The position numbers and the translations under genes were made by a program. A stretch of 64,000 nt of DNA from Candidatus Bathyarchaeota archaeon. GTDB lineage: Archaea; Thermoproteota; Bathyarchaeia; Bathyarchaeales; Bathycorpusculaceae. Location of the stretch: contig OY970176.1 in the NCBI GenBank assembly GCA_963707955.1, positions 576,001 to 640,000 of the forward strand, in the 5' to 3' direction. A model generated the notes under the pieces. The model saw only the letters and a list, made by a program, of their open reading frames with translations, searched no databases and was not told the DNA's origin. Positions within the stretch are counted from its first letter, which is position 1, and each line of letters begins with the position of its first letter. Shown here piece by piece: positions 1-64,000 of the stretch.

Positions 1-17
1 TAGCTATTCGACATAAC

Positions 18-239
18 ATGGCCCAAGAGTCTAGGCTAGAAGGGCAAGTTCTCCGAGACCAAGAAAACTTGGCTATTTCTAGATCTCTAAAGTGGGGCCA
101 CAGGCTAGAAAGAGACTCTAAGATTTCTTCTTCCCTTCATAATCAGACCATTTCCAAAGATTCTCACATAGACTCTCAGAGTCTCCTAGCAACCTATAGA
201 CAGTATCTAATAGACTACTTTGGAGGTGATACAGAATGA
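18..239 (+). CDS. hypothetical protein (AT-rich foreign segment)
   Basis: 73-aa ORF whose stop overlaps the next start (ATGA); no recognisable motif. Confidence 0.35.
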   Translation: MAQESRLEGQVLRDQENLAISRSLKWGHRLERDSKISSSLHNQTISKDSHIDSQSLLATYRQYLIDYFGGDTE

Positions 240-487
240 CAGAGAAAAGTAAGCCTAAGAAGAGAGAGATCTTTGGAGATCCTAAGCAGAGTCTAACATG
301 CTCTATCTGTCATGAGACTAAGCCATTAACAACTGAGTTCTTCTGGATTTATAAAGACAAGAGAAACGGGCCTAAGATCTTAGATAACGTGTACTTCCAA
401 GGTAAGACTAACGGTAAAGGCCCGGGCTGCAAAGCTTGTTATAAACTATATAGAAAGAGACTAGCTAGAAAGAAAGAGAATAACTAA
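236..487 (+). CDS. small CxxC...CxxC zinc-binding protein, virus/MGE-like
   Basis: GGAGGTGA RBS; CSICHETKPLTTEFF...CKACY resembles Zn modules of phage HNH/endonuclease VII-type proteins; followed by a T-run. Confidence 0.55.
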   Translation: MTEKSKPKKREIFGDPKQSLTCSICHETKPLTTEFFWIYKDKRNGPKILDNVYFQGKTNGKGPGCKACYKLYRKRLARKKENN

Positions 488-575
488 GATCTCTTCTATC
501 CTTTTTTTCTCATATTCTTGTTTCAGCTTGACTAAGGCTTTTTTTATGTCATGACTTAGACTAGAAAAAGAGTCA

Positions 576-926
576 TTATGTTTTTGAGTTTAGAATATTA
601 TTTAGAGCTTGCAGTTCTAAAAGTTCTTCTTCCGTGATATTTCGGTCTTTCAGTTTTTGTTCTAATTCATCTTTTCTTTCTCTCATTTTCAAGACTTCTA
701 CTTCTTTCCTCAATCCTAGAATGTAGTCTCTCTTTTTCTCAAAATCAGCTCCAAGAGAGTCAAACTTTTTCCATGTTTCATGTTTGTCTTTATCAAGTTG
801 GGCTTCTCTCGCTTCTGTCTCTTTTTCAGTTTCAAATGGGGTAGACTTATTCTTTAATCTTGCATACTCTTTGCTTAGTTTTCCAATTTCATTATTCAAT
901 TCTTCAAATGCTTTATCATCTATCAT
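576..926 (-). CDS. coiled-coil hypothetical protein
   Basis: 116-aa E/K/L-rich ORF in AT-rich DNA. Confidence 0.6.
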   Translation of the reverse strand: MIDDKAFEELNNEIGKLSKEYARLKNKSTPFETEKETEAREAQLDKDKHETWKKFDSLGADFEKKRDYILGLRKEVEVLKMRERKDELEQKLKDRNITEEELLELQALNNILNSKT

Positions 927-1047
927 TTTTAAACCCCTAATTTGTCTTATGTTGCTATGCAGATATAAAATCTTTCACAATTCATTGTAATTCTCGCAAA
1001 ACCTATATTGATAGATTTTCAATGAGAAAAGGGAGTGAGAACTGATA

Positions 1048-2418
1048 ATGAAGTTGAGTTGGATATTGGTTCTAGTGTTCTTTCTATCGCTAGGGATAGG
1101 TCTGGTTCCCAAAAGCACTTGCCAGAATACGGACAATGTTGACATCACTATTTATCCTAATATCAGTGACATAGACTTCAAAAACGGAATCGTTACTTTC
1201 TCAAATCTCTATTTGGAGATTGATGCAAATGAGAGTTTTGCTGTCGGCATTTTTACCACCGCATTACAATCTCCCTCTTGGATAGACAACCGAGCAACCT
1301 ACGATAATAAAACTGGACTATACTCACTAAACCAAGAAGAATTCCCGAATGGTCGCCAACTCAAGTTTAGTCTTAAAGAAGATTTGACGCACTGGACACT
1401 CATTAATGACAGACTTGAATGTGGAATAGCAATAGGACTAAACATAACATCCAGTTTGGGAGTGAAGAATGTTTACCCCGGTCTTAATTTTCCTTTGCAA
1501 GATAACTGGAATGTTACGGCAACTATTACCGAAGCCACGCCCGCAGAGGCATCCCAATATGCACTTTATGGTATGCATGCGATAAATCAATCAATTTCAT
1601 CTAGCAATTTGACACAGTTCTACGTGATTAAGATTGATGTCATTCGCATTTCCGTGGGGATAAACGTAGTCTACTGGATTCCGCTCCTCTTTATGCTTGC
1701 ACTTCTTTTTGCTTCACTTAAACTGGTTCGAGAGAGGGATTTGGAAAATTCTTTGTTAGTTTATATCTCCGTTGATATTTTTGGTTTTGGTTATCTTCTG
1801 ACTCTAATGAACATCACTCCCTCAGTTATTACTTCAATAGATATTCTCACACTTGTCGATGTTTCATTGAGTTTTGTTTTCTCTATATGGGCAATTTTCA
1901 GACATCCTGCAAAGGGAGACAAAAAGAAGATTAAAAGCGAAAAGGTCTATAGTGAGACACAAAACAAGAATGTGAAGCCAATGGGTGAGGAACAAACTAC
2001 TGATGAGATTCTGAAACTTATTCGATTGGTTGACAATCAAAAAGACAAGTTGTTTAGAGCCCGTGACCTTATTTACAGTTGGTCTTTTATCTTCTTAGCC
2101 ATATTTGTGCTATACCTTTTCGTAGAGCCTATTTTGCTTTTCAGCACGCCGTCATCAACTGATAAGGCTATATTGACTTTATCCTTCGTTACAGTGATCG
2201 TTGCAATCTTAGCTCTCATTGTACCATTTTCCAAAGAAACCATAATTTTGAAGAGTTTCAAGAGATTGGAAATGTGTGTCGAGGAAGACAAGAAACCTCT
2301 GCTTAAAGCGTTAATCAAGATAAAAAGCAAAAACAATGAATTTTGCCTAGAACAGATTTACAACATGGACAAAGGTATGTTCACGAAAGAAGAACTGATT
2401 AAAAGGCTATATGAGTAG
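1048..2418 (+). CDS. membrane protein with signal peptide, extracellular domain and several TM helices
   Basis: hydrophobic N-terminus, N-x-S/T-rich domain, about 5 TM segments; AT-rich. Confidence 0.65.
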   Translation: MKLSWILVLVFFLSLGIGLVPKSTCQNTDNVDITIYPNISDIDFKNGIVTFSNLYLEIDANESFAVGIFTTALQSPSWIDNRATYDNKTGLYSLNQEEFPNGRQLKFSLKEDLTHWTLINDRLECGIAIGLNITSSLGVKNVYPGLNFPLQDNWNVTATITEATPAEASQYALYGMHAINQSISSSNLTQFYVIKIDVIRISVGINVVYWIPLLFMLALLFASLKLVRERDLENSLLVYISVDIFGFGYLLTLMNITPSVITSIDILTLVDVSLSFVFSIWAIFRHPAKGDKKKIKSEKVYSETQNKNVKPMGEEQTTDEILKLIRLVDNQKDKLFRARDLIYSWSFIFLAIFVLYLFVEPILLFSTPSSTDKAILTLSFVTVIVAILALIVPFSKETIILKSFKRLEMCVEEDKKPLLKALIKIKSKNNEFCLEQIYNMDKGMFTKEELIKRLYE

Positions 2419-2700
2419 TTTCGCGCTAGAAGATCACTATCCTTGTACTTATAGAATTAGAATAGAAAGACTCTTATTTCATAAAAGAATTGCCAACATG
2501 GAAGCTTCAAACCTTGCAGGGGGTTAAGCAGTGTTGATGCGTAAGTTGTCACAGGGAAAAGGCAAAGCAGAGAACGTTGTTCACAGACCATAGTTCCAAA
2601 TGAGCACGCGCGCTGGTCCGTTACTGGCCCAATGTTAACGTGCAGATGCACAAGCAGGGTCCACGACCTATAGAGTTAATTATTTTGCCATTGTTGTCGC

Positions 2701-3387
2701 TTGCAGAGGAGGATCAAAACTCGTTTCGCAGTCGGCCACATGGCGTTAGGGCATATCTTGGGCAAGACTTCGTCCAAACTCTTGAAAACAAACCTTAACA
2801 TTCCGCTCGTGCTGACCTTATCTATCATCCCAGACATAGATATCCTAGCAGAACACGTGCCTGCTTTGGCTCCGATCCTCCAGCACAGGGGCGCAACACA
2901 TTCGCTTGTGGTTTCGTTTATCATCTTCATTCCTTTCTTTGCAGTCTATCGGAAGACTGCGGTTCCGTATTTCATAGCCTTGATCCAGCACGCTCTGATA
3001 GGTGACTACTTAACTGGAGCGGGTTTGCAGCTCTTGTGGCCGATAAGCCAGCAACGTTTTGGATTAGCAGGGGCAAGCATAATGAGCGCAGAAAACGTGG
3101 CTTTAGAATTCAGTCTGTTCGTCCTGTCCATTGCGATCCTGCTAATTACTCGGGATATAGTCAGATTGTTTCAGGCTCATCGGTCCAACCTCATACTGAT
3201 GATCCCCCTTTTCACGGTGTTGCTGCCAATCTTCTTGAGCTACCCTTTGTCTGTGCCTGCTTGGTTAATCGTGCCGCATTTAGTGTACATGGTCCTTTTT
3301 GCAGCCAGTGTCATCTTAGAACTGCCAAGATTCTTCAGGTGTCAGCGTAGCCAGAAATCAGACCTTGTCCTGAGCAAGCAGGTGTGA
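2701..3387 (+). CDS. membrane-bound metal-dependent hydrolase (YbcI/DUF457-like); true start probably slightly downstream
   Basis: GH..., PDID, HRGATHS and H-x3-D motifs. Confidence 0.8.
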   Translation: MQRRIKTRFAVGHMALGHILGKTSSKLLKTNLNIPLVLTLSIIPDIDILAEHVPALAPILQHRGATHSLVVSFIIFIPFFAVYRKTAVPYFIALIQHALIGDYLTGAGLQLLWPISQQRFGLAGASIMSAENVALEFSLFVLSIAILLITRDIVRLFQAHRSNLILMIPLFTVLLPIFLSYPLSVPAWLIVPHLVYMVLFAASVILELPRFFRCQRSQKSDLVLSKQV

Positions 3388-3393
3388 AAATTA

Positions 3394-4572
3394 CTAGGAC
3401 GGTGGCGGAGGCCTTGTTCCCAAGGTTAGTAGCAAATCGATATTTTGATTGTTCCTGACAAGGTTTAAGGTCACATTTTCGTTAGGCAGCGTGTTTTCTT
3501 CCAAGTAACTGGACATAGCGTCGCCGTTTATTATGCGAGTCTTATTGATCCCGACCAGTATGTCGTCGACGTGCACTCCTGCCTTGTCCGCCGGTCCTCC
3601 AGGGATCACTTCACCGATCCACCAGCCGTAGGTTACGTTTGTGTGCAGAGTTTGAGCTTCGAAGTAGTTCATGTCTCCTCCTCGGTCAGGCGTCGATCCT
3701 ACGCCCAGATATGAGTGGCCGTCGTAATGGCCAGTTGCAACCAAGGCTGCTATCTCCTTGAGTATCGTGTCCGAGGCAACGGCGAAAACTACTCCCTGAG
3801 CCGGCGTGCCCTGAGAAACCTCAGCTGTAGCTGCAGTTATCCCCACGACTTTGCCGTCGAGGTTCAGCAAGGGACCACCAGAGTTGCCCGGGTTTGCAGG
3901 AGTGCTCGTTTGTATGATGTCTGCTATCGCAAAACCCCCAGCATATTCGGTCTCAGGTATCGTCCTGCCGAGACCGCTTATCACGCCCGTGGTCATCGAC
4001 CCCGTTAAGCCGAAGGGGGCCCCTATCGCCACCACAGAGTCTCCAACCCTCAACGTTGAAGAACTCACAACATCAATCGGCTTGAATTCATCCTCGGGAG
4101 CGCCTACAACCGAGACCACTGCTAAATCTGAGTACGGGTCTGTCCCATTCACCGTAGCTGCGTAGCCGTCACCGTTTGAAAAAGTCACGCTTAAGCTCGT
4201 CGTTCCGGATACAACGTGGTTGTTTGTTACCACAAGCAATGACCCCGTCATGTTGTAGACAAAACCTGAACCCTGAACGGTTCCGTTGCTCGTCTGACCT
4301 TCAATCAGAACGATCGAGTCCTTGACCTTCTGGTACAATTCGTTTAACGCCGTTGTGTTCCAATTGAGATTAATCGTCTGGTAGAGGTTCGTCTGGTTGC
4401 CCGACATGCTCGAGACTATACTTGAAAGGTTTGAAACATCATTCTCAAGATTGTTGATCTTCTGCAAAAACACGTAAGATGTTATCAGTCCTCCCATTAT
4501 CAGTCCTGCAACGAGAACTAGAGCTATGACTGTTGCAGAAGAACCTACTCGGTGTTCGTTCATCTGTTTCAC
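3394..4572 (-). CDS. htrA: HtrA/DegP-like serine protease with PDZ domain
   Basis: TNNHVV, DLAVV, NPGNSGGPL catalytic motifs; C-terminal PDZ; N-terminal TM. Confidence 0.9.
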   Translation of the reverse strand: MKQMNEHRVGSSATVIALVLVAGLIMGGLITSYVFLQKINNLENDVSNLSSIVSSMSGNQTNLYQTINLNWNTTALNELYQKVKDSIVLIEGQTSNGTVQGSGFVYNMTGSLLVVTNNHVVSGTTSLSVTFSNGDGYAATVNGTDPYSDLAVVSVVGAPEDEFKPIDVVSSSTLRVGDSVVAIGAPFGLTGSMTTGVISGLGRTIPETEYAGGFAIADIIQTSTPANPGNSGGPLLNLDGKVVGITAATAEVSQGTPAQGVVFAVASDTILKEIAALVATGHYDGHSYLGVGSTPDRGGDMNYFEAQTLHTNVTYGWWIGEVIPGGPADKAGVHVDDILVGINKTRIINGDAMSSYLEENTLPNENVTLNLVRNNQNIDLLLTLGTRPPPPS

Positions 4573-4628
4573 CTTCCTCTAAGTGAGTCGAAAGACACCT
4601 CTTAAGAGTTACGGAAAACCTGCTCCAG

Positions 4629-5765
4629 TCAATCCCTGAAGAGTCTAACCGCCAAAAGAGCCAGGACCGGCATAACAACCGCTGCCACCACAAATGGATA
4701 CTCGGGCGAAAACGCGTAGAGAAGACCACCAAGGTACGGCGCGATGAAGGACGCAAACATGCTTACTGTCTGAGGCACTGCTACCCAACGTGCCCTGCAC
4801 GATTCTGGGGCCATAGGGCCTGCGATAGCACTCAACAAAGACCACGTTAAGTATGAACCGCCGATCAGAAGAAATGAGACTGCAAGAATGGCGAAACTGC
4901 CCGACAACAGCAACAGAACCGTTGATACACTGGTCAGAATGGCAGACAGTGCAAGAGGATACGATTTGCCTTTCTTGTCTCCGAGTCTGCCAAGAAGGAG
5001 ACTCAGTACCGCTGAGCTTGCAAAAGAAATTGAACCGAGAACACCCACTTCAAAATCGCCAAGCTTGTACACATCGGCAACGAACTCTGGAATGAAAGGT
5101 CGAAACATCGTCAAAACAAACATTAATACAGCGAAGAAAATCGTCATGACCAACAGTTTTTGAGTTTTCAGAAGTTCTTTAAATGAATAATCATTCTCCG
5201 TGCGGGTTTGAATGTTCTTTGCGCGTTGGCTCTTGATGAAGAAAAGTGTCAGACAGGCCAAAGAGTAAAGAATGAAGGCCATGTAGAAAACAGGTTTCAT
5301 GCCCATGTTTCCGGACAGAAATCCCCCCAGAGCAGGAGAAAAAATGTAACCGATTGACCATGCAGCGGACATCGTCGTGAAAGTCAACGTCAACATGCTG
5401 GGGTCGGCCGCGGTCACGATGTAAGCTGTTCCAGCGGGTTGTCCTAGCCAAAAACCCCACATTATCATTCCAGGAACCATTCCAATCCAGTTGCCGGCTA
5501 TCGAAAAGATCAACGGCACAGGCAGCCATGCAAGCCACCCGGCGATCATGATTTTCTTGCGGTCGTACCTGTCTGCAAGCGTTCCTGAGATTAGGAGAGT
5601 CAGGGCAGCGGATAGACTGAGCACTGCGTAAAGTATGCCTATCTGAACTGAGTCAGCGCCCAACGTGTTACTCATGTAAACTGGCAGAAGATACGCGTAG
5701 AGGCCATCGCCGAAAGAGCCCACCAAGTTACAAGTGAAGACCAATTTCAAATCTTTGCTCAGCAC
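4629..5765 (-). CDS. MFS transporter
   Basis: about 12 TM segments; GTLADRYDRK and GRLGDKKGK motif A. Confidence 0.9.
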   Translation of the reverse strand: MLSKDLKLVFTCNLVGSFGDGLYAYLLPVYMSNTLGADSVQIGILYAVLSLSAALTLLISGTLADRYDRKKIMIAGWLAWLPVPLIFSIAGNWIGMVPGMIMWGFWLGQPAGTAYIVTAADPSMLTLTFTTMSAAWSIGYIFSPALGGFLSGNMGMKPVFYMAFILYSLACLTLFFIKSQRAKNIQTRTENDYSFKELLKTQKLLVMTIFFAVLMFVLTMFRPFIPEFVADVYKLGDFEVGVLGSISFASSAVLSLLLGRLGDKKGKSYPLALSAILTSVSTVLLLLSGSFAILAVSFLLIGGSYLTWSLLSAIAGPMAPESCRARWVAVPQTVSMFASFIAPYLGGLLYAFSPEYPFVVAAVVMPVLALLAVRLFRD

Positions 5766-5849
5766 TGGCGAACCTCCTGCGCCACTATCGTGTTAGATTG
5801 TTGTTCTTACTTTTTTCGGCGATTGCTGAACAGTTAACGACTCTCTATG

Positions 5850-6872
5850 TCACGTCTTGTCGAGACTATTTCTCCTGTCAACAAGGTCTAAGGCGTCGGG
5901 TCCAGTCCCTATAAATGCAACTTGGACTCCTGTTTCTTTTTCAATTCTGCTCACGAATAGTCTTGCCTCTCTTGGAACTTCCTCGTATGACCTTGCACCC
6001 TTACACTCTGGGTACACGCAGTCTAGCTTAGTCAACGCAATCTGAGTTGCCCCATCGATCATCACAGACCTCTTGGCAATTTCAAAGTCGAAGGGTGCTG
6101 CGCGTCTGTCTCGTCCAGTTCCTGCCGCCGTCTCAAACCATCCTCGCTTCAACGCCTCCTCTTTTGATATCTCTCCTGGCAGAGGTCCTGTCCCCACGCG
6201 GGTCATGAAGGATTTCAGAACTAACAAGACATCATCGACTCTTGTTGGGCCTACACCCGCTTCTGAACATATCGCAGCAGCACTCGTATCTCTACTTGTG
6301 ACGTATGGGTATGTCCCATGGAACACAGAGAGCAACAGCCCTTGGGTTCCTTCGAGCAAAACCTTCTTCTGCTTGTTCAGTGCATCGTTGATTTCCGACG
6401 CCGCGTCTGCGAGGTAAGGCTTCAGTTCTGAAATATCTCTCGCAAGCTTGGCAGTCCTACGCACACGCTCTTCAACCGCCGGGCCGACACCCCAGCCCGT
6501 TGTGCCTAGACTCTTGAGGTGCGCGCTTGTCTTGTCCTGGGTCGAGTGCTTCTCCTCTATTATGGATCCTTGGCTGTCAACCCCTATGCGGTTCTTCACG
6601 TTGGTCTCTTCAACTTCTTTCAGAAACTGTTCAACGTGAATGTTTGCGCCTGGCCCTATTAGCAGCTGACATTTCTCGTTGACGAAACCTCCTGGAACCA
6701 TGTGTAACGCGTAGCGTTTGCCCTTGTACCAGATGGTGTGGGCAGCGTTCACCGATCCTGTTCTGACGCAGAAGTCAATCTTGTCTTTGAGTGCCAAATA
6801 AGATATTATTTTGCCTTTACCCTCATCTCCCCAGAAGCCGCCGGCTACAACTGTACAAGGCATTTTTTTCAC
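5850..6872 (-). CDS. purA: adenylosuccinate synthetase (short archaeal type)
   Basis: GGFWGDEGKGK, EGTQG, TRVGTGP, TGRDRR motifs. Confidence 0.95.
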   Translation of the reverse strand: MKKMPCTVVAGGFWGDEGKGKIISYLALKDKIDFCVRTGSVNAAHTIWYKGKRYALHMVPGGFVNEKCQLLIGPGANIHVEQFLKEVEETNVKNRIGVDSQGSIIEEKHSTQDKTSAHLKSLGTTGWGVGPAVEERVRRTAKLARDISELKPYLADAASEINDALNKQKKVLLEGTQGLLLSVFHGTYPYVTSRDTSAAAICSEAGVGPTRVDDVLLVLKSFMTRVGTGPLPGEISKEEALKRGWFETAAGTGRDRRAAPFDFEIAKRSVMIDGATQIALTKLDCVYPECKGARSYEEVPREARLFVSRIEKETGVQVAFIGTGPDALDLVDRRNSLDKT

Positions 6873-6934
6873 CGATCAGAGAATTTGCGTGGCTTTATTT
6901 AACGTTGTTTGCCGGTTTGATGTTAAAAGAACAG

Positions 6935-7327
6935 CTATGATCCCTGGCGCTGTTTGCGACTTGCAGCTTCAAGGTCTATCCTTCGCAGAAGCTCACCAAC
7001 CTTCTCGCCTTTTCTTCTCAACTCCATCTTTGAAACGGTTCGGCCCATCGGGCACAGTTCATCCACGACCGCTACGTTTTCTTCGCTGTAGACCACAGGG
7101 TACACGCGGCACCCCAACGGCCTAGACTTATAGGTTTTGCAGCATCGCCTTTCAACATCATAGAAAACACAGTGGCCCCCGCGATTTCGAAGCATCGCAT
7201 AACCATGCCTGTCATATCGCACAAACCTTTCGCTGCTGTAACCTGCCTTCATCAAGAGCCGCACGTCCTCTTCAGAAAGCAACATTTGAGTTTCTTCGCA
7301 GCATATTCCACAGTACGAACAACGCAT
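6935..7327 (-). CDS. YkgJ-family cysteine-cluster protein
   Basis: CxxCGxCC, CVFYD...C..Y..RP..CR.YP pattern. Confidence 0.85.
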   Translation of the reverse strand: MRCSYCGICCEETQMLLSEEDVRLLMKAGYSSERFVRYDRHGYAMLRNRGGHCVFYDVERRCCKTYKSRPLGCRVYPVVYSEENVAVVDELCPMGRTVSKMELRRKGEKVGELLRRIDLEAASRKQRQGS

Positions 7328-7382
7328 GAAGGCTCTATAAGCCAGGCTTTTCTAATCTACGTTTCGACTACTTTCTGCTTCT

Positions 7383-7622
7383 CTAACCGCCAGTTAGGAT
7401 CAAGTTCAGGTTCAGCAATTCTGCCCATGCTATGTTTTTCATGGACACTCTCAAAGTGGTTCTGTTGCCATATGGAACGCACGTGACAAAGTTCTCTCTT
7501 CTGAATTCGTCCTTCATGATCCCTGCTAGCTGAACGTTTATTATGACAGAACCGTCTTTCAAGTGTAGGTTAACGTTTCTTCCGAGAAAAGACCTTGCCG
7601 TGTTCAGACTGAAACCTTCCAT
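7383..7622 (-). CDS. small Sm/LSm-like-fold protein
   Basis: start reassigned to MEGFS (GGTGA RBS); FLGRNVNLHLKDGS resembles the Sm1 motif. Confidence 0.55.
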   Translation of the reverse strand: MEGFSLNTARSFLGRNVNLHLKDGSVIINVQLAGIMKDEFRRENFVTCVPYGNRTTLRVSMKNIAWAELLNLNLILTGG

Positions 7623-7626
7623 TTTC

Positions 7627-7764
7627 TCACCATTCGAAATCGCGCTCTGCCAGTTTGCTCCAGCAGCGCCGGCAAATCGGCAGCCTTTCTCCTTTGAAGA
7701 AAATGTAGACTTCAATGTCATGATTCCTGCACTCTCCATCCCAAGGGTTTTTGCAACGTTCCAT
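7627..7764 (-). CDS. 45-aa Cys-rich zinc-finger microprotein (not in the ORF track)
   Basis: MERCKNPWDGECRNHDIEVYIFFKGERLPICRRCWSKLAERDFEW; GAGGTG RBS; stop lies in the RBS of the next gene. Confidence 0.7.
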   Translation of the reverse strand: MERCKNPWDGECRNHDIEVYIFFKGERLPICRRCWSKLAERDFEW

Positions 7765-8129
7765 GAGAGCACCTCTTCAGCATCTGGACACTCGCTGTTT
7801 TCGCTTTTAAGCTTCGCTTCGAAACAACACTAGCCGCCCGAAGAGAGATGAGTTAAAATGATGCCGTCTGAACTGCGTGGAAGCACATTGCATAACGGTT
7901 ACTGACCTGATTGAAGACTAACTTTGATTAAGGAGAAAACTGTGGAAAGTCAATTATTGTAGCGGCAGGTGCACGTTCCGATTTTTTTAGCAGAAAACTC
8001 GCTGCTGGGGTTACGGGTTTGATTATGCAGAAATCTTTTAAACAGTTGATTCCAGATTTGAACGTGGCAATGAGGTGAGAGAAGACAGTGTGCAAGTCTG
8101 CTAGCAGGACTTGGGAGGCTGAGTAGCAT

Positions 8130-8567
8130 ATGGGTTTGTTTAATCCGAACGCTTATTTTCTGTCTGACGTGAATTTGCTTCTCCAGTTGGCAATTTTGGT
8201 CGTCCTGATTCTGGCGGTCTTTTTCAAGGCTAGGCAGAGTTATCTGAGGCATGGTGCACTGATGGGAATTGCTGTTACCTTGCACACGGTTTTGATATTT
8301 TCCATAATGGTTCCCTCATTTGCGTCGCTTGTGGGCTCGTTTGGAAATCTGCTTTGGTCATCTGCGTTGGTGATCCTATTGCATGCGGTTCTCGGAAGTC
8401 TAGTGGAATTACTCGGGCTGTATCTGGTCCTAGCATGGGCGCTGAATCGCTGGAATGTCAAAGTCTGCTTTGGAAACAAGAGATTCATGAAGCCCACGAT
8501 CATCCTGTGGTTGATAGAAATAGCACTTGGCACGTATGTGTACGTCTTGCTTTACGTGCCATTGTAG
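8130..8567 (+). CDS. 4-TM membrane protein (DUF420-like)
   Basis: four hydrophobic helices with His residues. Confidence 0.65.
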   Translation: MGLFNPNAYFLSDVNLLLQLAILVVLILAVFFKARQSYLRHGALMGIAVTLHTVLIFSIMVPSFASLVGSFGNLLWSSALVILLHAVLGSLVELLGLYLVLAWALNRWNVKVCFGNKRFMKPTIILWLIEIALGTYVYVLLYVPL

Positions 8568-8607
8568 CACAGTTTAGGCTGAGGTGGGTTTCGAGTTGGT
8601 CTGTTCC

Positions 8608-9149
8608 CTAGATCTGGATTAGTTCGGGCACTATTCTTTCTTTTGTTACCCTTAGCAAGGCAACGCTGGGCTTAGCTATGAATGAAGGAAGAGGGTTCGT
8701 TGGGCTTCCAGGGTTTATGAACAAGATGTCGCCGTTCCATTTCATGCTTGAATTATGCGTGTGCCCATAGACCAGAACGTCGAAACCGTTCAGCTTGGCG
8801 ATTTCACGCGCTTTTCTGATCCCGAAAAGTGTGCCAGGGTCATGAATAACGCCGATCCTCCAGTTGAACACTTTGAAGGAGTTCAACTTCTGAAGCCCCC
8901 CACGAACTTCTGGCCCATCCATGTTGCCATAAACAGCCAAGACTGGAGCAAGCTTTCCAAGTCGTCAATGACTGGCAACTCAACAAGGTCGCCTGCGTGA
9001 ACGATGTAATCCACGTCTTCAAAAACCTTGAAGACCGCTTTGGGGATCTCTCGTGCCCGAACGGGCACGTGCGTGTCGGATATTAGGCCAACGACCTTGC
9101 CTGAGCTTTCCTGCAACTTGGGAAGAATTTGGTCTTGCTGGCTGACCAT
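8608..9149 (-). CDS. YfcE/Vps29-like metallophosphoesterase (one-base frameshift near 8955)
   Basis: SDTH, HAGD, GNMD, GHTH, NPGS motifs split over two frames; GAA AG CTT needs one more A. Confidence 0.85.
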
Positions 9150-9313
9150 TCACTTGCACTTCCATGTGGCCTCTGACAGCTCACCGGAACGAGTTTGAGT
9201 GTGAATTAAGCATTCAGAACTTGGATATTAAGGCTTGAGGCGCAACCCGATTTTTTGGCAAACTAATAAGTAACCTGAAAAGCTATGCCTTTAGCAACTG
9301 GTGCAACGGTCAG

Positions 9314-10675
9314 ATGTATGGCGCTGAATTGTTAGAAGAAACAAGAGAAGAAGTGACGGCTCTTCTTAGAGATCTGATCCGCATCGACACGACTAACCCG
9401 CCGGGAAACGAAATCAAAGCTGCAGAATATTTGGCCGGAACGCTGGAAGAGGACGGTTTCAAGTGTGAGCTCTTTGAGTCCAAACCAAGAAGAGGCAGCT
9501 TGATAACGCGTATGAAAGGAAGCGGCAAAGGACCGAGCCTTCTGCTTCTCTCACACTTGGATGTGGTTCCTGCAAATCCAAAGGAATGGAGTGTAGACCC
9601 CTTTGCCGGCATAGCCAAGGATGGCTTCGTCTGGGGACGCGGTGCACTGGACATGAAGTCCATGACTGCTGTCGAAGTTATGGTCATGAAGCTCCTGAAG
9701 AAAAAGCGCGCCCAGTTGAAGGGTGACATCATACTCGCTGCAACAGCAGATGAGGAAAAAGGCGGAGAAGAAGGAGTTGGCTGGCTGACGCGCAAACATC
9801 CAAAGAAAATTCGAGCAGACTACGTGATAAACGAGGGAGGAGGCCTAGCAATAACTGTGAACGGCAAAAGCGTTTACACAGTTCAAACAGCGGAGAAAGG
9901 AATCTTGTGGTTTAAGGTCAAGGCAAAAGGCACTCCGGGACACGGCTCGATACCAGGAGCATCGGACAACGCCATTGTACGAATGAATAGCGTCGTTGGT
10001 AAGCTTGAAAGATACCGCTCAAAAATCTCGTTAACGCCCACTGTTAGACAGTTCTTGGCCGAAATGGCAAAAGAGCACAAGACGGCAAGGAAGACTTATA
10101 CCAAGATTCTTGAGAATCCCGCTACTGCTGATTCCGTTTTGGATGAACTTGCTAAGAAAGACAGAATTTTGGCTGAAGAGATACGGGCAAAACTCAGGAT
10201 GACGGTGACTCCCACCATGATTCACGGCGGAGTCAAAGAAAACATAATCCCGTCAGAATGCGAAGCTGTCTTTGACTGCAGAGTCTTGCCAAGCCAGACC
10301 ACTGCAGACGCTATGGACAAAATCAGGATCTTGCTCAAGAGCGTGGGCCTTGAAAAGTTGGAGTTTGAGATAATCCAGGCCAATGAGCCCTCAGAGTCAC
10401 CTCTGGATACCGTGCTGTATCGAGAGATCGTGAGTGCTCTGCACGAATTCGACGCTGATTGCGCCGTTGCGCCAGACATGCTGACCGGTGGAACTGACTC
10501 TCGATTTCTCAGAAAGCTGGGTGCCGTGTGTTACGGTTTTCAGCCTATGCGCGCAGACATGTCCTACGGAGAAATGAAGAGTGGAATACACGGCGTTGAT
10601 GAGAGGATCTCGATCGATAACCTTGTGTTCGGAACGAGCGTCTTGTACACTGTAGTTAAGAGGTTCATGACCTAG
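9314..10675 (+). CDS. M20 family metallopeptidase/deacylase (ArgE/DapE/Acy1-like)
   Basis: SHLDVV, GRGALDMK, DEE, GHGS, GGTD, HGVDE motifs. Confidence 0.9.
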   Translation: MYGAELLEETREEVTALLRDLIRIDTTNPPGNEIKAAEYLAGTLEEDGFKCELFESKPRRGSLITRMKGSGKGPSLLLLSHLDVVPANPKEWSVDPFAGIAKDGFVWGRGALDMKSMTAVEVMVMKLLKKKRAQLKGDIILAATADEEKGGEEGVGWLTRKHPKKIRADYVINEGGGLAITVNGKSVYTVQTAEKGILWFKVKAKGTPGHGSIPGASDNAIVRMNSVVGKLERYRSKISLTPTVRQFLAEMAKEHKTARKTYTKILENPATADSVLDELAKKDRILAEEIRAKLRMTVTPTMIHGGVKENIIPSECEAVFDCRVLPSQTTADAMDKIRILLKSVGLEKLEFEIIQANEPSESPLDTVLYREIVSALHEFDADCAVAPDMLTGGTDSRFLRKLGAVCYGFQPMRADMSYGEMKSGIHGVDERISIDNLVFGTSVLYTVVKRFMT

Positions 10676-10729
10676 AGTGAACACATAAATACGGTTCAGT
10701 GCCAATCATATGATTCTGTAGGAGAACCT

Positions 10730-11023
10730 GTGATGCCCGCGATAGAGGTTGGCAGAATATGCGTCAAGGTTTCGGGACGCGAGGCCGGAAGAAAATGTGT
10801 GATAGTTGACGTAGTTGACAAAAGTTTTGTGTTGATAACTGGACCGAAAAAAGTGACTGGGATCAGAAGGCGTCGGGCAAACGTCAACCACGTTGAACCT
10901 TTGCAGGACAGGGTGGAGATCAAGCGTGGAGCCTCCGATGAAGAGATTTCGGAAGCACTGAAAGCTTCTGACAAGCTAGACATGATGGCGAAAGAGGTAA
11001 AACCTCTCCTAACGCCGAAGTAG
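10730..11023 (+). CDS. rpl14e: 50S ribosomal protein L14e
   Basis: IEVGRICVKVSGREAGRKCVIVD signature; upstream of cbf5. Confidence 0.95.
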   Translation: MMPAIEVGRICVKVSGREAGRKCVIVDVVDKSFVLITGPKKVTGIRRRRANVNHVEPLQDRVEIKRGASDEEISEALKASDKLDMMAKEVKPLLTPK

Positions 11024-11156
11024 ACTAAACGGCCGCAGCCTGTGGGCACTTTTCCACAGAAATCGAAAAGTGCGAGGCAGGCAAGAAGCTGTGTTTCGCA
11101 TCTAAGCTCAAATACTTCAAACACTTTTTCTGTGTGCAAGGAGTGATATTGCCACT

Positions 11157-12189
11157 ATGCCTAGGACTGCTGCTCCATGGGAAGTTAAGCATGAGCTGCT
11201 TGTCAAAGCTGAGGACGAAACTGACCCGCGTTTTGGATGTAAGCCCGAAGAAAGGTCGGCTGAGGATTTGATGAAATACGGTGTGATCAACGTTGACAAA
11301 CCGGCCGGTCCGAGCAGCCACGAGGTTGCGGCGTGGGTTAAGCGCATCTTGAAGCAGGAGCATGTTGGTCACGGCGGGACTCTAGAGGCGAAGGCTTAGC
11401 CAGAGAAATCCCAAAGTGACCGGCGTTCTGCCCGTGACTCTAGGGGACGCCACGAAAGTTGTTCAGGCATTGCTCCACAGCGGGAAAGAGTACGTCTGCG
11501 TGATGAAGCTTCATAAAGACGTAAGCATAGAACAAATCAAGAAAGTTCTAGGCGAGTTTGAGGACAACATCTATCAGCGACCGCCTCTAAGGGCTTCGGT
11601 CAAACGTCAACTTCGAACCCGACGCATCTATTACCTGGACCTCCTCGAAACAGACGGACGCAAAGTCCTCTTCAGAACCGGATGCGAAGGCGGCACGTAC
11701 ATACGCAAGCTATGCTTTGACATCGGCGAAGTCTTGGGCTGCGGCGCACACATGCAGGAGCTGCGAAGAACTAGAGCCGGGCCGTTCGTTGAAAGAGACA
11801 GCGTGATCTTGCATGATGCTGCCTACAGTTTCATGATGTGGCAGGAAAAGAACGATGAAACATATCTAAGACGGTTTATTCAGCCGATGGAGCGAGCCTT
11901 GGACATGATTCCAAAGGTTCATATTCGGGACTCAGCAGTGGACGCACTGTGTCACGGTGCAAACCTGACTGCTCCAGGGGTCTTATCGTTTGAGAGCAGT
12001 GTTAAAGCAGGTTCAATGATTGCTGTTCTAACCTTGAAAGATGAGGCCGTTTGCTTGAGCAGAGCTGTCGTCGACGGGAGCCAGGTCTTGAATATGGAGC
12101 ACGGATTTGTCGCGAAGACTGATAGAGTGCTCATGCCCAGAGGTACGTATCCAAAACGCTGGAAGAGCGGTTTGAAAAAAGATGAGTGA
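11157..12189 (+). CDS. cbf5: H/ACA pseudouridine synthase Cbf5, interrupted by a BHB intron (exons 11157-11385 and 11408-12189)
   Basis: DKPAGPSSHEV, HGGTL[D]PKVTGVLP restored by splicing, GTYIR, C-terminal PUA domain. Confidence 0.95.
11386..11407 (+). other. 22-nt mRNA intron with canonical bulge-helix-bulge
   Basis: GGGA-CTCT-AG^A-GGC...GCC-AGAG-AA^A-TCCC; excision gives CTA GAT CCC AAA GTG. Confidence 0.92.
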
Positions 12190-12799
12190 GGAGAACAAGA
12201 GTACAGAGCATTACTTTGTAGAACACCCAAGGTCAAGGGCAACGTTTGGGCTGGTCTGCACCTACCTGCGGGGAAGACCTTTCGAGTTCCTGACAGCCTC
12301 GGGCATATTTTCAAGGAGCCGAATCGACCTGGGTACAAGGCTGCTAATCGAATGCATGGTGCTTCCTGAAAACGGTTACGTGCTGGACATCGGATGTGGC
12401 TACGGACCCGTCGGCATTGCAGCAGCGGCTTTCAACCCAAAACTGCACGTGGTGCTGGCCGACGTTAACAGCCGAGCAGTATGGCTGGCAAGGCAGAACG
12501 TTGAGAAGAACCGTGTCGGCAATGCGGAGGTAAGGCGGGGCAACTTGTACGAACCTGTTCAGGAGCTGCTTTTCGACTGTGTGCTTTCGAACCCGCCTGT
12601 GAGTGCAGGACTGAAGACTGTTAGGGCGATAATCTGTGAAGCGCCAAAGCATATGCTGAACAAAGGCACTTTTCAAATGGTCGTCAGATCCAAGGTTGGC
12701 GGCAGACGATTCTGCAGCTTTTTCGAGGAGGCTTTTGGAAATGTTGAGGTTTCGGCACGCGAAAGCGGCTATCGGGTCTTAATGTCGCACAAACATTAA
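12182..12799 (+). CDS. class I SAM methyltransferase (RsmC/MTS-like)
   Basis: IDLGTRLL, LDIGCGYG, SNPP motifs. Confidence 0.9.
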   Translation: MSEENKSTEHYFVEHPRSRATFGLVCTYLRGRPFEFLTASGIFSRSRIDLGTRLLIECMVLPENGYVLDIGCGYGPVGIAAAAFNPKLHVVLADVNSRAVWLARQNVEKNRVGNAEVRRGNLYEPVQELLFDCVLSNPPVSAGLKTVRAIICEAPKHMLNKGTFQMVVRSKVGGRRFCSFFEEAFGNVEVSARESGYRVLMSHKH

Positions 12800-13033
12800 G
12801 GTCGATCGTCTAAGCGACTAGAAAACCTATTATAAACTAGAAGCTTGAGTATGATTTGCTGGGTTTGAGTCGGGGTCTCTTAGCCAAGTATAGTGCGCGC
12901 GCTTATCTTAGGCTCTTTCCTCTGTTTCGTTTATCGTCATGCGCAGGAATTTGGGTCTAATTGTGGAAAATCCTTTAATCCTACTGAACCTTTATAGGCA
13001 AGACTTAGAATACTGGAAATAAAAGGTGTACTG

Positions 13034-14002
13034 ATGGATATCTGGAAGCTCCGTTTGTCCATGGCTGGGACGCTTGCCCTAATAATAGGTCTGTCAACGT
13101 TGTTTTTCACGGTTATTCTGAGCTTGACAGCATCCTTCGATCTCTTAACCTTGGGCGTATTGGTCGGGGTGTTTAACATTGTCATGTGGCTTATTTCACC
13201 CTATTTGATTGGTGCAATGTACCGCGTTCGTGCGATGTCTGCAACTGAGCAGCCACAACTTCACGAAGTTGTCGCTGATCTCAGCAAAAAATGCAACATA
13301 AAGACACCAAGGCTAATGCTGGCGCAGATCCCACTGCCGAACGCTTTTGCTTACGGTTCACCGATAGCGGGAACCCGGATTGCGGTCACGAGCGGACTTT
13401 TGACGACCTTGAATGACGGTGAAGTTGCAGCTGTGATTGGACACGAACTTGGACATTTGAGACACAGAGACGTGGAGATAATGATGTTCGTTTCATTGTT
13501 GCCCGCCGTAGCCTACTACATAGGTTTTTCCCTCATGCTCTCAGGCATGTTTGGAGGAAATCAAAAGAATTCAGGTAGCGGTGCGGCGCTGGGCATGGTC
13601 TTTATGGCTTTTTCGTTCATAATGAACCTGTTTATACTCAATCTCAGTAGACTCCGCGAGTACTACGCTGACAGAAACAGCGCATCAATCGTCGATGGGG
13701 GATCACAGAAACTCTCGACTGGACTGGCAAAAATAGTTAATGCAAGCAAAAACATGGGTAGGATGGGTAGGACGAGACAGCAAGCGAGGAACCAGAATGC
13801 ATTCAAGGCGTTGTTCATCACCGACCCTGACCACGCAAACGTCGACTCTGCTGAATTGTCCGCAATGTCAGCCGGAGACAGTCAAAAACTGGTCCAGGAG
13901 ATATTGTCAAAGAAGCTGACAACGGCCGATCGGATTCAAGAAGTTTTCTCGACGCATCCCAACATAATTAAGCGACTAAGAGCCTTGCAAGAACTTTCCT
14001 AA
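13034..14002 (+). CDS. htpX: zinc metalloprotease HtpX (M48)
   Basis: PNAFA, HELGH, SRLREYYAD, STHP motifs. Confidence 0.92.
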   Translation: MDIWKLRLSMAGTLALIIGLSTLFFTVILSLTASFDLLTLGVLVGVFNIVMWLISPYLIGAMYRVRAMSATEQPQLHEVVADLSKKCNIKTPRLMLAQIPLPNAFAYGSPIAGTRIAVTSGLLTTLNDGEVAAVIGHELGHLRHRDVEIMMFVSLLPAVAYYIGFSLMLSGMFGGNQKNSGSGAALGMVFMAFSFIMNLFILNLSRLREYYADRNSASIVDGGSQKLSTGLAKIVNASKNMGRMGRTRQQARNQNAFKALFITDPDHANVDSAELSAMSAGDSQKLVQEILSKKLTTADRIQEVFSTHPNIIKRLRALQELS

Positions 14003-14498
14003 ACACCCACGCTGATTCTCCACGTTATGCACAACCGTCGGACTCGAACCTCGTATTTCTGGCGCATGCCAATTTGGGAGTCATTATGGAAAACACCTAT
14101 ATGCCCTTCTAATCGCCTGTGAATGCGAGGCATACGTAAACTTCATTTGCAAGTAATGATGTGAAGGAAGGATGATGATGAAAGCCGGAAAGACTTTTAT
14201 CCCCAAACCATTCTACGCTTATCCCTTTACCGTTACTTCCCCTTCCTTCCCCTTCTCCTTCTCTCTCTTTGACTGTTAACTATTACACACAATTACAATT
14301 ACATACACACAGAGACAGACAGACACAGCGCGCACATACACACGTGTTTTGAAACACACGTGTTTTGAAGAAACCTTCGCTTGTGCGTGCGAAATTAGGT
14401 CTAATTCTGGTAAAAAGTTTTATATGTTGGCATAATTTCTTAGGGCGTGTGGAAAAACGTATGGACAAGTTGTACTGTGGCAGAAATTTGATTGTTCA

Positions 14499-15758
14499 AT
14501 GGAGAAGGTGAAAATGAAAAACGTGTCTGTAGTGATGATTGTGGGCATTCTGTGTTTGTCGATGTTTGGGGTGCTTACGTTGAACGTGAGAGCCCAGTCT
14601 GGCGTTGACTGGTGGACTGAATTTCATCATGATTCGACGCTCACTGGCGCTTCAAATTCAACTGCGCCTCTTACGAACCAAACAGCTTGGAGCTACGCGA
14701 CTGGTTCCTCTGTTTATTCTCCTCCTACCGTTGATAATGGCATCGTGTACGTGGGCTCAGAGAATGACAACGTTTATGCTTTAAACGCTTCAACGGGTAG
14801 CGGGATCTGGAGCTTTACGACAGGTTACACTGTGGAGTCTTCACCTGCTGTTGCAGGGGGCATGGTTTTTGTAGGCTCAGACGACTACTACGTGTATGCT
14901 TTGAACAGTTTAACTGGCGCGTCTGTGTGGACCTACCTAACACGGGGGGCGGTGGAGTCTTCACCTGCTGTTGCAGGGGGCATGGTTTTTGTAGGCTCTG
15001 TTGATGGCAACGTTTATGCTTTAAACGAGAACACGGGCACTCTGGTGTGGAATTTCACGACTGGCGGCGGGGTGTATTCTTCTCCAGCCGTTTCTGGCGG
15101 CGCGGTGTATGTGGGTTCGGCTGACTATAACGTTTATGCTTTGAACGAGACCACGGGCAGCGAGATGTGGAACTTTACGACGCAACAGCATGTGGAGTCT
15201 TCACCTGCTGTTGCAGGGGGCATGGTTTTTGTAGGCTCAGAGGATGGCAGGGTTTACGGTTTGAACGCTTCAACGGGCACTCTCGTGTGGAAGTACACGA
15301 CAGACGCTGGCGTATACTCTTCTCCAGCTGTTGCTAATGGCATCGTATACGTCGGCTCCCTTGATAGCAGCGTTTATGCTTTGAACGCTGCGACGGGCGC
15401 GTACCTGTGGAGTTTCATGACAGGCGGCCCTGTGTATTCTTCCCCAGCCGTTGCTGAGAACACGGTGTTCATAGGTTCAACGGACGACAATGTTTACGCC
15501 CTGGACGCTTCCACGGGCACGTACCTCTGGAGCTACACGACTGGTGACGCTGTATACTCTTCTCCCGCTGTCGCCAACGGCATCGTATACATCGGCTCCC
15601 TTGATGACAACGTGTACGCTTTCGGCCCTTCCAGTAGTAGCGGCTTCAATTGGAATTCTATAGAAGGATATGTGATTATCGCTGCAATAGCTATTATCCT
15701 AATAGCAGTAGTATTGTTAGTCATTTCTAGAATGGGTGGCAGAAAGGGCAAAATCTAG
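14499..15758 (+). CDS. secreted PQQ/BamB-like beta-propeller surface protein with C-terminal TM anchor
   Basis: about eight 40-aa repeats SSPAV..G.VYVGS.D..VYAL; signal peptide and TM tail. Confidence 0.9.
   Translation: MEKVKMKNVSVVMIVGILCLSMFGVLTLNVRAQSGVDWWTEFHHDSTLTGASNSTAPLTNQTAWSYATGSSVYSPPTVDNGIVYVGSENDNVYALNASTGSGIWSFTTGYTVESSPAVAGGMVFVGSDDYYVYALNSLTGASVWTYLTRGAVESSPAVAGGMVFVGSVDGNVYALNENTGTLVWNFTTGGGVYSSPAVSGGAVYVGSADYNVYALNETTGSEMWNFTTQQHVESSPAVAGGMVFVGSEDGRVYGLNASTGTLVWKYTTDAGVYSSPAVANGIVYVGSLDSSVYALNAATGAYLWSFMTGGPVYSSPAVAENTVFIGSTDDNVYALDASTGTYLWSYTTGDAVYSSPAVANGIVYIGSLDDNVYAFGPSSSSGFNWNSIEGYVIIAAIAIILIAVVLLVISRMGGRKGKI
14832..15238 (+). repeat. three identical 47-bp intragenic repeats (starting 14832, 14952, 15192)
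   Basis: gtggagtcttcacctgctgttgcagggggcatggtttttgtaggctc three times. Confidence 0.9.
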
Positions 15759-16015
15759 CACGCGATGGAAGTCTACGTTTCTGTAAAGTTCGCTTCGCCA
15801 AGTGCACGATTCCAAATAGTCAAGCTCAAAATGGAACCGTTAGCTGAAACAGAAAGCGAGCCATTAAGCTTCGTGCAGATGCTGGCGCGTTGCATATACT
15901 TTTTGCATATGCGCTAGCGAGCGGTCTACTTGGTTAGGCAACACTGCAAGTGTGAGTTGACTCAGTGGACATGTTAAAACAAACGCTAGGCCTTCGGACC
16001 TTGGCTTGTAGAGCG

Positions 16016-16783
16016 CTAAACTTCTCTCCACCGTGCCTTGGTTTTTGCAACCATGAAAAGTATGACTGTTACAGCTATTAGGACACTCCAAGCGAGAACT
16101 ATCATCGCAAGTGGCAGCGACAGATAGCCAGCAGAACTCTGAGCTAACTCTGCTGCGTACGTGGTTGGGGAGAGGTAGGCCAGATATCTGAACGGAAGCG
16201 GGATGTAGGTAATGGGATAGTAAACAGGCGGTATCGTTGAGAAAAGCGTGGAAAGTAGCCGTGTGAACGCAAAGCTCTGGACTATGTCGCTGGAAAACGT
16301 TGAGAGCGTGTAGCCAACCGCCATTGAAGCAAAAAACATGAGGAGAAGCACTGCGATGAACTCTAGGACTCCAACGACGCTCAGTGCCACATAGTAGTGT
16401 GCTATCACGGCGAGCACGGTTAGCGCGGGAATGGAGTAGACGATCTCTGAGATGGCGATTCCAATCATGTAGGTCAGCCAAGTGGTTGGAGAACTGACCA
16501 CCATGTCTTGCAGCTTGAAATCGTTCTTCAGGTGCGAAAGGTCGGCTTGTAGGGACATGCCGCTTGAGAACATGCTCATTATGAACCCGCCTTCCACTGC
16601 CTCTCCTATGAGGCTACCGCGGCTTACGAACACTATGAGGACTAGGAACGAGAGGGGGGACAGAACCGTGTTGATTAGGACGATCGGGTAGTTCCTCATT
16701 TCATACAATGCGTTAACAAGTATCGCGGCCAGAAACTCGCTGAACCTACTCCTCTTCTGCATCGCGCTCTTCTTGAATGCCAA
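16016..16783 (-). CDS. ABC-2 type transporter permease
   Basis: 6 TM segments, PPVYYP...P.TYA motif; overlaps ATPase gene. Confidence 0.85.
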   Translation of the reverse strand: MAFKKSAMQKRSRFSEFLAAILVNALYEMRNYPIVLINTVLSPLSFLVLIVFVSRGSLIGEAVEGGFIMSMFSSGMSLQADLSHLKNDFKLQDMVVSSPTTWLTYMIGIAISEIVYSIPALTVLAVIAHYYVALSVVGVLEFIAVLLLMFFASMAVGYTLSTFSSDIVQSFAFTRLLSTLFSTIPPVYYPITYIPLPFRYLAYLSPTTYAAELAQSSAGYLSLPLAMIVLAWSVLIAVTVILFMVAKTKARWREV

Positions 16784-17720
16784 CTCCTTTGCCTCCTTCT
16801 TGATTCACAAGATAGAAGAATATGTCGTCCAGTGTTACCGGATTGATGGTAAACTTGTACCCGCCTTTGGAGAGTTCTCTTGAAATTCTGAAGGCCTCTT
16901 CCTCTGTCGTGAGTATTCTGACATAGCCATCCCTTCCAGTTACTATCTCGCCCTTCAAAAGCGTAAGAAAGTCAGGCGCCGGTTTTGAGAGCAGCTTCAT
17001 GCTATAGTTGTAATTTATGCTTTGTCTCAGATCCTCGAGGGTTCCGATGCGGATTAGTTTGCCGTGATCCAGGATGCCGATCTTATCAGCTAGCTGTTCC
17101 GCTTCTTCGAGATAATGTGTAGTAAGAAATGTGAAGCGGTCGTTTCCAATATCTTTGAGAATCTCCCAGAATTCTCTCCTTGAGATCGGGTCGAGTCCCG
17201 TTGTCGGCTCGTCTAAGAAGAGTATTTCGGCTTCTGAAGACAGGACAGTCGCAACCAAAACCTTTCTCTTCATTCCTCCTGAGAGCATGCGATTCAAAGT
17301 ATTGCGGTATTCGCTGAGTCCGAGCTTTTCAAGCGAATCGAAGGCCCTCTTTTTTGCTTCAACGTAGTCGAGTCCTCGCCAAAGAAGATATGATAGCACT
17401 GTTTGCATAGGCGTCATCCACGGTATTGGTCTCGCTTCTTGAGGTACTATAGCGATTTTTTCTCTGAGCCTACGGGGCTCCTTCACGACGTCTATACCGT
17501 TTATGGTGGCTCTTCCTGATGTTGGTTCAAGCTCGGTTGCAAGGATACGTACGAGCGTGGTCTTTCCAGAACCGTTTCGGCCTATCAGCACGAATACACC
17601 ATGCGTGGGAATAGAGAAGCTTGCCGAGTCAAGCGCCTTCGTCTTGCTCTTGCCATAGACCTTGGTTAGACGATCACATGTAATTAACTGAGAACTCTCC
17701 TCCATTCCCTCACCCAACAC
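16746..17720 (-). CDS. ABC transporter ATP-binding protein
   Basis: GRNGSGKTT, LSGGM, LDEPT, TTH motifs. Confidence 0.93.
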   Translation of the reverse strand: MLGEGMEESSQLITCDRLTKVYGKSKTKALDSASFSIPTHGVFVLIGRNGSGKTTLVRILATELEPTSGRATINGIDVVKEPRRLREKIAIVPQEARPIPWMTPMQTVLSYLLWRGLDYVEAKKRAFDSLEKLGLSEYRNTLNRMLSGGMKRKVLVATVLSSEAEILFLDEPTTGLDPISRREFWEILKDIGNDRFTFLTTHYLEEAEQLADKIGILDHGKLIRIGTLEDLRQSINYNYSMKLLSKPAPDFLTLLKGEIVTGRDGYVRILTTEEEAFRISRELSKGGYKFTINPVTLDDIFFYLVNQEGGKGVGIQEERDAEEE

Positions 17721-18047
17721 GACTGTTGAATTTTTGGCGGCGCTGTTAACCCTTTCGGTTCATGGAACAAAAGACAAGCACTTACTCCATCGGCACGCTA
17801 GGCTGCTTAGAAAGCGCGCTGACTCGTCCCGAAATTAGTCTAAAATAACTACAATTCTTGTTCTCGAGTTTGGGGGCACGTTTCAGGTGTCCATCTGTTT
17901 TTAGCCCGCTTGCGTGCCTTGAAGTCCAAACGGCTAGGTGCAGCCTCAACGGTTTATAGCGCGTGCGGCAGGCTGGAACAACGACTAACGAAAGGTCTGT
18001 AGTTTGGGAGACTTCGGCTCGGGATACGTTGAAATACGTGCGGTGAG

Positions 18048-19019
18048 ATGTCAGTACCTATGGATTACAGAAATCTCGGCAAGTCGGGTCTTAAAGTTTC
18101 ACGGATCTGTCTGGGAACAAATAATTTCGGTGGACAGGTCAATGAGGAAACTTCCATAAAGATAGTTGACAGGGCTCTCGACTGTGGGATAAACGTTGTA
18201 GACACAGCAAATGTGTACACGGGAGGCAAGTCGGAAGAGATAATTGGAAACGCCGTGAAGGGTCGCAGAGACGAAGTCATTATAGCGACAAAGGTGGGAT
18301 TCGGCACTGGTGAAGGACCAAACCGGACGGGCCTCTCGCGCAAACACATTCTTTCTCAGGTTGAGCATAGTTTGAATAGCTTACAGACAGACTTCATCGA
18401 CATTTATTATCTGCATCGCTTCGACCCTGAAACGCCTCTTGAGGAGACGCTTCGAACGTTCGATGACCTCGTACGCGGCGGAAAGGTGCGGTATGTGGCG
18501 TGCTCTAATTTTTCGGCGTGGCAGATAGCCCAAGCCCACGAGATCTGCGAGACGCATGATTTGGAGAAGGTCATCGCAGTTCAACCACCCTACAATCTGC
18601 TACAAAGAGACATTGAGAAAGACATTATCCCTTATTGCCAGCAAGAAGGATTAGGGATTCTAACATACACGCCGCTGATGGGAGGTTTTCTCACCGGAAA
18701 GTATTCGAAAGGTGCGCATCCGCCAACAGGCAGCAGGTTCGAGCACAATCCGAGACTATGGGAACGCGCGAACAAAGAATCGAATTTTGCAGTCCTGGAG
18801 CAGATTGAAAGTGTGGCTAACGATGTCGGCATATCCATATCAAGACTAGCCATTTCGTGGATACTGAAAAACCCCGCGATAACGGCGCCTATCGTCGGGG
18901 CTTCAAGCTCAGAACAAGTCGAGGAAAACTGCAAGATAGCCGAAATTAACCTCAACGACGAAACGTATCAGAGACTTAACGAGTTGACAAACGGCCTAAG
19001 TTTTTCTCTGTACTCTTAA
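18048..19019 (+). CDS. aldo/keto reductase
   Basis: LGKSGLKVSRICLGT, DTANVY, IATK, DIYYLH motifs. Confidence 0.93.
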   Translation: MSVPMDYRNLGKSGLKVSRICLGTNNFGGQVNEETSIKIVDRALDCGINVVDTANVYTGGKSEEIIGNAVKGRRDEVIIATKVGFGTGEGPNRTGLSRKHILSQVEHSLNSLQTDFIDIYYLHRFDPETPLEETLRTFDDLVRGGKVRYVACSNFSAWQIAQAHEICETHDLEKVIAVQPPYNLLQRDIEKDIIPYCQQEGLGILTYTPLMGGFLTGKYSKGAHPPTGSRFEHNPRLWERANKESNFAVLEQIESVANDVGISISRLAISWILKNPAITAPIVGASSSEQVEENCKIAEINLNDETYQRLNELTNGLSFSLYS

Positions 19020-19140
19020 AGCGCGCGTTTATCTACTTTCCATAAAGCTTTAAGCTGTGCTTGGTCAGAGAAAGGGATGCGAACTATCTTCAGACCTATC
19101 CAAAAGTGTGGGATGTATAATCTGGGGTATAGTTCCCCGT

Positions 19141-19249
19141 GCCGGGGTCTCCTAGCTTAGGTATGGAGCAAGCCTGGAGACGATCAATTTCGCCTAACAG
19201 CTTGTGGCCTCTCGGGGCCACGTGGGTTCAAATCCCACTCCCGGCGCCA
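19141..19249 (+). tRNA. tRNA-Ser(GGA) with 19-nt intron at 37/38 (19180-19198); CCA encoded
   Basis: GCCGGGG acceptor, CAAGC-CT-GGA-G/intron/A-GCTTG, long variable arm, GGTTCAAATCC. Confidence 0.9.
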
Positions 19250-19370
19250 ACAAACGATTGAGGAAGCATGAATCAGCATCGAGAGTCATAACTCTCATAA
19301 TTGTTCATCTCTCACGCGCGCGGCTTGTCAAATCTGGCTTCCTATTCTCATATATGCACGGTCAGACTTG

Positions 19371-19661
19371 TTATGATTTACAAGCGGACAATATCTCATC
19401 GACCTTTTCTAGGTTGATATCAGTAATCAAAACTCTCTTCTGTTTAGATGTAAAACCGGAAGTAATCTCAACTTTTCTCTTGAAAACCTTTGAGAGCTCC
19501 TTTATCAACTCTCTATTAACCTTACCTTTCACAGGAGACTCTTTACAGCGCACCACAAGTTCATCATCTTCGACCTCAATCTTGAATTCTCTCGAATCTA
19601 GCTTAACGTAGACATTCAAGACTACTCCTTGATCAGTTTCCAACAATTTCATTGTTGACAC
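19371..19661 (-). CDS. DUF167/YggU family protein
   Basis: PVKGKVNRELI and ITSGFTSKQK pattern. Confidence 0.8.
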   Translation of the reverse strand: MSTMKLLETDQGVVLNVYVKLDSREFKIEVEDDELVVRCKESPVKGKVNRELIKELSKVFKRKVEITSGFTSKQKRVLITDINLEKVDEILSACKS

Positions 19662-19766
19662 AGCTTTCTAGTTTCTGCTTTCTAAATTTAAAGAGGAAAT
19701 TAGTTTCTAATAATTTTGATTGTTTTATAAAGTAGAAATCAGAAACCTTGATGCCATGGAAGTAAC

Positions 19767-20315
19767 ATGAAGATGTGGGCTAAGGAGATCAGGACTCAAG
19801 CAGATCTATATTGTATGTTCAAGAAGATCATTGAAGAGAAGACTCGCTTTGATGGCATAGAATTTTGCAAGGTAGACTTGGAATATCGCGTGAAGCCGAG
19901 TGGAAGAAGAGCAGATCTGGTGGTTTTTATCAAGAATGGCGTTGGAGAAGAAAAAGCATTTTTGGTTATTGAGGTAAAGAGATCGAGGGAGCACGAAGAT
20001 GAAACGGATTATAGTCAGAAATTCCCGTTTCCGGGTCTTGGAGAAATAACGTTGCAGGAAGCAATGGATAAGGGTTTGTTGGACAAAGGCAGCTACAAGT
20101 ACCATATGGGTGCTTTGCAGCAGGCTAGAGAATATGCTCAGAGCATTGGCGCTCCTTTCTTTGCCGTATGCTATGGTGACTCTCTATTTATCCGCAGTTT
20201 CCGTGAGCAGTATGGTAAGTTCTATAAATGCAGGGATTTATCAGAGGAATTTGTTAAGAAACTATTGAATGAATTAGCGCAACTATACGGGATTGTCAAG
20301 AGCACGCAGCAATAG
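19767..20315 (+). CDS. PD-(D/E)XK nuclease, HsdR N-terminal-like
   Basis: E...RADLVV...VIEVK and QAREYA motifs. Confidence 0.7.
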   Translation: MKMWAKEIRTQADLYCMFKKIIEEKTRFDGIEFCKVDLEYRVKPSGRRADLVVFIKNGVGEEKAFLVIEVKRSREHEDETDYSQKFPFPGLGEITLQEAMDKGLLDKGSYKYHMGALQQAREYAQSIGAPFFAVCYGDSLFIRSFREQYGKFYKCRDLSEEFVKKLLNELAQLYGIVKSTQQ

Positions 20316-20464
20316 TCGTGCGTGCTAATCTAGTCTATAAATGCCTTCTTAGATTCAAAAGCGCGCGCAGAATTCTCCTCTTACGTGAACTGTGGTGTTG
20401 GACGGACTATTTCCGAAAGCTAGATCGCGAACGTATTGTTTCATTAAAGAAGGGTACGCACACT

Positions 20465-21594
20465 TTACTCAAGGACAAAGATGTTTCTCTTGCGGCCCAT
20501 GTCCTTAAGTATCTTGGGCCAAACGGTGACGCTTACCTCGCCAAGATGCGCTTTCTTGAGTATCACCATCTGTGTGCGCGATTGTCCGATGCCGCCTCCG
20601 ATGCTGAGTGGAATCTCATTCTTCATTATTGCCTGGTGGTACGGGTACTTGAGAAAGTCAGTCTGACCTGACATCTCTAGCTGTTTTTTAAGCGTTTCTG
20701 GGTTGACGCGTATGCCCATTGACGACAGTTCGTGGCGGCGCTTTGTCACAGGGTTCCAGACGAGTATGTCACCGTTGAGGCCGTGCATCGGTCTGCCGTC
20801 CTTTGACTTCGTTTCCGTGACCCAATCGTCGTAGTCTGCCGCCCTCATTTCGTGTGGGTAGCCGTCTTTGAGGGGCCATCCGATTCCGTAGATGAAGATC
20901 CCTGCGTACTCTTGCAGAATTCTTGTCTCCCGCTGCTTACGCGGTAGATTTGGGTACTTGTCAAGGATATCCTCAGCGTGGAGAAACGTGAGTTTGTCGG
21001 GGAGGTCTGGATACTTGTCCGTCTTCAGTTGGGGATAGAGTTTCTGGACGTGTTTCTCAGCGCCTTTGATGACTCTCCAGAGTTCTCAACTGTTTCGGTT
21101 AAGTACTTGAGGTTCCGCTCCTTCTCAGTTATCACTTTTTCCCAGTCCCACTGGTCCACGTATGCGCTGTGGTCGTGGTCGAGGAAGTAGTCCTTGCGCA
21201 CGGCGCGCATGTCGGTACACAATCCTTCTCCAGGCTTCATTCCGAACTCTTTCAGGGCCATTCGTTTCCACTTCGTAGCGGCTTGGACTATTTGAGCGTC
21301 AACCGGATGCTTATCATAATCGTTTGAAATGTGGAACTGGATCGGCGTACGCGAGCCATCGCGGTCTAAGAGGTCGTTGATGCCGCTTTCCACGTCCACG
21401 ATAAGAGGAACCTGAACCATTATCAGATTAAGCTCTTTGCACAGGTTTTCCTCAATGTAGGTCTTCACGGCAAAGATCGCTTTCTGCGTATCTTTCGGGT
21501 TCAAAATGGAGTGGTAGTCGTTTGGCAAAATCTTCTCCAACTCCTCGTAGGTGCCGATGCCTGGACCCGCTAAATCCGCTTTTTTGTCCGACAT
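20465..21594 (-). CDS. asnA: aspartate-ammonia ligase AsnA (one-base frameshift near 21083)
   Basis: KWKR, HSAYVDQWDWE, RAADYDDW, LNGDI, ELSSMGIRV, SIGGGIGQSR; frame restored by one A in GAG AA CTC. Confidence 0.9.
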
Positions 21595-21677
21595 GATAAT
21601 CACACACCGCACGGATATCTAAAACCGCAATATAAATTTTCAGTAAAAACGCCTGTTTATCTACTATTAACATCCAA

Positions 21678-21745
21678 TAATGATGGCGACTGAACGCTGA
21701 GGTGACATCTCAGTTGCGGCGAAGAGTCAAATCCCTTCACTGATG
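21678..21745 (+). ncRNA. candidate C/D-box-like small RNA
   Basis: AATGATGG...CTGA...CTGA with internal hairpin; TATA-like tttatcta upstream. Confidence 0.3.
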
Positions 21746-21762
21746 CCAACAATACTATCTTT

Positions 21763-21970
21763 AGCGCGCTAGCGTGTTCCTGAATTCTTTCGGGAAGTGG
21801 CTTGCGCTGCGCATTTTGCTCTTCAACCATATTTGGATCATATAGGATACCCGGGGGGGGAGGGCGTGAGAGCGAGAGAGCACCCAGCCGAACCTTGACG
21901 GTGACCATCGAAAAACGTCATGCCTTCCTCTTGGACGCAATCTAGGAATTCAGGAACAAGCATGCGCGCT
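21763..21970 (-). mobile_element. MITE-like inverted-repeat element, copy A
   Basis: AGCGCGCTAGCGTGTTCCTGAATTC...GAATTCAGGAACAAGCATGCGCGCT; homologous to 50573 and 55826. Confidence 0.8.
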
Positions 21971-22896
21971 CAAACTGTCTTTTTCATTTCTGCTATCGCA
22001 TCTTTTATGATGGTGGCAGATTTTTCAAAGTTCTTCTTCGCTTCCGAATCCAGCTTAAGCTCCAGAATTCTTTCAACCCCATTCTTTCCAAGGACGCATG
22101 GAACACCAATCGAAAGATCTGAAAACCCGTACTCGCCCTGCAAATAGGTGGAAACACTCATCACTCTGTTTCTGCCTCTCAAGACAGCATCGGCCATTAT
22201 CGCAATGACAGCGGCAGGGGCGTAAACTGTAGACCCTTTAAGCTTTATCACGTCTGAACCTGAGGCCCGGGTTAAGTTTACTACCTTTTCGACCTGGTCC
22301 TCGTCAAGCAAGGTTGTTATCGGTATTCCTGAAACGGAAGCGAAGTTCACGAGGGGGACCATAGAGTCCCCGTGCTCTCCGATCACCAAAGCGCGGATGT
22401 CTTCCCGTGAGACGCCCAGTTCCGATGCGATGTAGGACCTGAAACGGAGAGTGTCAAGGATGTTTCCCATTCCGAAAACGCGGTTTCTTCTGAACCCTGA
22501 CTCCTCGTGGGCAACGTAGGTCATCACGTCGACCGGATTAGTGACCATCATCAGCATGCAGTCAGGAGCATACTTGACAACCTCTTTCACCACCGATTTG
22601 ACTATCTTCGCGTTCTTGTTCAAGAGGTCAATCCGGCTCATTCCAGGCTGTCTCGCCAAACCAGCAGTTACGATCACGAGCTCTGAACCTTTCATTTCGC
22701 TGTAATCACTGGTGCCCTCAATCTTCCCATCAAACTCGATCGCGGGGGCCGCCTGCATCATATCCAAAGCCTCGCCCCGAGCCATGTTCTCTGCGATGTC
22801 TATCAGAACAACGTCACTAATTCTGCGGCCTAGAATGTTGAAGGCGGCAGAACTTCCCACTTTTCCAGCGCCTATTATCGTGATCATAGCATACAT
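21970..22896 (-). CDS. mdh: LDH-like malate dehydrogenase
   Basis: IIGAGKVG, TAGLARQPGMSRIDL, VTNPVD, LDTLR, GEHGD motifs. Confidence 0.93.
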   Translation of the reverse strand: MYAMITIIGAGKVGSSAAFNILGRRISDVVLIDIAENMARGEALDMMQAAPAIEFDGKIEGTSDYSEMKGSELVIVTAGLARQPGMSRIDLLNKNAKIVKSVVKEVVKYAPDCMLMMVTNPVDVMTYVAHEESGFRRNRVFGMGNILDTLRFRSYIASELGVSREDIRALVIGEHGDSMVPLVNFASVSGIPITTLLDEDQVEKVVNLTRASGSDVIKLKGSTVYAPAAVIAIMADAVLRGRNRVMSVSTYLQGEYGFSDLSIGVPCVLGKNGVERILELKLDSEAKKNFEKSATIIKDAIAEMKKTV

Positions 22897-23006
22897 GTGA
22901 CGAACTGGTTTTACATAAACCTAACTAGAAATGCCGCAGAACAGGACCAAGAAAGCTTAATTAATCAAAATATTTCTTTAGTCACTACGGCGCCTACGCC
23001 ATGATA

Positions 23007-23114
23007 GCCCTGGTAGTATAGTCCGGTCACATTGATGAAAACAGCATCAATGTCGGAGTAGTATATGCGGCTGTCGCCCGCAGGACCCGGGTCCAAATCC
23101 CGGCCAGGGCGCCA
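23007..23114 (+). tRNA. tRNA-Asp(GTC) with 30-nt non-canonical D-loop intron (23029-23058); CCA encoded
   Basis: GCCCTGG/CCAGGGC acceptor, TGCGG-CT-GTC-GC-CCGCA; BHB CCGG-TC^A...TCGG-AG^T. Confidence 0.9.
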
Positions 23115-23117
23115 CTT

Positions 23118-23699
23118 CTACAGGAGACTTCCTCTGTAATGAATTGAGGTTGGGCATCCGAGGCATCTGTTGTTTGTGTAGAGAGTGCAGCTGCTGCAGT
23201 CGGTTTCGGTTTCGCATGGGATAGTCTTCTTTTTTTCCAGAATAGGTCTTAATGGAACGATGAAGGTTCTGATAGGTGTCACGATGAGATTGAACTCCAT
23301 GTCTTTTATGAGAGGGTCATTTCTCATGTGAGAGTCTACGCATGACATTATAGACCTCATGTTCTCTCCGACTAAAAGCACCGTTAGGTTATACTTTCCA
23401 GAAGTCAAGAAACTGTTCAGATAGAGAGGACACTTGTCGAGGAAGCTTATGACATCCTCGGTGCCGGTTGTAACGATGTCCATTTTGGCAAGAAAGAGCT
23501 GACTCTTCTTGATGTCCGTTCCAACCGAATAGGCCAGCACACCCATTTCTTTAAGCTTGTGCAGTCTTGCGCTGATTGCAGGCTGCGAGATTTTCAACCC
23601 TTCTGACAGTTCAACCTGGGAAAGCTCAGGGTTTTCTGACAACGATCGCAGAATCTTTTTGTCGATTTCATCGATTCCTTTCAACAAGAGGATTCTCAC
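23118..23699 (-). CDS. Lrp/AsnC-family regulator with C-terminal Cys cluster
   Basis: IDEIDKKIL HTH, TSGKYNL RAM-like region, PCETETDCSSC...CLGCP tail. Confidence 0.85.
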   Translation of the reverse strand: MRILLLKGIDEIDKKILRSLSENPELSQVELSEGLKISQPAISARLHKLKEMGVLAYSVGTDIKKSQLFLAKMDIVTTGTEDVISFLDKCPLYLNSFLTSGKYNLTVLLVGENMRSIMSCVDSHMRNDPLIKDMEFNLIVTPIRTFIVPLRPILEKKKTIPCETETDCSSCTLYTNNRCLGCPTSIHYRGSLL

Positions 23700-23854
23700 C
23701 CTGCGGAGACAATTCGCTTATTATGACTTCTGCTTTTATAATGCGTTCATTGTAGTTAATAAGTAAATTGCCATAGATACTTCTCAGTGATAACAAAAAC
23801 GCTTATGAGCACCCAAGTAGCACGTGTACATAGAGGACTTCTGGAGGTTAGACA

Positions 23855-24226
23855 ATGCCCGAAGTTGAATCATGGGAGAGCAAATGCTGTCGATGTGAAG
23901 GCGAACCTAAAGTCGATCTGTATCCTGGAAAGAGAGCATGTCACGTAGCCTGCGGTTCTTGTCTCTACCCAGCAGATTGGTCTCGATGTCAATCATGCGA
24001 ACTCGTGACCCATTGCATGTACGCTGTGGAATATCTTAGGAACATGAAAATGAAAAGCTCCGAGAAAGGATGCCTATTCAAGGACCAGCTGAACGGAGAA
24101 GAGAGCTTATACCACGCATTGAACTTCGTCAATGCACAACAACAGCTTCTAAACACGCATGGTGAAAAGCGATACATAAAAGAACTGAGAGAAGAAAACG
24201 CTGGAAGCAGATGCTTGAAAAAGTAG
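23855..24226 (+). CDS. Cys-rich hypothetical protein
   Basis: GGAGG RBS; about 11 Cys, mostly N-terminal. Confidence 0.6.
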   Translation: MPEVESWESKCCRCEGEPKVDLYPGKRACHVACGSCLYPADWSRCQSCELVTHCMYAVEYLRNMKMKSSEKGCLFKDQLNGEESLYHALNFVNAQQQLLNTHGEKRYIKELREENAGSRCLKK

Positions 24227-24305
24227 CCTAATCTCATATGCTAATGAAATAGAAGTCGTAACTACACGCAGAAAATACGAGAGCTAAGTGATTTTTGGCA
24301 ATCGG

Positions 24306-24590
24306 CTAATCGTTCTTGCCGTCCTTTCTTTCCTGTTCGCCGACTAATTGCTTGAGCTTCTTCTCCATCTTCAGCTCGTATTCGTGTTCCTTCACAGGTG
24401 GAGGAAGGCTCTTGCTCTTGAAAAGCTGGTTTGGAGGAACGATTCGTTTCTCTCCTGTCCTGACCTTGGTCTTTTTGCCGTAAACTTCGTCTTCAAAAGG
24501 CTCCAGGGCCTCCACGACCCAGTTGCCACGACTTTCCGATAACACAGCGACCTTGTGCTTTCCCTTGTAGTAGCGAACTTCTCTGCGCAT
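24306..24590 (-). CDS. hypothetical protein
   Basis: 94-aa ORF with GAGG RBS and TATA upstream. Confidence 0.7.
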   Translation of the reverse strand: MRREVRYYKGKHKVAVLSESRGNWVVEALEPFEDEVYGKKTKVRTGEKRIVPPNQLFKSKSLPPPVKEHEYELKMEKKLKQLVGEQERKDGKND

Positions 24591-24708
24591 GGCCTCTCAC
24601 GCTAAAATTTCTGACGCGATTGGATCTTATAAAACGCACGTTCTATAATAGCCTGCAGGCCCAGAAAACATATGAACACCTTTAGACCATCTTCTGGATC
24701 GAAAAGGG

Positions 24709-26064
24709 TTGACGCTTTCTCAAGTACGGAATGAAAAAAAGTATTCGGACACTTGGCTACACGATGTTCTCAAAAGCACCGGTGTAGGCCAGGATGAGAT
24801 TCCAACGATCACTGCCAAATCCTCGCGAAGTGGTTTGTGCGTCGTCTGCAAGGGTTCAAGACTCTTGTGCGGCAAGACACGATGCCCGATAATTGTGAAG
24901 GTCAACTATTACCTGAGAAGTGTGCCTTTGATGAGCAGCGAATACATCGCAGGCGCTTCACCGCCAAGCGTCTTCATCGGCAGAATGGGCTATCCAAACG
25001 TTTATGCAGGACCACTGGTCCCGCCCGTGCAAGACGACACGAGTATGTACGACCTGCCGGAACTCTGGTTTGGAAAATCAATAGACGAAATCGTGGCTTT
25101 CCGATCGATGCTCATTCGAGGCAAACAGAGAGTGCACGTTCAGAAGTTCAACGAAGCAGGAAAAATAATTCAGAAAACCCGCGAACTGGCCCTAGCTATT
25201 AAGCCAGTGGATGTTGAATTGTTCTTGACCAAGAAGCCTCATGGTTCCATATTCTTGAGCGACGAAGTCCAACCTTTTGGGCCCTCGGCTCCTATCAGAG
25301 ACCTGAACGTTGGCAATACAAGATGGGACCAGCATGTGGAAAAAGCGTACTCAGACACCGACCTCAAGGCTGTCCAAGCAGTGCTTGAACTCTATGGCAA
25401 GGGGGTGTTCGAAACGAAAATCCAGAGGGCCTTCAGCGTCGGAGCCTTCGGCATTGAGAAGAACCGGCGATTCGTGCCAACACGCTGGAGCATAACGGCT
25501 GTGGACGACATTATTTCGAAAAACCTCATGAGCCAAGTCAGAGAATTTCCTGAGATCAACGAGTACCGCGTTTATGAATCTCACTACCTTGACAACGTCT
25601 TCGAAGTCCTCATGATACCGCGGGAATGGTGTTATGAAGCGATCGAAGCGTGGTACCCTGGCACCGTTTGGAACCCAGATGGTGAACAGGTTGTGATGTT
25701 CGGTGATTGGGAAGGCCACGATGGTAGAACCTCCTATGCAGAGATAGGCGGATGTTACTACGCCGCACGCTTGGCGGTCTGCGAGCTGCTGGTGAAGGAA
25801 AGAAGGCAAGCGATGGTTATCGTTCTGCGGGAAACTCACCCTGGCTACATCATGCCAGTGGGAGTATGGCAGGTCAGAGAAAACGTGAGACATGCCATGG
25901 GCCAAAAGCCGTTAACCTACAACACGTTAAACGAGGCACTAGAAACGATTGCAAGCAGGTTTAAGATCCCTCTTCAGAGCTGGATAAAACAGAGCCAACT
26001 CATTCGCAACGCCTTGTTCCAAAAACGAATAACAGACTTTCTACGCAAACCCAAGCCTGGCTGA
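24709..26064 (+). CDS. nreA: Nre family DNA repair protein (DUF650/651)
   Basis: LCVVCKGSRLLCGKTRCP, SPPSVFIG, VPTRWSITAVD, GGCYYA, PVGVWQVRE; C-terminal PIP box QKRITDF. Confidence 0.92.
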   Translation: MTLSQVRNEKKYSDTWLHDVLKSTGVGQDEIPTITAKSSRSGLCVVCKGSRLLCGKTRCPIIVKVNYYLRSVPLMSSEYIAGASPPSVFIGRMGYPNVYAGPLVPPVQDDTSMYDLPELWFGKSIDEIVAFRSMLIRGKQRVHVQKFNEAGKIIQKTRELALAIKPVDVELFLTKKPHGSIFLSDEVQPFGPSAPIRDLNVGNTRWDQHVEKAYSDTDLKAVQAVLELYGKGVFETKIQRAFSVGAFGIEKNRRFVPTRWSITAVDDIISKNLMSQVREFPEINEYRVYESHYLDNVFEVLMIPREWCYEAIEAWYPGTVWNPDGEQVVMFGDWEGHDGRTSYAEIGGCYYAARLAVCELLVKERRQAMVIVLRETHPGYIMPVGVWQVRENVRHAMGQKPLTYNTLNEALETIASRFKIPLQSWIKQSQLIRNALFQKRITDFLRKPKPG

Positions 26065-26135
26065 CAAGGAAGACGGCGTACTTTTCTCGGCTGAAGCCTG
26101 TTCCAGCTAGCCTGCTGAGCTTCCTGTTTCATCCT

Positions 26136-26561
26136 CTAACTCTGTCTAACTCTGCCAAGGGCCCAGGTTGACACGGCCTTCCTGATCTCTTCTTCGTCCA
26201 TAAACTTTGACCCGCTCGCAACTTTTTCCGCCCTAGTCTGTTTGTTGTAATCTTCAACTCGCTTGTTCGTTGCGGTGACTAGCCTCTCAAGCCAGTGAAG
26301 TTTCTCCTCCACCCTGTCACGAGTGGTCACGAGCTTTATTGCTCTTCCCACAACTAGCACTTTCCTGTCCCAAAAGTCTAAGCTAGACCACAACTCTTGG
26401 TCAAACAATGTGTGCCAAACGTAGGAAGGATCGGAATCCAATGGCAAAGTTATGATGTAGGCTGTTGGATGGAACGGGTCCTTCTGTATGTCAACGTGCG
26501 TCGGGTCGACAGGATGTTTGATATTTACTTTTTCTGCTATTTCCGCCAACTCTGACCCCAC
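26136..26561 (-). CDS. hypothetical protein
   Basis: 141-aa ORF with TATA-like sequence upstream. Confidence 0.65.
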   Translation of the reverse strand: MGSELAEIAEKVNIKHPVDPTHVDIQKDPFHPTAYIITLPLDSDPSYVWHTLFDQELWSSLDFWDRKVLVVGRAIKLVTTRDRVEEKLHWLERLVTATNKRVEDYNKQTRAEKVASGSKFMDEEEIRKAVSTWALGRVRQS

Positions 26562-26709
26562 GTTAGACTAAGCTAGTCTCAAAAAGTTAAAGCTTGCGTC
26601 CTGATAAGAAGATGGATCCACGAAAATACTTTCGAAAGCAATTCCTGATTTCAGAAAACACGTGATTCCGAGTTTCTCGTATCTTCACAACGGTCTGAAG
26701 TTGATACTG

Positions 26710-27261
26710 CTAATGGTGAAGCTCCGACATTTTTCTGTACCTGTCCATAGAAGAAGTCACTATTGCATATGCGTCTTTGACGTTCTTCCATTCTTTGAAC
26801 TTTACCCATTTGATCGGCTCTAGCCTCTTGTATGTTTCAAAGAACTCTTGAATCTCTCTGAGTCTTTGCGGATGCACGTCTGAAATGTCGCGGTAACCGT
26901 CGAATCTTGCGTCGTTAACGGGGACAGAGAGAATCTTTGCGTCCTCCCCTTTTTCGTCTTCAACGATCAATGCTCCTATCGTTCTCACCTTGACTACGCA
27001 GCCAACCTCAAGCGATTCATAGCTGAGAACCATTATGTCGAGCGGGTCATCATCCTCAGCCCAAGTCTGCGGTACAAAACCGTACTCCACTGGAAAAACC
27101 ACTGATGAAGGTATTACCCTGTCCAAAACGAACGCCTCCCACTCAGAGCGGAACTCGTACTTGTCTCTTGACCCGCTCGCAACTTCAATCACGACATTTA
27201 AAAGCGTCGGAGGCTTGTCACCTGGCGGAATATCCTTCCAGACATTCATTACGATCAGCAC
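26710..27261 (-). CDS. ppa: inorganic pyrophosphatase
   Basis: YGFVPQT..DDDPLD, DEKGEDAK, FFETYK motifs. Confidence 0.95.
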   Translation of the reverse strand: MLIVMNVWKDIPPGDKPPTLLNVVIEVASGSRDKYEFRSEWEAFVLDRVIPSSVVFPVEYGFVPQTWAEDDDPLDIMVLSYESLEVGCVVKVRTIGALIVEDEKGEDAKILSVPVNDARFDGYRDISDVHPQRLREIQEFFETYKRLEPIKWVKFKEWKNVKDAYAIVTSSMDRYRKMSELHH

Positions 27262-27428
27262 TTATGACAAAAAGTCACACCGACTAATCTGTTTTTCCCG
27301 AGAACGCGCTACACTGATTGAAAAGTTGACCTTTTTCTCATTTCTGCTTTGACAAAATCGACTTCACTCACGATGAATCCAATGGCCAAGAAGAGGGAAG
27401 GGAAGTATCGTAGAAGACTGTTGCTAAT

Positions 27429-28253
27429 TTAGGTTTCCTTGAAAAACTCGGCCAACTTCTTTGTCTCAGCTCGGGAAAGTACCTCGGCGCATTTTCTTGG
27501 ATCCAAGTGCCTAAACTCCAGGCCAAGAGTCGTGAGGATCCTTTGAACGTCTTTTGCGATGCTTGGTGCTACGAGTATTCCTCGCACGGCACGGTCTGCC
27601 CTCGTTCTTATCGCTTCAATGTATCTTGCAAGTTGTACAGCTGCGGCTTTCCCAGCTGTTTTGCGCTTGATTTCCACGACAACAAGCTTTCCGTCCTTGT
27701 CCATGCCATAAACATCCACGAAGCCTGGTTCAACCTTCTTTTCATATGTTATAGGTCTGAAGCCTTCCTCTAGCAGGTCAGGTCTGAGCAAAATGGCCTT
27801 TTGCATGTCCTCTTCACTTGCGTAGAGCGAAAACTCTCCCGAATCGGCCAAAGCAAGCGAGGCAACGAGCTGAATCGCGTCAAAGAAGACCATAACTGTC
27901 TCAACAGGTTTCTGCCTCAAGGCACGAATCTCCAAGATCTTGCCCTTGACGTGTACGTTGAAGACCACATCCCCACCAGGCATCCAGTTAACCGGTTCAT
28001 AACCTGCCGAACGATGAACAAGAAGCGAACCGTCTGCCTTCACGATCAGGATGCGTTCTCCCGGGCCGAGCTTAGACTTTGCCCTACCAAGATAGTGCAC
28101 CCAGCATCTGCCGATGACAAGCAGGGTGTTGTTACGTGACACGGCCTCCTTGACTAAGTTTTCGGCCTCTTCAACGCTGGGATCAACCAGCACCGTCGGA
28201 AGCTTTGAACCTGGCATTTTATCCTCGCCAATAGCTTTAGAAGACATGTGCAC
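27429..28253 (-). CDS. nucS: endonuclease NucS/EndoMS
   Basis: KADGSLLVH, PVNW, VDVYG..VVVEIKR, QLARY; PIP-like KKLAEFF. Confidence 0.93.
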   Translation of the reverse strand: MHMSSKAIGEDKMPGSKLPTVLVDPSVEEAENLVKEAVSRNNTLLVIGRCWVHYLGRAKSKLGPGERILIVKADGSLLVHRSAGYEPVNWMPGGDVVFNVHVKGKILEIRALRQKPVETVMVFFDAIQLVASLALADSGEFSLYASEEDMQKAILLRPDLLEEGFRPITYEKKVEPGFVDVYGMDKDGKLVVVEIKRKTAGKAAAVQLARYIEAIRTRADRAVRGILVAPSIAKDVQRILTTLGLEFRHLDPRKCAEVLSRAETKKLAEFFKET

Positions 28254-28277
28254 TCATAAAATTTCTGAAGGCCTTGA

Positions 28278-28874
28278 ATGAGCGGTTGGCAGAAGAAACG
28301 TAGAGTCATGATTTGCTACGATACGACGGCAAGCATTTACGACAGGCGCTACGCTGGGGAGCAAGCAGCTAAGGTTGAAGCCGCATTGAAAAACGTGAGA
28401 ATCGAAAAAGAAGGGCTGATTTTGGACGTTGGCTGTGGAACCGGCATCCTCTTTGACCATGTCGCTGATAAGGCAGATGGGATTGTCGGCCTTGACTTTT
28501 CCAAGAAATGTCTTTTCCAAGCGAAGGAGCGTATACGCAATAAGAGCCTGCAAGACGTGCAGCTGATCCAAGCAGATGCAGACAACATGCCCTTTCACAA
28601 CGAAGTCTTCAACACGGTTTTTGCCATGACAATCCTGCAAAACACGCCTAGCCCCACCGAGACATTGGCGGAAATCAAACGCATCTCAAGAAATGACGTC
28701 CTTTTTGTGGTTTCTGGTTTAAAGAAAATCTTCACCAAGGAGAGTTTTGAATGGCTGTTGAAAAATTCTCAGTTACGCACTTTCATGCTTGATGATGATA
28801 AACTGAAGTGCTACGTTGCTGTTTGCACCAATCAGCCCATCGTTGGCCTTTCTGCGAACCAAAAAAAGATTTGA
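28278..28874 (+). CDS. class I SAM-dependent methyltransferase
   Basis: ILDVGCGTG, VGLDFS, ADADNMPF motifs. Confidence 0.88.
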   Translation: MSGWQKKRRVMICYDTTASIYDRRYAGEQAAKVEAALKNVRIEKEGLILDVGCGTGILFDHVADKADGIVGLDFSKKCLFQAKERIRNKSLQDVQLIQADADNMPFHNEVFNTVFAMTILQNTPSPTETLAEIKRISRNDVLFVVSGLKKIFTKESFEWLLKNSQLRTFMLDDDKLKCYVAVCTNQPIVGLSANQKKI

Positions 28875-29072
28875 AAGGTCGCAGTGAGGGGGCGCTAATG
28901 AATTAGAATTGTAAGTTTTTCCAAAGAAGGGGTAATTGTGCTGGAGAAGTGGAGACTTCCACGAACAGGGCAAATAGCTTTTTTTGATTACTGTGAAAAT
29001 GAGCGTGGCGACATGATCGAGCTCATATGTCTTATATAGTCACTAATCAGTGTTTTAGAACAAGGCGCCTTC

Positions 29073-30188
29073 ATGAGGATCCGTGAGGCCATTACAAGAC
29101 ACAGATCGTTGGTGGAGATATGCAGCTTCTTCACTTCCACAAGGTTGCTAGTTCTTCTCATTGGCTGGCTGTCAAGTCTCGTAATTCTAAAATCAGAATA
29201 TTACGGCAATCCTCAATCCATAGTTGACCTGTTTGTCAGATGGGACTCAGGATGGTTTCTCTCAATAATCCAAAATGGCTACTCTTATGTGCCAGGAAAA
29301 CCGTCAAACGTGGCGTTCTTCCCTCTTTATCCCTCGCTCGTGAAGATTTTTTCATTTGGCTTTGCAGATGTAAGGATAACAGGAATCGTTCTGTCTAATG
29401 TTGCTCTACTCTTAGCGATGATCTACTTGTTCAGACTAGTCAAACTAGACTACCAAAATACGAAGATACCTTTGAATTCAGTTATCTTTGCCCTGATATT
29501 TCCGGCTTCTTTCTTCTTTTCGATATTTTACTCTGAAAGTCTTTTCCTTTTTCTAACCGTTGCGTGCTTCTACTATGCCAGAAAAAATCGTTGGTTCCTT
29601 TCATCACTGTTCGGATTTTTTGCTGCGTTAACGAGAGCGTTAGGGGTTTTCATATTCATACCCATCTTGATCGAATACTTGGCCCCAACTTCTATCAAGG
29701 ACCTCAAATTCAGCAAGATCAAGAAAGATATACTTTGCTTGCTGTTGATTCCCGCGGGCTTGCTCACCTACATGACCTACCTGTACATCAGATTTAATGA
29801 ACCTCTGGCGTTTCTGAAAGCAGAAACCGAATGGAGCAGAGGATTTGCACCAGGAATTTTGACATTAAAAAGCCTTCTTTCTTACGATCCCTTTTACAAA
29901 TTCACCTTTCTGGGTTTTGTGGTATTGTCAATTTTGATGCTAGCCTACCTGATCTATTCCAAGGTTAGAATAAGCTACATAGTGTACACTGCTGTCCAAT
30001 TGTTCCTCATCCTTTCTTCGAGTCTACTGGAGAGTCTGCCAAGGTACGTCAGCGTTTTGTTTCCAATATACATCGGTTTTGCCATAATGGCGAGAAACAG
30101 ATTCTGGGAAGACACTCTCAAATTCTTCTCCGTCTGTCTGTTGACGCTGTTTGTGATCTTGTTTGTGAACGGTTACTGGTTCACTTGA
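29073..30188 (+). CDS. GT-C mannosyltransferase (PIG-V-like)
   Basis: RWDSGWF, AFFPLYP, YSESLF motifs; polytopic. Confidence 0.85.
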   Translation: MRIREAITRHRSLVEICSFFTSTRLLVLLIGWLSSLVILKSEYYGNPQSIVDLFVRWDSGWFLSIIQNGYSYVPGKPSNVAFFPLYPSLVKIFSFGFADVRITGIVLSNVALLLAMIYLFRLVKLDYQNTKIPLNSVIFALIFPASFFFSIFYSESLFLFLTVACFYYARKNRWFLSSLFGFFAALTRALGVFIFIPILIEYLAPTSIKDLKFSKIKKDILCLLLIPAGLLTYMTYLYIRFNEPLAFLKAETEWSRGFAPGILTLKSLLSYDPFYKFTFLGFVVLSILMLAYLIYSKVRISYIVYTAVQLFLILSSSLLESLPRYVSVLFPIYIGFAIMARNRFWEDTLKFFSVCLLTLFVILFVNGYWFT

Positions 30189-30277
30189 ACACGCTACCTC
30201 CACTTCAGACTTGTATAAACGTCTCAGTACTTTGCAGAGAAGCAGGGGTTTATTGGTTTTTCTAAGGTCTTTGCTTC

Positions 30278-31009
30278 TCAGTTTCCTCGGTTTCGAGAGT
30301 CTCCGTTCACCATCTGTGCGCAGAGCTTCAGAAAGCCTTTCCCATGAATGTAGATGTCTTTCGTCAGTCTCTTCAACGGTGTTCTGGTTCCGCGCCTTTC
30401 TATCCATTCAACTGGAAACTCAGCCAATTTGTAACCCTCATGCACGCTTCGTACCATGATTTCGGTGTCCCAAAACCAATCTGCGCTACTGCAACGGCTC
30501 AAAAGGTCTCCTACGACCCTGCTTGAAAACGCCTTAAACCCCAGTTGGTGATCGTGCACGTGTGTTCTGAAGACTGCTCGAATCAGCAAATTGTACATTT
30601 TTGACACGAGACCTCGCAGTGCAGGGCGCTGCACGATGGCCCCACTCATGTACCTCGAGCCAGTGGCGAGGTCATAACCATTTCTTATTGCCCCAATCAG
30701 CTGCGGATAATATTTCATGTCGGTGGCCAAATCACAGTCGACAAAGGCGTAGATATCTCCGTTAACCTTTTTCCAAGCGTTCTTAAGAGCCAAACCTCTC
30801 CCCAATTTCCTGTCCGCGTGAATGTGAGTGATGCGTGGGTTGTTCCTTGCCAAGCGCTCGGCAATCTCGTCAGATCCGTCAGTGCTTCCATCTTCAGCTA
30901 TGACTATGCAGTAATCGTCGCCTAGAGCAATGGTTTCCTGCAACAGTGTTCTCACGGCCCTTTCAAGGAACTTTGCCTCGTTGTGGGCAGGAATCGTTGC
31001 AACTATCAA
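30278..31009 (-). CDS. GT2 glycosyltransferase (dolichol-phosphate sugar synthase-like)
   Basis: IPAHNE, DGSTD, GRGLA, DCD, GSRY, WFWDTE motifs. Confidence 0.9.
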   Translation of the reverse strand: MIVATIPAHNEAKFLERAVRTLLQETIALGDDYCIVIAEDGSTDGSDEIAERLARNNPRITHIHADRKLGRGLALKNAWKKVNGDIYAFVDCDLATDMKYYPQLIGAIRNGYDLATGSRYMSGAIVQRPALRGLVSKMYNLLIRAVFRTHVHDHQLGFKAFSSRVVGDLLSRCSSADWFWDTEIMVRSVHEGYKLAEFPVEWIERRGTRTPLKRLTKDIYIHGKGFLKLCAQMVNGDSRNRGN

Positions 31010-31426
31010 TTAGCCGCACCTGCAGGCCAGGTAGAGCACGCAACCTCAAGTGTCATCGCTGCTACGAAGACTCTCAAGCTGCAAAACGGGTACAAATGGG
31101 GAATTTCGATGCTGGCCATGCTTGTCTTGTATTGGCGGCTGATCTAATAAATCGAATGTAAGCGTTTCAATTATGAGAAAGCCAAATGGACAGTTCCAAT
31201 AGTACCCAAATCAGGGTCAGCACTTTCAGTCACTGCAGAAAATACGCTTTTTTGAAGCACGTAGCAATAGGTACTCTCAAGTGTGCGCGCGCTATTTAGA
31301 GTAAAAGACGGCATGTTAAACCTGCGAAACTAGGCACTTTCAAATCAAACTAAGTGAATTTGGAGACAGAGTCGAGTATTCCAAAAAGCTTAATAATCCA
31401 ACTACTTTCCTCGATGGTTAATCGAG

Positions 31427-31823
31427 GTGTTGAAATTGGTATCTGAGAAAGTGATGCGGTTTCAAGGGAAGAATAAGGATCTTAATCAGCTATCGCAGCA
31501 GATTGTTCAGCAACTGACGAGTGAAGGATACAAAACGCAGGCAACCACTGCACCTTTGGGACAAGTTATTCAAGCTAAGAAGGCTGGGATTTTGCGGGAC
31601 ATCATCACTGCGGATAGGGCGTTCAGCATTCTGGTAACGGGGCAGCCGAACGACTTTGCAATCCACATTGGCGTAGGCAAGTGGATTCAGAACATTGCAG
31701 TAGCAGCGGTCTGAGGCAATCCTTCTAACTTGGCTGTTCCTCGCCGTGGACGTCCCAGAAATGCTCTGGACTCAACACGTTGAGAAGGGAATCGCCAAAG
31801 AAATAACGCAGATCGTAGGCTAA
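31427..31823 (+). CDS. hypothetical protein with one extra base near 31712
   Basis: removing one base continues AVAAVEAILLTWLFLAVDVPEMLWTQHVEKGIAKEITQIVG to TAA, followed by a T-run. Confidence 0.65.
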
Positions 31824-32077
31824 CCTAGAAGGTCAACACGCTTTTTCAACTCCCTTTTTTCCTCAAGAATTAAAATTAATATCTTTCTGACGTATTCGTG
31901 CTTGAGGACTTGAGGATGAGGTGAATTTGTGTACACACTTCTCAAGGCGCGCACGCGCCAATGTGAAATTTCTATTTATTCCTTTCCCTAATTTCGTCAC
32001 GGTTCTCCTTCCTCAACGCTAACGAAGCGCGCGCAAGACTTAAGCGGTGAACCCGTCCACTTGAGAGTTGTGTTGTT

Positions 32078-32581
32078 ATGAGTGAATCAAAAGAAAGCAG
32101 AGCTGTTCCTTCAGGATTCCGCACAGTCACGCCCTATCTCGTGATCAACGGAGCCGCAAAGGCGATCGAGTTCTACAAGAAGGCTTTCAACGCCAAAGAA
32201 CTCTCGAGAAACCCTCTTCCAGACGGAAGAATATTGAATGCGCGAATCAAGATCGGCGACTCGATAGTAATGTTGTCTGAGGAGTTCCCAGGTTCCGACG
32301 TCAAATCACCGACCTCCCTTGGAGCCAGCACCGTGACGCTTCACATTTATTCGAAAGACGCGGAGAAACTGTGGAAACAGGCCATTTCTGCAGGAGCAAA
32401 GGTAACGAGGCCGATGGAAAATCAATTCTGGGGAGAGCGATACGGACAGCTTGCCGATCCGTTTGGTCACCATTGGTCAATCTCGAAACAAGTCAAAATG
32501 AGTGATAGAGAGATGGAGACTAAACGAAAGGCTTCATTCGCAATGTTCAAGCAAGATCATCATCCTGGAAAAACCGAGTAG
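32078..32581 (+). CDS. VOC/PhnB-like glyoxalase family protein
   Basis: TVTPYL, AIEFYKKAF, QFWGERYGQLADPFGHHW. Confidence 0.9.
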   Translation: MSESKESRAVPSGFRTVTPYLVINGAAKAIEFYKKAFNAKELSRNPLPDGRILNARIKIGDSIVMLSEEFPGSDVKSPTSLGASTVTLHIYSKDAEKLWKQAISAGAKVTRPMENQFWGERYGQLADPFGHHWSISKQVKMSDREMETKRKASFAMFKQDHHPGKTE

Positions 32582-32857
32582 ATCGCCTCTAACCAAGTCA
32601 ATTGCGGGAAAACTTCCTGCCCCACATCTTCGATGGCTAAGGACCTTATGCGCGTGACTCCATGAAGACTGATTCAAGATTCTTTCGCGCACGCTACAGC
32701 GAAACTTTTAAACTTTCTTCCTTATTTCCGTGCCTCATTTTCGATTTCCGTTTAACCAAGTGGTTAAAATTCGCCTTCAGCCATGCAACCACTCGCACGG
32801 TCAAAAAGGCGAGAATCTCTCGCTAGTTCTGAAGTGATTTTTCGATGCGAAAGATGG

Positions 32858-33157
32858 CTATGTCCGTATTGCCTTGAAAGTTGCCTTTGGCACGTAATCG
32901 AAGAATCTTTCGGTCGTATTGCCCAAGGTCCATTCTGCGCGGATTCTGGTCTTCTTCTCGACTTTACGCATCTCTGAGAGTAGCATGCGGTTTAGGTCTC
33001 TGGCGCTTTCTCCATTGAGTTCTGCGTTGACTTCGAATCCTTCGCTCAGGGGCTTGATAGTTCCTTCATTGCCTATGATTCGTTCAAGCACTGGTTTGAT
33101 CGCTGGTGGATTGTCACTGCTTATTCGTGCAGATAATTTGAACCTCTTATCAACCAT
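32858..33157 (-). CDS. hypothetical protein
   Basis: 99-aa ORF, GESARDLNRMLLSEMRKVEK...FFDY. Confidence 0.65.
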   Translation of the reverse strand: MVDKRFKLSARISSDNPPAIKPVLERIIGNEGTIKPLSEGFEVNAELNGESARDLNRMLLSEMRKVEKKTRIRAEWTLGNTTERFFDYVPKATFKAIRT

Positions 33158-33406
33158 AGTGTATCCAGACCTGAAATAGAGCTGGAAGTTCCAATATAAA
33201 AATCTGCATTGTAAAGGTCATCAGCCGTAGGAGAGACTATGACTCCACTATTTTGTGTAACCGAAGCAATTTGACGCGTGCGTAATCGATAGGAGCCAAA
33301 TCGAGCAGAGTCAACTGCGCCAACTCAGCATGGCATTGAAACAACAGATGCTAAAAGAAATCCGCGAACCCCAAGACGAAAAAAGTATGAATTCAAGCTT
33401 GAGCAA

Positions 33407-33430
33407 TGGTAGCCCGGGAGAGATTCAAAT
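33407..33430 (-). repeat. tRNA 3'-end remnant (att-like)
   Basis: minus strand reads ATTTGAATCTCTCCCGGGCTACCA. Confidence 0.5.
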
Positions 33431-33654
33431 ATCGGTTTAAAATATCAGGGGTAAGGCAAGAATATTAACCATTTTTCAAAATTATGCAAAGAATGAGCTT
33501 AAACCGAGTTTTAAACCTAACTCCCCTGCACTAAACTTTCTAGTTGACGTTTGGATTCTCGGTTTTAGACTTGAGAACTTTGGTAGAAATGCATGTGTTG
33601 AATCGTAAAAAAAAGGGACGTGTTTGAGGAAATCGCACCTATTCAGTTTCAGAC

Positions 33655-33732
33655 TGGTGGGGCTGCCCGGATTTGAACCGGGGTCACGAGCGCCCGAGGC
33701 TCATAGCCTAGACCAAGCTAGCCGACAGCCCC
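33655..33732 (-). tRNA. tRNA-Pro(CGG); CCA encoded
   Basis: GGGGCTG...TGAGC-CT-CGG-GC-GCTCG...GGTTCAAATCC...CAGCCCCACCA. Confidence 0.95.
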
Positions 33733-33827
33733 TTGAAGCTGAAACTCTCATTTCAGGCGAGAAAAATAAGTGTTCCTCAACGCCTTTAAACCCTTACTCC
33801 TAAATAATACGCTTACGGTTTCGAGGG

Positions 33828-36050
33828 TTGGAGAGAGAGTTGTCTGTTCCCCAACGGGTCCGCGGGGTCAGGATACTGAAGGCTGTCTCGTCACCTTTGA
33901 GGCTGCAGATTTTGAACTTGCTTTTTGACGAGGGCCCGCTTTCTTACACTGAACTGATGGGTTCTCTCAAGATGAACCCCAGCAGGGATGCTGGAAGGTT
34001 TGCGTACCACCTGAAATTCTTGCTCAAGGCGGACTTGATCGAAGCGGATGTCGAGGCGAGGAAGTATCGCTTAACCGAACTGGGGAAGATGGTCATTGAC
34101 GTTGCGGACAAAATTGATAAGAAAGCTTTCAAGCCGAGAAGTGCGCTTGTTCGGACGAGCCGTCTTGCACTTGAAGAGTTTGATGCTAACAAGATTGCGA
34201 GCTCGTTGACAAGAGAAGCGAAGATGCCTGCTGAGCTTGCGCAAAGAGTGGCCAAAGAAGCAGAGAAACAGCTGATTCGGGCAAGAACGAAGTATTTGAC
34301 TGCTCCACTCGTGAGAGAAGTCGTGAACGCGATCTTGATAGAGAAAGGCTTGGAAGAGTATCGACACAAGCTTACACGGTTGGGAATACCTGTTCACGAC
34401 GTGACCAGTCTTTTAGAATCGAGGAACATAACCCCTCACGAAACGGTCTCAGCGCAGGAATCAGCTGGTGAAACAGTCTTCAAGGAGTACACGCTGCTGA
34501 ACATTCTCCCAAGAGACGTTTCAGATGCTCACTTGTCAGGTTCCTTACACCTCAACGGCTTAAGCTCATGGATCCTGAAGCCTAATGAAATAATGCACGA
34601 CCTCCGATTCTTTTTAGGAAACGGCTTAGACCTGGAGAGAATTGACCCGCTGCAACAGTCCCAACCTGCACCTCAGAACTTTCAGGCCGCGCTTTCTTTA
34701 ACTTTCAACGTTCTTCTGCACAGCGCTAAAGAAGTCGACACCATGCAGACACTCGACTACTTCAACGTGTTCCTAGCCCCATTCGCCAAGGATGCTGAAA
34801 CCTCTAAGGTCAAAGAAGCTTTGCGGTTGTTCACTGCAAGCTTGGCTCAGCACGCACATGTTTCTCTAGGCCTGGAGCTGACTGTTCCAGACTTCTTGGC
34901 TGAGAAGCAAGCCGTGGGTCCTGGTGGAAAGCCTATCGGCACTTACGCAGATTTCACTGAACAGGTCCAGCTTTTGGCATCTCTCTTGCTTGAGGTCTTC
35001 GCTGAAGAGGGTAGCCGTAAGCCGCTGACGGACCCGGAGCTTGTCCTGAAAATCCGCGCAGAAACCACCTCGAATGAAAGAGCAAAAGCGTTGCTGCTGA
35101 AAGCTCACAGCCTAGCTTCAGAAAGAGGCGTTCTATACTTTGCCAACGCGCTCAAGAAGGAGAGGAAACATTCCGTTTTTTCTTCATCAGGGCTTGTGCT
35201 CGACACAGATTTGAGCGGTGACTGGGAAATTGACACGTTGCGCACAGGGTGTCTCGGAGTCGTAACGATCAATGTTCCGCGAATCGCGTATGAATCGTGC
35301 AGAGACCAGACAAAATTCCTTGAAATCCTAAAGGAAAGGATTGAGATGGCAGACAGGGCGCTAGAAATCAAACATAGGGCCCTGACGCATCGCGGCAAGA
35401 ATCTGCTGCCGTTTATCATGCAGGGCGGCAGTGGAGACCAATACTTCAGACTTGAAAGCTGTTCTCGCATAATAAACTTGGCGGGGTTGAAACAGGGTGC
35501 TGAGATGTTCTGTGAAAAAAGTGCTGGCGACGAAAAGACATTAGCCTTCTCAGCGGAAATCGCACGAGACGTTTCAGTCTACGTTCAGAAGATCGGCAGA
35601 AGACGCGGAAAACGCTTGTCCGCTGCGATGCTTCCCAACTGCGAAGCTTCTAAGAGACTGGCCCAGATGGACATCGAAAGGTACGGAGTTGCGAAAGTGA
35701 AGTTTTCAGGCGTGAGAGAGAAGCCTTTCTACTCCACTGCCAACCGAATACCGATTACCGGCGGAAGGGTCGCAGAAGAATCGTTGACGTTTGAAGATAA
35801 GCTGGCCGAAGCGCATGTTGGTGGAAGCCTAACGGTCGTCGACCTTGGCGAGAGCAAGCATGAGCCTGAAGAGCTTATGGCAATTACTAGACAGCTCACT
35901 GAAGGTCACAACGTAGACGTCTTCACTTATGACCGCAAACTCACCTATTGCGTCAGCTGCAAGAAAAGCTGGTTTGGCCTACTGCACAAGTGCCCCTCAT
36001 GCGGAGCGGTGGGAACGTTAGCCTTCCTTGACAGGTTCATGGGCACGTGA
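33828..36050 (+). CDS. ArsR-type wHTH + ATP-cone + degenerate class III ribonucleotide reductase (NrdD-like) fusion
   Basis: RLQILNLL...FAYHLKFL wHTH; EEFDANKI ATP-cone; AHLSG, DTLRTG..TINVPRIA; C-terminal CxxC-CPxCG. Confidence 0.85.
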   Translation: MERELSVPQRVRGVRILKAVSSPLRLQILNLLFDEGPLSYTELMGSLKMNPSRDAGRFAYHLKFLLKADLIEADVEARKYRLTELGKMVIDVADKIDKKAFKPRSALVRTSRLALEEFDANKIASSLTREAKMPAELAQRVAKEAEKQLIRARTKYLTAPLVREVVNAILIEKGLEEYRHKLTRLGIPVHDVTSLLESRNITPHETVSAQESAGETVFKEYTLLNILPRDVSDAHLSGSLHLNGLSSWILKPNEIMHDLRFFLGNGLDLERIDPLQQSQPAPQNFQAALSLTFNVLLHSAKEVDTMQTLDYFNVFLAPFAKDAETSKVKEALRLFTASLAQHAHVSLGLELTVPDFLAEKQAVGPGGKPIGTYADFTEQVQLLASLLLEVFAEEGSRKPLTDPELVLKIRAETTSNERAKALLLKAHSLASERGVLYFANALKKERKHSVFSSSGLVLDTDLSGDWEIDTLRTGCLGVVTINVPRIAYESCRDQTKFLEILKERIEMADRALEIKHRALTHRGKNLLPFIMQGGSGDQYFRLESCSRIINLAGLKQGAEMFCEKSAGDEKTLAFSAEIARDVSVYVQKIGRRRGKRLSAAMLPNCEASKRLAQMDIERYGVAKVKFSGVREKPFYSTANRIPITGGRVAEESLTFEDKLAEAHVGGSLTVVDLGESKHEPEELMAITRQLTEGHNVDVFTYDRKLTYCVSCKKSWFGLLHKCPSCGAVGTLAFLDRFMGT

Positions 36051-36072
36051 TCTGAAAAGAGAGAGCAGTCTG

Positions 36073-37020
<948 letters not shown>

Positions 37021-37224
37021 CTACTAGATAAGAATTTGTGGCACTCCTTCTAGCGTGCGCTAGCGCAAATCGACATACCCACTTCATCTTGCGGCTTCAG
37101 AAAACACGTAAAGAATTTGGCGGTTTTCTTCTCTATTCACGCAGAGAAAAGTCTCACTCTGCCAAGGATTAAAGTCTTTTATCTGCGGTTGTGGTATTAC
37201 CGTTTTCTTAGAAGGGAATTTCGA

Positions 37225-37695
37225 ATGACCGAGACTGAGCTGAGGGTTTCAAAGATCAAGGATGGCACAGTTATTGATCACATAACGAGAGGACACGCGT
37301 TGGACGTTGTCAAGATTCTGGGCATCACAGGAAACGACAAGGGCCCTATCACGATCGCCATTAATGTTCCGAGTAAACGGTTAAGGACGAAGGACATCGT
37401 CAAGATAGAGGGCAGGGAATTGAAGCCGCAGGAAGTTCACAAGATCGCTTTGATCGCGCCGCATGCTAGCATTAACATCATTCGAGGCTACAAAGTTGTA
37501 AAAAAGGAAGAGGTGAAGCTGCCAAAAGTCATTGACGACATTATCAAGTGCGCCAACCCAGCTTGCATAAGCAACAGCAATGAGCCTGTTAAAGCCAGGT
37601 TCTACGTTGAATGCGAGGAACCGCTGTTATTGAAGTGCCACTACTGTGGCTACATCGTCGAAAAGAAAGATGTGTTGCAGCAGTTTTGGTATTAG
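37225..37695 (+). CDS. pyrI: aspartate carbamoyltransferase regulatory subunit
   Basis: IKDGTVIDHI, KDIVKIE, CANPACIS, CHYC. Confidence 0.95.
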   Translation: MTETELRVSKIKDGTVIDHITRGHALDVVKILGITGNDKGPITIAINVPSKRLRTKDIVKIEGRELKPQEVHKIALIAPHASINIIRGYKVVKKEEVKLPKVIDDIIKCANPACISNSNEPVKARFYVECEEPLLLKCHYCGYIVEKKDVLQQFWY

Positions 37696-37775
37696 TGTTG
37701 AACAATTGGACTGGCGAAATGTTTATATCGTAAGATAGCATATTCTATAACTAGATATGTCCGCTCTGGGACATA

Positions 37776-38153
37776 TTGTATCCGTGCAGAACAGAAATAC
37801 ACGTGGTGAAAAACATGATTGAAATGTTCACGTCCAACCTGTGGATAATCGCGCCCAGCCTCTGGGCGTGTTTCATAGCCTATGTAATCTGGTACTCTGC
37901 AAGAGCGAAGGATTACGCCCCCATAACGCCTACAGAAGCCAGACAACTCTGGGTCATTCATCAGCAAGACTCCCACTGCAGCAGCAAAAAATGGCGACAA
38001 CTGAGAAAACGAGGCATAACAGTAGGCTTCGAATGCGGTTGCGGCCACAAGTACACGCAGCTACGTCCGATCGTGGCCCACCTGCCTTCAACGGCGGTTC
38101 AGCTGCAGACCGCGACGCTGAACACCGCAGAGCCTCCAAACAAGACCTCGTAG
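37776..38153 (+). CDS. membrane-anchored small Zn-binding hypothetical protein (start probably at MIEMF)
   Basis: TM helix then H..C and CGCG motifs. Confidence 0.6.
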   Translation: MYPCRTEIHVVKNMIEMFTSNLWIIAPSLWACFIAYVIWYSARAKDYAPITPTEARQLWVIHQQDSHCSSKKWRQLRKRGITVGFECGCGHKYTQLRPIVAHLPSTAVQLQTATLNTAEPPNKTS

Positions 38154-38176
38154 GACTCTGAATCGGCAACCTTGGT

Positions 38177-38617
38177 TCACTTGATTTGATTACGGGCCAA
38201 CCGAAATAGCTCTTCGAAGTAGACCTTTCCCAACAGCTTGCCTCTGCCTATTCCTGGACATTCCTTCGTGGAAGAAAAAACGAGCCTCCCGTTTCGTAGT
38301 GTTCTTAACTGGAACGGATAGTATCGGCAGACGAGCGGTCTCGAAGCGTATATGATACATGTGTCCTTTTCAAGAAATAGACACTTACCGCTTATGCTCT
38401 TTCTCATCTCATAGACGTAGGGTTCGCGGCCTTCGGTTCTGCACGCGAAATCTTCAACGGGCCTTGAGGTTGTTTCAGAGATCCTCTGCGCCTCCTTTTT
38501 CAACAAGAGAATGTGCCTAGCCCTCGCTTCTGCATCGCCGCAGCACAGCCCACATCTCGTGCATTGAAATCGGACGTTCTTCGGGTAGGCGAAGTTCGTG
38601 TGAGTTCTAGACATCAA
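38177..38617 (-). CDS. YkgJ-family cysteine-cluster protein
   Basis: FQCTRCGLCC, CLFL, CIIYASRPLVCRYYPF, CPGIG. Confidence 0.88.
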   Translation of the reverse strand: MMSRTHTNFAYPKNVRFQCTRCGLCCGDAEARARHILLLKKEAQRISETTSRPVEDFACRTEGREPYVYEMRKSISGKCLFLEKDTCIIYASRPLVCRYYPFQLRTLRNGRLVFSSTKECPGIGRGKLLGKVYFEELFRLARNQIK

Positions 38618-38900
38618 CCAATGATGCAGGAAGCTAGGGGTAAAAACTCTTGTGCTTTAAGCTTTGATTCTCGGTTCTAACATGTCGCATTCAGAGCTTT
38701 TTCGAACCAGGCTGGCTTTCTTTTCCTCCGAGTCCACTTTCACTGCAGCTAATTCTGAACTAATGATTCAAGCTTCTTTCGTTTTGCGGTCTCTAACGTG
38801 CTGCTTTCCTGCTTCTTTTGAGTCATTTCCAGTTCGTGTATTCGGGTCGCTATTACCCCAAATGTTATTTACTTTTTCAGCTGATTAGGATTCGCAGGAT

Positions 38901-39395
38901 GTGGGCTACGTGGATCCAAGAACCCTTATGGAATACAGCCACGTGCTTAGGAATCGATACTTGGAACAGCTCGCCACACTTCCTTGGGAGGAGGTTGTGA
39001 AGAGCCGTGGAGCCAGCTTTGATTCCTTGAGGAATATTCTTTTGCACACGCTTGACGCTGAAGATAGGATGGTCAACTACGCCATCCCTGGTCGTGTGAA
39101 AGACTGGGTTTCACGGAGCCCAGAAGATTTTCAGGACATAGCTTCCGTCCGAAAGCGCATGAAAGAGGTTGAATCAAAGACTAACGCCTATGTCGCAAAG
39201 ATAACTCCTGCCGAGCTTGAAAGAAAAGTGGAATACTCGAGGCCAGGAATGCCACCTCTAACAGTGCGAGTGGAGGACATTCTGATTCATGTTGTTCTTG
39301 AAAGCATACACCACTTCGGCGAGCTGATCGCGCTCCTGTGGCAAATCGACGCAGAACCACCTCACATGGGTTGGATAACCTACCTCCAGAGATAA
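38901..39395 (+). CDS. DinB/YfiT family protein
   Basis: SLRNILLH, ILIHVVLESIHHFGEL. Confidence 0.85.
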   Translation: MGYVDPRTLMEYSHVLRNRYLEQLATLPWEEVVKSRGASFDSLRNILLHTLDAEDRMVNYAIPGRVKDWVSRSPEDFQDIASVRKRMKEVESKTNAYVAKITPAELERKVEYSRPGMPPLTVRVEDILIHVVLESIHHFGELIALLWQIDAEPPHMGWITYLQR

Positions 39396-39546
39396 CCTCT
39401 CCACAGCTCGTAGAATCAGCAAATTTCGCGCGGTCTAAACGAGTTTCTGAGAATCATCAAAACAATCGGTGAGAGCTTGTTGACTTGAGCGAGGCTCAAG
39501 GAATGTGAGAGTCGATGGGAGCAAAGCCACGTTTAGGTTGCTTGTG

Positions 39547-40728
39547 CTAGATTTTGTTGAAGGCCTGCTCCAAGTCGGCGATGATGTCCTCTGGGTCTTC
39601 TATTCCCAGAGCCAACCTGATCAGCTGATCCGTTATCCCTGCTTTTTTTCGGTCTTCAACGCTGACGAAGTAGTGCGACGCCGTGACGGGCTGAGTGACC
39701 AGCGTTTCGGTTCCTCCGAGGCTGGAGGCTAAAGAACAAAGTTTCAGGTTTTCCACGAACTTCGCAGTCGTCTCAAAGTCTCTGTCGATTTCGAAGCTGA
39801 CGACTCCGCCGAAGCCCGTCATCTGCCGCTTGGCAATTGCGTGCTGAGGGTGACTTTCAAGGCCTGGATAGTGCACGGTTTTGACTTTTGGATGTCCTTC
39901 AAGATACGTTGCCACTTTGATGCCGTTGGAGTTGTGCCTCTCCATTCGCAAGCCCAGAGTCTTTAATCCACGTAGTAGTAGCCAAGCGGCGAGGGGATCA
40001 AGAGTTCCGCCTAAGCTTTTGCGCGTTTTTTTCAGTTCTTGCACAAACCTTTCTGAACCGCACACGACTCCAGCGGTCACGTCGTTGTGCCCACACAGGT
40101 ATTTCGTGGCGCTGTGGACCACGACGTCGACGCCTAGCTCCGTAGGCTTCGTGTTGTACGGAGAAGCGAAGGTGCTGTCAACGACAACCGTGGCTCCTTT
40201 CTCTTTTCCGATCTTGGCGACCGCGGATAAATCCGCAACCTTAAGCGTAGGATTGGTCGGGGTTTCAGCGTAAATGACCTTTGTGTTGCTTCGAGTGGCA
40301 GATCTTATTTCATCCAGATCTGTTGCGTCCACCAAAGTCGTTTCCACGCCGAATTTCGGCAAGACCTTGTTGAAGAATTCCAAAGTTCCACCGTACAAGT
40401 CCCTAGTGGAGACAACGTGGTCACCTGACGAGACGAGCGTGAAAAACGTTGTCGCAATGGCGGCCATGCCGGAAGAGAAAACCGCTGCGTCTTCACTCTG
40501 TTCAAGCTCAGCCATCTTGTCCTCAACACTTCTAGTCGTCGGATTCCCATACCTAGTGTAAACATACCCTTCGGCCTTCTCGCCCATAACGTCCACTAGC
40601 TGCTTCGTGCTAGAAAACGCGAACACGGATGTCTCATAGATCGGCTCGACAACAGCTCCCGAGGAAGAACCTCGCTTATCCCCCGCATGAACCGCTTTGG
40701 TTGAAAAACCCATACCTTTTGAAACCAA
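39547..40728 (-). CDS. PLP-dependent Cys/Met metabolism enzyme (cystathionine gamma-synthase / methionine gamma-lyase family)
   Basis: YTRYGNPT, SSGMAA, ETPTNP, HSATKYLCGH, SLGG. Confidence 0.93.
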   Translation of the reverse strand: MVSKGMGFSTKAVHAGDKRGSSSGAVVEPIYETSVFAFSSTKQLVDVMGEKAEGYVYTRYGNPTTRSVEDKMAELEQSEDAAVFSSGMAAIATTFFTLVSSGDHVVSTRDLYGGTLEFFNKVLPKFGVETTLVDATDLDEIRSATRSNTKVIYAETPTNPTLKVADLSAVAKIGKEKGATVVVDSTFASPYNTKPTELGVDVVVHSATKYLCGHNDVTAGVVCGSERFVQELKKTRKSLGGTLDPLAAWLLLRGLKTLGLRMERHNSNGIKVATYLEGHPKVKTVHYPGLESHPQHAIAKRQMTGFGGVVSFEIDRDFETTAKFVENLKLCSLASSLGGTETLVTQPVTASHYFVSVEDRKKAGITDQLIRLALGIEDPEDIIADLEQAFNKI

Positions 40729-41028
40729 CTTATCACCTATTCAAACAATAATGAAGGAAACAATTTTACTTTTTCCCCAGCGTCCGTGTTGCCCAGATAC
40801 TCCAGTTACGCACCAAGAGATTCCGGGCCTTTGGATCGTACCGAAAACGCCAGTACATGCCGGCAACATGCGCGCCTATCGTAGACTAGTTTGGGACGCT
40901 GTTCATATTTGGCTCCAAATATTCATGGTACATTGAAACCGAGGAGGGGTACCCGACACGAGCTCACGTTCATACTCATGCAAAAAAGACTCACCGCGCG
41001 CGCTTAATTTTGGTCACGGATAGTGTTG

Positions 41029-41105
41029 TGGCGCCGCCGATAGGACTTGAACCTATGACCGACTGGTTAACAGCCAGCCGCTCTACCTAGCTGAGCTACG
41101 GCGGC
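41029..41105 (-). tRNA. tRNA-Asn(GTT); CCA encoded
   Basis: GCCGCCGTAGCTCAG...GCTGG-CT-GTT-AA-CCAGT...GGTTCAAGTCC. Confidence 0.95.
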
Positions 41106-41158
41106 ACTTTTAGAGGATTACAAGTTTTGGGTTTGCAGCGGTATTTAAGGTTAGTTGT

Positions 41159-42636
41159 CTACGACTTTATGTTGATGCCGGCCTGTTTAGCCTTGTACTT
41201 TGCTATGAGCATGAAGAGCTTGTAGAATGGTCTGACGGCGTAGCCTTTCCAGCCTTCGGAAAAAGATATGCCGATCAGGTCGTCAATCCAGTGGAAGTCG
41301 TGCTGCACGCACTTCGTCAGCAGCTGTTCATGCATTTTCGTCATCTTCGTTTCTCTGAACCAGTCCTCGTCTTTCAGCCTGCCCATCGGCACAAAAAACA
41401 GTGGCACGATGAGGCTTCTGCAGTCTCTCACGTCGTCGAGCAGTTCCATCGTTTTGATGAGGTCGTCTTCGGTCTCCTCTGGAACGCCGACGATGAGTGT
41501 GCACGCTGGAACAAGCATGTTGTCATGCATCAAACCCATACCTGTGCGGGCGACTTCTGGCCATTCTTGAGGCTTGAAGGGGTGAGCTTTCGCGGGCATG
41601 ACCTTGGTTGCAAGTTCTGCTGACCCTGTTTCAAGCCCTATTTCAACTCCCCACCAACGCTGTTTCTGCCTTATGCTTCCGGCCACCTGTGCGAAAACTT
41701 CGGCTTGGCTGCCACCGCCGCGAGGGAACAGTGGCTCCAAGCTATTCCGTCACACTTTTTGAGGACTGCTTCGTGCAGTTTGAGGAGTTTCTCATCGTCT
41801 GGCAGAGCGGTTTTTGAACCGTAGAGCATGACATCGTCTTCGTGGAGAATGACTCCTCTGTTCCCAGCGTTCAGGTTCACGTCTACTTCTTCGAGTATTT
41901 TCTTGATTGGGAACCACCTCAACGGTCTCAGTGTCACGCTGCAGAACTTGCAGCCTCTGCAGCATCCGCGACCGATCTCCACTAATCCGTTGATTGAAGC
42001 GTTGACGATGTTCGGTATCTCTTCGAGGCGCGGCGTCTCTCCCACGCTGACCTCATAATTCGCTGGAAGGGTTTCACCGTTCATGGCGGCCTTGAAGATC
42101 TTTCCAACAACATTTTCAGCTTCTCCCTCGATTATGCAGTCTATACCGTATTTCTCAACGAACTTCGGCCTGTAGTTAAGCTGCCAGACACCCGGACCGC
42201 CCACGATGATTCTCAAGCCGCGCTTCTTGGCTTCCCTGACTTCAGGAAGTTCAAAAAGATGGCGGAAATACTGTGCCAGGAACGGCTCTTTCTTCAGAAC
42301 GGACGCAAGAGTGCTCGACGCGGGTCCCAGACCGAAAGGGTCCATAACGTGTATCCCAAGGACCCTCGCCTTGTGAATCCACGGGCCGAGATGGTCCGGC
42401 GTAACAGTTATCACTTTGAAGCCTTCCTTCAAGAGCTGGGCCTCGATTTTTCTCAACCCATACGGCGCGGAAACAGGCCTGCCGCCTTCCGTCTTGATTG
42501 GCGGAAAGAACAGTCGCCGATAAATGAAGTCTGGAACAAAGTTTGGTGGAGCACAGGTTCCGAAACCTAGAAACTCGTTCTCACGGTAATCGCTCATCAA
42601 CGTGCTGTCAGCAGTTAATACCACTGTGTCCTCCAA
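41159..42636 (-). CDS. B12-binding-type radical SAM protein (one-base frameshift near 41695)
   Basis: APYGLRKIEA, GGPG, RGCCRGCKFC, GLETGS; a T-run is one base short. Confidence 0.88.
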
Positions 42637-42756
42637 ACTTGCCCTCTCCAAAGTTCTCGTCACGCTTTTACTAAGATGTCTTCTTAGACCTTTAATTCTT
42701 CCGTTCCTGCCTAGAAAAGTGTATATCTTCCGTGACGCAATTAGGCTGAAAGACCA

Positions 42757-43335
42757 TTGGAGAGAAAGATGTTGCAGAAACTCTTGGAAGTCAGATGGCA
42801 CGGCAGAGGCGGCCAAGGAGCATGGACAGCGAGTGAACTCTTCGCCCGAGCGGCCATCGCTGAAGGAAAGTACATTCAATCTTTCCCAGAGTTTGGCCCT
42901 GAAAGGATGGGCGCACCCGTGACGGCCTTCACAAGAATAAGCACTGAGCCCATAAGGCTGCACTGCGCAGTCTACAACCCGGACGTTGTAGCCGTCTTAG
43001 ACCCGACGTTGCTCAAGACGGTTAAGGTTGCAGAAGGACTGAGCGACGAAGGCGGAAACATCATAGTTAACTCAAAGGAAACTCCATCCGACGTGAGAAA
43101 GGCACTGAACACAGACAGGGGAAAGGTCTGGACTGTTCCAGCATCGGAGATTTCGATGAAGATCCTGGGCTTGCCCATAACCAACACGGCGATGCTCGGA
43201 GCCGTGGCCCGCGTAACTGGGATAGTCAATTTGGAAACCGTCGAGAGAATGATCAGAGAACGTTTCAGACCAGACGTTGCTGAGAAAAACTTCGCGGTCG
43301 TAAAGGAGGCTTACCAGGAGGTAAAATCTGAATGA
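42757..43335 (+). CDS. porG: pyruvate/2-oxoacid:ferredoxin oxidoreductase gamma subunit
   Basis: HGRGGQG, FGPERMGAP, NTAMLGA. Confidence 0.93.
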   Translation: MERKMLQKLLEVRWHGRGGQGAWTASELFARAAIAEGKYIQSFPEFGPERMGAPVTAFTRISTEPIRLHCAVYNPDVVAVLDPTLLKTVKVAEGLSDEGGNIIVNSKETPSDVRKALNTDRGKVWTVPASEISMKILGLPITNTAMLGAVARVTGIVNLETVERMIRERFRPDVAEKNFAVVKEAYQEVKSE

Positions 43336-43610
43336 GTTCAAAGGAAAAAACGTGGAAAGAAGTTTCGCCCGCAGGGGTCTGCTGGAAGAGCAGCTTAACA
43401 TACTTAACCGGAGACTGGAAGTCTTTCACTCCGATCAGAGACGTTGAGAAATGCACCAAGTGCTTGTTGTGCACACTTTATTGCCCAGACGGTGCGATAC
43501 ATTGGAAACCCGAAAAAGGCGACATCGATTTTGACCTTGATTTCTGCAAGGGTTGCGGCATATGCGCCAACGAATGCCCAACCAAAGCGATCGTGATGAA
43601 GATGGAATAG
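43332..43610 (+). CDS. porD: 2-oxoacid:ferredoxin oxidoreductase delta subunit
   Basis: TGDW and two CxxCxxCxxxCP motifs. Confidence 0.93.
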   Translation: MSSKEKTWKEVSPAGVCWKSSLTYLTGDWKSFTPIRDVEKCTKCLLCTLYCPDGAIHWKPEKGDIDFDLDFCKGCGICANECPTKAIVMKME

Positions 43611-43616
43611 GAGGAT

Positions 43617-44855
43617 ATGACGGTGAAGAGTGTTGTTAAACAGGAAACACAAGGCCTGAACGGAGACGAAGCCGTTGCGTTAGCGGTGAAACAGGCAGAC
43701 GTCGACGTGGTTGCTGCGTACCCGATAACTCCTCAGACGATAATCGTCGAGAAGTTCAGCGAGTACGTGGCCAACGGCGAAGTTGAAACAGAGTATGTGT
43801 GCACAGAATCAGAACACAGCGCGATGGCCGCGTGTCTTGCAGCCTCAGCCACGGGCGCCAGGGTCTTTACAGCCTCAGCATCCGCAGGCTTGGCGTTGAT
43901 GCACGAAATGCTGTTCGTGACCTCAGGATGCCGTGCGCCGGTCGTTATGGCAATCGCGAACCGAGCGTTGTCAGCGCCGCTGAACATTCATGGTGACCAT
44001 TCCGACACCATGGCCGAACGCGACAGCGGCTGGATACAGATCTACGCTGAAAACGCGCAGGAAGTCTACGACTCGGTGCTTCAAGCCTTCAGGATCGCTG
44101 AACACCTGGACGTTCAACTGCCCGTGATCGTGGGCCTAGACGGGTTCACGTTGAGCCACACGCTTGAAAACGTGCGGACCTTCTCGGACCAAACGGTCAA
44201 AGGATTCGTCAAAACTCGCCAGTTTCCAGTCGTGCTCACCCATGAAGGAAAAGCCGTGCCCTTCAAGCTTGACCCAGAAACCCCCATGACGATGGGACCC
44301 ATAGCAATGCCGAACTATTACTTCGAGTTTAAACGGCAACAGGAAGAAGCCATGAAAAACGCGCTACGAGTGATCCAAGAGGTGCATGAAGAGTACGCCC
44401 AGCTTAGCAACCGATCATACGGCGATGGCCTTGTCGAAGCATACAAGCTTGAAGATGCGGACATAGCTGTTGTTTGCGTGGGCTCAACAGCCGGCACCGC
44501 TAAGACGGTGGTGGACGACCTCAGAGAGAAAAGAGTCAAAGCTGGGCTGCTTAGAATTCGAACTTTCAGACCGTTTCCAGTTGAAGAGATTGCAAAGGCA
44601 CTTGGAACTGTGAAGGCAGTTGCTGTTATGGATAAGAGCATGAGTTTCGGCGGAAGCGGCGGAGCGGTTTTCCATGAAGTCCGCCATGCACTCTACGACG
44701 GCTCAACCCGACCTTACGTTGTCAACTACATCTACGGATTAGGCGGGAGGGACACGAGCCCCGCTCAGATAGGCGCAATTTTCAAGGATCTGCAGAAGAT
44801 GTTGCAGACCAAACGTGTAGGAGACCTAGTGCGCTACGTTGGATTGAGGGAGTGA
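43617..44855 (+). CDS. porA: 2-oxoacid:ferredoxin oxidoreductase alpha subunit
   Basis: AYPITPQT, ESEHSA, NRALSAP, GLGGRD. Confidence 0.95.
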   Translation: MTVKSVVKQETQGLNGDEAVALAVKQADVDVVAAYPITPQTIIVEKFSEYVANGEVETEYVCTESEHSAMAACLAASATGARVFTASASAGLALMHEMLFVTSGCRAPVVMAIANRALSAPLNIHGDHSDTMAERDSGWIQIYAENAQEVYDSVLQAFRIAEHLDVQLPVIVGLDGFTLSHTLENVRTFSDQTVKGFVKTRQFPVVLTHEGKAVPFKLDPETPMTMGPIAMPNYYFEFKRQQEEAMKNALRVIQEVHEEYAQLSNRSYGDGLVEAYKLEDADIAVVCVGSTAGTAKTVVDDLREKRVKAGLLRIRTFRPFPVEEIAKALGTVKAVAVMDKSMSFGGSGGAVFHEVRHALYDGSTRPYVVNYIYGLGGRDTSPAQIGAIFKDLQKMLQTKRVGDLVRYVGLRE

Positions 44856-44870
44856 AAAGGAGGAAAAATA

Positions 44871-45854
44871 ATGGAAATAGCTGAAGGAAAATTCACGGCA
44901 AAAGACATCGCTGAAAAACCCGACTTGTTCCTTTCAGGACACAGAGCGTGCGCAGGATGCGCGCCAGCAACGGTGCTGAGGCTAATCATGAAAGCGACAA
45001 GAGGACCGACCATCGTGACGAACGCTACTGGATGCATGGAAGTCGCCTCAACCATCTACCCGTACTCTTCATGGGCAACGCCGTGGCTGCACACGGCCTT
45101 CGAGACTGCAGCCGCAAACGCGTCAGGAATCGAGGTAGCGTTGAAGATTCTCAGAAAGAAGGGAAGAATCAAGAATGAACAGGTAGACGTCGTCGCCTTA
45201 GCAGGCGATGGTGGAACGTATGACATAGGCATACAGGCACTGTCAGGAGCCGTTGAAAGGGGACACGACTTTCTGTTCGTGCTCTACGACAACGAAGCTT
45301 ACATGAACACTGGCATCCAGAGGAGCGGAGGCACACCTTACGGAGCATCAACGACCACTTCGCAAGCTGGTTCCGCCGTGCCCGGAAAATTGGAGCAGAA
45401 GAAGCCCATAGCCGACATCATGGTGGCACATGACATGCCCTACGTGGCAACAGCTTCACCATACTACTGGAAAGACCTGATTCAGAAGACCAGAAAGGGT
45501 ATCGAAGTGAACGGCCCTGCCTTTCTGCACGTGTTCGCACCGTGCCCGAGAGGGTGGCGAAGCGAGTCTTCAAAGTCGATAGAACTTTCGAGACTGGCAG
45601 TGGAAACGTGCATCTTTCCCCTATGGGAAGCAGTGAATGGCGATTACCAACTCTCAGTTCCGAGCAAACTCTTCGCACTTGCCCCCCAGAAGAAGAAGCC
45701 CGTGAAGGAGTACCTGCAGGTTCAAGGACGCTTCAGACACCTGTTCACACCGAAATACGAGAAGATGCTCGACGAAATTCAACACATCACAGACGAGAAA
45801 TGGAACCGACTGCTAAAGAAATGCGGAATCACACAGCCTGCGCAACCTAAATAA
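44871..45854 (+). CDS. porB: 2-oxoacid:ferredoxin oxidoreductase beta subunit
   Basis: GHRACAGC, ATGC, GDGG...DNEAYMNTG TPP motif. Confidence 0.95.
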   Translation: MEIAEGKFTAKDIAEKPDLFLSGHRACAGCAPATVLRLIMKATRGPTIVTNATGCMEVASTIYPYSSWATPWLHTAFETAAANASGIEVALKILRKKGRIKNEQVDVVALAGDGGTYDIGIQALSGAVERGHDFLFVLYDNEAYMNTGIQRSGGTPYGASTTTSQAGSAVPGKLEQKKPIADIMVAHDMPYVATASPYYWKDLIQKTRKGIEVNGPAFLHVFAPCPRGWRSESSKSIELSRLAVETCIFPLWEAVNGDYQLSVPSKLFALAPQKKKPVKEYLQVQGRFRHLFTPKYEKMLDEIQHITDEKWNRLLKKCGITQPAQPK

Positions 45855-45881
45855 AACCCACAGCCCTATTCGCTTATTCTT

Positions 45882-46682
45882 GTGACAGCTCAGAAGAATA
45901 ACATGAAAATAGTTACGATACGAGACGGTTTCGAAAACAGTTTCTGGAACCAAGTCAACCAGGACCCGCTGCAATACTATTTCTTCATTCTAGACTGGAA
46001 AGAACGCCCGGAACAGACGAAGATCTTCATGGCCATGGAGGGAAAGAAGGCCCAGGGACTAATGCTCGTGTTCGCAGACGCGGTCGTGCAACTGCGTGGA
46101 AACCGGCAAGCCGTGGAAAAACTTCTCGATTCTGTCAGCCTGGAAAAAGTTGAGCTACAAGCTCCGTTGGATTGCGAAGACATCGTCAACAGAAAGTACG
46201 CTCCTCAGATCAGGTACGACCTGATGCTAATGGCGCTGAAGAAGGGAGAAGAGAACATACAGGTCAGAACCCAACCTGTGAGGCTTGGACCCGAAAGCGC
46301 TGAAGAGGTTGCAGAGATAATGAGAAAGGCAGACCCTGAATGGTGGGGCGAAAGAGTGACAGTTGAGAACAGAAGAGAGTCGCTTGAAAGGAATTATTAC
46401 CTTGGAATAAAGCGCGATGGAAAAATCGTTTCGATCGGCAACACTCATTTCACAGATTTCGGCAGCAATATAGGGGTCGTGGCCACGGATGAACGCTACA
46501 GGAACATGGGCTACGCAACTTCAATCGTGTCAGCCTTAGTTCAAGAAATCCTCAAGAGGTCTCCGACAGCGTTGATTCACGTGCTCAGCAACAACGCGCC
46601 CGCCATACGAGCGTACTCGAAAGTCGGCTACAAGCCTTACAGACACTATCTTCTGATTCGGGCAGAAAGAATCAAGAGTTGA
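45882..46682 (+). CDS. GNAT family acetyltransferase
   Basis: VATDERYRNMGYA, NAPAIRAYSKVGY. Confidence 0.88.
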   Translation: MTAQKNNMKIVTIRDGFENSFWNQVNQDPLQYYFFILDWKERPEQTKIFMAMEGKKAQGLMLVFADAVVQLRGNRQAVEKLLDSVSLEKVELQAPLDCEDIVNRKYAPQIRYDLMLMALKKGEENIQVRTQPVRLGPESAEEVAEIMRKADPEWWGERVTVENRRESLERNYYLGIKRDGKIVSIGNTHFTDFGSNIGVVATDERYRNMGYATSIVSALVQEILKRSPTALIHVLSNNAPAIRAYSKVGYKPYRHYLLIRAERIKS

Positions 46683-46714
46683 GGAAGGCAACATTCAGAA
46701 CATTCGCAAGTTTC

Positions 46715-48592
46715 TTACTCTGTCCTGCTTAGATATTTTTCTACTTCGCCTTCAGCGTTGTCTGCCCTTATGAAAATCGGCACGTTTTCCATGCCTGTTG
46801 CTATGTAGCTTGAGAGGAGCCATTCTCCTGGAGCGAATTCCAGCGTTTTCTCGAGGATTCCTTTGTCTATCATGAACGTTTCGCTGATGAGTTGGCGGTC
46901 GTACGGCCGTGGCAGAGTTCCTACGAAGTACGTGTGAAGCTGCTGCAGCGCGTTCGTGTTCAGGTAGGCGATGCGCTGCGTGGCGATGCACACGCCGAGG
47001 CCGTATTTTCTGCCCTGTCTCAGCAGGGTTTCAACGTGTGCTGAACACTTGGCGTCTATGCCGCTCGCGTTGCTGGCGATAAACTCTTGCGCCTCATCGA
47101 ACACGATGAGGACGTGGGGTTTCACCTGGAATCGACGCTTTCTACGTGCGAGCAACGCTTGGGTCAGGTTTATGGCGAGGTCTTTTATGGCGTACGGGTC
47201 GGAGATGGAAATGCAGACGAGCCTCGTCGTCTTGTCTTCCAGCAGTTCGCGAATTCTTTCAACCGTTAATCCGCCCTTGACGTCGTCTTCTCTGGTCTGT
47301 CGCTTTTTTATTAGGTCGCTGAGTGAAGACCTGGTCGTTGCCCACGCATACAACCCGCTCTTGTCGCTGACCTTAAACTCCTCAACTGCTGCAGCCGCAA
47401 CTTCGCTTATATGTTCCACAAATTCTTCGTCCACTTCTTGATTTTCACTCGAACCGTGCTCCTCGACATACTCCAACGCTGCTGCATTTATCCTGTCTAT
47501 CGCGTTCATGTAGTGAGGCCTATCAACAGACAACCTTCTCTGGTCACCGAGTTCGCTCATAAACTGACCATACGTCGGAACCTGCTGCCTGAGCTTCACA
47601 TAATGGGCCAGCCTGCCATTATCGATTATGCACTGGAGACCAGACTTGGTTCGCTCATCGGTCTCGAACTCTCGTGGTTTCACGACCGAGTTGAAGAACT
47701 GCTCAAGCGAGTCAATCCTGTATTCTAGGATTACCTTCGACGAAACGTTCGGGTCGGCCAGCATGTCCAACAGGAGGAACACGTACTCGCAGTTTATGTC
47801 AAAGATCACGACCTTTGCGTCACTGTTGTGCAGGAGGAGCCTTCGCAGGATGTTCGACATCAGGTTGCTCTTTCCACCGCCCGTGAAAGCAAAAACACCG
47901 AAGTGGTAGCGAACAAGTTTCTCAAAATCCACGTATATCGGTATACTGGTCTTGCTTGCCTCAAACATTTTGATGAGGCCCAGTCTGGGGTCCGTTCGCG
48001 CATCTTCAACGGTCTTCGACGTGTCCACACCGAGCTTTTCAGCGATTTTTTGGTTGTAGATGCGGTTTATCATCTCACTGTTCAGCACGTAGGATGGGCA
48101 GCCCACAACCGGGTAGGAGAAGCCCTTCACAAACGTGAATTCACACTTACTGTCCAAGACCAGGTCGTAGTTTATGGGTATGGCGTCTATCTGAATCATC
48201 ATCGTGGTCTTGTCGTTCGTCTGCCAATCGTCTTCAGACTGTTCGATGATCTCAAACTGCATTGGGTAATAGCCGTGGTCGGAGAGGCCGCTCAGGCCGA
48301 AGTGCTCAGGCCAGACTCGGCTGAGCTCCATTAACGTGTACCTTTCCGAGCCTTTTTCAATCTGCTTGAAGTTCCTGACGGCTAGAAGCATGCCCTCTTC
48401 CAAGAGGGCCATGAGGTCTTTCTGGTACTCAACCTTGACTCGGCACTGGTACCGTGCGCTCGTGCCGGCAAGTTTCGTGTCCTCCGTTGTGGCAAAAAAC
48501 CTTGGGATGACGGCGGCAAGCCTACCGTTGAACCTGCTGTCAAAGTCTGTGAAACACGCGTCGTTAAGTCTGCTCTCTTCTTGCGGCTTCAA
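46715..48592 (-). CDS. herA: HerA/FtsK-family ATPase
   Basis: HFGVFAFTGGGKS, VFDEAQ, RQGRKYG, ATQR. Confidence 0.85.
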   Translation of the reverse strand: MKPQEESRLNDACFTDFDSRFNGRLAAVIPRFFATTEDTKLAGTSARYQCRVKVEYQKDLMALLEEGMLLAVRNFKQIEKGSERYTLMELSRVWPEHFGLSGLSDHGYYPMQFEIIEQSEDDWQTNDKTTMMIQIDAIPINYDLVLDSKCEFTFVKGFSYPVVGCPSYVLNSEMINRIYNQKIAEKLGVDTSKTVEDARTDPRLGLIKMFEASKTSIPIYVDFEKLVRYHFGVFAFTGGGKSNLMSNILRRLLLHNSDAKVVIFDINCEYVFLLLDMLADPNVSSKVILEYRIDSLEQFFNSVVKPREFETDERTKSGLQCIIDNGRLAHYVKLRQQVPTYGQFMSELGDQRRLSVDRPHYMNAIDRINAAALEYVEEHGSSENQEVDEEFVEHISEVAAAAVEEFKVSDKSGLYAWATTRSSLSDLIKKRQTREDDVKGGLTVERIRELLEDKTTRLVCISISDPYAIKDLAINLTQALLARRKRRFQVKPHVLIVFDEAQEFIASNASGIDAKCSAHVETLLRQGRKYGLGVCIATQRIAYLNTNALQQLHTYFVGTLPRPYDRQLISETFMIDKGILEKTLEFAPGEWLLSSYIATGMENVPIFIRADNAEGEVEKYLSRTE

Positions 48593-50552
48593 TAGAAGCC
48601 CTCCTTTCTCTGAAGGTGCTCATGTAGAATATGAACTTTCTCAATCTGTGATTGTTGAGTATCCAGACAGCCGTGGTGTCCACGATGAGCCTGAACTGGC
48701 CGTAGTTCCATTTTGCAATCTTGTCGGCAACGAAGAGGGGCTTGTTGTGCCCGAATGCTTCTGGAATGCTGGAAGGAGCCATCGCCGTCAGCATGGTCAT
48801 GATCATGTCTTGAAGCCTGTTGGGGACATCCTTGTCCTTGAAGAGAACGACCTCAACCGGCTCTATGGCGCCTCCGTACTCGTTCCAAAACTCCACGACG
48901 TTTTCGGGTTTGCAGTCGTACTCTGGGTAGACTAGCCTGTCTATCAGCAAGACGTTGCTGCGAAGTATCGGGTCAGTCTTCGCTTGGCTCAGTTGAACGT
49001 ACGTTTTCAGAAAGACCTTCTCTAGGCCTATTCTGTTCTTTATGGCTCCTGGGACGAAGCCCTTTCGGTTCTGGCGGTCTGGAACCATCGTTCGGAAGGC
49101 TGAGTCGTACTCTATGAGGCTCCAAGGCGGCTTGATCTTTTCCGGGTTCAGTATGCTCGTTGATTGGAGTATCATGCGGTCGGTGTTAGGGAGTTTTTCA
49201 AAATCCGCTCTTGAAACGTTGGTTTTGAGAAGACCTTCGTTGTGCATTATCGGGATCAGCTGTCGTTTGAAGTCTCTTGCCGCCGTGTCCTTCGTTATGC
49301 CGATGAGCAGGACGTGTCTTTTCCAGCACTCTTCCATGATCATGTGAAGCGTGAAAAGCGTGAGGAAAGCGATGTCGACGGTCGTGAGCCACTGTTCTTC
49401 ACCGTCCTTCAAAACCTTCATGAGGCTTGACGTCTTGGTCATTGCCGTTTCGGTGAAGAAGAATCGGTCGCCCAGGCTGACGACCAGCTTCTTGATGCGT
49501 TCAAGAACGGTGCTGTACTTTGGGTTCAAACTGTAACTCTCGTCCTTCTCGGCTAAGACATGCTCGTTTACTGAGCGCTTCAAATGTCTGGCGACCCGCT
49601 TGGCTCTTTTTTCGTCGCTTGTGCCCAGTTCGGCCAGGATCTGCTTCTCAGCTAAGGGGCCCTTCTGTCTGATCAACTCGATTATCGCATGGCTTAGGTA
49701 GTCGCCTCTCGGAGGAGGTAAGCCTAAAGCTTCGTTGCAGACGCATTGTCTTGCGATTGTCAAGTCGTTGATGTCAAGCGGCTCATCATCGCCGACTCTG
49801 TAGCCAATGAGGCTGCACCTTGTCTTCCACAACTCTCGTTTCGCCGTGTCGTAGACAAGGCTTGCCCGCTCGATTGACAGGCTTCTATCCATGAAAATTA
49901 TGCGTATCTGTTGGGTGGGGTCTGTTACAAGCTTGTAAGCCAAGTAGTATTCTGCGAAGGTCATTATCCAGTTTGCGATCGTTGCGTTGTTTATGATCGA
50001 CTGGTCGGTGAGCGGTTTGTTCGGGTTGACCTCGCCGGCCTCTTCGGCCTCAAAGAAGGCTTGATCAACCTCTGGGATTTCGTTGACGTAGACTGGCACG
50101 ACGCTTGATATTCCCGCAGCCTGTTGAATCGTTTTCGTGTCATACTTTACCAGCGGAGCCTCTTTCTCAAGAAAAGTTATGGTGCCCGTCGACGCGTACG
50201 CTCCTCCGAAGAAGATCATTAAGTCAAACAGCGGTCTCGAGTACATCGTACCGTCTATGCCCGCAAAGCGGACGCTAGAAGTGCCAAAGAAATCTTTTGC
50301 CGTTTCATACGCAGTCTCGCGGTCAAACCGCATCCTCACAAAGTTTGAAAGCAGGCCATCATAAAGATCTCTGAGCGATGAAAAACGATGCTCATAATCC
50401 GAAACCTGCGATGAAGCCCCAAGCCTCAGCACCTCACTCGTCCGTTTTATAGCACCGCTTAAAGACGACATCTCTGCATTCTCCCGCATAACATAAAGGA
50501 CTACCCTAGTCGTAAAAGCGTTGTCAATTATTGCACCTTCACATGTCGCCAC
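48564..50552 (-). CDS. nurA: NurA-family nuclease with internal wHTH-like insertion (start probably about 50471-50489)
   Basis: FAGIDGT, IFMDRSL, IGITKD, GHNKPLFVAD; overlaps herA. Confidence 0.8.
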   Translation of the reverse strand: MATCEGAIIDNAFTTRVVLYVMRENAEMSSLSGAIKRTSEVLRLGASSQVSDYEHRFSSLRDLYDGLLSNFVRMRFDRETAYETAKDFFGTSSVRFAGIDGTMYSRPLFDLMIFFGGAYASTGTITFLEKEAPLVKYDTKTIQQAAGISSVVPVYVNEIPEVDQAFFEAEEAGEVNPNKPLTDQSIINNATIANWIMTFAEYYLAYKLVTDPTQQIRIIFMDRSLSIERASLVYDTAKRELWKTRCSLIGYRVGDDEPLDINDLTIARQCVCNEALGLPPPRGDYLSHAIIELIRQKGPLAEKQILAELGTSDEKRAKRVARHLKRSVNEHVLAEKDESYSLNPKYSTVLERIKKLVVSLGDRFFFTETAMTKTSSLMKVLKDGEEQWLTTVDIAFLTLFTLHMIMEECWKRHVLLIGITKDTAARDFKRQLIPIMHNEGLLKTNVSRADFEKLPNTDRMILQSTSILNPEKIKPPWSLIEYDSAFRTMVPDRQNRKGFVPGAIKNRIGLEKVFLKTYVQLSQAKTDPILRSNVLLIDRLVYPEYDCKPENVVEFWNEYGGAIEPVEVVLFKDKDVPNRLQDMIMTMLTAMAPSSIPEAFGHNKPLFVADKIAKWNYGQFRLIVDTTAVWILNNHRLRKFIFYMSTFRERRASIEAARREQT

Positions 50553-50572
50553 GCAGCATAATTTTACAGTAT

Positions 50573-50777
50573 AGCGCGCATGCCTGTTCCTAAATTCAGT
50601 TCAAGAGCTGGCATGGCGTTTTGCGACGAGGGATTGTTACTGTCACGGTCCGAGCCGCTTGCCTTCTTGCTCTCACACCCTCCCCCCGGGTATTCTATAT
50701 GATCCAAATATGATTGAAGAGCAAAATGAGTAGCGCAAGCTGCTTCCCGAAAGAATTTAGGAACACGCTAGCGCGCT
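50573..50777 (+). mobile_element. MITE-like inverted-repeat element, copy B
   Basis: AGCGCGCATGCCTGTTCCTAAATTC...GAATTTAGGAACACGCTAGCGCGCT. Confidence 0.8.
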
Positions 50778-51114
50778 GGGGCATCCGCCATAATTGTGGG
50801 CAGAATAGTTTTCAGGCTGCTCTCTTTTGTACTTTGATTTGCACTCATTGAGTGATGACCGAGACCAGACGCGATATGTCGTCTTTCAAAAGGTCTATTT
50901 TGAGTTATGTTTTCCTGCGGTGATGGAAAGAGTAAGGTTGCTCATGCTAAGAAGAACGGTCCTAACCCATGTTGAGGAAATCGAAATCAACGTTTGGAGA
51001 TGCTGTTACCTAGGCGAAATGAGAAAACAAGTACTCAGACATCAACTTTGATTTTGCGCATGATGGAATGAAGACCCAAATATAGAACGACGAATGTTTA
51101 CAGAACAACGTACT

Positions 51115-51756
51115 TTAAGGACGCTGCACGTTTTCGAGAGAGCAAGCTGAACCTTCCACAACGTGGAAAGCCCCTTTTCTTCCAACTCTCAGTTGCTTTT
51201 CCCCTCTGAACGTGGATATGCTCCCGTTTTCAATTTGAACAGTGTCTCCTATGGAGATAGAGCTTATCTGCTCGTTCCACAGGCACAGTTTTATTCTTCC
51301 AGTTTCGTCTGATATCAAAGCGTTAGCCACGCTTGCATAGTTGCCGAACCTTGTAAATACAAGGCTAGGCTTTGCAATTTCTAGGATCTTGGCCTTCAGG
51401 TTCACCTTCTTCATGCCGGCCTTCAAATCTCTGATTTGAAACGATTGGGGTCCATTGTTCTTGTTGATTAGACGCCTTCTGAACATGCTGGTATCGCTGA
51501 GGTCTTTGATTGACCTGTTTTGTTCGACGAGAAACTCTTTAGAAACAGGGAATTGAGCGACGACCTTTGCACCGTTCGTTATCAGCAGAACCACCTTGTT
51601 CCTATGTGTTCCACGACTTTCGATTGAGAGGGTGCCACACGTGGACTCGCCGCTTTCTGCCGCTGACGTCAACGCTTCAAAGAATTTGCTGGGGCCGACA
51701 TCATACTTTGCTGAAAGAAATGCCAAGTATTCGCCCGCTGACACTTTGTTCCGCAT
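51115..51756 (-). CDS. OB-fold single-stranded DNA-binding protein with N-terminal extension
   Basis: IRDLKAGMKKVNL, DETGRIKLCLWN, FRGEKQL; start reassigned to MRNKV. Confidence 0.82.
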   Translation of the reverse strand: MRNKVSAGEYLAFLSAKYDVGPSKFFEALTSAAESGESTCGTLSIESRGTHRNKVVLLITNGAKVVAQFPVSKEFLVEQNRSIKDLSDTSMFRRRLINKNNGPQSFQIRDLKAGMKKVNLKAKILEIAKPSLVFTRFGNYASVANALISDETGRIKLCLWNEQISSISIGDTVQIENGSISTFRGEKQLRVGRKGAFHVVEGSACSLENVQRP

Positions 51757-52074
51757 TAGTACTTCTCCACAGTAAGCGCCGTCTCTCTTCCTGAGACAAT
51801 GGCGCTTCTCACCTTCTCCAGATGGCATCCCCTGCCAACGATAGAAGGACACTGCAAGATAACTGCACGCTCCCTTATAAGGACAATCCAAAACTGATGC
51901 AGAAAGGCGAAACGCGCGCAAGACACTGTGGCCGCACCTGTTCTTTCAGAATTGCCTCGAGTTTTCTGGGGCTACTGTGTTGGAAACCATGTGAGAATCG
52001 GCAATTTATGGTCAGCATGACTGAAGTTGACCCATTCGTTCCCCAATCAGAAGCAACAATTGGAAAAGGCATAA

Positions 52075-52701
52075 TTGCATCCCTCTCTGAGTTTATGGCA
52101 AGAAGTCGATGGAGTAGGTGCCCGATTGGCAAGTCAAGACAGTGTGACTATTCCAATTCACAAACCTAGAGTTCAGGAGAAACTGTTCTTTCTGATTTCA
52201 GGCATGATAGTGAGCATCCCTTTGACGTTGTTTGTCTACACGTTCTCAGACTACCTGCTCTCTTTTACGTCAACAGTTTACGCTAGCGTTCTCTCAACGG
52301 TGCTTCTTGCACCATTCGTCGAAGAATTCTCTAAGGCATATCCACTTTTCTATCGTCACGCCGAGACGGAACGATCTATCTTCACACTTGGGTTTCTGGT
52401 TGGTTTAGGATTCGGGATCGTAGAATTGATAGAATACGTAGTGCTTCTTCAAGAACCAGTGCTGATTAGGTTACCGGCAGTGCTCTTCCATGCATCCGCT
52501 ACATCAATTACTGCTTTCGGAATCGCGAAGAAGCGAACTCTCCCCTTTTATCTAGTCGCCGTGGCTTTGCACTTGTTAAACAACTTGTTTGCGGTACTGG
52601 GACCCGTTTGGGATTTGACAGGCCCGGCAGTCCTAGGAGCAGCCTACCTTCTATCTTGGTTTCTCTACGGAAAAACTCAGGAACACATGATCCCTCTATA
52701 G
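52075..52701 (+). CDS. PrsW-family intramembrane protease
   Basis: APFVEEFSK, GLGFGIVE, FH, HLLNN. Confidence 0.85.
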   Translation: MHPSLSLWQEVDGVGARLASQDSVTIPIHKPRVQEKLFFLISGMIVSIPLTLFVYTFSDYLLSFTSTVYASVLSTVLLAPFVEEFSKAYPLFYRHAETERSIFTLGFLVGLGFGIVELIEYVVLLQEPVLIRLPAVLFHASATSITAFGIAKKRTLPFYLVAVALHLLNNLFAVLGPVWDLTGPAVLGAAYLLSWFLYGKTQEHMIPL

Positions 52702-52907
52702 TTAACTTATCTGATCACTTGCAAAAACATGAGCGAGAACGCGTCAGCGGGCCCATCCAAACGCCTGAAACAGTTTCCTCAACATGAACACAGGTCAATA
52801 CGCTCAGAATGTTGTTTGCTCCTTCAAGAGAGCACAATTCGCCTGCTGCTGAGCCGCTTTTGACCTACCTTAACATACAAGTCGGTGACTCATACGGATT
52901 GTAGGGT

Positions 52908-53051
52908 CTACTTCACGAACTTCATCGGGTGTCTCTTAAACCTCTTCTTGCAGGTCACACTGCAAAAGTGATAGGTTTCACCGTCAAACGTGATCTTGAA
53001 CTTGGATGTTTTGTCGTCCAGAACTGTGCCGCAAACTGGATCCTTAGGCAT
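52908..53051 (-). CDS. 47-aa YHS/TRASH metal-binding protein (not in the ORF track)
   Basis: MPKDPVCGTVLD...YHFCSVTCKKRF. Confidence 0.85.
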   Translation of the reverse strand: MPKDPVCGTVLDDKTSKFKITFDGETYHFCSVTCKKRFKRHPMKFVK

Positions 53052-53180
53052 TACCCTGATCTTAACCTCAGTGAAAAGTGTGCTTTCTGCTTATTATCAT
53101 TAGTGGTGAAATAAGCTGCAAACAAAAAAAGTGATGGGAAAAAAAGGTGTGAAACGAAGATGAGATGTTAGCTAATGAGC

Positions 53181-53318
53181 TTAATATCTTCGTGGCGGTC
53201 TTCGTTTAGAATAACACTCTTGGCAGTATACTGGTCTGCTTCCGTCTGGTTTGAAGGGAACTTCGCATTCCTTTCCGCAATCAGCACAAACTGCCTTATG
53301 CATCTCTTTTCTATACAT
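53181..53318 (-). CDS. CxxC-x17-CxxC zinc-finger protein
   Basis: MHKAVCADCGKECEVPFKPDGSRPVYCQECY; GGAG RBS. Confidence 0.92.
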   Translation of the reverse strand: MYRKEMHKAVCADCGKECEVPFKPDGSRPVYCQECYSKRRPPRRY

Positions 53319-53458
53319 CTGCTCTTTCAACTCCTTCTGCTGTTTAGCGCAAAAAATTCTTTTTGCACAACTCTTTGATGTGTGCACGTCGTTTTAAACT
53401 TATCCATTTGTCAAGGCCATTTTCATGGTTAATTTATGAAGGGATAATGTTGGATGTC

Positions 53459-54625
53459 TCATACGAATTCTTGAATTGGAGAATCAGCCGAAGAGTCTGC
53501 TAATTTTTCTATAGTGGTTTTGGTCAAGGCCTTTATGTTGTTGAAGTCTGACAGCTCTCCATAGCTTACAAGCGTTATGGCCGTTCCTTCGCCTCCCACC
53601 CTGGCTGTTCTGCCGATTCTGTGGAAGTAGACTAAGGCATCCAGCGGGACATCGTAGTTTATTATGTGAGTTATTCCCTGAATGTCTAGGCCTCTCGCTG
53701 CAACGTCGGTGGCGATGAGCAGTTTCAGTTTTCTATTCCTGAACAGGTTGATGACAAAGTCCCTTTGGGATTGAGTGAAACCTGCGTGCAACGGTTTTGC
53801 ATCATATCCTCTGCTTCGCAATGTTTCTGCCAGCATGCTCGTCTCTGTCCGGGTTCTGCAGAATATTATGGCTCGACCTATGTGGTTCTCGTCCAAGATT
53901 TTGCAGAGAGTCTTGAGCTTGTCATGAGAGTTCACGATCGTGTAATACTGGTTCATCTGTGTAAGGGCTATCTCGTCTTTGCTTACGAGTATTTTTTCCG
54001 GGTTCTTCATGTATCTGTTACACACGTTCATGACCGTTTGGTCTATCGTCGCTGAGAAAAGGCTCGTCTGCCTGTTTGACGGTACTCTCGAAAGTATGAA
54101 TTCAATATCCTCTATGAACCCCATGTCGAGCATTCTGTCGGCCTCGTCTAGAACGACGATCTTCACTGATGCCAGATTTAGGATGTGTCTCTCAAGCAAG
54201 TCGATTATGCGGCCTGGCGTGCCGACAACTATTTGGACGCCGCTTCGCAACGCACGCACCTGCTTTTCAATCGATTCTCCACCGTAGACCGGCAACACTC
54301 TCAATCTTGCGTATTTTGCAAGTTGGCTGATGTGCTGTGCAACCTGAACGGCAAGTTCCCGGGTTGGCACTAGAACTAGACCTTGGACATTGTTGATTCC
54401 TGAGTTGACTCGTTCAATCATCGGAATTCCGAATGCCGCGGTCTTACCGGTTCCGGTTTGTGCTTGTCCGATGACGTCCCTGCCTTCAAGAAGCGGGGTT
54501 ATGGCTTGAGCCTGTATTGGAAAAAGGTTACTGAACCCAAGCTCTTCTATGCTTTTCAAGACTTGCGAACTTATCGGCAGGTCTTTAAAGTGCTCCATTT
54601 GCATATATTTCATTTCTCCTGCCAC
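53459..54625 (-). CDS. deaD: DEAD-box RNA helicase
   Basis: AQTGTGKT, PTRELA, DEAD, SAT, ARGLD, HRIGRTAR. Confidence 0.95.
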   Translation of the reverse strand: MAGEMKYMQMEHFKDLPISSQVLKSIEELGFSNLFPIQAQAITPLLEGRDVIGQAQTGTGKTAAFGIPMIERVNSGINNVQGLVLVPTRELAVQVAQHISQLAKYARLRVLPVYGGESIEKQVRALRSGVQIVVGTPGRIIDLLERHILNLASVKIVVLDEADRMLDMGFIEDIEFILSRVPSNRQTSLFSATIDQTVMNVCNRYMKNPEKILVSKDEIALTQMNQYYTIVNSHDKLKTLCKILDENHIGRAIIFCRTRTETSMLAETLRSRGYDAKPLHAGFTQSQRDFVINLFRNRKLKLLIATDVAARGLDIQGITHIINYDVPLDALVYFHRIGRTARVGGEGTAITLVSYGELSDFNNIKALTKTTIEKLADSSADSPIQEFV

Positions 54626-55011
54626 AAAATTTTACATGCATTTCCAAAAGCTTTCAGAAGCTTCGTTAATTACATGAATTAATGTGACAAGCTCAGTAGA
54701 CACCGATTCTCATATAAAAAGGTTTAGCAACCATAAGAAAGAAAAGAACCAGACAAAACTCGTGAGCAATGAAGAAAACCTCAATAAGTTGGTCAAATTC
54801 GGTTTTGAGTATATTGTCAGAAGGATGACGTACTGTGCTTTGGTGCATGTTCAGTGTTTGAATACATCAAGACATAACTCCGTTGTTGCCTTATTTGTTA
54901 TTCTGGTCAATCCTTTGGCTTCACCGATAAACTTTCCAGTTCTTGCAAGCTAAATTTGAGAAGTGCATGGACTGCACTTGCCGAGCCCTGCTCCCAATCA
55001 GCGTAAACTAG

Positions 55012-55677
55012 CTACAATGCGCCTTCGTAGACCGAGTCAGGCATGGGTCTCCGCCATGCATCCGGATTCTTATACCTAACGGCAGGCGCCGTGTCCACGT
55101 TCTTCACCTGCTGCCCCGCTAGAAACTTCTTCATCTTTGCCAAAAGCTCCAAATGAATCTCCTCATCCTTGATGATCGTCTCGAAAACATCCTTCAAGTA
55201 TTTTAAATCCACGTTGTAGCTCTCACGAATCAACTCGGTCATACGCTGAAGTGTCTTCATCCGAGCAAGTGCATAATACTCCTCACCCATGGCGCTCTCT
55301 AACAGCGAAAGCTTCTTCGCTAGAGAAGACAGACTCTCAACCACCGCCTTCTTCTCATTGGCAATTTCATGTGAAATGTCATCAATCACCGTCCAAGAGA
55401 TGCTTAGCCTCTTCTCACAATCCTTTGCCTTCACCCTCGACCCTCCGATGCTCTGACTTATACCGTTAAGAATCGCCGAGTGCTTCCGAGAATCATAAGC
55501 TATGTGAAGCAAAAGAGATTTGATAAACGGGGGATCCATCCTATCAGCTAAATTCTTGTAAAGCAGATAAGTCCCCTCCTCAAAAACACTGTCACACCAC
55601 AGAGAATCTGTAATGTTATCCCTCTTACTCTTCTTCAAGCTAGCCACCTGTGAAGAATAGCAAGATGACAAGCTCAT
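55012..55677 (-). CDS. ferritin/rubrerythrin-like four-helix protein
   Basis: IAYDSRKH and IIKDEEIH motifs. Confidence 0.7.
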   Translation of the reverse strand: MSLSSCYSSQVASLKKSKRDNITDSLWCDSVFEEGTYLLYKNLADRMDPPFIKSLLLHIAYDSRKHSAILNGISQSIGGSRVKAKDCEKRLSISWTVIDDISHEIANEKKAVVESLSSLAKKLSLLESAMGEEYYALARMKTLQRMTELIRESYNVDLKYLKDVFETIIKDEEIHLELLAKMKKFLAGQQVKNVDTAPAVRYKNPDAWRRPMPDSVYEGAL

Positions 55678-55825
55678 AAACGGTTTATGAATCTAAGATC
55701 CGCGTTTATTCGTTTAATGGGAGAACCTCCAAGCGATTACGCTAGAATTGGGAGTGCGAGTCAAGTCGCCTTCAACTGGGTCTTAATCAAAGATGAACAT
55801 ATGACGCCCCTTCTGGGTGCCACCA

Positions 55826-56032
55826 AGCGCGCATGCTTGTTCCTGAATTCCTAGATTCCGTCCAAGAGGGAGGCATGACGTTTCTCGATGGTTACCGTCA
55901 CGGTTCGGCTGGGTTCTTGCGTGCTCACACCCTCCCCCCCCGGGGTATCCTATATGATCCAAATATGATTGAAGAGCAGAATGAGCAGCGCAAGCCACTT
56001 CCCGAAAGAATTCAGGAACACGCTAGCCTGCT
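55826..56032 (+). mobile_element. MITE-like inverted-repeat element, copy C
   Basis: AGCGCGCATGCTTGTTCCTGAATTC...GAATTCAGGAACACGCTAGCCTGCT. Confidence 0.8.
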
Positions 56033-56240
56033 GTATACTGTGTACTGTAGACTGAATATGAAATCGTGCGACAGAAGATATTTATAACCAAGTGCACAAG
56101 TGTTTGCAGTGATGAGTTGGCAAAACAGTACCTGCGACAACCAATCCTAGTCACAGCCTTCAGACTAACATGTGAAAAGAGCCGTTACGAGGCTACCGAC
56201 TCGTCTGGGAGACCACATCAGTAGGAGGTGAAAGCGAGCA

Positions 56241-56849
56241 ATGATCAAATTTCTCAAGAACCGACGTGCACTCAGCACAACCGTAACGACACTCATAATC
56301 CTGGTCGTAGCAGTGCTTCTGGCAACCGTCGTAACGTACTTCGCAATCAACGTTGTAAGCACGAGAGTGCAAGAAGAAAGCCTGAGTGTGGTCAAGCAAC
56401 ACGTTTGGTGCAACGCCACCGGCATCATAGGATCACCGTCATATGCCCTAGCATCTCTCATGGTGACCAACACGGGCGGCAGAGACGTTGTGATTAACAC
56501 AATCGAGGTCAGAGGCCAAGTTTGCCCATGGAACGACACGGGAGGCGCGACTGACAAGTTCATCCTATACTGTACCACTGAAAACCCCATATCCAATGAC
56601 CTTAGCTACACGCCCAACTTCAACTCCACAGGAGGCATCAACTACGTGATGGTCGGAGCGACACAGTACAACTTCACCGTGGCCACGAACCCGTTGATCT
56701 TGAAGTCGGGTGACACGATGCTCGTATACATAGTGAACCCTGACAGCATATCAGTGAACGACGTAGGATTGTCAGTAGGCATCACGATATTTTCAGCTCA
56801 AGCGGCATACTACCGAGAAACCAACGTACAAGCAGTATCTTCCTCTTAA
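56241..56849 (+). CDS. archaeal type IV pilin/archaellin-like protein 1
   Basis: class III signal peptide KNRRA/LS plus hydrophobic helix; NTGGRD; GGAGGTGA RBS. Confidence 0.85.
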   Translation: MIKFLKNRRALSTTVTTLIILVVAVLLATVVTYFAINVVSTRVQEESLSVVKQHVWCNATGIIGSPSYALASLMVTNTGGRDVVINTIEVRGQVCPWNDTGGATDKFILYCTTENPISNDLSYTPNFNSTGGINYVMVGATQYNFTVATNPLILKSGDTMLVYIVNPDSISVNDVGLSVGITIFSAQAAYYRETNVQAVSSS

Positions 56850-56917
56850 ACTCCTACTCCTACATTTTTTATTATATCCAGTTTTTCGTTGTAAACGCAT
56901 TAATTTTATCAAACGTA

Positions 56918-56938
56918 TGTGTATCTCTGTTCTACGCA
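56918..56938. promoter_or_regulatory. candidate operator TGTGTA-N8/9-TACGCA (also 57776-57796 and 58491-58510)
   Basis: imperfect inverted repeat upstream of three consecutive genes in the pilus locus. Confidence 0.45.
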
Positions 56939-56988
56939 CAAATTGACATATTCGGAATTGTTGTTAGTCGTTGGTCGAGGAAACATAA

Positions 56989-57579
56989 ATGAAGAATATA
57001 CTAAAGAATCGTAGAGCTCTGAGCACAGTTGTCACAACGCTGATCATACTCGTCGTTTCAGTGCTATTAGCAGGAGTCGTAACGTACTTCGCAATCAACG
57101 TCGTAAGCACGAGAGTACAAGAAGAAAGCTTGAACCTGCAATATCAGCACGTATGGTTTAGCACCACGGACAGTAAAGCAGAGGCAGCCATAATGATAAC
57201 CAACACGGGCGGCAGAGACGTTGTCTTACAAAGCATCGCAGTTCGGGGACAGACCATTCCAACAGCCGATCTTTTCTGGTTCCCGGTAACAACAATAGCC
57301 GACTTGAAATATGTTAGCCAAACGACAAATATTAGCACTTCAACTCTCATTCCTGCGGCTTTCCAGAACGCAGGAAACAACCTCACCTTCACCGCAACCA
57401 CGACCTCTATAACTCTGAAATCTGGCAGCACCATAGCAGTTTACTTGTGTGCAGGAACGACACCGCCATTTGCACCCGGCAGTGTCACAGTGAATGACGT
57501 AGGCTTGACAATCGCAATATCAGTGTTCTCAGCGCAAGCAACGTACATCAAAGAAACCAACGTCAACGCAGCCAGCTAA
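56989..57579 (+). CDS. archaeal type IV pilin/archaellin-like protein 2
   Basis: class III signal peptide; paralog of neighbours. Confidence 0.87.
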   Translation: MKNILKNRRALSTVVTTLIILVVSVLLAGVVTYFAINVVSTRVQEESLNLQYQHVWFSTTDSKAEAAIMITNTGGRDVVLQSIAVRGQTIPTADLFWFPVTTIADLKYVSQTTNISTSTLIPAAFQNAGNNLTFTATTTSITLKSGSTIAVYLCAGTTPPFAPGSVTVNDVGLTIAISVFSAQATYIKETNVNAAS

Positions 57580-57846
57580 ATCAGAGTTCCTCTTTTTCTT
57601 TTTTATTTTCATGTTTTTGAGGTTCTCCACAATTTGTTGCGTATCTGCGGTTCGTGGGGATGATGTGATGTTCTTCTACGCGGATGTATGTGTTTCGCGT
57701 AGGCATGTGGCTATCCGTGTTCCCTATTTACTATGAGTTGTTTGTCAGGTGCGCATCTCCAGATCGTCCGTGCTATGTGTAGCTGTGTTCTACGCACAAA
57801 TTGACATATCGAGAACTGCTGTTAGTCGTTGGTCGAGGAAACATAA

Positions 57847-58416
57847 ATGAAGAATATACTAAAGAATCGTAGAGCTCTGAGCACAGTTGTCACAACGCTG
57901 ATCATACTCGTCGTTTCAGTGCTATTAGCAGGAGTCGTAACCTACTTCGCAATCAACGTCGTAAGCACAAGAGTACAAGACGAAAGCCTGAACCTGCAAT
58001 ATCAGCACGTATGGTTCAGCACCACCGACAATAAAGCAGAAGCAGCCATAATGATAACCAACACGGGCGGCAGAGACGTAGTCTTACAAAACATCGCAGT
58101 CCGGGGACAGACCATTCCGGCAAGCGAAGTTTTCTACTTCACGGTGACTACAATAGGCGACTTGCCATATTATAGCCAAGCGAACACGATTAGCACTACT
58201 AACACCACTGTTCCTACTGGTTTCGGCGCCTCAGGCGACTTCAAACAAGCCACGACCATAACTCTGACATCTGGCAGCACCATAGCAGTTTACATGTTTG
58301 CGGCAACGACAGCACCCGGCAGCGTCACAGTGAATGACGTAGGCTTGACAATCGCAATATCAGTGTTCTCAGCGCAAGCAACGTACATCAAAGAAACCAA
58401 CGTCAACGCAACTTAA
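57847..58416 (+). CDS. archaeal type IV pilin/archaellin-like protein 3
   Basis: near-identical N and C termini to protein 2, divergent centre. Confidence 0.87.
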   Translation: MKNILKNRRALSTVVTTLIILVVSVLLAGVVTYFAINVVSTRVQDESLNLQYQHVWFSTTDNKAEAAIMITNTGGRDVVLQNIAVRGQTIPASEVFYFTVTTIGDLPYYSQANTISTTNTTVPTGFGASGDFKQATTITLTSGSTIAVYMFAATTAPGSVTVNDVGLTIAISVFSAQATYIKETNVNAT

Positions 58417-58582
58417 GACAACAACACCTTTTTTTTCTATTTTTCTCCTTATGTTTTTTTGATTTCATTTCTCAAGTGACCCGCATGTCATGTGTAGTTT
58501 TGCGTACGCACACATGCTCTCATACTTCTTACAACAGAATTGAGTCTGTGAGGAACAAAACGGCTGGAAAGAAGGCAGCAAA

Positions 58583-59422
58583 TTGAAATCAAGCCCACTT
58601 GTCCGTGAACTTGCAAAACTCTATCACTCTAAGAAAGCTTTGGCCATTCCAGTCACTTTTCTCATTCTCTTCGTTTCCACTTTGTTTTTGGTAGCTGTAA
58701 CTTACGACCTTGCGATTGAAAGAATCAACGCAAACAGCCAGGACTTGAAGGTTTCCACGGCACAAGGAAACATGATGACTCTTGACGAGGACTTATCATC
58801 AGTTCTGTGGCAGTCAGGCTCTTCGAAAACATTCGACTTCACCGATTCCGGCGGACAACTGAACATCGAACCAACAGCCAATCCCTTGTCAATAAGCATA
58901 ACGGACAACAACAGCATCTCTGCAACCGTCTTCAACGACTCAGTGGGCTGGGTCGTGTATGAACTACCCTATTCAGAAACAGCCGACACAGGACTCTTCC
59001 TAAGAGGAGACGAACGCGCGATAGTGAATCAAAGCGGTTTTTCCATGACCCAGTTATACATTCGGGAAGGTGCTGAACACACCGAAATCTTGCTTAGATA
59101 CCGCCCAATCGTATCGTGCGTTGCCGCTGAGACCCAAGACAACAAGACCGTCAACGACGTGCGCATCTACGTCGTCGATTTGAACTCTTCTCAACTGATC
59201 GAACTGATGGGAGAAGTCCCGTTGAAAATAACGTGCGAATCCACGGAAACCTCAGTCACATCCTTCGACGTTCCATATCAGCCAGGAACATTACTCGTCA
59301 CTGCAAACTTCGACAATATCAACGGGCAAGTATCGGTTCCCATATCGAGCACGAGTTATGGCGCGATAGTGAACGTCGAACTCGTCCTCTGTGAAGTCCA
59401 AATCGAAAGGTGGGTGATGTAA
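58583..59422 (+). CDS. minor pilin-like protein
   Basis: SKKA/LAIP class III-like signal followed by hydrophobic helix. Confidence 0.65.
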   Translation: MKSSPLVRELAKLYHSKKALAIPVTFLILFVSTLFLVAVTYDLAIERINANSQDLKVSTAQGNMMTLDEDLSSVLWQSGSSKTFDFTDSGGQLNIEPTANPLSISITDNNSISATVFNDSVGWVVYELPYSETADTGLFLRGDERAIVNQSGFSMTQLYIREGAEHTEILLRYRPIVSCVAAETQDNKTVNDVRIYVVDLNSSQLIELMGEVPLKITCESTETSVTSFDVPYQPGTLLVTANFDNINGQVSVPISSTSYGAIVNVELVLCEVQIERWVM

Positions 59423-59426
59423 TACT

Positions 59427-59873
59427 TTGCCTTCGATAATTCCCAGTTACGTTTACACGCTTTTCGCGTGCATCGCAGTGGGCGCACTTCTCATTTACGC
59501 TTCAAGTCTATCCAGTATCAGCGTGAAAAACGAAGCAGACCTGCAGGAATTGAAAAACATAGCAGACTACGTCGCAGCGACAAGTTTCGAACTCGTTTCG
59601 TCAACTCAGACGAACAACCTAACGGCAAATCTCATGTTGAGCATCCCTTCAACGGTTGGAAATCAAAGATACTGGGTTCAGCTGGACAACGACTCATTCA
59701 GAAGCTGGGTCAACATCGGGTTCGGAACAACTCCACAAACAAGCGGGCAGCGAACGTACATACCGTCCGAAGTCTCGGCGTTCGGAGATTACGTCAGCGG
59801 TGCGGGAATACCTGTTTTGAGATGTTACTCAGACGGGTCTGCGACCTATCTAGAAATTTCGGAAGGTGCGTGA
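59427..59873 (+). CDS. pilus accessory membrane-anchored protein
   Basis: N-terminal TM helix; operon context. Confidence 0.6.
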   Translation: MPSIIPSYVYTLFACIAVGALLIYASSLSSISVKNEADLQELKNIADYVAATSFELVSSTQTNNLTANLMLSIPSTVGNQRYWVQLDNDSFRSWVNIGFGTTPQTSGQRTYIPSEVSAFGDYVSGAGIPVLRCYSDGSATYLEISEGA

Positions 59874-59874
59874 A

Positions 59875-61448
59875 ATGAAACTCGGAAAGAAGAAAGAACT
59901 GGTTGAAGAAAAGGAAGAGACCTCTGAAGAGGATTTGATGGGATACTTGGGCATTCAGGGCTGTCGAGTCCCCGAAGGTTATACACAAGTGGAAAGCTAC
60001 CCCTTGAAGCCTCCTTACTCTTACGCGTGGATCTTCCAGAATGAAAGCGAGGGCGGCTACCTGTACGTCGTCGATGAACTGTCAATGACCAAAGAGGAAA
60101 GAGACACCTGCAAGAGGCTCAGGAACATCCTTGAGTATGAGCTAAAGGCACCGATGGCTGAAGAAACGTTGATAGAATCATTCCACAGACAGCTCCCCGG
60201 AATAATGGAAAATCACGCAAAGATTCTCGACGGAATCAACGAGGTTGGCAAGAGGAAGATTCTGTACTACATCGAAAGGGACATGATCGGATACGGCAAG
60301 ATAGACGGCCTGATGGCAGATCCTTTTATCGAAGACATCAGCTGCCTCGGCGTGAACAAGCCAATCTACCTGTGGCACAGAAAATACGAGAACATACGAA
60401 CAAACATCGCTATCGAAGACGAAGAAGAGCTAGACGACTTCATCACCAGAATAGTGCACAGACAAGGAAAACACGTCAGCATAGCCCACCCCATTGTCGA
60501 CCTGACCCTTCCAGGAAAACACAGACTCGCAGTATCCTTTGGAAAGGAAACAACACCGGCGGGAACGAGCTTCACGATCAGAAAATTCAGAGAAGACCCA
60601 CTAACCATAGTGGACCTACTCATGAACGAAACCATCGACGAGACTATCGCAGCATACCTTTGGATTTTGATGGAAAACAAGATTTCAGTCATGATTGTCG
60701 GTCCCACAGGAGCCGGAAAAACAACGGCACTTAACGCCATAGCCTGTCTGATAAAACCGGACTTCAAAATAATATCAGTCGAAGAAGTCGCCGAAATAAA
60801 CCTGCCACAAGAAAACTGGATCTCCACAATCGCTAGGCCAGGCTTCGGCAGCGACAGCGAAGGAGAAGTGACACTCTACGACCTTATCAAATCAGCCGTC
60901 AGACATCGACCTGCCCTGATCCTCGTAGGCGAGGTCAGAGGAGAAGAACCTACGTGCTCTTCCAAGCGCTGGCCACTGGCCACGGTGGGCTCTGCACGAT
61001 GCACGCTGAAGACGTCGAAACAGCCGTCAAACGTTTAACTCAACCGCCGATGAACATTCCGCCCTCCATAATCTCCCTGATGAACTGCGTCATAGTCGTC
61101 AAACAGGTCAAAGTCCCAGACTTCTTATCCCTCGAAAGAAAGGTCTCAACGAGAAAATTCGTGAGAATATCAGAACTTGACGCGGCTGGCGTGTTACACG
61201 AGGTTTTCTCGTGGAACCCTTCGGTTGACTCCTTCCAACAGAACCTTGAACAGAGCTACTTGCTCCCAAAGATCGCTAAAAACCTTGACGTCCCAACGAG
61301 CGTCATACTGCAAGAGGTTGAGAAACGCAAACAGATACTGCTGAAAATGGTTGAGAAGAACCTTCGAGACTTCAGAAGCGTACACAAAGCTCTGACCAAC
61401 TCCCTCAACGTGTCAGAAGTGATCAACAAAGAAGCAACAAGGGAGTAA
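59875..61448 (+). CDS. type II/IV secretion (PilB/VirB11-like) ATPase, one-base frameshift near 60949
   Basis: GPTGAGKTT, RHRP, VGEVRGEE[A]YVLFQALATGHGGLCTMH; one G missing. Confidence 0.9.
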
Positions 61449-61454
61449 CGGCAA

Positions 61455-62954
61455 ATGTCAATATTCAACGGAATCTTCGGCAAAATCTTCGGCTCCGTAA
61501 CCAGAGCCACAAGTGAGGAGAGAGAAAAAGTAGATCACGAGTTGCCCTTCCTCGTGATGATGTTCACGCTTATGGCTGCTTGCGGCATATCTCCATACGA
61601 CGGTTGGAAAAGAATACGAAAACTCACTTTCCTCCCGTTCTTCAAGAAAGAGGCAGATGAAGTCATAAGGCAAGTGGAAGTTCTGGGAAAAGACCCCCTT
61701 ACAGTAATGCGTCAGAGAGGCGAAAAAACAACTTCAAAACCCTACCGCAACTTTCTAGGCGGTTTCGTCTCGTCCGTCAGAAGCGGAGGAAAACTAGTCG
61801 ACTACATGAGAAGTGAACTCAAATCAATCTTCGAGATTCGAAACAACGCCATTACACGTTCAATAGAGAAAATCGCGACTCTAGTCGAAGTTTACTCAGT
61901 CATGTTGATCGTCGTGCTCTGCTCGTACATACTCTTCGTCGTATTCTCGGCCTCAAACACGTTGCAGATGCTGGCCCAGACTTCAATCTCCATTTCGCCT
62001 ACTCTTGCTTACCTCCTTGCGTTCATCCTTATGCCAGTGCTCTCCTTAGTTTTCATCCTCATAGCTCACAACATGCAGAGAAGCGCCTTCGAGGACCTCG
62101 GAGACATCTACAAACGAGCCCTGATACTCCTCATAGGAATTGGAGCCGCACTGGCAATAATCGTAACCGTTCCAAGCGTGTCCAACCTTATACAACCAAT
62201 AGGCCTCGCGGAAGTGTTCACTATAGGGTTGATCGCGATCTCTCTGCCTCCAGCGATTCAGTACTACAGACTTGCGAAGATTAACTACAACGCTGAAGAC
62301 GCCATCCCAAGTTTCATCCGGGAAGTCACTGAATCGCAGAAAATCGGTCTGTCCCCAGAAAAGAGCATAGTGCAGGCAACGAAACGCAAGGACTACGGAT
62401 ATTTTTCACGTTTTCTAGAATTGATTCAAAGCCAGATCGAATGGGGCGTTCCACTCAGAAGAACATTTGAAAACATACGCCAAAAGATCCGAAGCTGGTT
62501 CGTGGTAGCAAACTTCGCTATGATGGTTGAGACCATAGAAATCGGTGGAAACTCGACCGACGCCCTAGAGATACTCGCAGAATACAGTGAAAAAGAACGT
62601 GAACTGCAGATCAACAGGCGCGCATTGCTGAAACCCTACATCATACTTGCCTTCGTCTGGAGCATACTCATCGCAGTGACAACCACTATAGTCGCCTTAA
62701 CAACCTATCTGATGACCAACGTCGTCAGCTCGACCCTTGCGCCCGTAGCAATCACGGGAATTCAAGATCAGATGAAACTATTCTCAATCGGCATCATCCT
62801 GCAATGCTGGATCTCAGGCTTCTTCATAGGCAAAATAAGCGAAGGCAACTTCGCCGCAGGCTTCAAACACTCAGCTATGCTTGCCGCGACAGCCTACATA
62901 TCACTCGTCCTTTCGCAGCTGTTCCTCGCCGGAGCGTTCGCAATCCCAGCATAG
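61455..62954 (+). CDS. type II secretion F / TadC-like membrane platform protein
   Basis: polytopic, two GspF-like domains, downstream of the ATPase. Confidence 0.88.
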   Translation: MSIFNGIFGKIFGSVTRATSEEREKVDHELPFLVMMFTLMAACGISPYDGWKRIRKLTFLPFFKKEADEVIRQVEVLGKDPLTVMRQRGEKTTSKPYRNFLGGFVSSVRSGGKLVDYMRSELKSIFEIRNNAITRSIEKIATLVEVYSVMLIVVLCSYILFVVFSASNTLQMLAQTSISISPTLAYLLAFILMPVLSLVFILIAHNMQRSAFEDLGDIYKRALILLIGIGAALAIIVTVPSVSNLIQPIGLAEVFTIGLIAISLPPAIQYYRLAKINYNAEDAIPSFIREVTESQKIGLSPEKSIVQATKRKDYGYFSRFLELIQSQIEWGVPLRRTFENIRQKIRSWFVVANFAMMVETIEIGGNSTDALEILAEYSEKERELQINRRALLKPYIILAFVWSILIAVTTTIVALTTYLMTNVVSSTLAPVAITGIQDQMKLFSIGIILQCWISGFFIGKISEGNFAAGFKHSAMLAATAYISLVLSQLFLAGAFAIPA

Positions 62955-62965
62955 GAGACTAGCAC

Positions 62966-64000
62966 ATGCCCTCCATTTCAATCGACACGTTCTTCGCGTG
63001 CACATTTATGGTCTCCGTTGTGATCATAGCCACAGTCTCAGTCACGGGAACGATGGTGACCCGCATAGACAGCTGGAAGAACCTGAACGAAGAAAGCTAC
63101 CTCAAAGCAATCGCCGACAGCATACTGTCCAGCGCAGGCACGCCGTCCAACTGGGGTTCCGACCCAAACGTAAAACCTGAAGAATTCGGGCTCGCAGCAG
63201 AAAATCTTGCAAGCCCAGGTGAACTCGACTTGGACAAAGTTTGCAGATTAAACCCCCAGAACGACTTCGCCCTATCCTACATGGACATTCTTAACGCGTC
63301 AAGACTGACAGACCTTGCTATGGGAATCTCGATCTCACAGATGATGAACATCGACGTCTCGCTATTTTCAAACAGTAGCCAAGGAGACTCAACAACGTAT
63401 GTTTTCAGAATCTCAGTCAGCCAAGATTCGGGGCCAACCGCATCAACGTTGCATTGCTACGTGGTTGCAAGAGATTTCCTGCAGGACCAGTACAGTAATA
63501 CTTCAACCGACGGGACAGGTTACGCAAGCTTTCAAGTACCCAACGACTCAAATGGAGCAGCTGCGCTCGTGGTTTTCGCGAGGGCTGACCAAGATCCTAT
63601 GATGACCGCGTACACCGTTCAACTCTTCGCACATTTATCCGATGAACCCTTGCCTGACAACACTTTTCTCGATTTGAGCCCATTGAACAACACTTTGCAT
63701 CTGGCCATGAAGTTCCCCAACATGACCGTTGGAGACGGGTACGCTTTCTCATACGCTTATCAAGCTAACCTCGTCGAAGATTCAAATACATCATGCACAA
63801 TACCAGGAATCTTGGATAGCAGCCCAATCGTGCTTGTCGTAACTGGCCTAAACGGCTCGGACTTCTTCGCAGAATGGACGGCTTATCCTCAGATTCCTTT
63901 TCAAACAGGCGCCGACTTCAACGACTCAGAAAGCCATGCCTTCAGCTATCTAGTGATAATCAGAGACACGCTTTACAAACTGACCCTGAGCTTTGGAGGT
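62966..64000 (+). CDS. pilus-associated membrane-anchored protein, runs off the window end
   Basis: open frame MPSISIDTFFACTFMV...GTPSNWG...; GGAG RBS. Confidence 0.75.
   Translation, partial: MPSISIDTFFACTFMVSVVIIATVSVTGTMVTRIDSWKNLNEESYLKAIADSILSSAGTPSNWGSDPNVKPEEFGLAAENLASPGELDLDKVCRLNPQNDFALSYMDILNASRLTDLAMGISISQMMNIDVSLFSNSSQGDSTTYVFRISVSQDSGPTASTLHCYVVARDFLQDQYSNTSTDGTGYASFQVPNDSNGAAALVVFARADQDPMMTAYTVQLFAHLSDEPLPDNTFLDLSPLNNTLHLAMKFPNMTVGDGYAFSYAYQANLVEDSNTSCTIPGILDSSPIVLVVTGLNGSDFFAEWTAYPQIPFQTGADFNDSESHAFSYLVIIRDTLYKLTLSFGG

Follow-up and report, generated by a model that had tools for sequence, protein, structure and literature searches.

Transcriptional control of ribonucleotide reductase (RNR) genes is well described in bacteria, where it operates through NrdR, a nucleotide-sensing repressor of RNR genes that occurs in bacteria and some archaea. 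NrdR is a protein of about 150 aa, and its N-terminal Zn ribbon is the DNA-binding part. A dedicated archaeal counterpart of this type of control was not described in the literature that we searched. The bathyarchaeal gene analyzed here lies within a stretch of 64,000 nt (the window) and resembles NrdR in two respects: its product joins a putative DNA-binding module to an ATP-cone, and members of its family often lie immediately 5' of RNR genes. However, the DNA-binding module is an ArsR-type winged helix-turn-helix (wHTH), and an NrdD-derived barrel of about 530 aa follows it, NrdD being the class III RNR. The NrdR model TIGR00244 was not among the NCBIfam matches of the focal protein, and the focal cone lacks the canonical Lys-Arg pair. 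With NrdD itself (PF13597; TIGR02487; structures 1H78, 4COI, 8P23 and 9D3X), the protein shares a homologous barrel, a Zn ribbon and an N-terminal ATP-cone. In contrast to NrdD, the family carries an additional wHTH, lacks the first catalytic Cys, a conserved finger-loop Cys and the glycyl-radical motif, and has a degenerate HxHD motif; in the focal clade the C-terminal domain is also truncated. The third point of comparison is the ArsR/SmtB group of wHTH regulators (PF01022). The HTH_5 match of the focal protein was above cut-off and its recognition-helix signature aligned with that of ArsR 6J05, but the focal protein continues for about 640 residues of RNR origin past the HTH.

The open frame spans 33828..36050 on the forward strand of the window and encodes 740 aa. 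We placed the start at the second TTG because most homologues have 736 aa. The analysis recovered all four domains named in a preliminary description of this DNA (Table 1): wHTH at the N-terminus, ATP-cone, NrdD-like barrel and Zn ribbon.

Table 1. Features of the focal gene and its surroundings (window coordinates)
Feature	Position	Strand	Evidence or remark
tRNA-Pro(CGG), divergent neighbour upstream	33655..33732	-	ARAGORN
TTTAAAC, candidate TATA box	33785..33791	+	Upstream alignments; putative promoter role; about 55 nt 5' of start
CTAAATAATAC, conserved block between candidate TATA box and expected transcription start	33800..33810	+	Upstream alignments; putative operator
Coding sequence	33840..36050	+	736 aa + stop; TTG start; alternative TTG at 33828
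ArsR-type wHTH (DUF7347/HTH_5)	33876..34100	+	Pfam; ArsR 6J05 profile match
Recognition-helix region, DAGRFAYHLKFL	33987..34022	+	Within wHTH
V-R-T-S-R family motif	34149..34163	+	Position of V-x-K-R-D-G in canonical cones
Divergent ATP-cone	34161..34361	+	Pfam, profile alignment
NrdD-like barrel without catalytic residues	34443..36041	+	Pfam, NCBIfam, PDB profile matches
SLHLNG, degenerate counterpart of HxHD	34542..34559	+	MAFFT
KPNEIMHDL, Glu (34587-34589) for first catalytic Cys (E. coli C175; RPNC/NCMLIDL)	34578..34604	+	MAFFT
SSSGLVL, remnant of Cys-radical finger loop (canonical MGCR, E. coli C384), no Cys	35181..35201	+	MAFFT
Zn ribbon CVSC...CPSC	35949..36002	+	Four Cys
Short C-terminal tail AVGTL...FMGT replacing glycyl-radical domain	36006..36047	+	MAFFT
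pyrB (aspartate carbamoyltransferase), convergent	36073..36987	-	TIGR00670, 398 bits; 22-bp gap to focal gene
pyrI (ATCase regulatory subunit), divergent from pyrB	37225..37695	+	Neighbour of pyrB

In the 740-aa frame, the N-terminus matched DUF7347 (aa 17-91, 32.3 bits) and HTH_5 (aa 22-72, 28 bits; cut-off 22). The top PDB match of the N-terminal family profile was ArsR 6J05 (E = 6.4e-4), with an alignable recognition-helix signature, x-H-L-K-x-L..A.L. Under the ArsR/SmtB subfamily model NF033788 the focal protein scored 31.3 bits, below the cut-off of 55. Residues D50, A51, G52, F54, Y56, H57 and L58 of the HTH were invariant in the family. The ATP-cone (PF03477, aa 112-178) was barely above its cut-off, with 26.6 bits against 25.8. 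The Lys-Arg pair that binds phosphate in canonical cones was replaced by Thr-Ser, which falls within an invariant family-specific motif, R-[TS]-S-[RHK]. Alignment of the family cone with the cone of the genome's own NrdD by hhalign placed Thr-Ser at the Lys-Arg position as well (probability 18%, E = 0.0013), and in the PDB profile comparison solved ATP-cones were unmatched by the family profile. With Lys-Arg replaced, the ligand could be something other than ATP or dATP; this and the marginal cone score were counted against a nucleotide-responsive regulator. The barrel gave a strong NRDD match (PF13597, aa 206-738, 211 bits, E = 4e-62), and its profile matched solved NrdD structures with E values from 1.9e-39 to 4.4e-30. 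The Zn-ribbon residues C704, C707, C718 and C721 were invariant across a 23-sequence family alignment.

To map the catalytic residues, we aligned the focal protein by MAFFT with NrdD of E. coli, with representative archaeal NrdDs and with the canonical NrdD of the same genome; sequence and profile alignments were used throughout. The substitutions read earlier at the first catalytic Cys (Glu in KPNEIMHDL), at the finger loop (SSSGLVL for MGCRTRL, without Cys) and at the Asn of archaeal IRTGN (Cys in LRTGC) were all reproduced. In the column of the first catalytic Cys, none of the 212 HTH-bearing members had Cys and 137 had Glu. The finger-loop position was variable: 32 of the 212 had a Cys at most four residues away, and our reading of the rows placed it at the exact G-C position in 18 of those 32. 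This retention near the position was counted against reading the family as dead regulators. The Cys of LRTGC could be ruled out as a conserved catalytic substitute, since the position varies among C, L and S in the family and holds no conserved replacement. The focal SLHLNG aligned opposite IHIHDL or IHYHDL of canonical NrdDs, where HxHD is the triphosphate-binding motif (passages of PMC11226230).

The C-terminus needed a different alignment from the one first proposed, in which the terminal RFMGT was taken as the remnant of the glycyl-radical loop. The loss itself was upheld: R-x-x-G-[YFW] is absent from the focal protein whether the Gly of FMGT or that of AVGTL is aligned. The FMGT Gly, however, is unconserved, with relatives ending in FALV, FASM or FAST, and MAFFT instead pairs AVGTL with VVGYL of canonical NrdDs; the distance from the last Zn-ribbon Cys is four residues for AVGTL and 12-16 for VVGYL. 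Some members have Ser in place of the AVGTL Gly. In the focal protein, 15 residues follow the last Zn-ribbon Cys. Within the last 70 aa, the glycyl motif occurred in 0/212 HTH-bearing members versus 9/45 HTH-less rows, the latter including canonical NrdDs. Conserved NrdD residues that persist in the focal protein include DAH..G, HD, NxPR, R606, D611, Y631 and GG. The alignments give good support to the view that the focal protein is a catalytically dead paralogue of class III RNR NrdD.

The gene is nonetheless under purifying selection, and the earlier proposal of a dead RNR can be extended from the focal gene to the whole family. Against three orthologues, dN/dS was 0.15-0.19 over the full length, 0.01-0.05 in the HTH, 0-0.05 in the ATP-cone and 0.20-0.24 in the barrel, so that the HTH and the cone were the most constrained regions and the barrel the least. 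These values and the intact frames in 10/10 orthologues tested ruled out a pseudogene or decaying gene. Mean column identity in the family alignment was 64% in the N-terminal 190 aa versus 46% over the whole length. In the tree, all 33 sampled HTH-bearing rows grouped together with an SH-aLRT of 100, next to the canonical NrdDs of archaea. The HTH-bearing family has a single origin and is derived from archaeal NrdD. Degenerate NrdD paralogues without an HTH (e.g. P0185-P0187, P0212 and P0250) have likewise lost the catalytic Cys and the glycyl motif and kept one or two ATP-cones, but they have no DNA-binding domain and arose separately, as two or more groups nested in the canonical clade. An HTH on an intact NrdD was not seen; the N-terminal extensions of the canonical P0175, P0182 and P0232 turned out to be ATP-cone sequence, which gives P0175 and P0182 a second cone.

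A second intact RNR, the possible presence of which had been raised, was found in two forms. An nrdR-nrdD-nrdG operon and one class II RNR lie elsewhere in the genome, ruling out the focal gene as its only RNR, and the focal gene adjoins neither locus. About 184 kb from the focal gene, next to the canonical nrdD, lies NrdG2 (C1:426359, 167.6 bits), the sole TIGR02495 match above cut-off in the genome. No nrdG was found in the 64-kb window, in agreement with the earlier remark that none is adjacent. A genuine NrdR is encoded as well (TIGR00244, 168.5 bits). That this NrdR could cover RNR regulation, and that the focal gene is a neighbour of neither RNR locus, were counted against the focal protein being a regulator.

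In other genomes the family gene does lie beside RNR genes. It is immediately 5' of canonical nrdD, on the same strand, in 9 Bathyarchaeia genomes; it adjoins nrdJ, a class II RNR gene (TIGR02504, 710-728 bits), in all but one of the 20 genomes of family f29; and it is immediately 5' of a PF02867 RNR, likewise of class II, at three of four loci in f9. Such neighbourhood counts are not independent events because kin share gene order. The five closed f29 genomes all lack canonical NrdD and NrdG above cut-off, yet carry the family gene. Both the neighbourhood with RNR genes of two classes, II and III, and the presence of the family in these five genomes without any class III system were counted in favor of a regulator.

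We consider it reasonably likely that the focal protein is a nucleotide-responsive transcription regulator; its architecture and gene neighbourhood are what point to DNA binding, to the ligand and to the targets. The family as a whole probably regulates DNA-precursor supply, and by analogy we infer that it is a functional archaeal counterpart of bacterial NrdR. This NrdD paralogue has gained an N-terminal ArsR-type wHTH and retained a modified ATP-cone. In the mechanism that we propose, the barrel would preserve the NrdD dimer scaffold, with dimerization presumed. The two wHTH domains could then bind DNA at RNR promoters, at pyrimidine-gene promoters or at both, and probably also at the gene's own promoter. 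Occupancy of the ATP-cone, and possibly also of remnant nucleotide sites in the barrel, would alter DNA binding or the oligomeric state. The family would then be a clear instance of an enzyme converted into a likely ligand-sensing scaffold.

A broader version of this proposal is possible but doubtful. In that version, archaea would control their deoxyribonucleotide supply mainly through this family, with the whole dead RNR as the sensor. Three elements, namely the modified cone, the ancestral specificity site at the dimer interface of the barrel and its remnant substrate site, would allow a single transcription factor to sense how several (d)NTPs are balanced, beyond ATP versus dATP, and to control transcription of both pyrBI and whichever RNR class the lineage has. 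If true, a regulator would have been made by recycling the regulated enzyme itself, across Thermoproteota and Asgard archaea.

The pyrimidine genes at this locus could also be read as pointing to a different ligand and different targets. The convergent arrangement with pyrB given in the preliminary description was correct for the focal gene, and it recurred at 74/76 focal-clade loci with downstream DNA, which was counted in favor of the regulator described above. Either pyrB or pyrI also neighbours the family gene in many other families, and ornithine carbamoyltransferase is its divergent neighbour in f36 and f41. The invariant R-[TS]-S-[RHK] in place of the cone Lys-Arg would also suit a DNA-binding regulator that senses a ligand other than ATP or dATP, such as a pyrimidine-pathway metabolite or another nucleotide, and that acts mainly on pyrBI or carbamoyltransferase genes instead of RNR genes. 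We regard this as unlikely, because nrdD, nrdJ or the PF02867 RNR is tightly adjacent in other lineages. Moreover, in other Bathyarchaeia nrdD stands between the two genes (dead gene > nrdD > < pyrB). Loss of this intervening gene in the focal clade may have left pyrB adjacent as a relic, a point also counted against the reading that we favor, and inherited gene order can account for the adjacency.

Several conserved blocks were found in the upstream regions. The focal promoter contains TAAC-N-TTTAAAC and CTAAATAATAC, the latter occurring as an exact 11-mer only once in the genome. A TTTAA[AG] box was present at the candidate-TATA region in 73/74 orthologous upstream regions, and a GTGTT-N4-AACAC palindrome lies between two divergent TATA boxes in many close orthologues. 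The 3' part of the tRNA-Pro(CGG) gene, AGCCGACAGCCCC, was also recurrent upstream of many orthologues in the alignments. A separate conserved block of 40 nt lies upstream of pyrB. Footprinting and pattern searches gave no clear motif common to the focal-gene and pyrB blocks and no recurrence of either at other promoters in the genome, and the class II RNR promoters of relatives had no clear motif in common with these blocks. The focal clade showed no enrichment of GATC (0.53 per kb); in f29 GATC was enriched, with 19 per kb upstream of the family gene and 9.9 per kb upstream of nrdJ, versus 4.8 per kb over whole loci. The absence of an identified DNA target was counted against a regulator.

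A conserved wHTH together with an operator search that gave no result might instead be explained by a DNA-associated protein with a non-transcriptional role, for example one linking nucleotide status to replication or chromatin, and a widespread family that is usually single-copy would fit this role. We find it quite unlikely, since the genes that adjoin the family are specifically RNR and pyr genes and ArsR-type HTHs are typical of specific regulators.

The preliminary description also offered a regulatory partner of an active NrdD. Such a non-catalytic subunit would form a heterodimer with NrdD and modulate the enzyme, the HTH being secondary. The tandem arrangement with canonical nrdD in 9 genomes and the retention of the barrel and Zn ribbon by purifying selection are consistent with it. 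However, among 61 sampled Bathyarchaeia genomes, 18 had the degenerate paralogue alone, without canonical NrdD (9 of 18 checked were HTH-bearing and had no glycyl motif), and neither NrdD nor NrdG is present in the five closed f29 genomes, which excludes partnership as the general function. The HTH is moreover the most constrained region, and in this genome the canonical nrdD is far from the focal gene, making a partner very unlikely here too. Least probable of all is an enzyme still acting on nucleotides through chemistry independent of both the Cys pair and a glycyl radical: many NrdD-conserved residues persist and the barrel dN/dS is 0.2, but every element known to be necessary for ribonucleotide reduction is missing or unconserved, the barrel is the least constrained domain, and the score under the NrdD equivalog TIGR02487 (232.5 bits) is below the cut-off of 326.35.

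The focal protein is a member of a large and apparently unstudied family of archaea, whose genes usually neighbour genuine RNR genes or genes of pyrimidine synthesis. Relatives are encoded in 571 GTDB species genomes, and of the 151 genomes sampled from the phylum, 109 matched the HTH+ATP-cone profile, usually with one copy per genome. Their source names point to Bathyarchaeia, Methanomethylicota/Verstraetearchaeota and Asgard lineages; these names are source labels and ESM Atlas cluster labels, the latter being leads only. We found no description of the wHTH-ATP-cone-NrdD architecture in the literature searched, which takes in few subscription journals, and the terms looked up in PMC9669993, PMC9531940 and bioRxiv 10.1101/2025.03.28.645925 brought up no mention of it. 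Sources name members of the family 'anaerobic ribonucleoside-triphosphate reductase', and on the strength of this name a class III RNR can be falsely attributed to a genome, even to one that has no other NrdD or NrdG.

The focal open reading frame on the plus strand encodes 740 aa, and we placed the start at its second TTG, 33840, since this fits the length of its close homologues, mostly 736 aa. The arrangement proposed in the preliminary description, an N-terminal winged helix-turn-helix (wHTH), an ATP-cone, an NrdD-like barrel and a Zn ribbon, was borne out by Pfam and by the four Cys of the ribbon. The NCBIfam NrdD equivalog model scored 232.5 bits, under its cut-off of 326.35.

Features of the focal gene and other loci. 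Domains with Pfam evidence are numbered in the 740-aa frame; dN/dS is against three orthologues of 90-92% identity.
Feature	Position	Evidence	dN/dS
Open reading frame, + strand	33828..36050	740-aa frame	0.15-0.19 (whole gene)
ArsR-type wHTH, DUF7347	aa 17-91	Pfam, 32.3 bits	0.01-0.05
HTH_5		Pfam, 28 bits (cut-off 22)	
ATP-cone	aa 112-178	Pfam, 26.6 bits (barely above cut-off 25.8)	0-0.05
NRDD domain (barrel)	aa 206-738	Pfam, 211 bits	0.20-0.24
Zn ribbon, CVSC...CPSC	aa 704-721	four Cys, invariant across the family	
Spacer, tRNA-Pro(CGG) to focal gene	33733-33839	compact, appearance of a bidirectional promoter (predicted)	
pyrB-pyrI intergenic window	36988-37224	divergent transcription, not a pyrBI operon	
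Region of the nrdR-nrdD-nrdG operon (genome G000, contig C1; locus L001 701-3785)	about 423.8-426.9 kb	nrdR: TIGR00244, 168.5 bits (cut-off 124.65)	

The focal protein was aligned (MAFFT) with the canonical NrdD of its own genome, archaeal NrdD representatives and E. coli NrdD, on which the reference residues C175, C384 and G681 were mapped. Much of what had been read by eye was reproduced: the first Cys column holds Glu (KPNEIMHDL), the canonical MGCR finger loop reads SSSGLVL, and Cys replaces the Asn of archaeal IRTGN (giving LRTGC), at a position that is variable across the family. The terminal RFMGT, previously taken as the counterpart of RITGY, could not be upheld in that role, as its Gly is unconserved in relatives. 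MAFFT instead pairs canonical VVGYL with AVGTL, which directly follows the Zn ribbon, and the Gly of AVGTL is also not invariant; no glycyl-radical motif was found in the focal protein by alignment with canonical NrdDs. The counterpart of HxHD, named in PMC11226230 as the triphosphate-binding element of NrdD, is SLHLNG. The wHTH and the modified ATP-cone were the most constrained parts by dN/dS, and stops were absent from 10 of 10 orthologous frames tested. The dN/dS values and the stop-free frames ruled out a decaying wreck. The focal NrdD barrel is catalytically stripped, conserved and under selection.

These losses were followed through the family. The focal protein gave 1787 matches in a 90%-cluster database, and nearly all of the best 120 (63-100% identity) carried HTH, ATP-cone and NRDD under the source label 'anaerobic ribonucleoside-triphosphate reductase' or 'ArsR family transcriptional regulator'. 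With a 50%-representative library there were 1763 matches at E <= 1e-3, of which 343 reached E <= 1e-30. A relative is encoded in 571 GTDB species genomes, whose best 80 loci are from Bathyarchaeia except for two contigs labelled as Acidobacteria-type MAGs. These two (L019 and L085, titled Acidiferrales or Acidoferrum bacterial MAGs) are probably mis-binned; their copies of this archaeal locus show 92% and 59% identity, and pyrB is arranged in the same way. Source names matched by a distant-member profile included Lokiarchaeia, Freyarchaeota, Jordarchaeum and Promethearchaeota, and also Methanomethylicota/Verstraetearchaeota and Methanosuratincola. Of 151 genomes sampled from the phylum, 109 matched a 200-position HTH+ATP-cone profile; by family code it hit every sampled member of several, such as f29 (20/20), f34 (15/15) and f33 (12/12), and no member of others, such as f37 (0/13) and f43 (0/6). 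One f33 genome has a second, Bathyarchaeia-like copy (L130, G086:C13) that is 45% identical to the focal protein and adjoins a gene of the phage-integrase family, which hints at occasional gene transfer.

Among 257 sequences of up to 830 aa, our own HMM detected the HTH in 212. Loss of the first Cys proved general, with no Cys in that column in any of the 212 (Glu in 137). R-x-x-G-[YFW] was found in the last 70 residues of none of them, and 186 carried at least two CxxC among the final 110. A Cys no more than 4 residues from the finger-loop column was present in 32 of the 212, 18 of which, read by eye, had it at the canonical position (S-G-C-[KR]-L). This column varies in the family (C, L, F, I, V) and therefore behaves as unconstrained, not catalytic. 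In more distant members the C-terminus is longer and resembles YSRxxxxY, its Gly having been replaced or displaced; in the focal clade of close Bathyarchaeia orthologues it is truncated. An IQ-TREE tree of 59 rows united every one of the 33 HTH-bearing proteins in a single clade (SH-aLRT 100), whose sister clade (84) held archaeal canonical NrdDs; the own-genome canonical NrdD fell outside both. Within the archaeal canonical clade, HTH-less degenerate paralogues also made up at least two distinct groups, implying separate losses of catalysis. They include NrdD-like proteins with one or two ATP-cones (P0185-P0187, P0212, P0218, P0250, P0251 and P0266), which had neither catalytic Cys nor glycyl motif. 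The N-terminal extensions of the canonical NrdDs examined among the same matches (P0175, P0182 and P0232) are ATP-cone sequence without HTH.

The genome, a single 2.35-Mb contig, contains other RNR genes. About 184 kb away from the focal gene, an nrdR-nrdD-nrdG operon encodes a canonical NrdD (PF13597, 651 bits; motifs YCVGWDL, MCCRL and RVVGYLRPV), and a PF02867 RNR of 696 aa is encoded at yet another site, which excludes the focal gene as the only RNR. No nrdG is adjacent, as noted earlier, and NrdG is encoded nowhere in the window. The nrdR directly upstream of nrdD-nrdG is bona fide. NrdR is absent from Archaea according to bioRxiv 10.1101/2025.03.28.645925, and occurs in 'some archaea' according to the abstract of PMC9110341; the operon may be a bacterial acquisition.

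At the focal locus the gene converges on pyrB (TIGR00670, 398 bits, 22-bp gap), as first described, and pyrI lies divergent beyond it. In the focal clade, convergent pyrB followed within 8-98 bp in 74 of the 76 loci with downstream DNA, L077 and L087 being rearranged exceptions; four further loci of the 80 stop at the gene and were left out. Upstream, a divergent tRNA-Pro is conserved and protein-coding neighbours are not. In 61 Bathyarchaeia genomes, PF13597 scores were bimodal (canonical, 425 bits or more; degenerate, about 130-325). The degenerate type occurred alone in 18, nine of which were verified as HTH-bearing without glycyl motif. In nine genomes the degenerate gene lay directly upstream of a second-type canonical NrdD (470-530 bits) on the same strand, and in five of these the pair was followed by convergent pyrB. 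The older order was therefore likely dead gene, nrdD, convergent pyrB, and the focal clade likely lost the middle nrdD. In f29 (closed genomes of ~1.6 Mb), 19 of 20 genes neighbored nrdJ (TIGR02504, 710-728 bits), 18 of them immediately upstream in the same orientation and one divergent; the remaining contig was too short. A PF02867 RNR lay directly downstream in three of four f9 loci. pyrI and/or pyrB was a neighbour in one locus each of f35, f40, f46 and f47, and a divergent ornithine carbamoyltransferase in four loci of f36 and f41. No nucleotide-metabolism neighbour was seen in the loci examined from f34, f33, f39, f49, f50, f52 and f8. The family gene thus recurs beside RNR genes of two classes and beside pyrBI, in counts from related genomes that are not independent events. 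RNR adjacency is lineage-specific and absent in this genome. In L125-L128 (f36, f41) the family members are shorter (about 530-600 aa) and lack the Zn ribbon; with their ornithine carbamoyltransferase (TIGR00658, 377-412 bits), the family has two kinds of carbamoyltransferase gene as neighbours, pyrB being the other.

We favour, with moderate confidence, a family of ligand-responsive transcription regulators of nucleotide supply, NrdR-like in action. The wHTH, whose recognition-helix signature aligns with ArsR 6J05 (E 6e-4), would bind DNA at putative target genes, the NrdD scaffold would mediate dimerisation, and the modified cone would bind a nucleotide. This cone aligns weakly with that of the own-genome NrdD (hhalign probability 18%) and carries Thr-Ser in place of the canonical Lys-Arg, flanked by the family-invariant Arg105 and a basic residue at 108. 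NrdR is the closest known system by function. The focal protein is not a member, because it has no TIGR00244 match and a different DNA-binding domain. A true NrdR is also present in the same genome. No description of an HTH-ATP-cone-NrdD pseudoenzyme was found in the literature searched, which lay mostly outside subscription journals. A regulator with a non-adenine ligand, mainly controlling pyr or carbamoyltransferase genes, is a minor possibility; the pyrB adjacency is a weaker sign of a functional link because it may be inherited from the older gene order. A DNA-associated but non-transcriptional role seems quite improbable. Activity as a novel enzyme is unlikely, since none of the elements that reduction requires is retained and, of all the domains, the barrel is under the weakest constraint. 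The other earlier proposal, a regulatory partner of an active NrdD, is excluded as the general role by genomes that carry the gene without NrdD and NrdG: five closed f29 genomes had no PF13597 match beyond the dead gene itself (50-75 bits) and no NrdG over cut-off.

Conserved upstream blocks and pattern searches defined no operator for the focal gene. In f29 loci (L119-L121, L138-L154), repeated GATC boxes (TGATC[CT]A-like) precede both the HTH-dead gene (19 GATC per kb) and nrdJ (9.9 per kb), against 4.8 per kb over whole loci. They form a candidate operator array of that lineage, which was not seen in the focal clade. Just upstream of pyrB, a block of ~40 nt (AAAAAGTTATTTAGGAGTTGCATAGAGTTG...) is strongly conserved in orthologous loci. 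Its indels do not come in multiples of three, and it may represent a promoter together with an operator or leader element. In the tRNA-Pro spacer, AAAATAAG is a candidate tRNA TATA box on the minus strand, and between it and TTTAAAC lies a GTGTT-N4-AACAC-like palindrome, perfect in many orthologues and imperfect at the focal locus. The GC content of positions 1-2000 of the window is 0.37, against 0.44-0.52 in the remainder.
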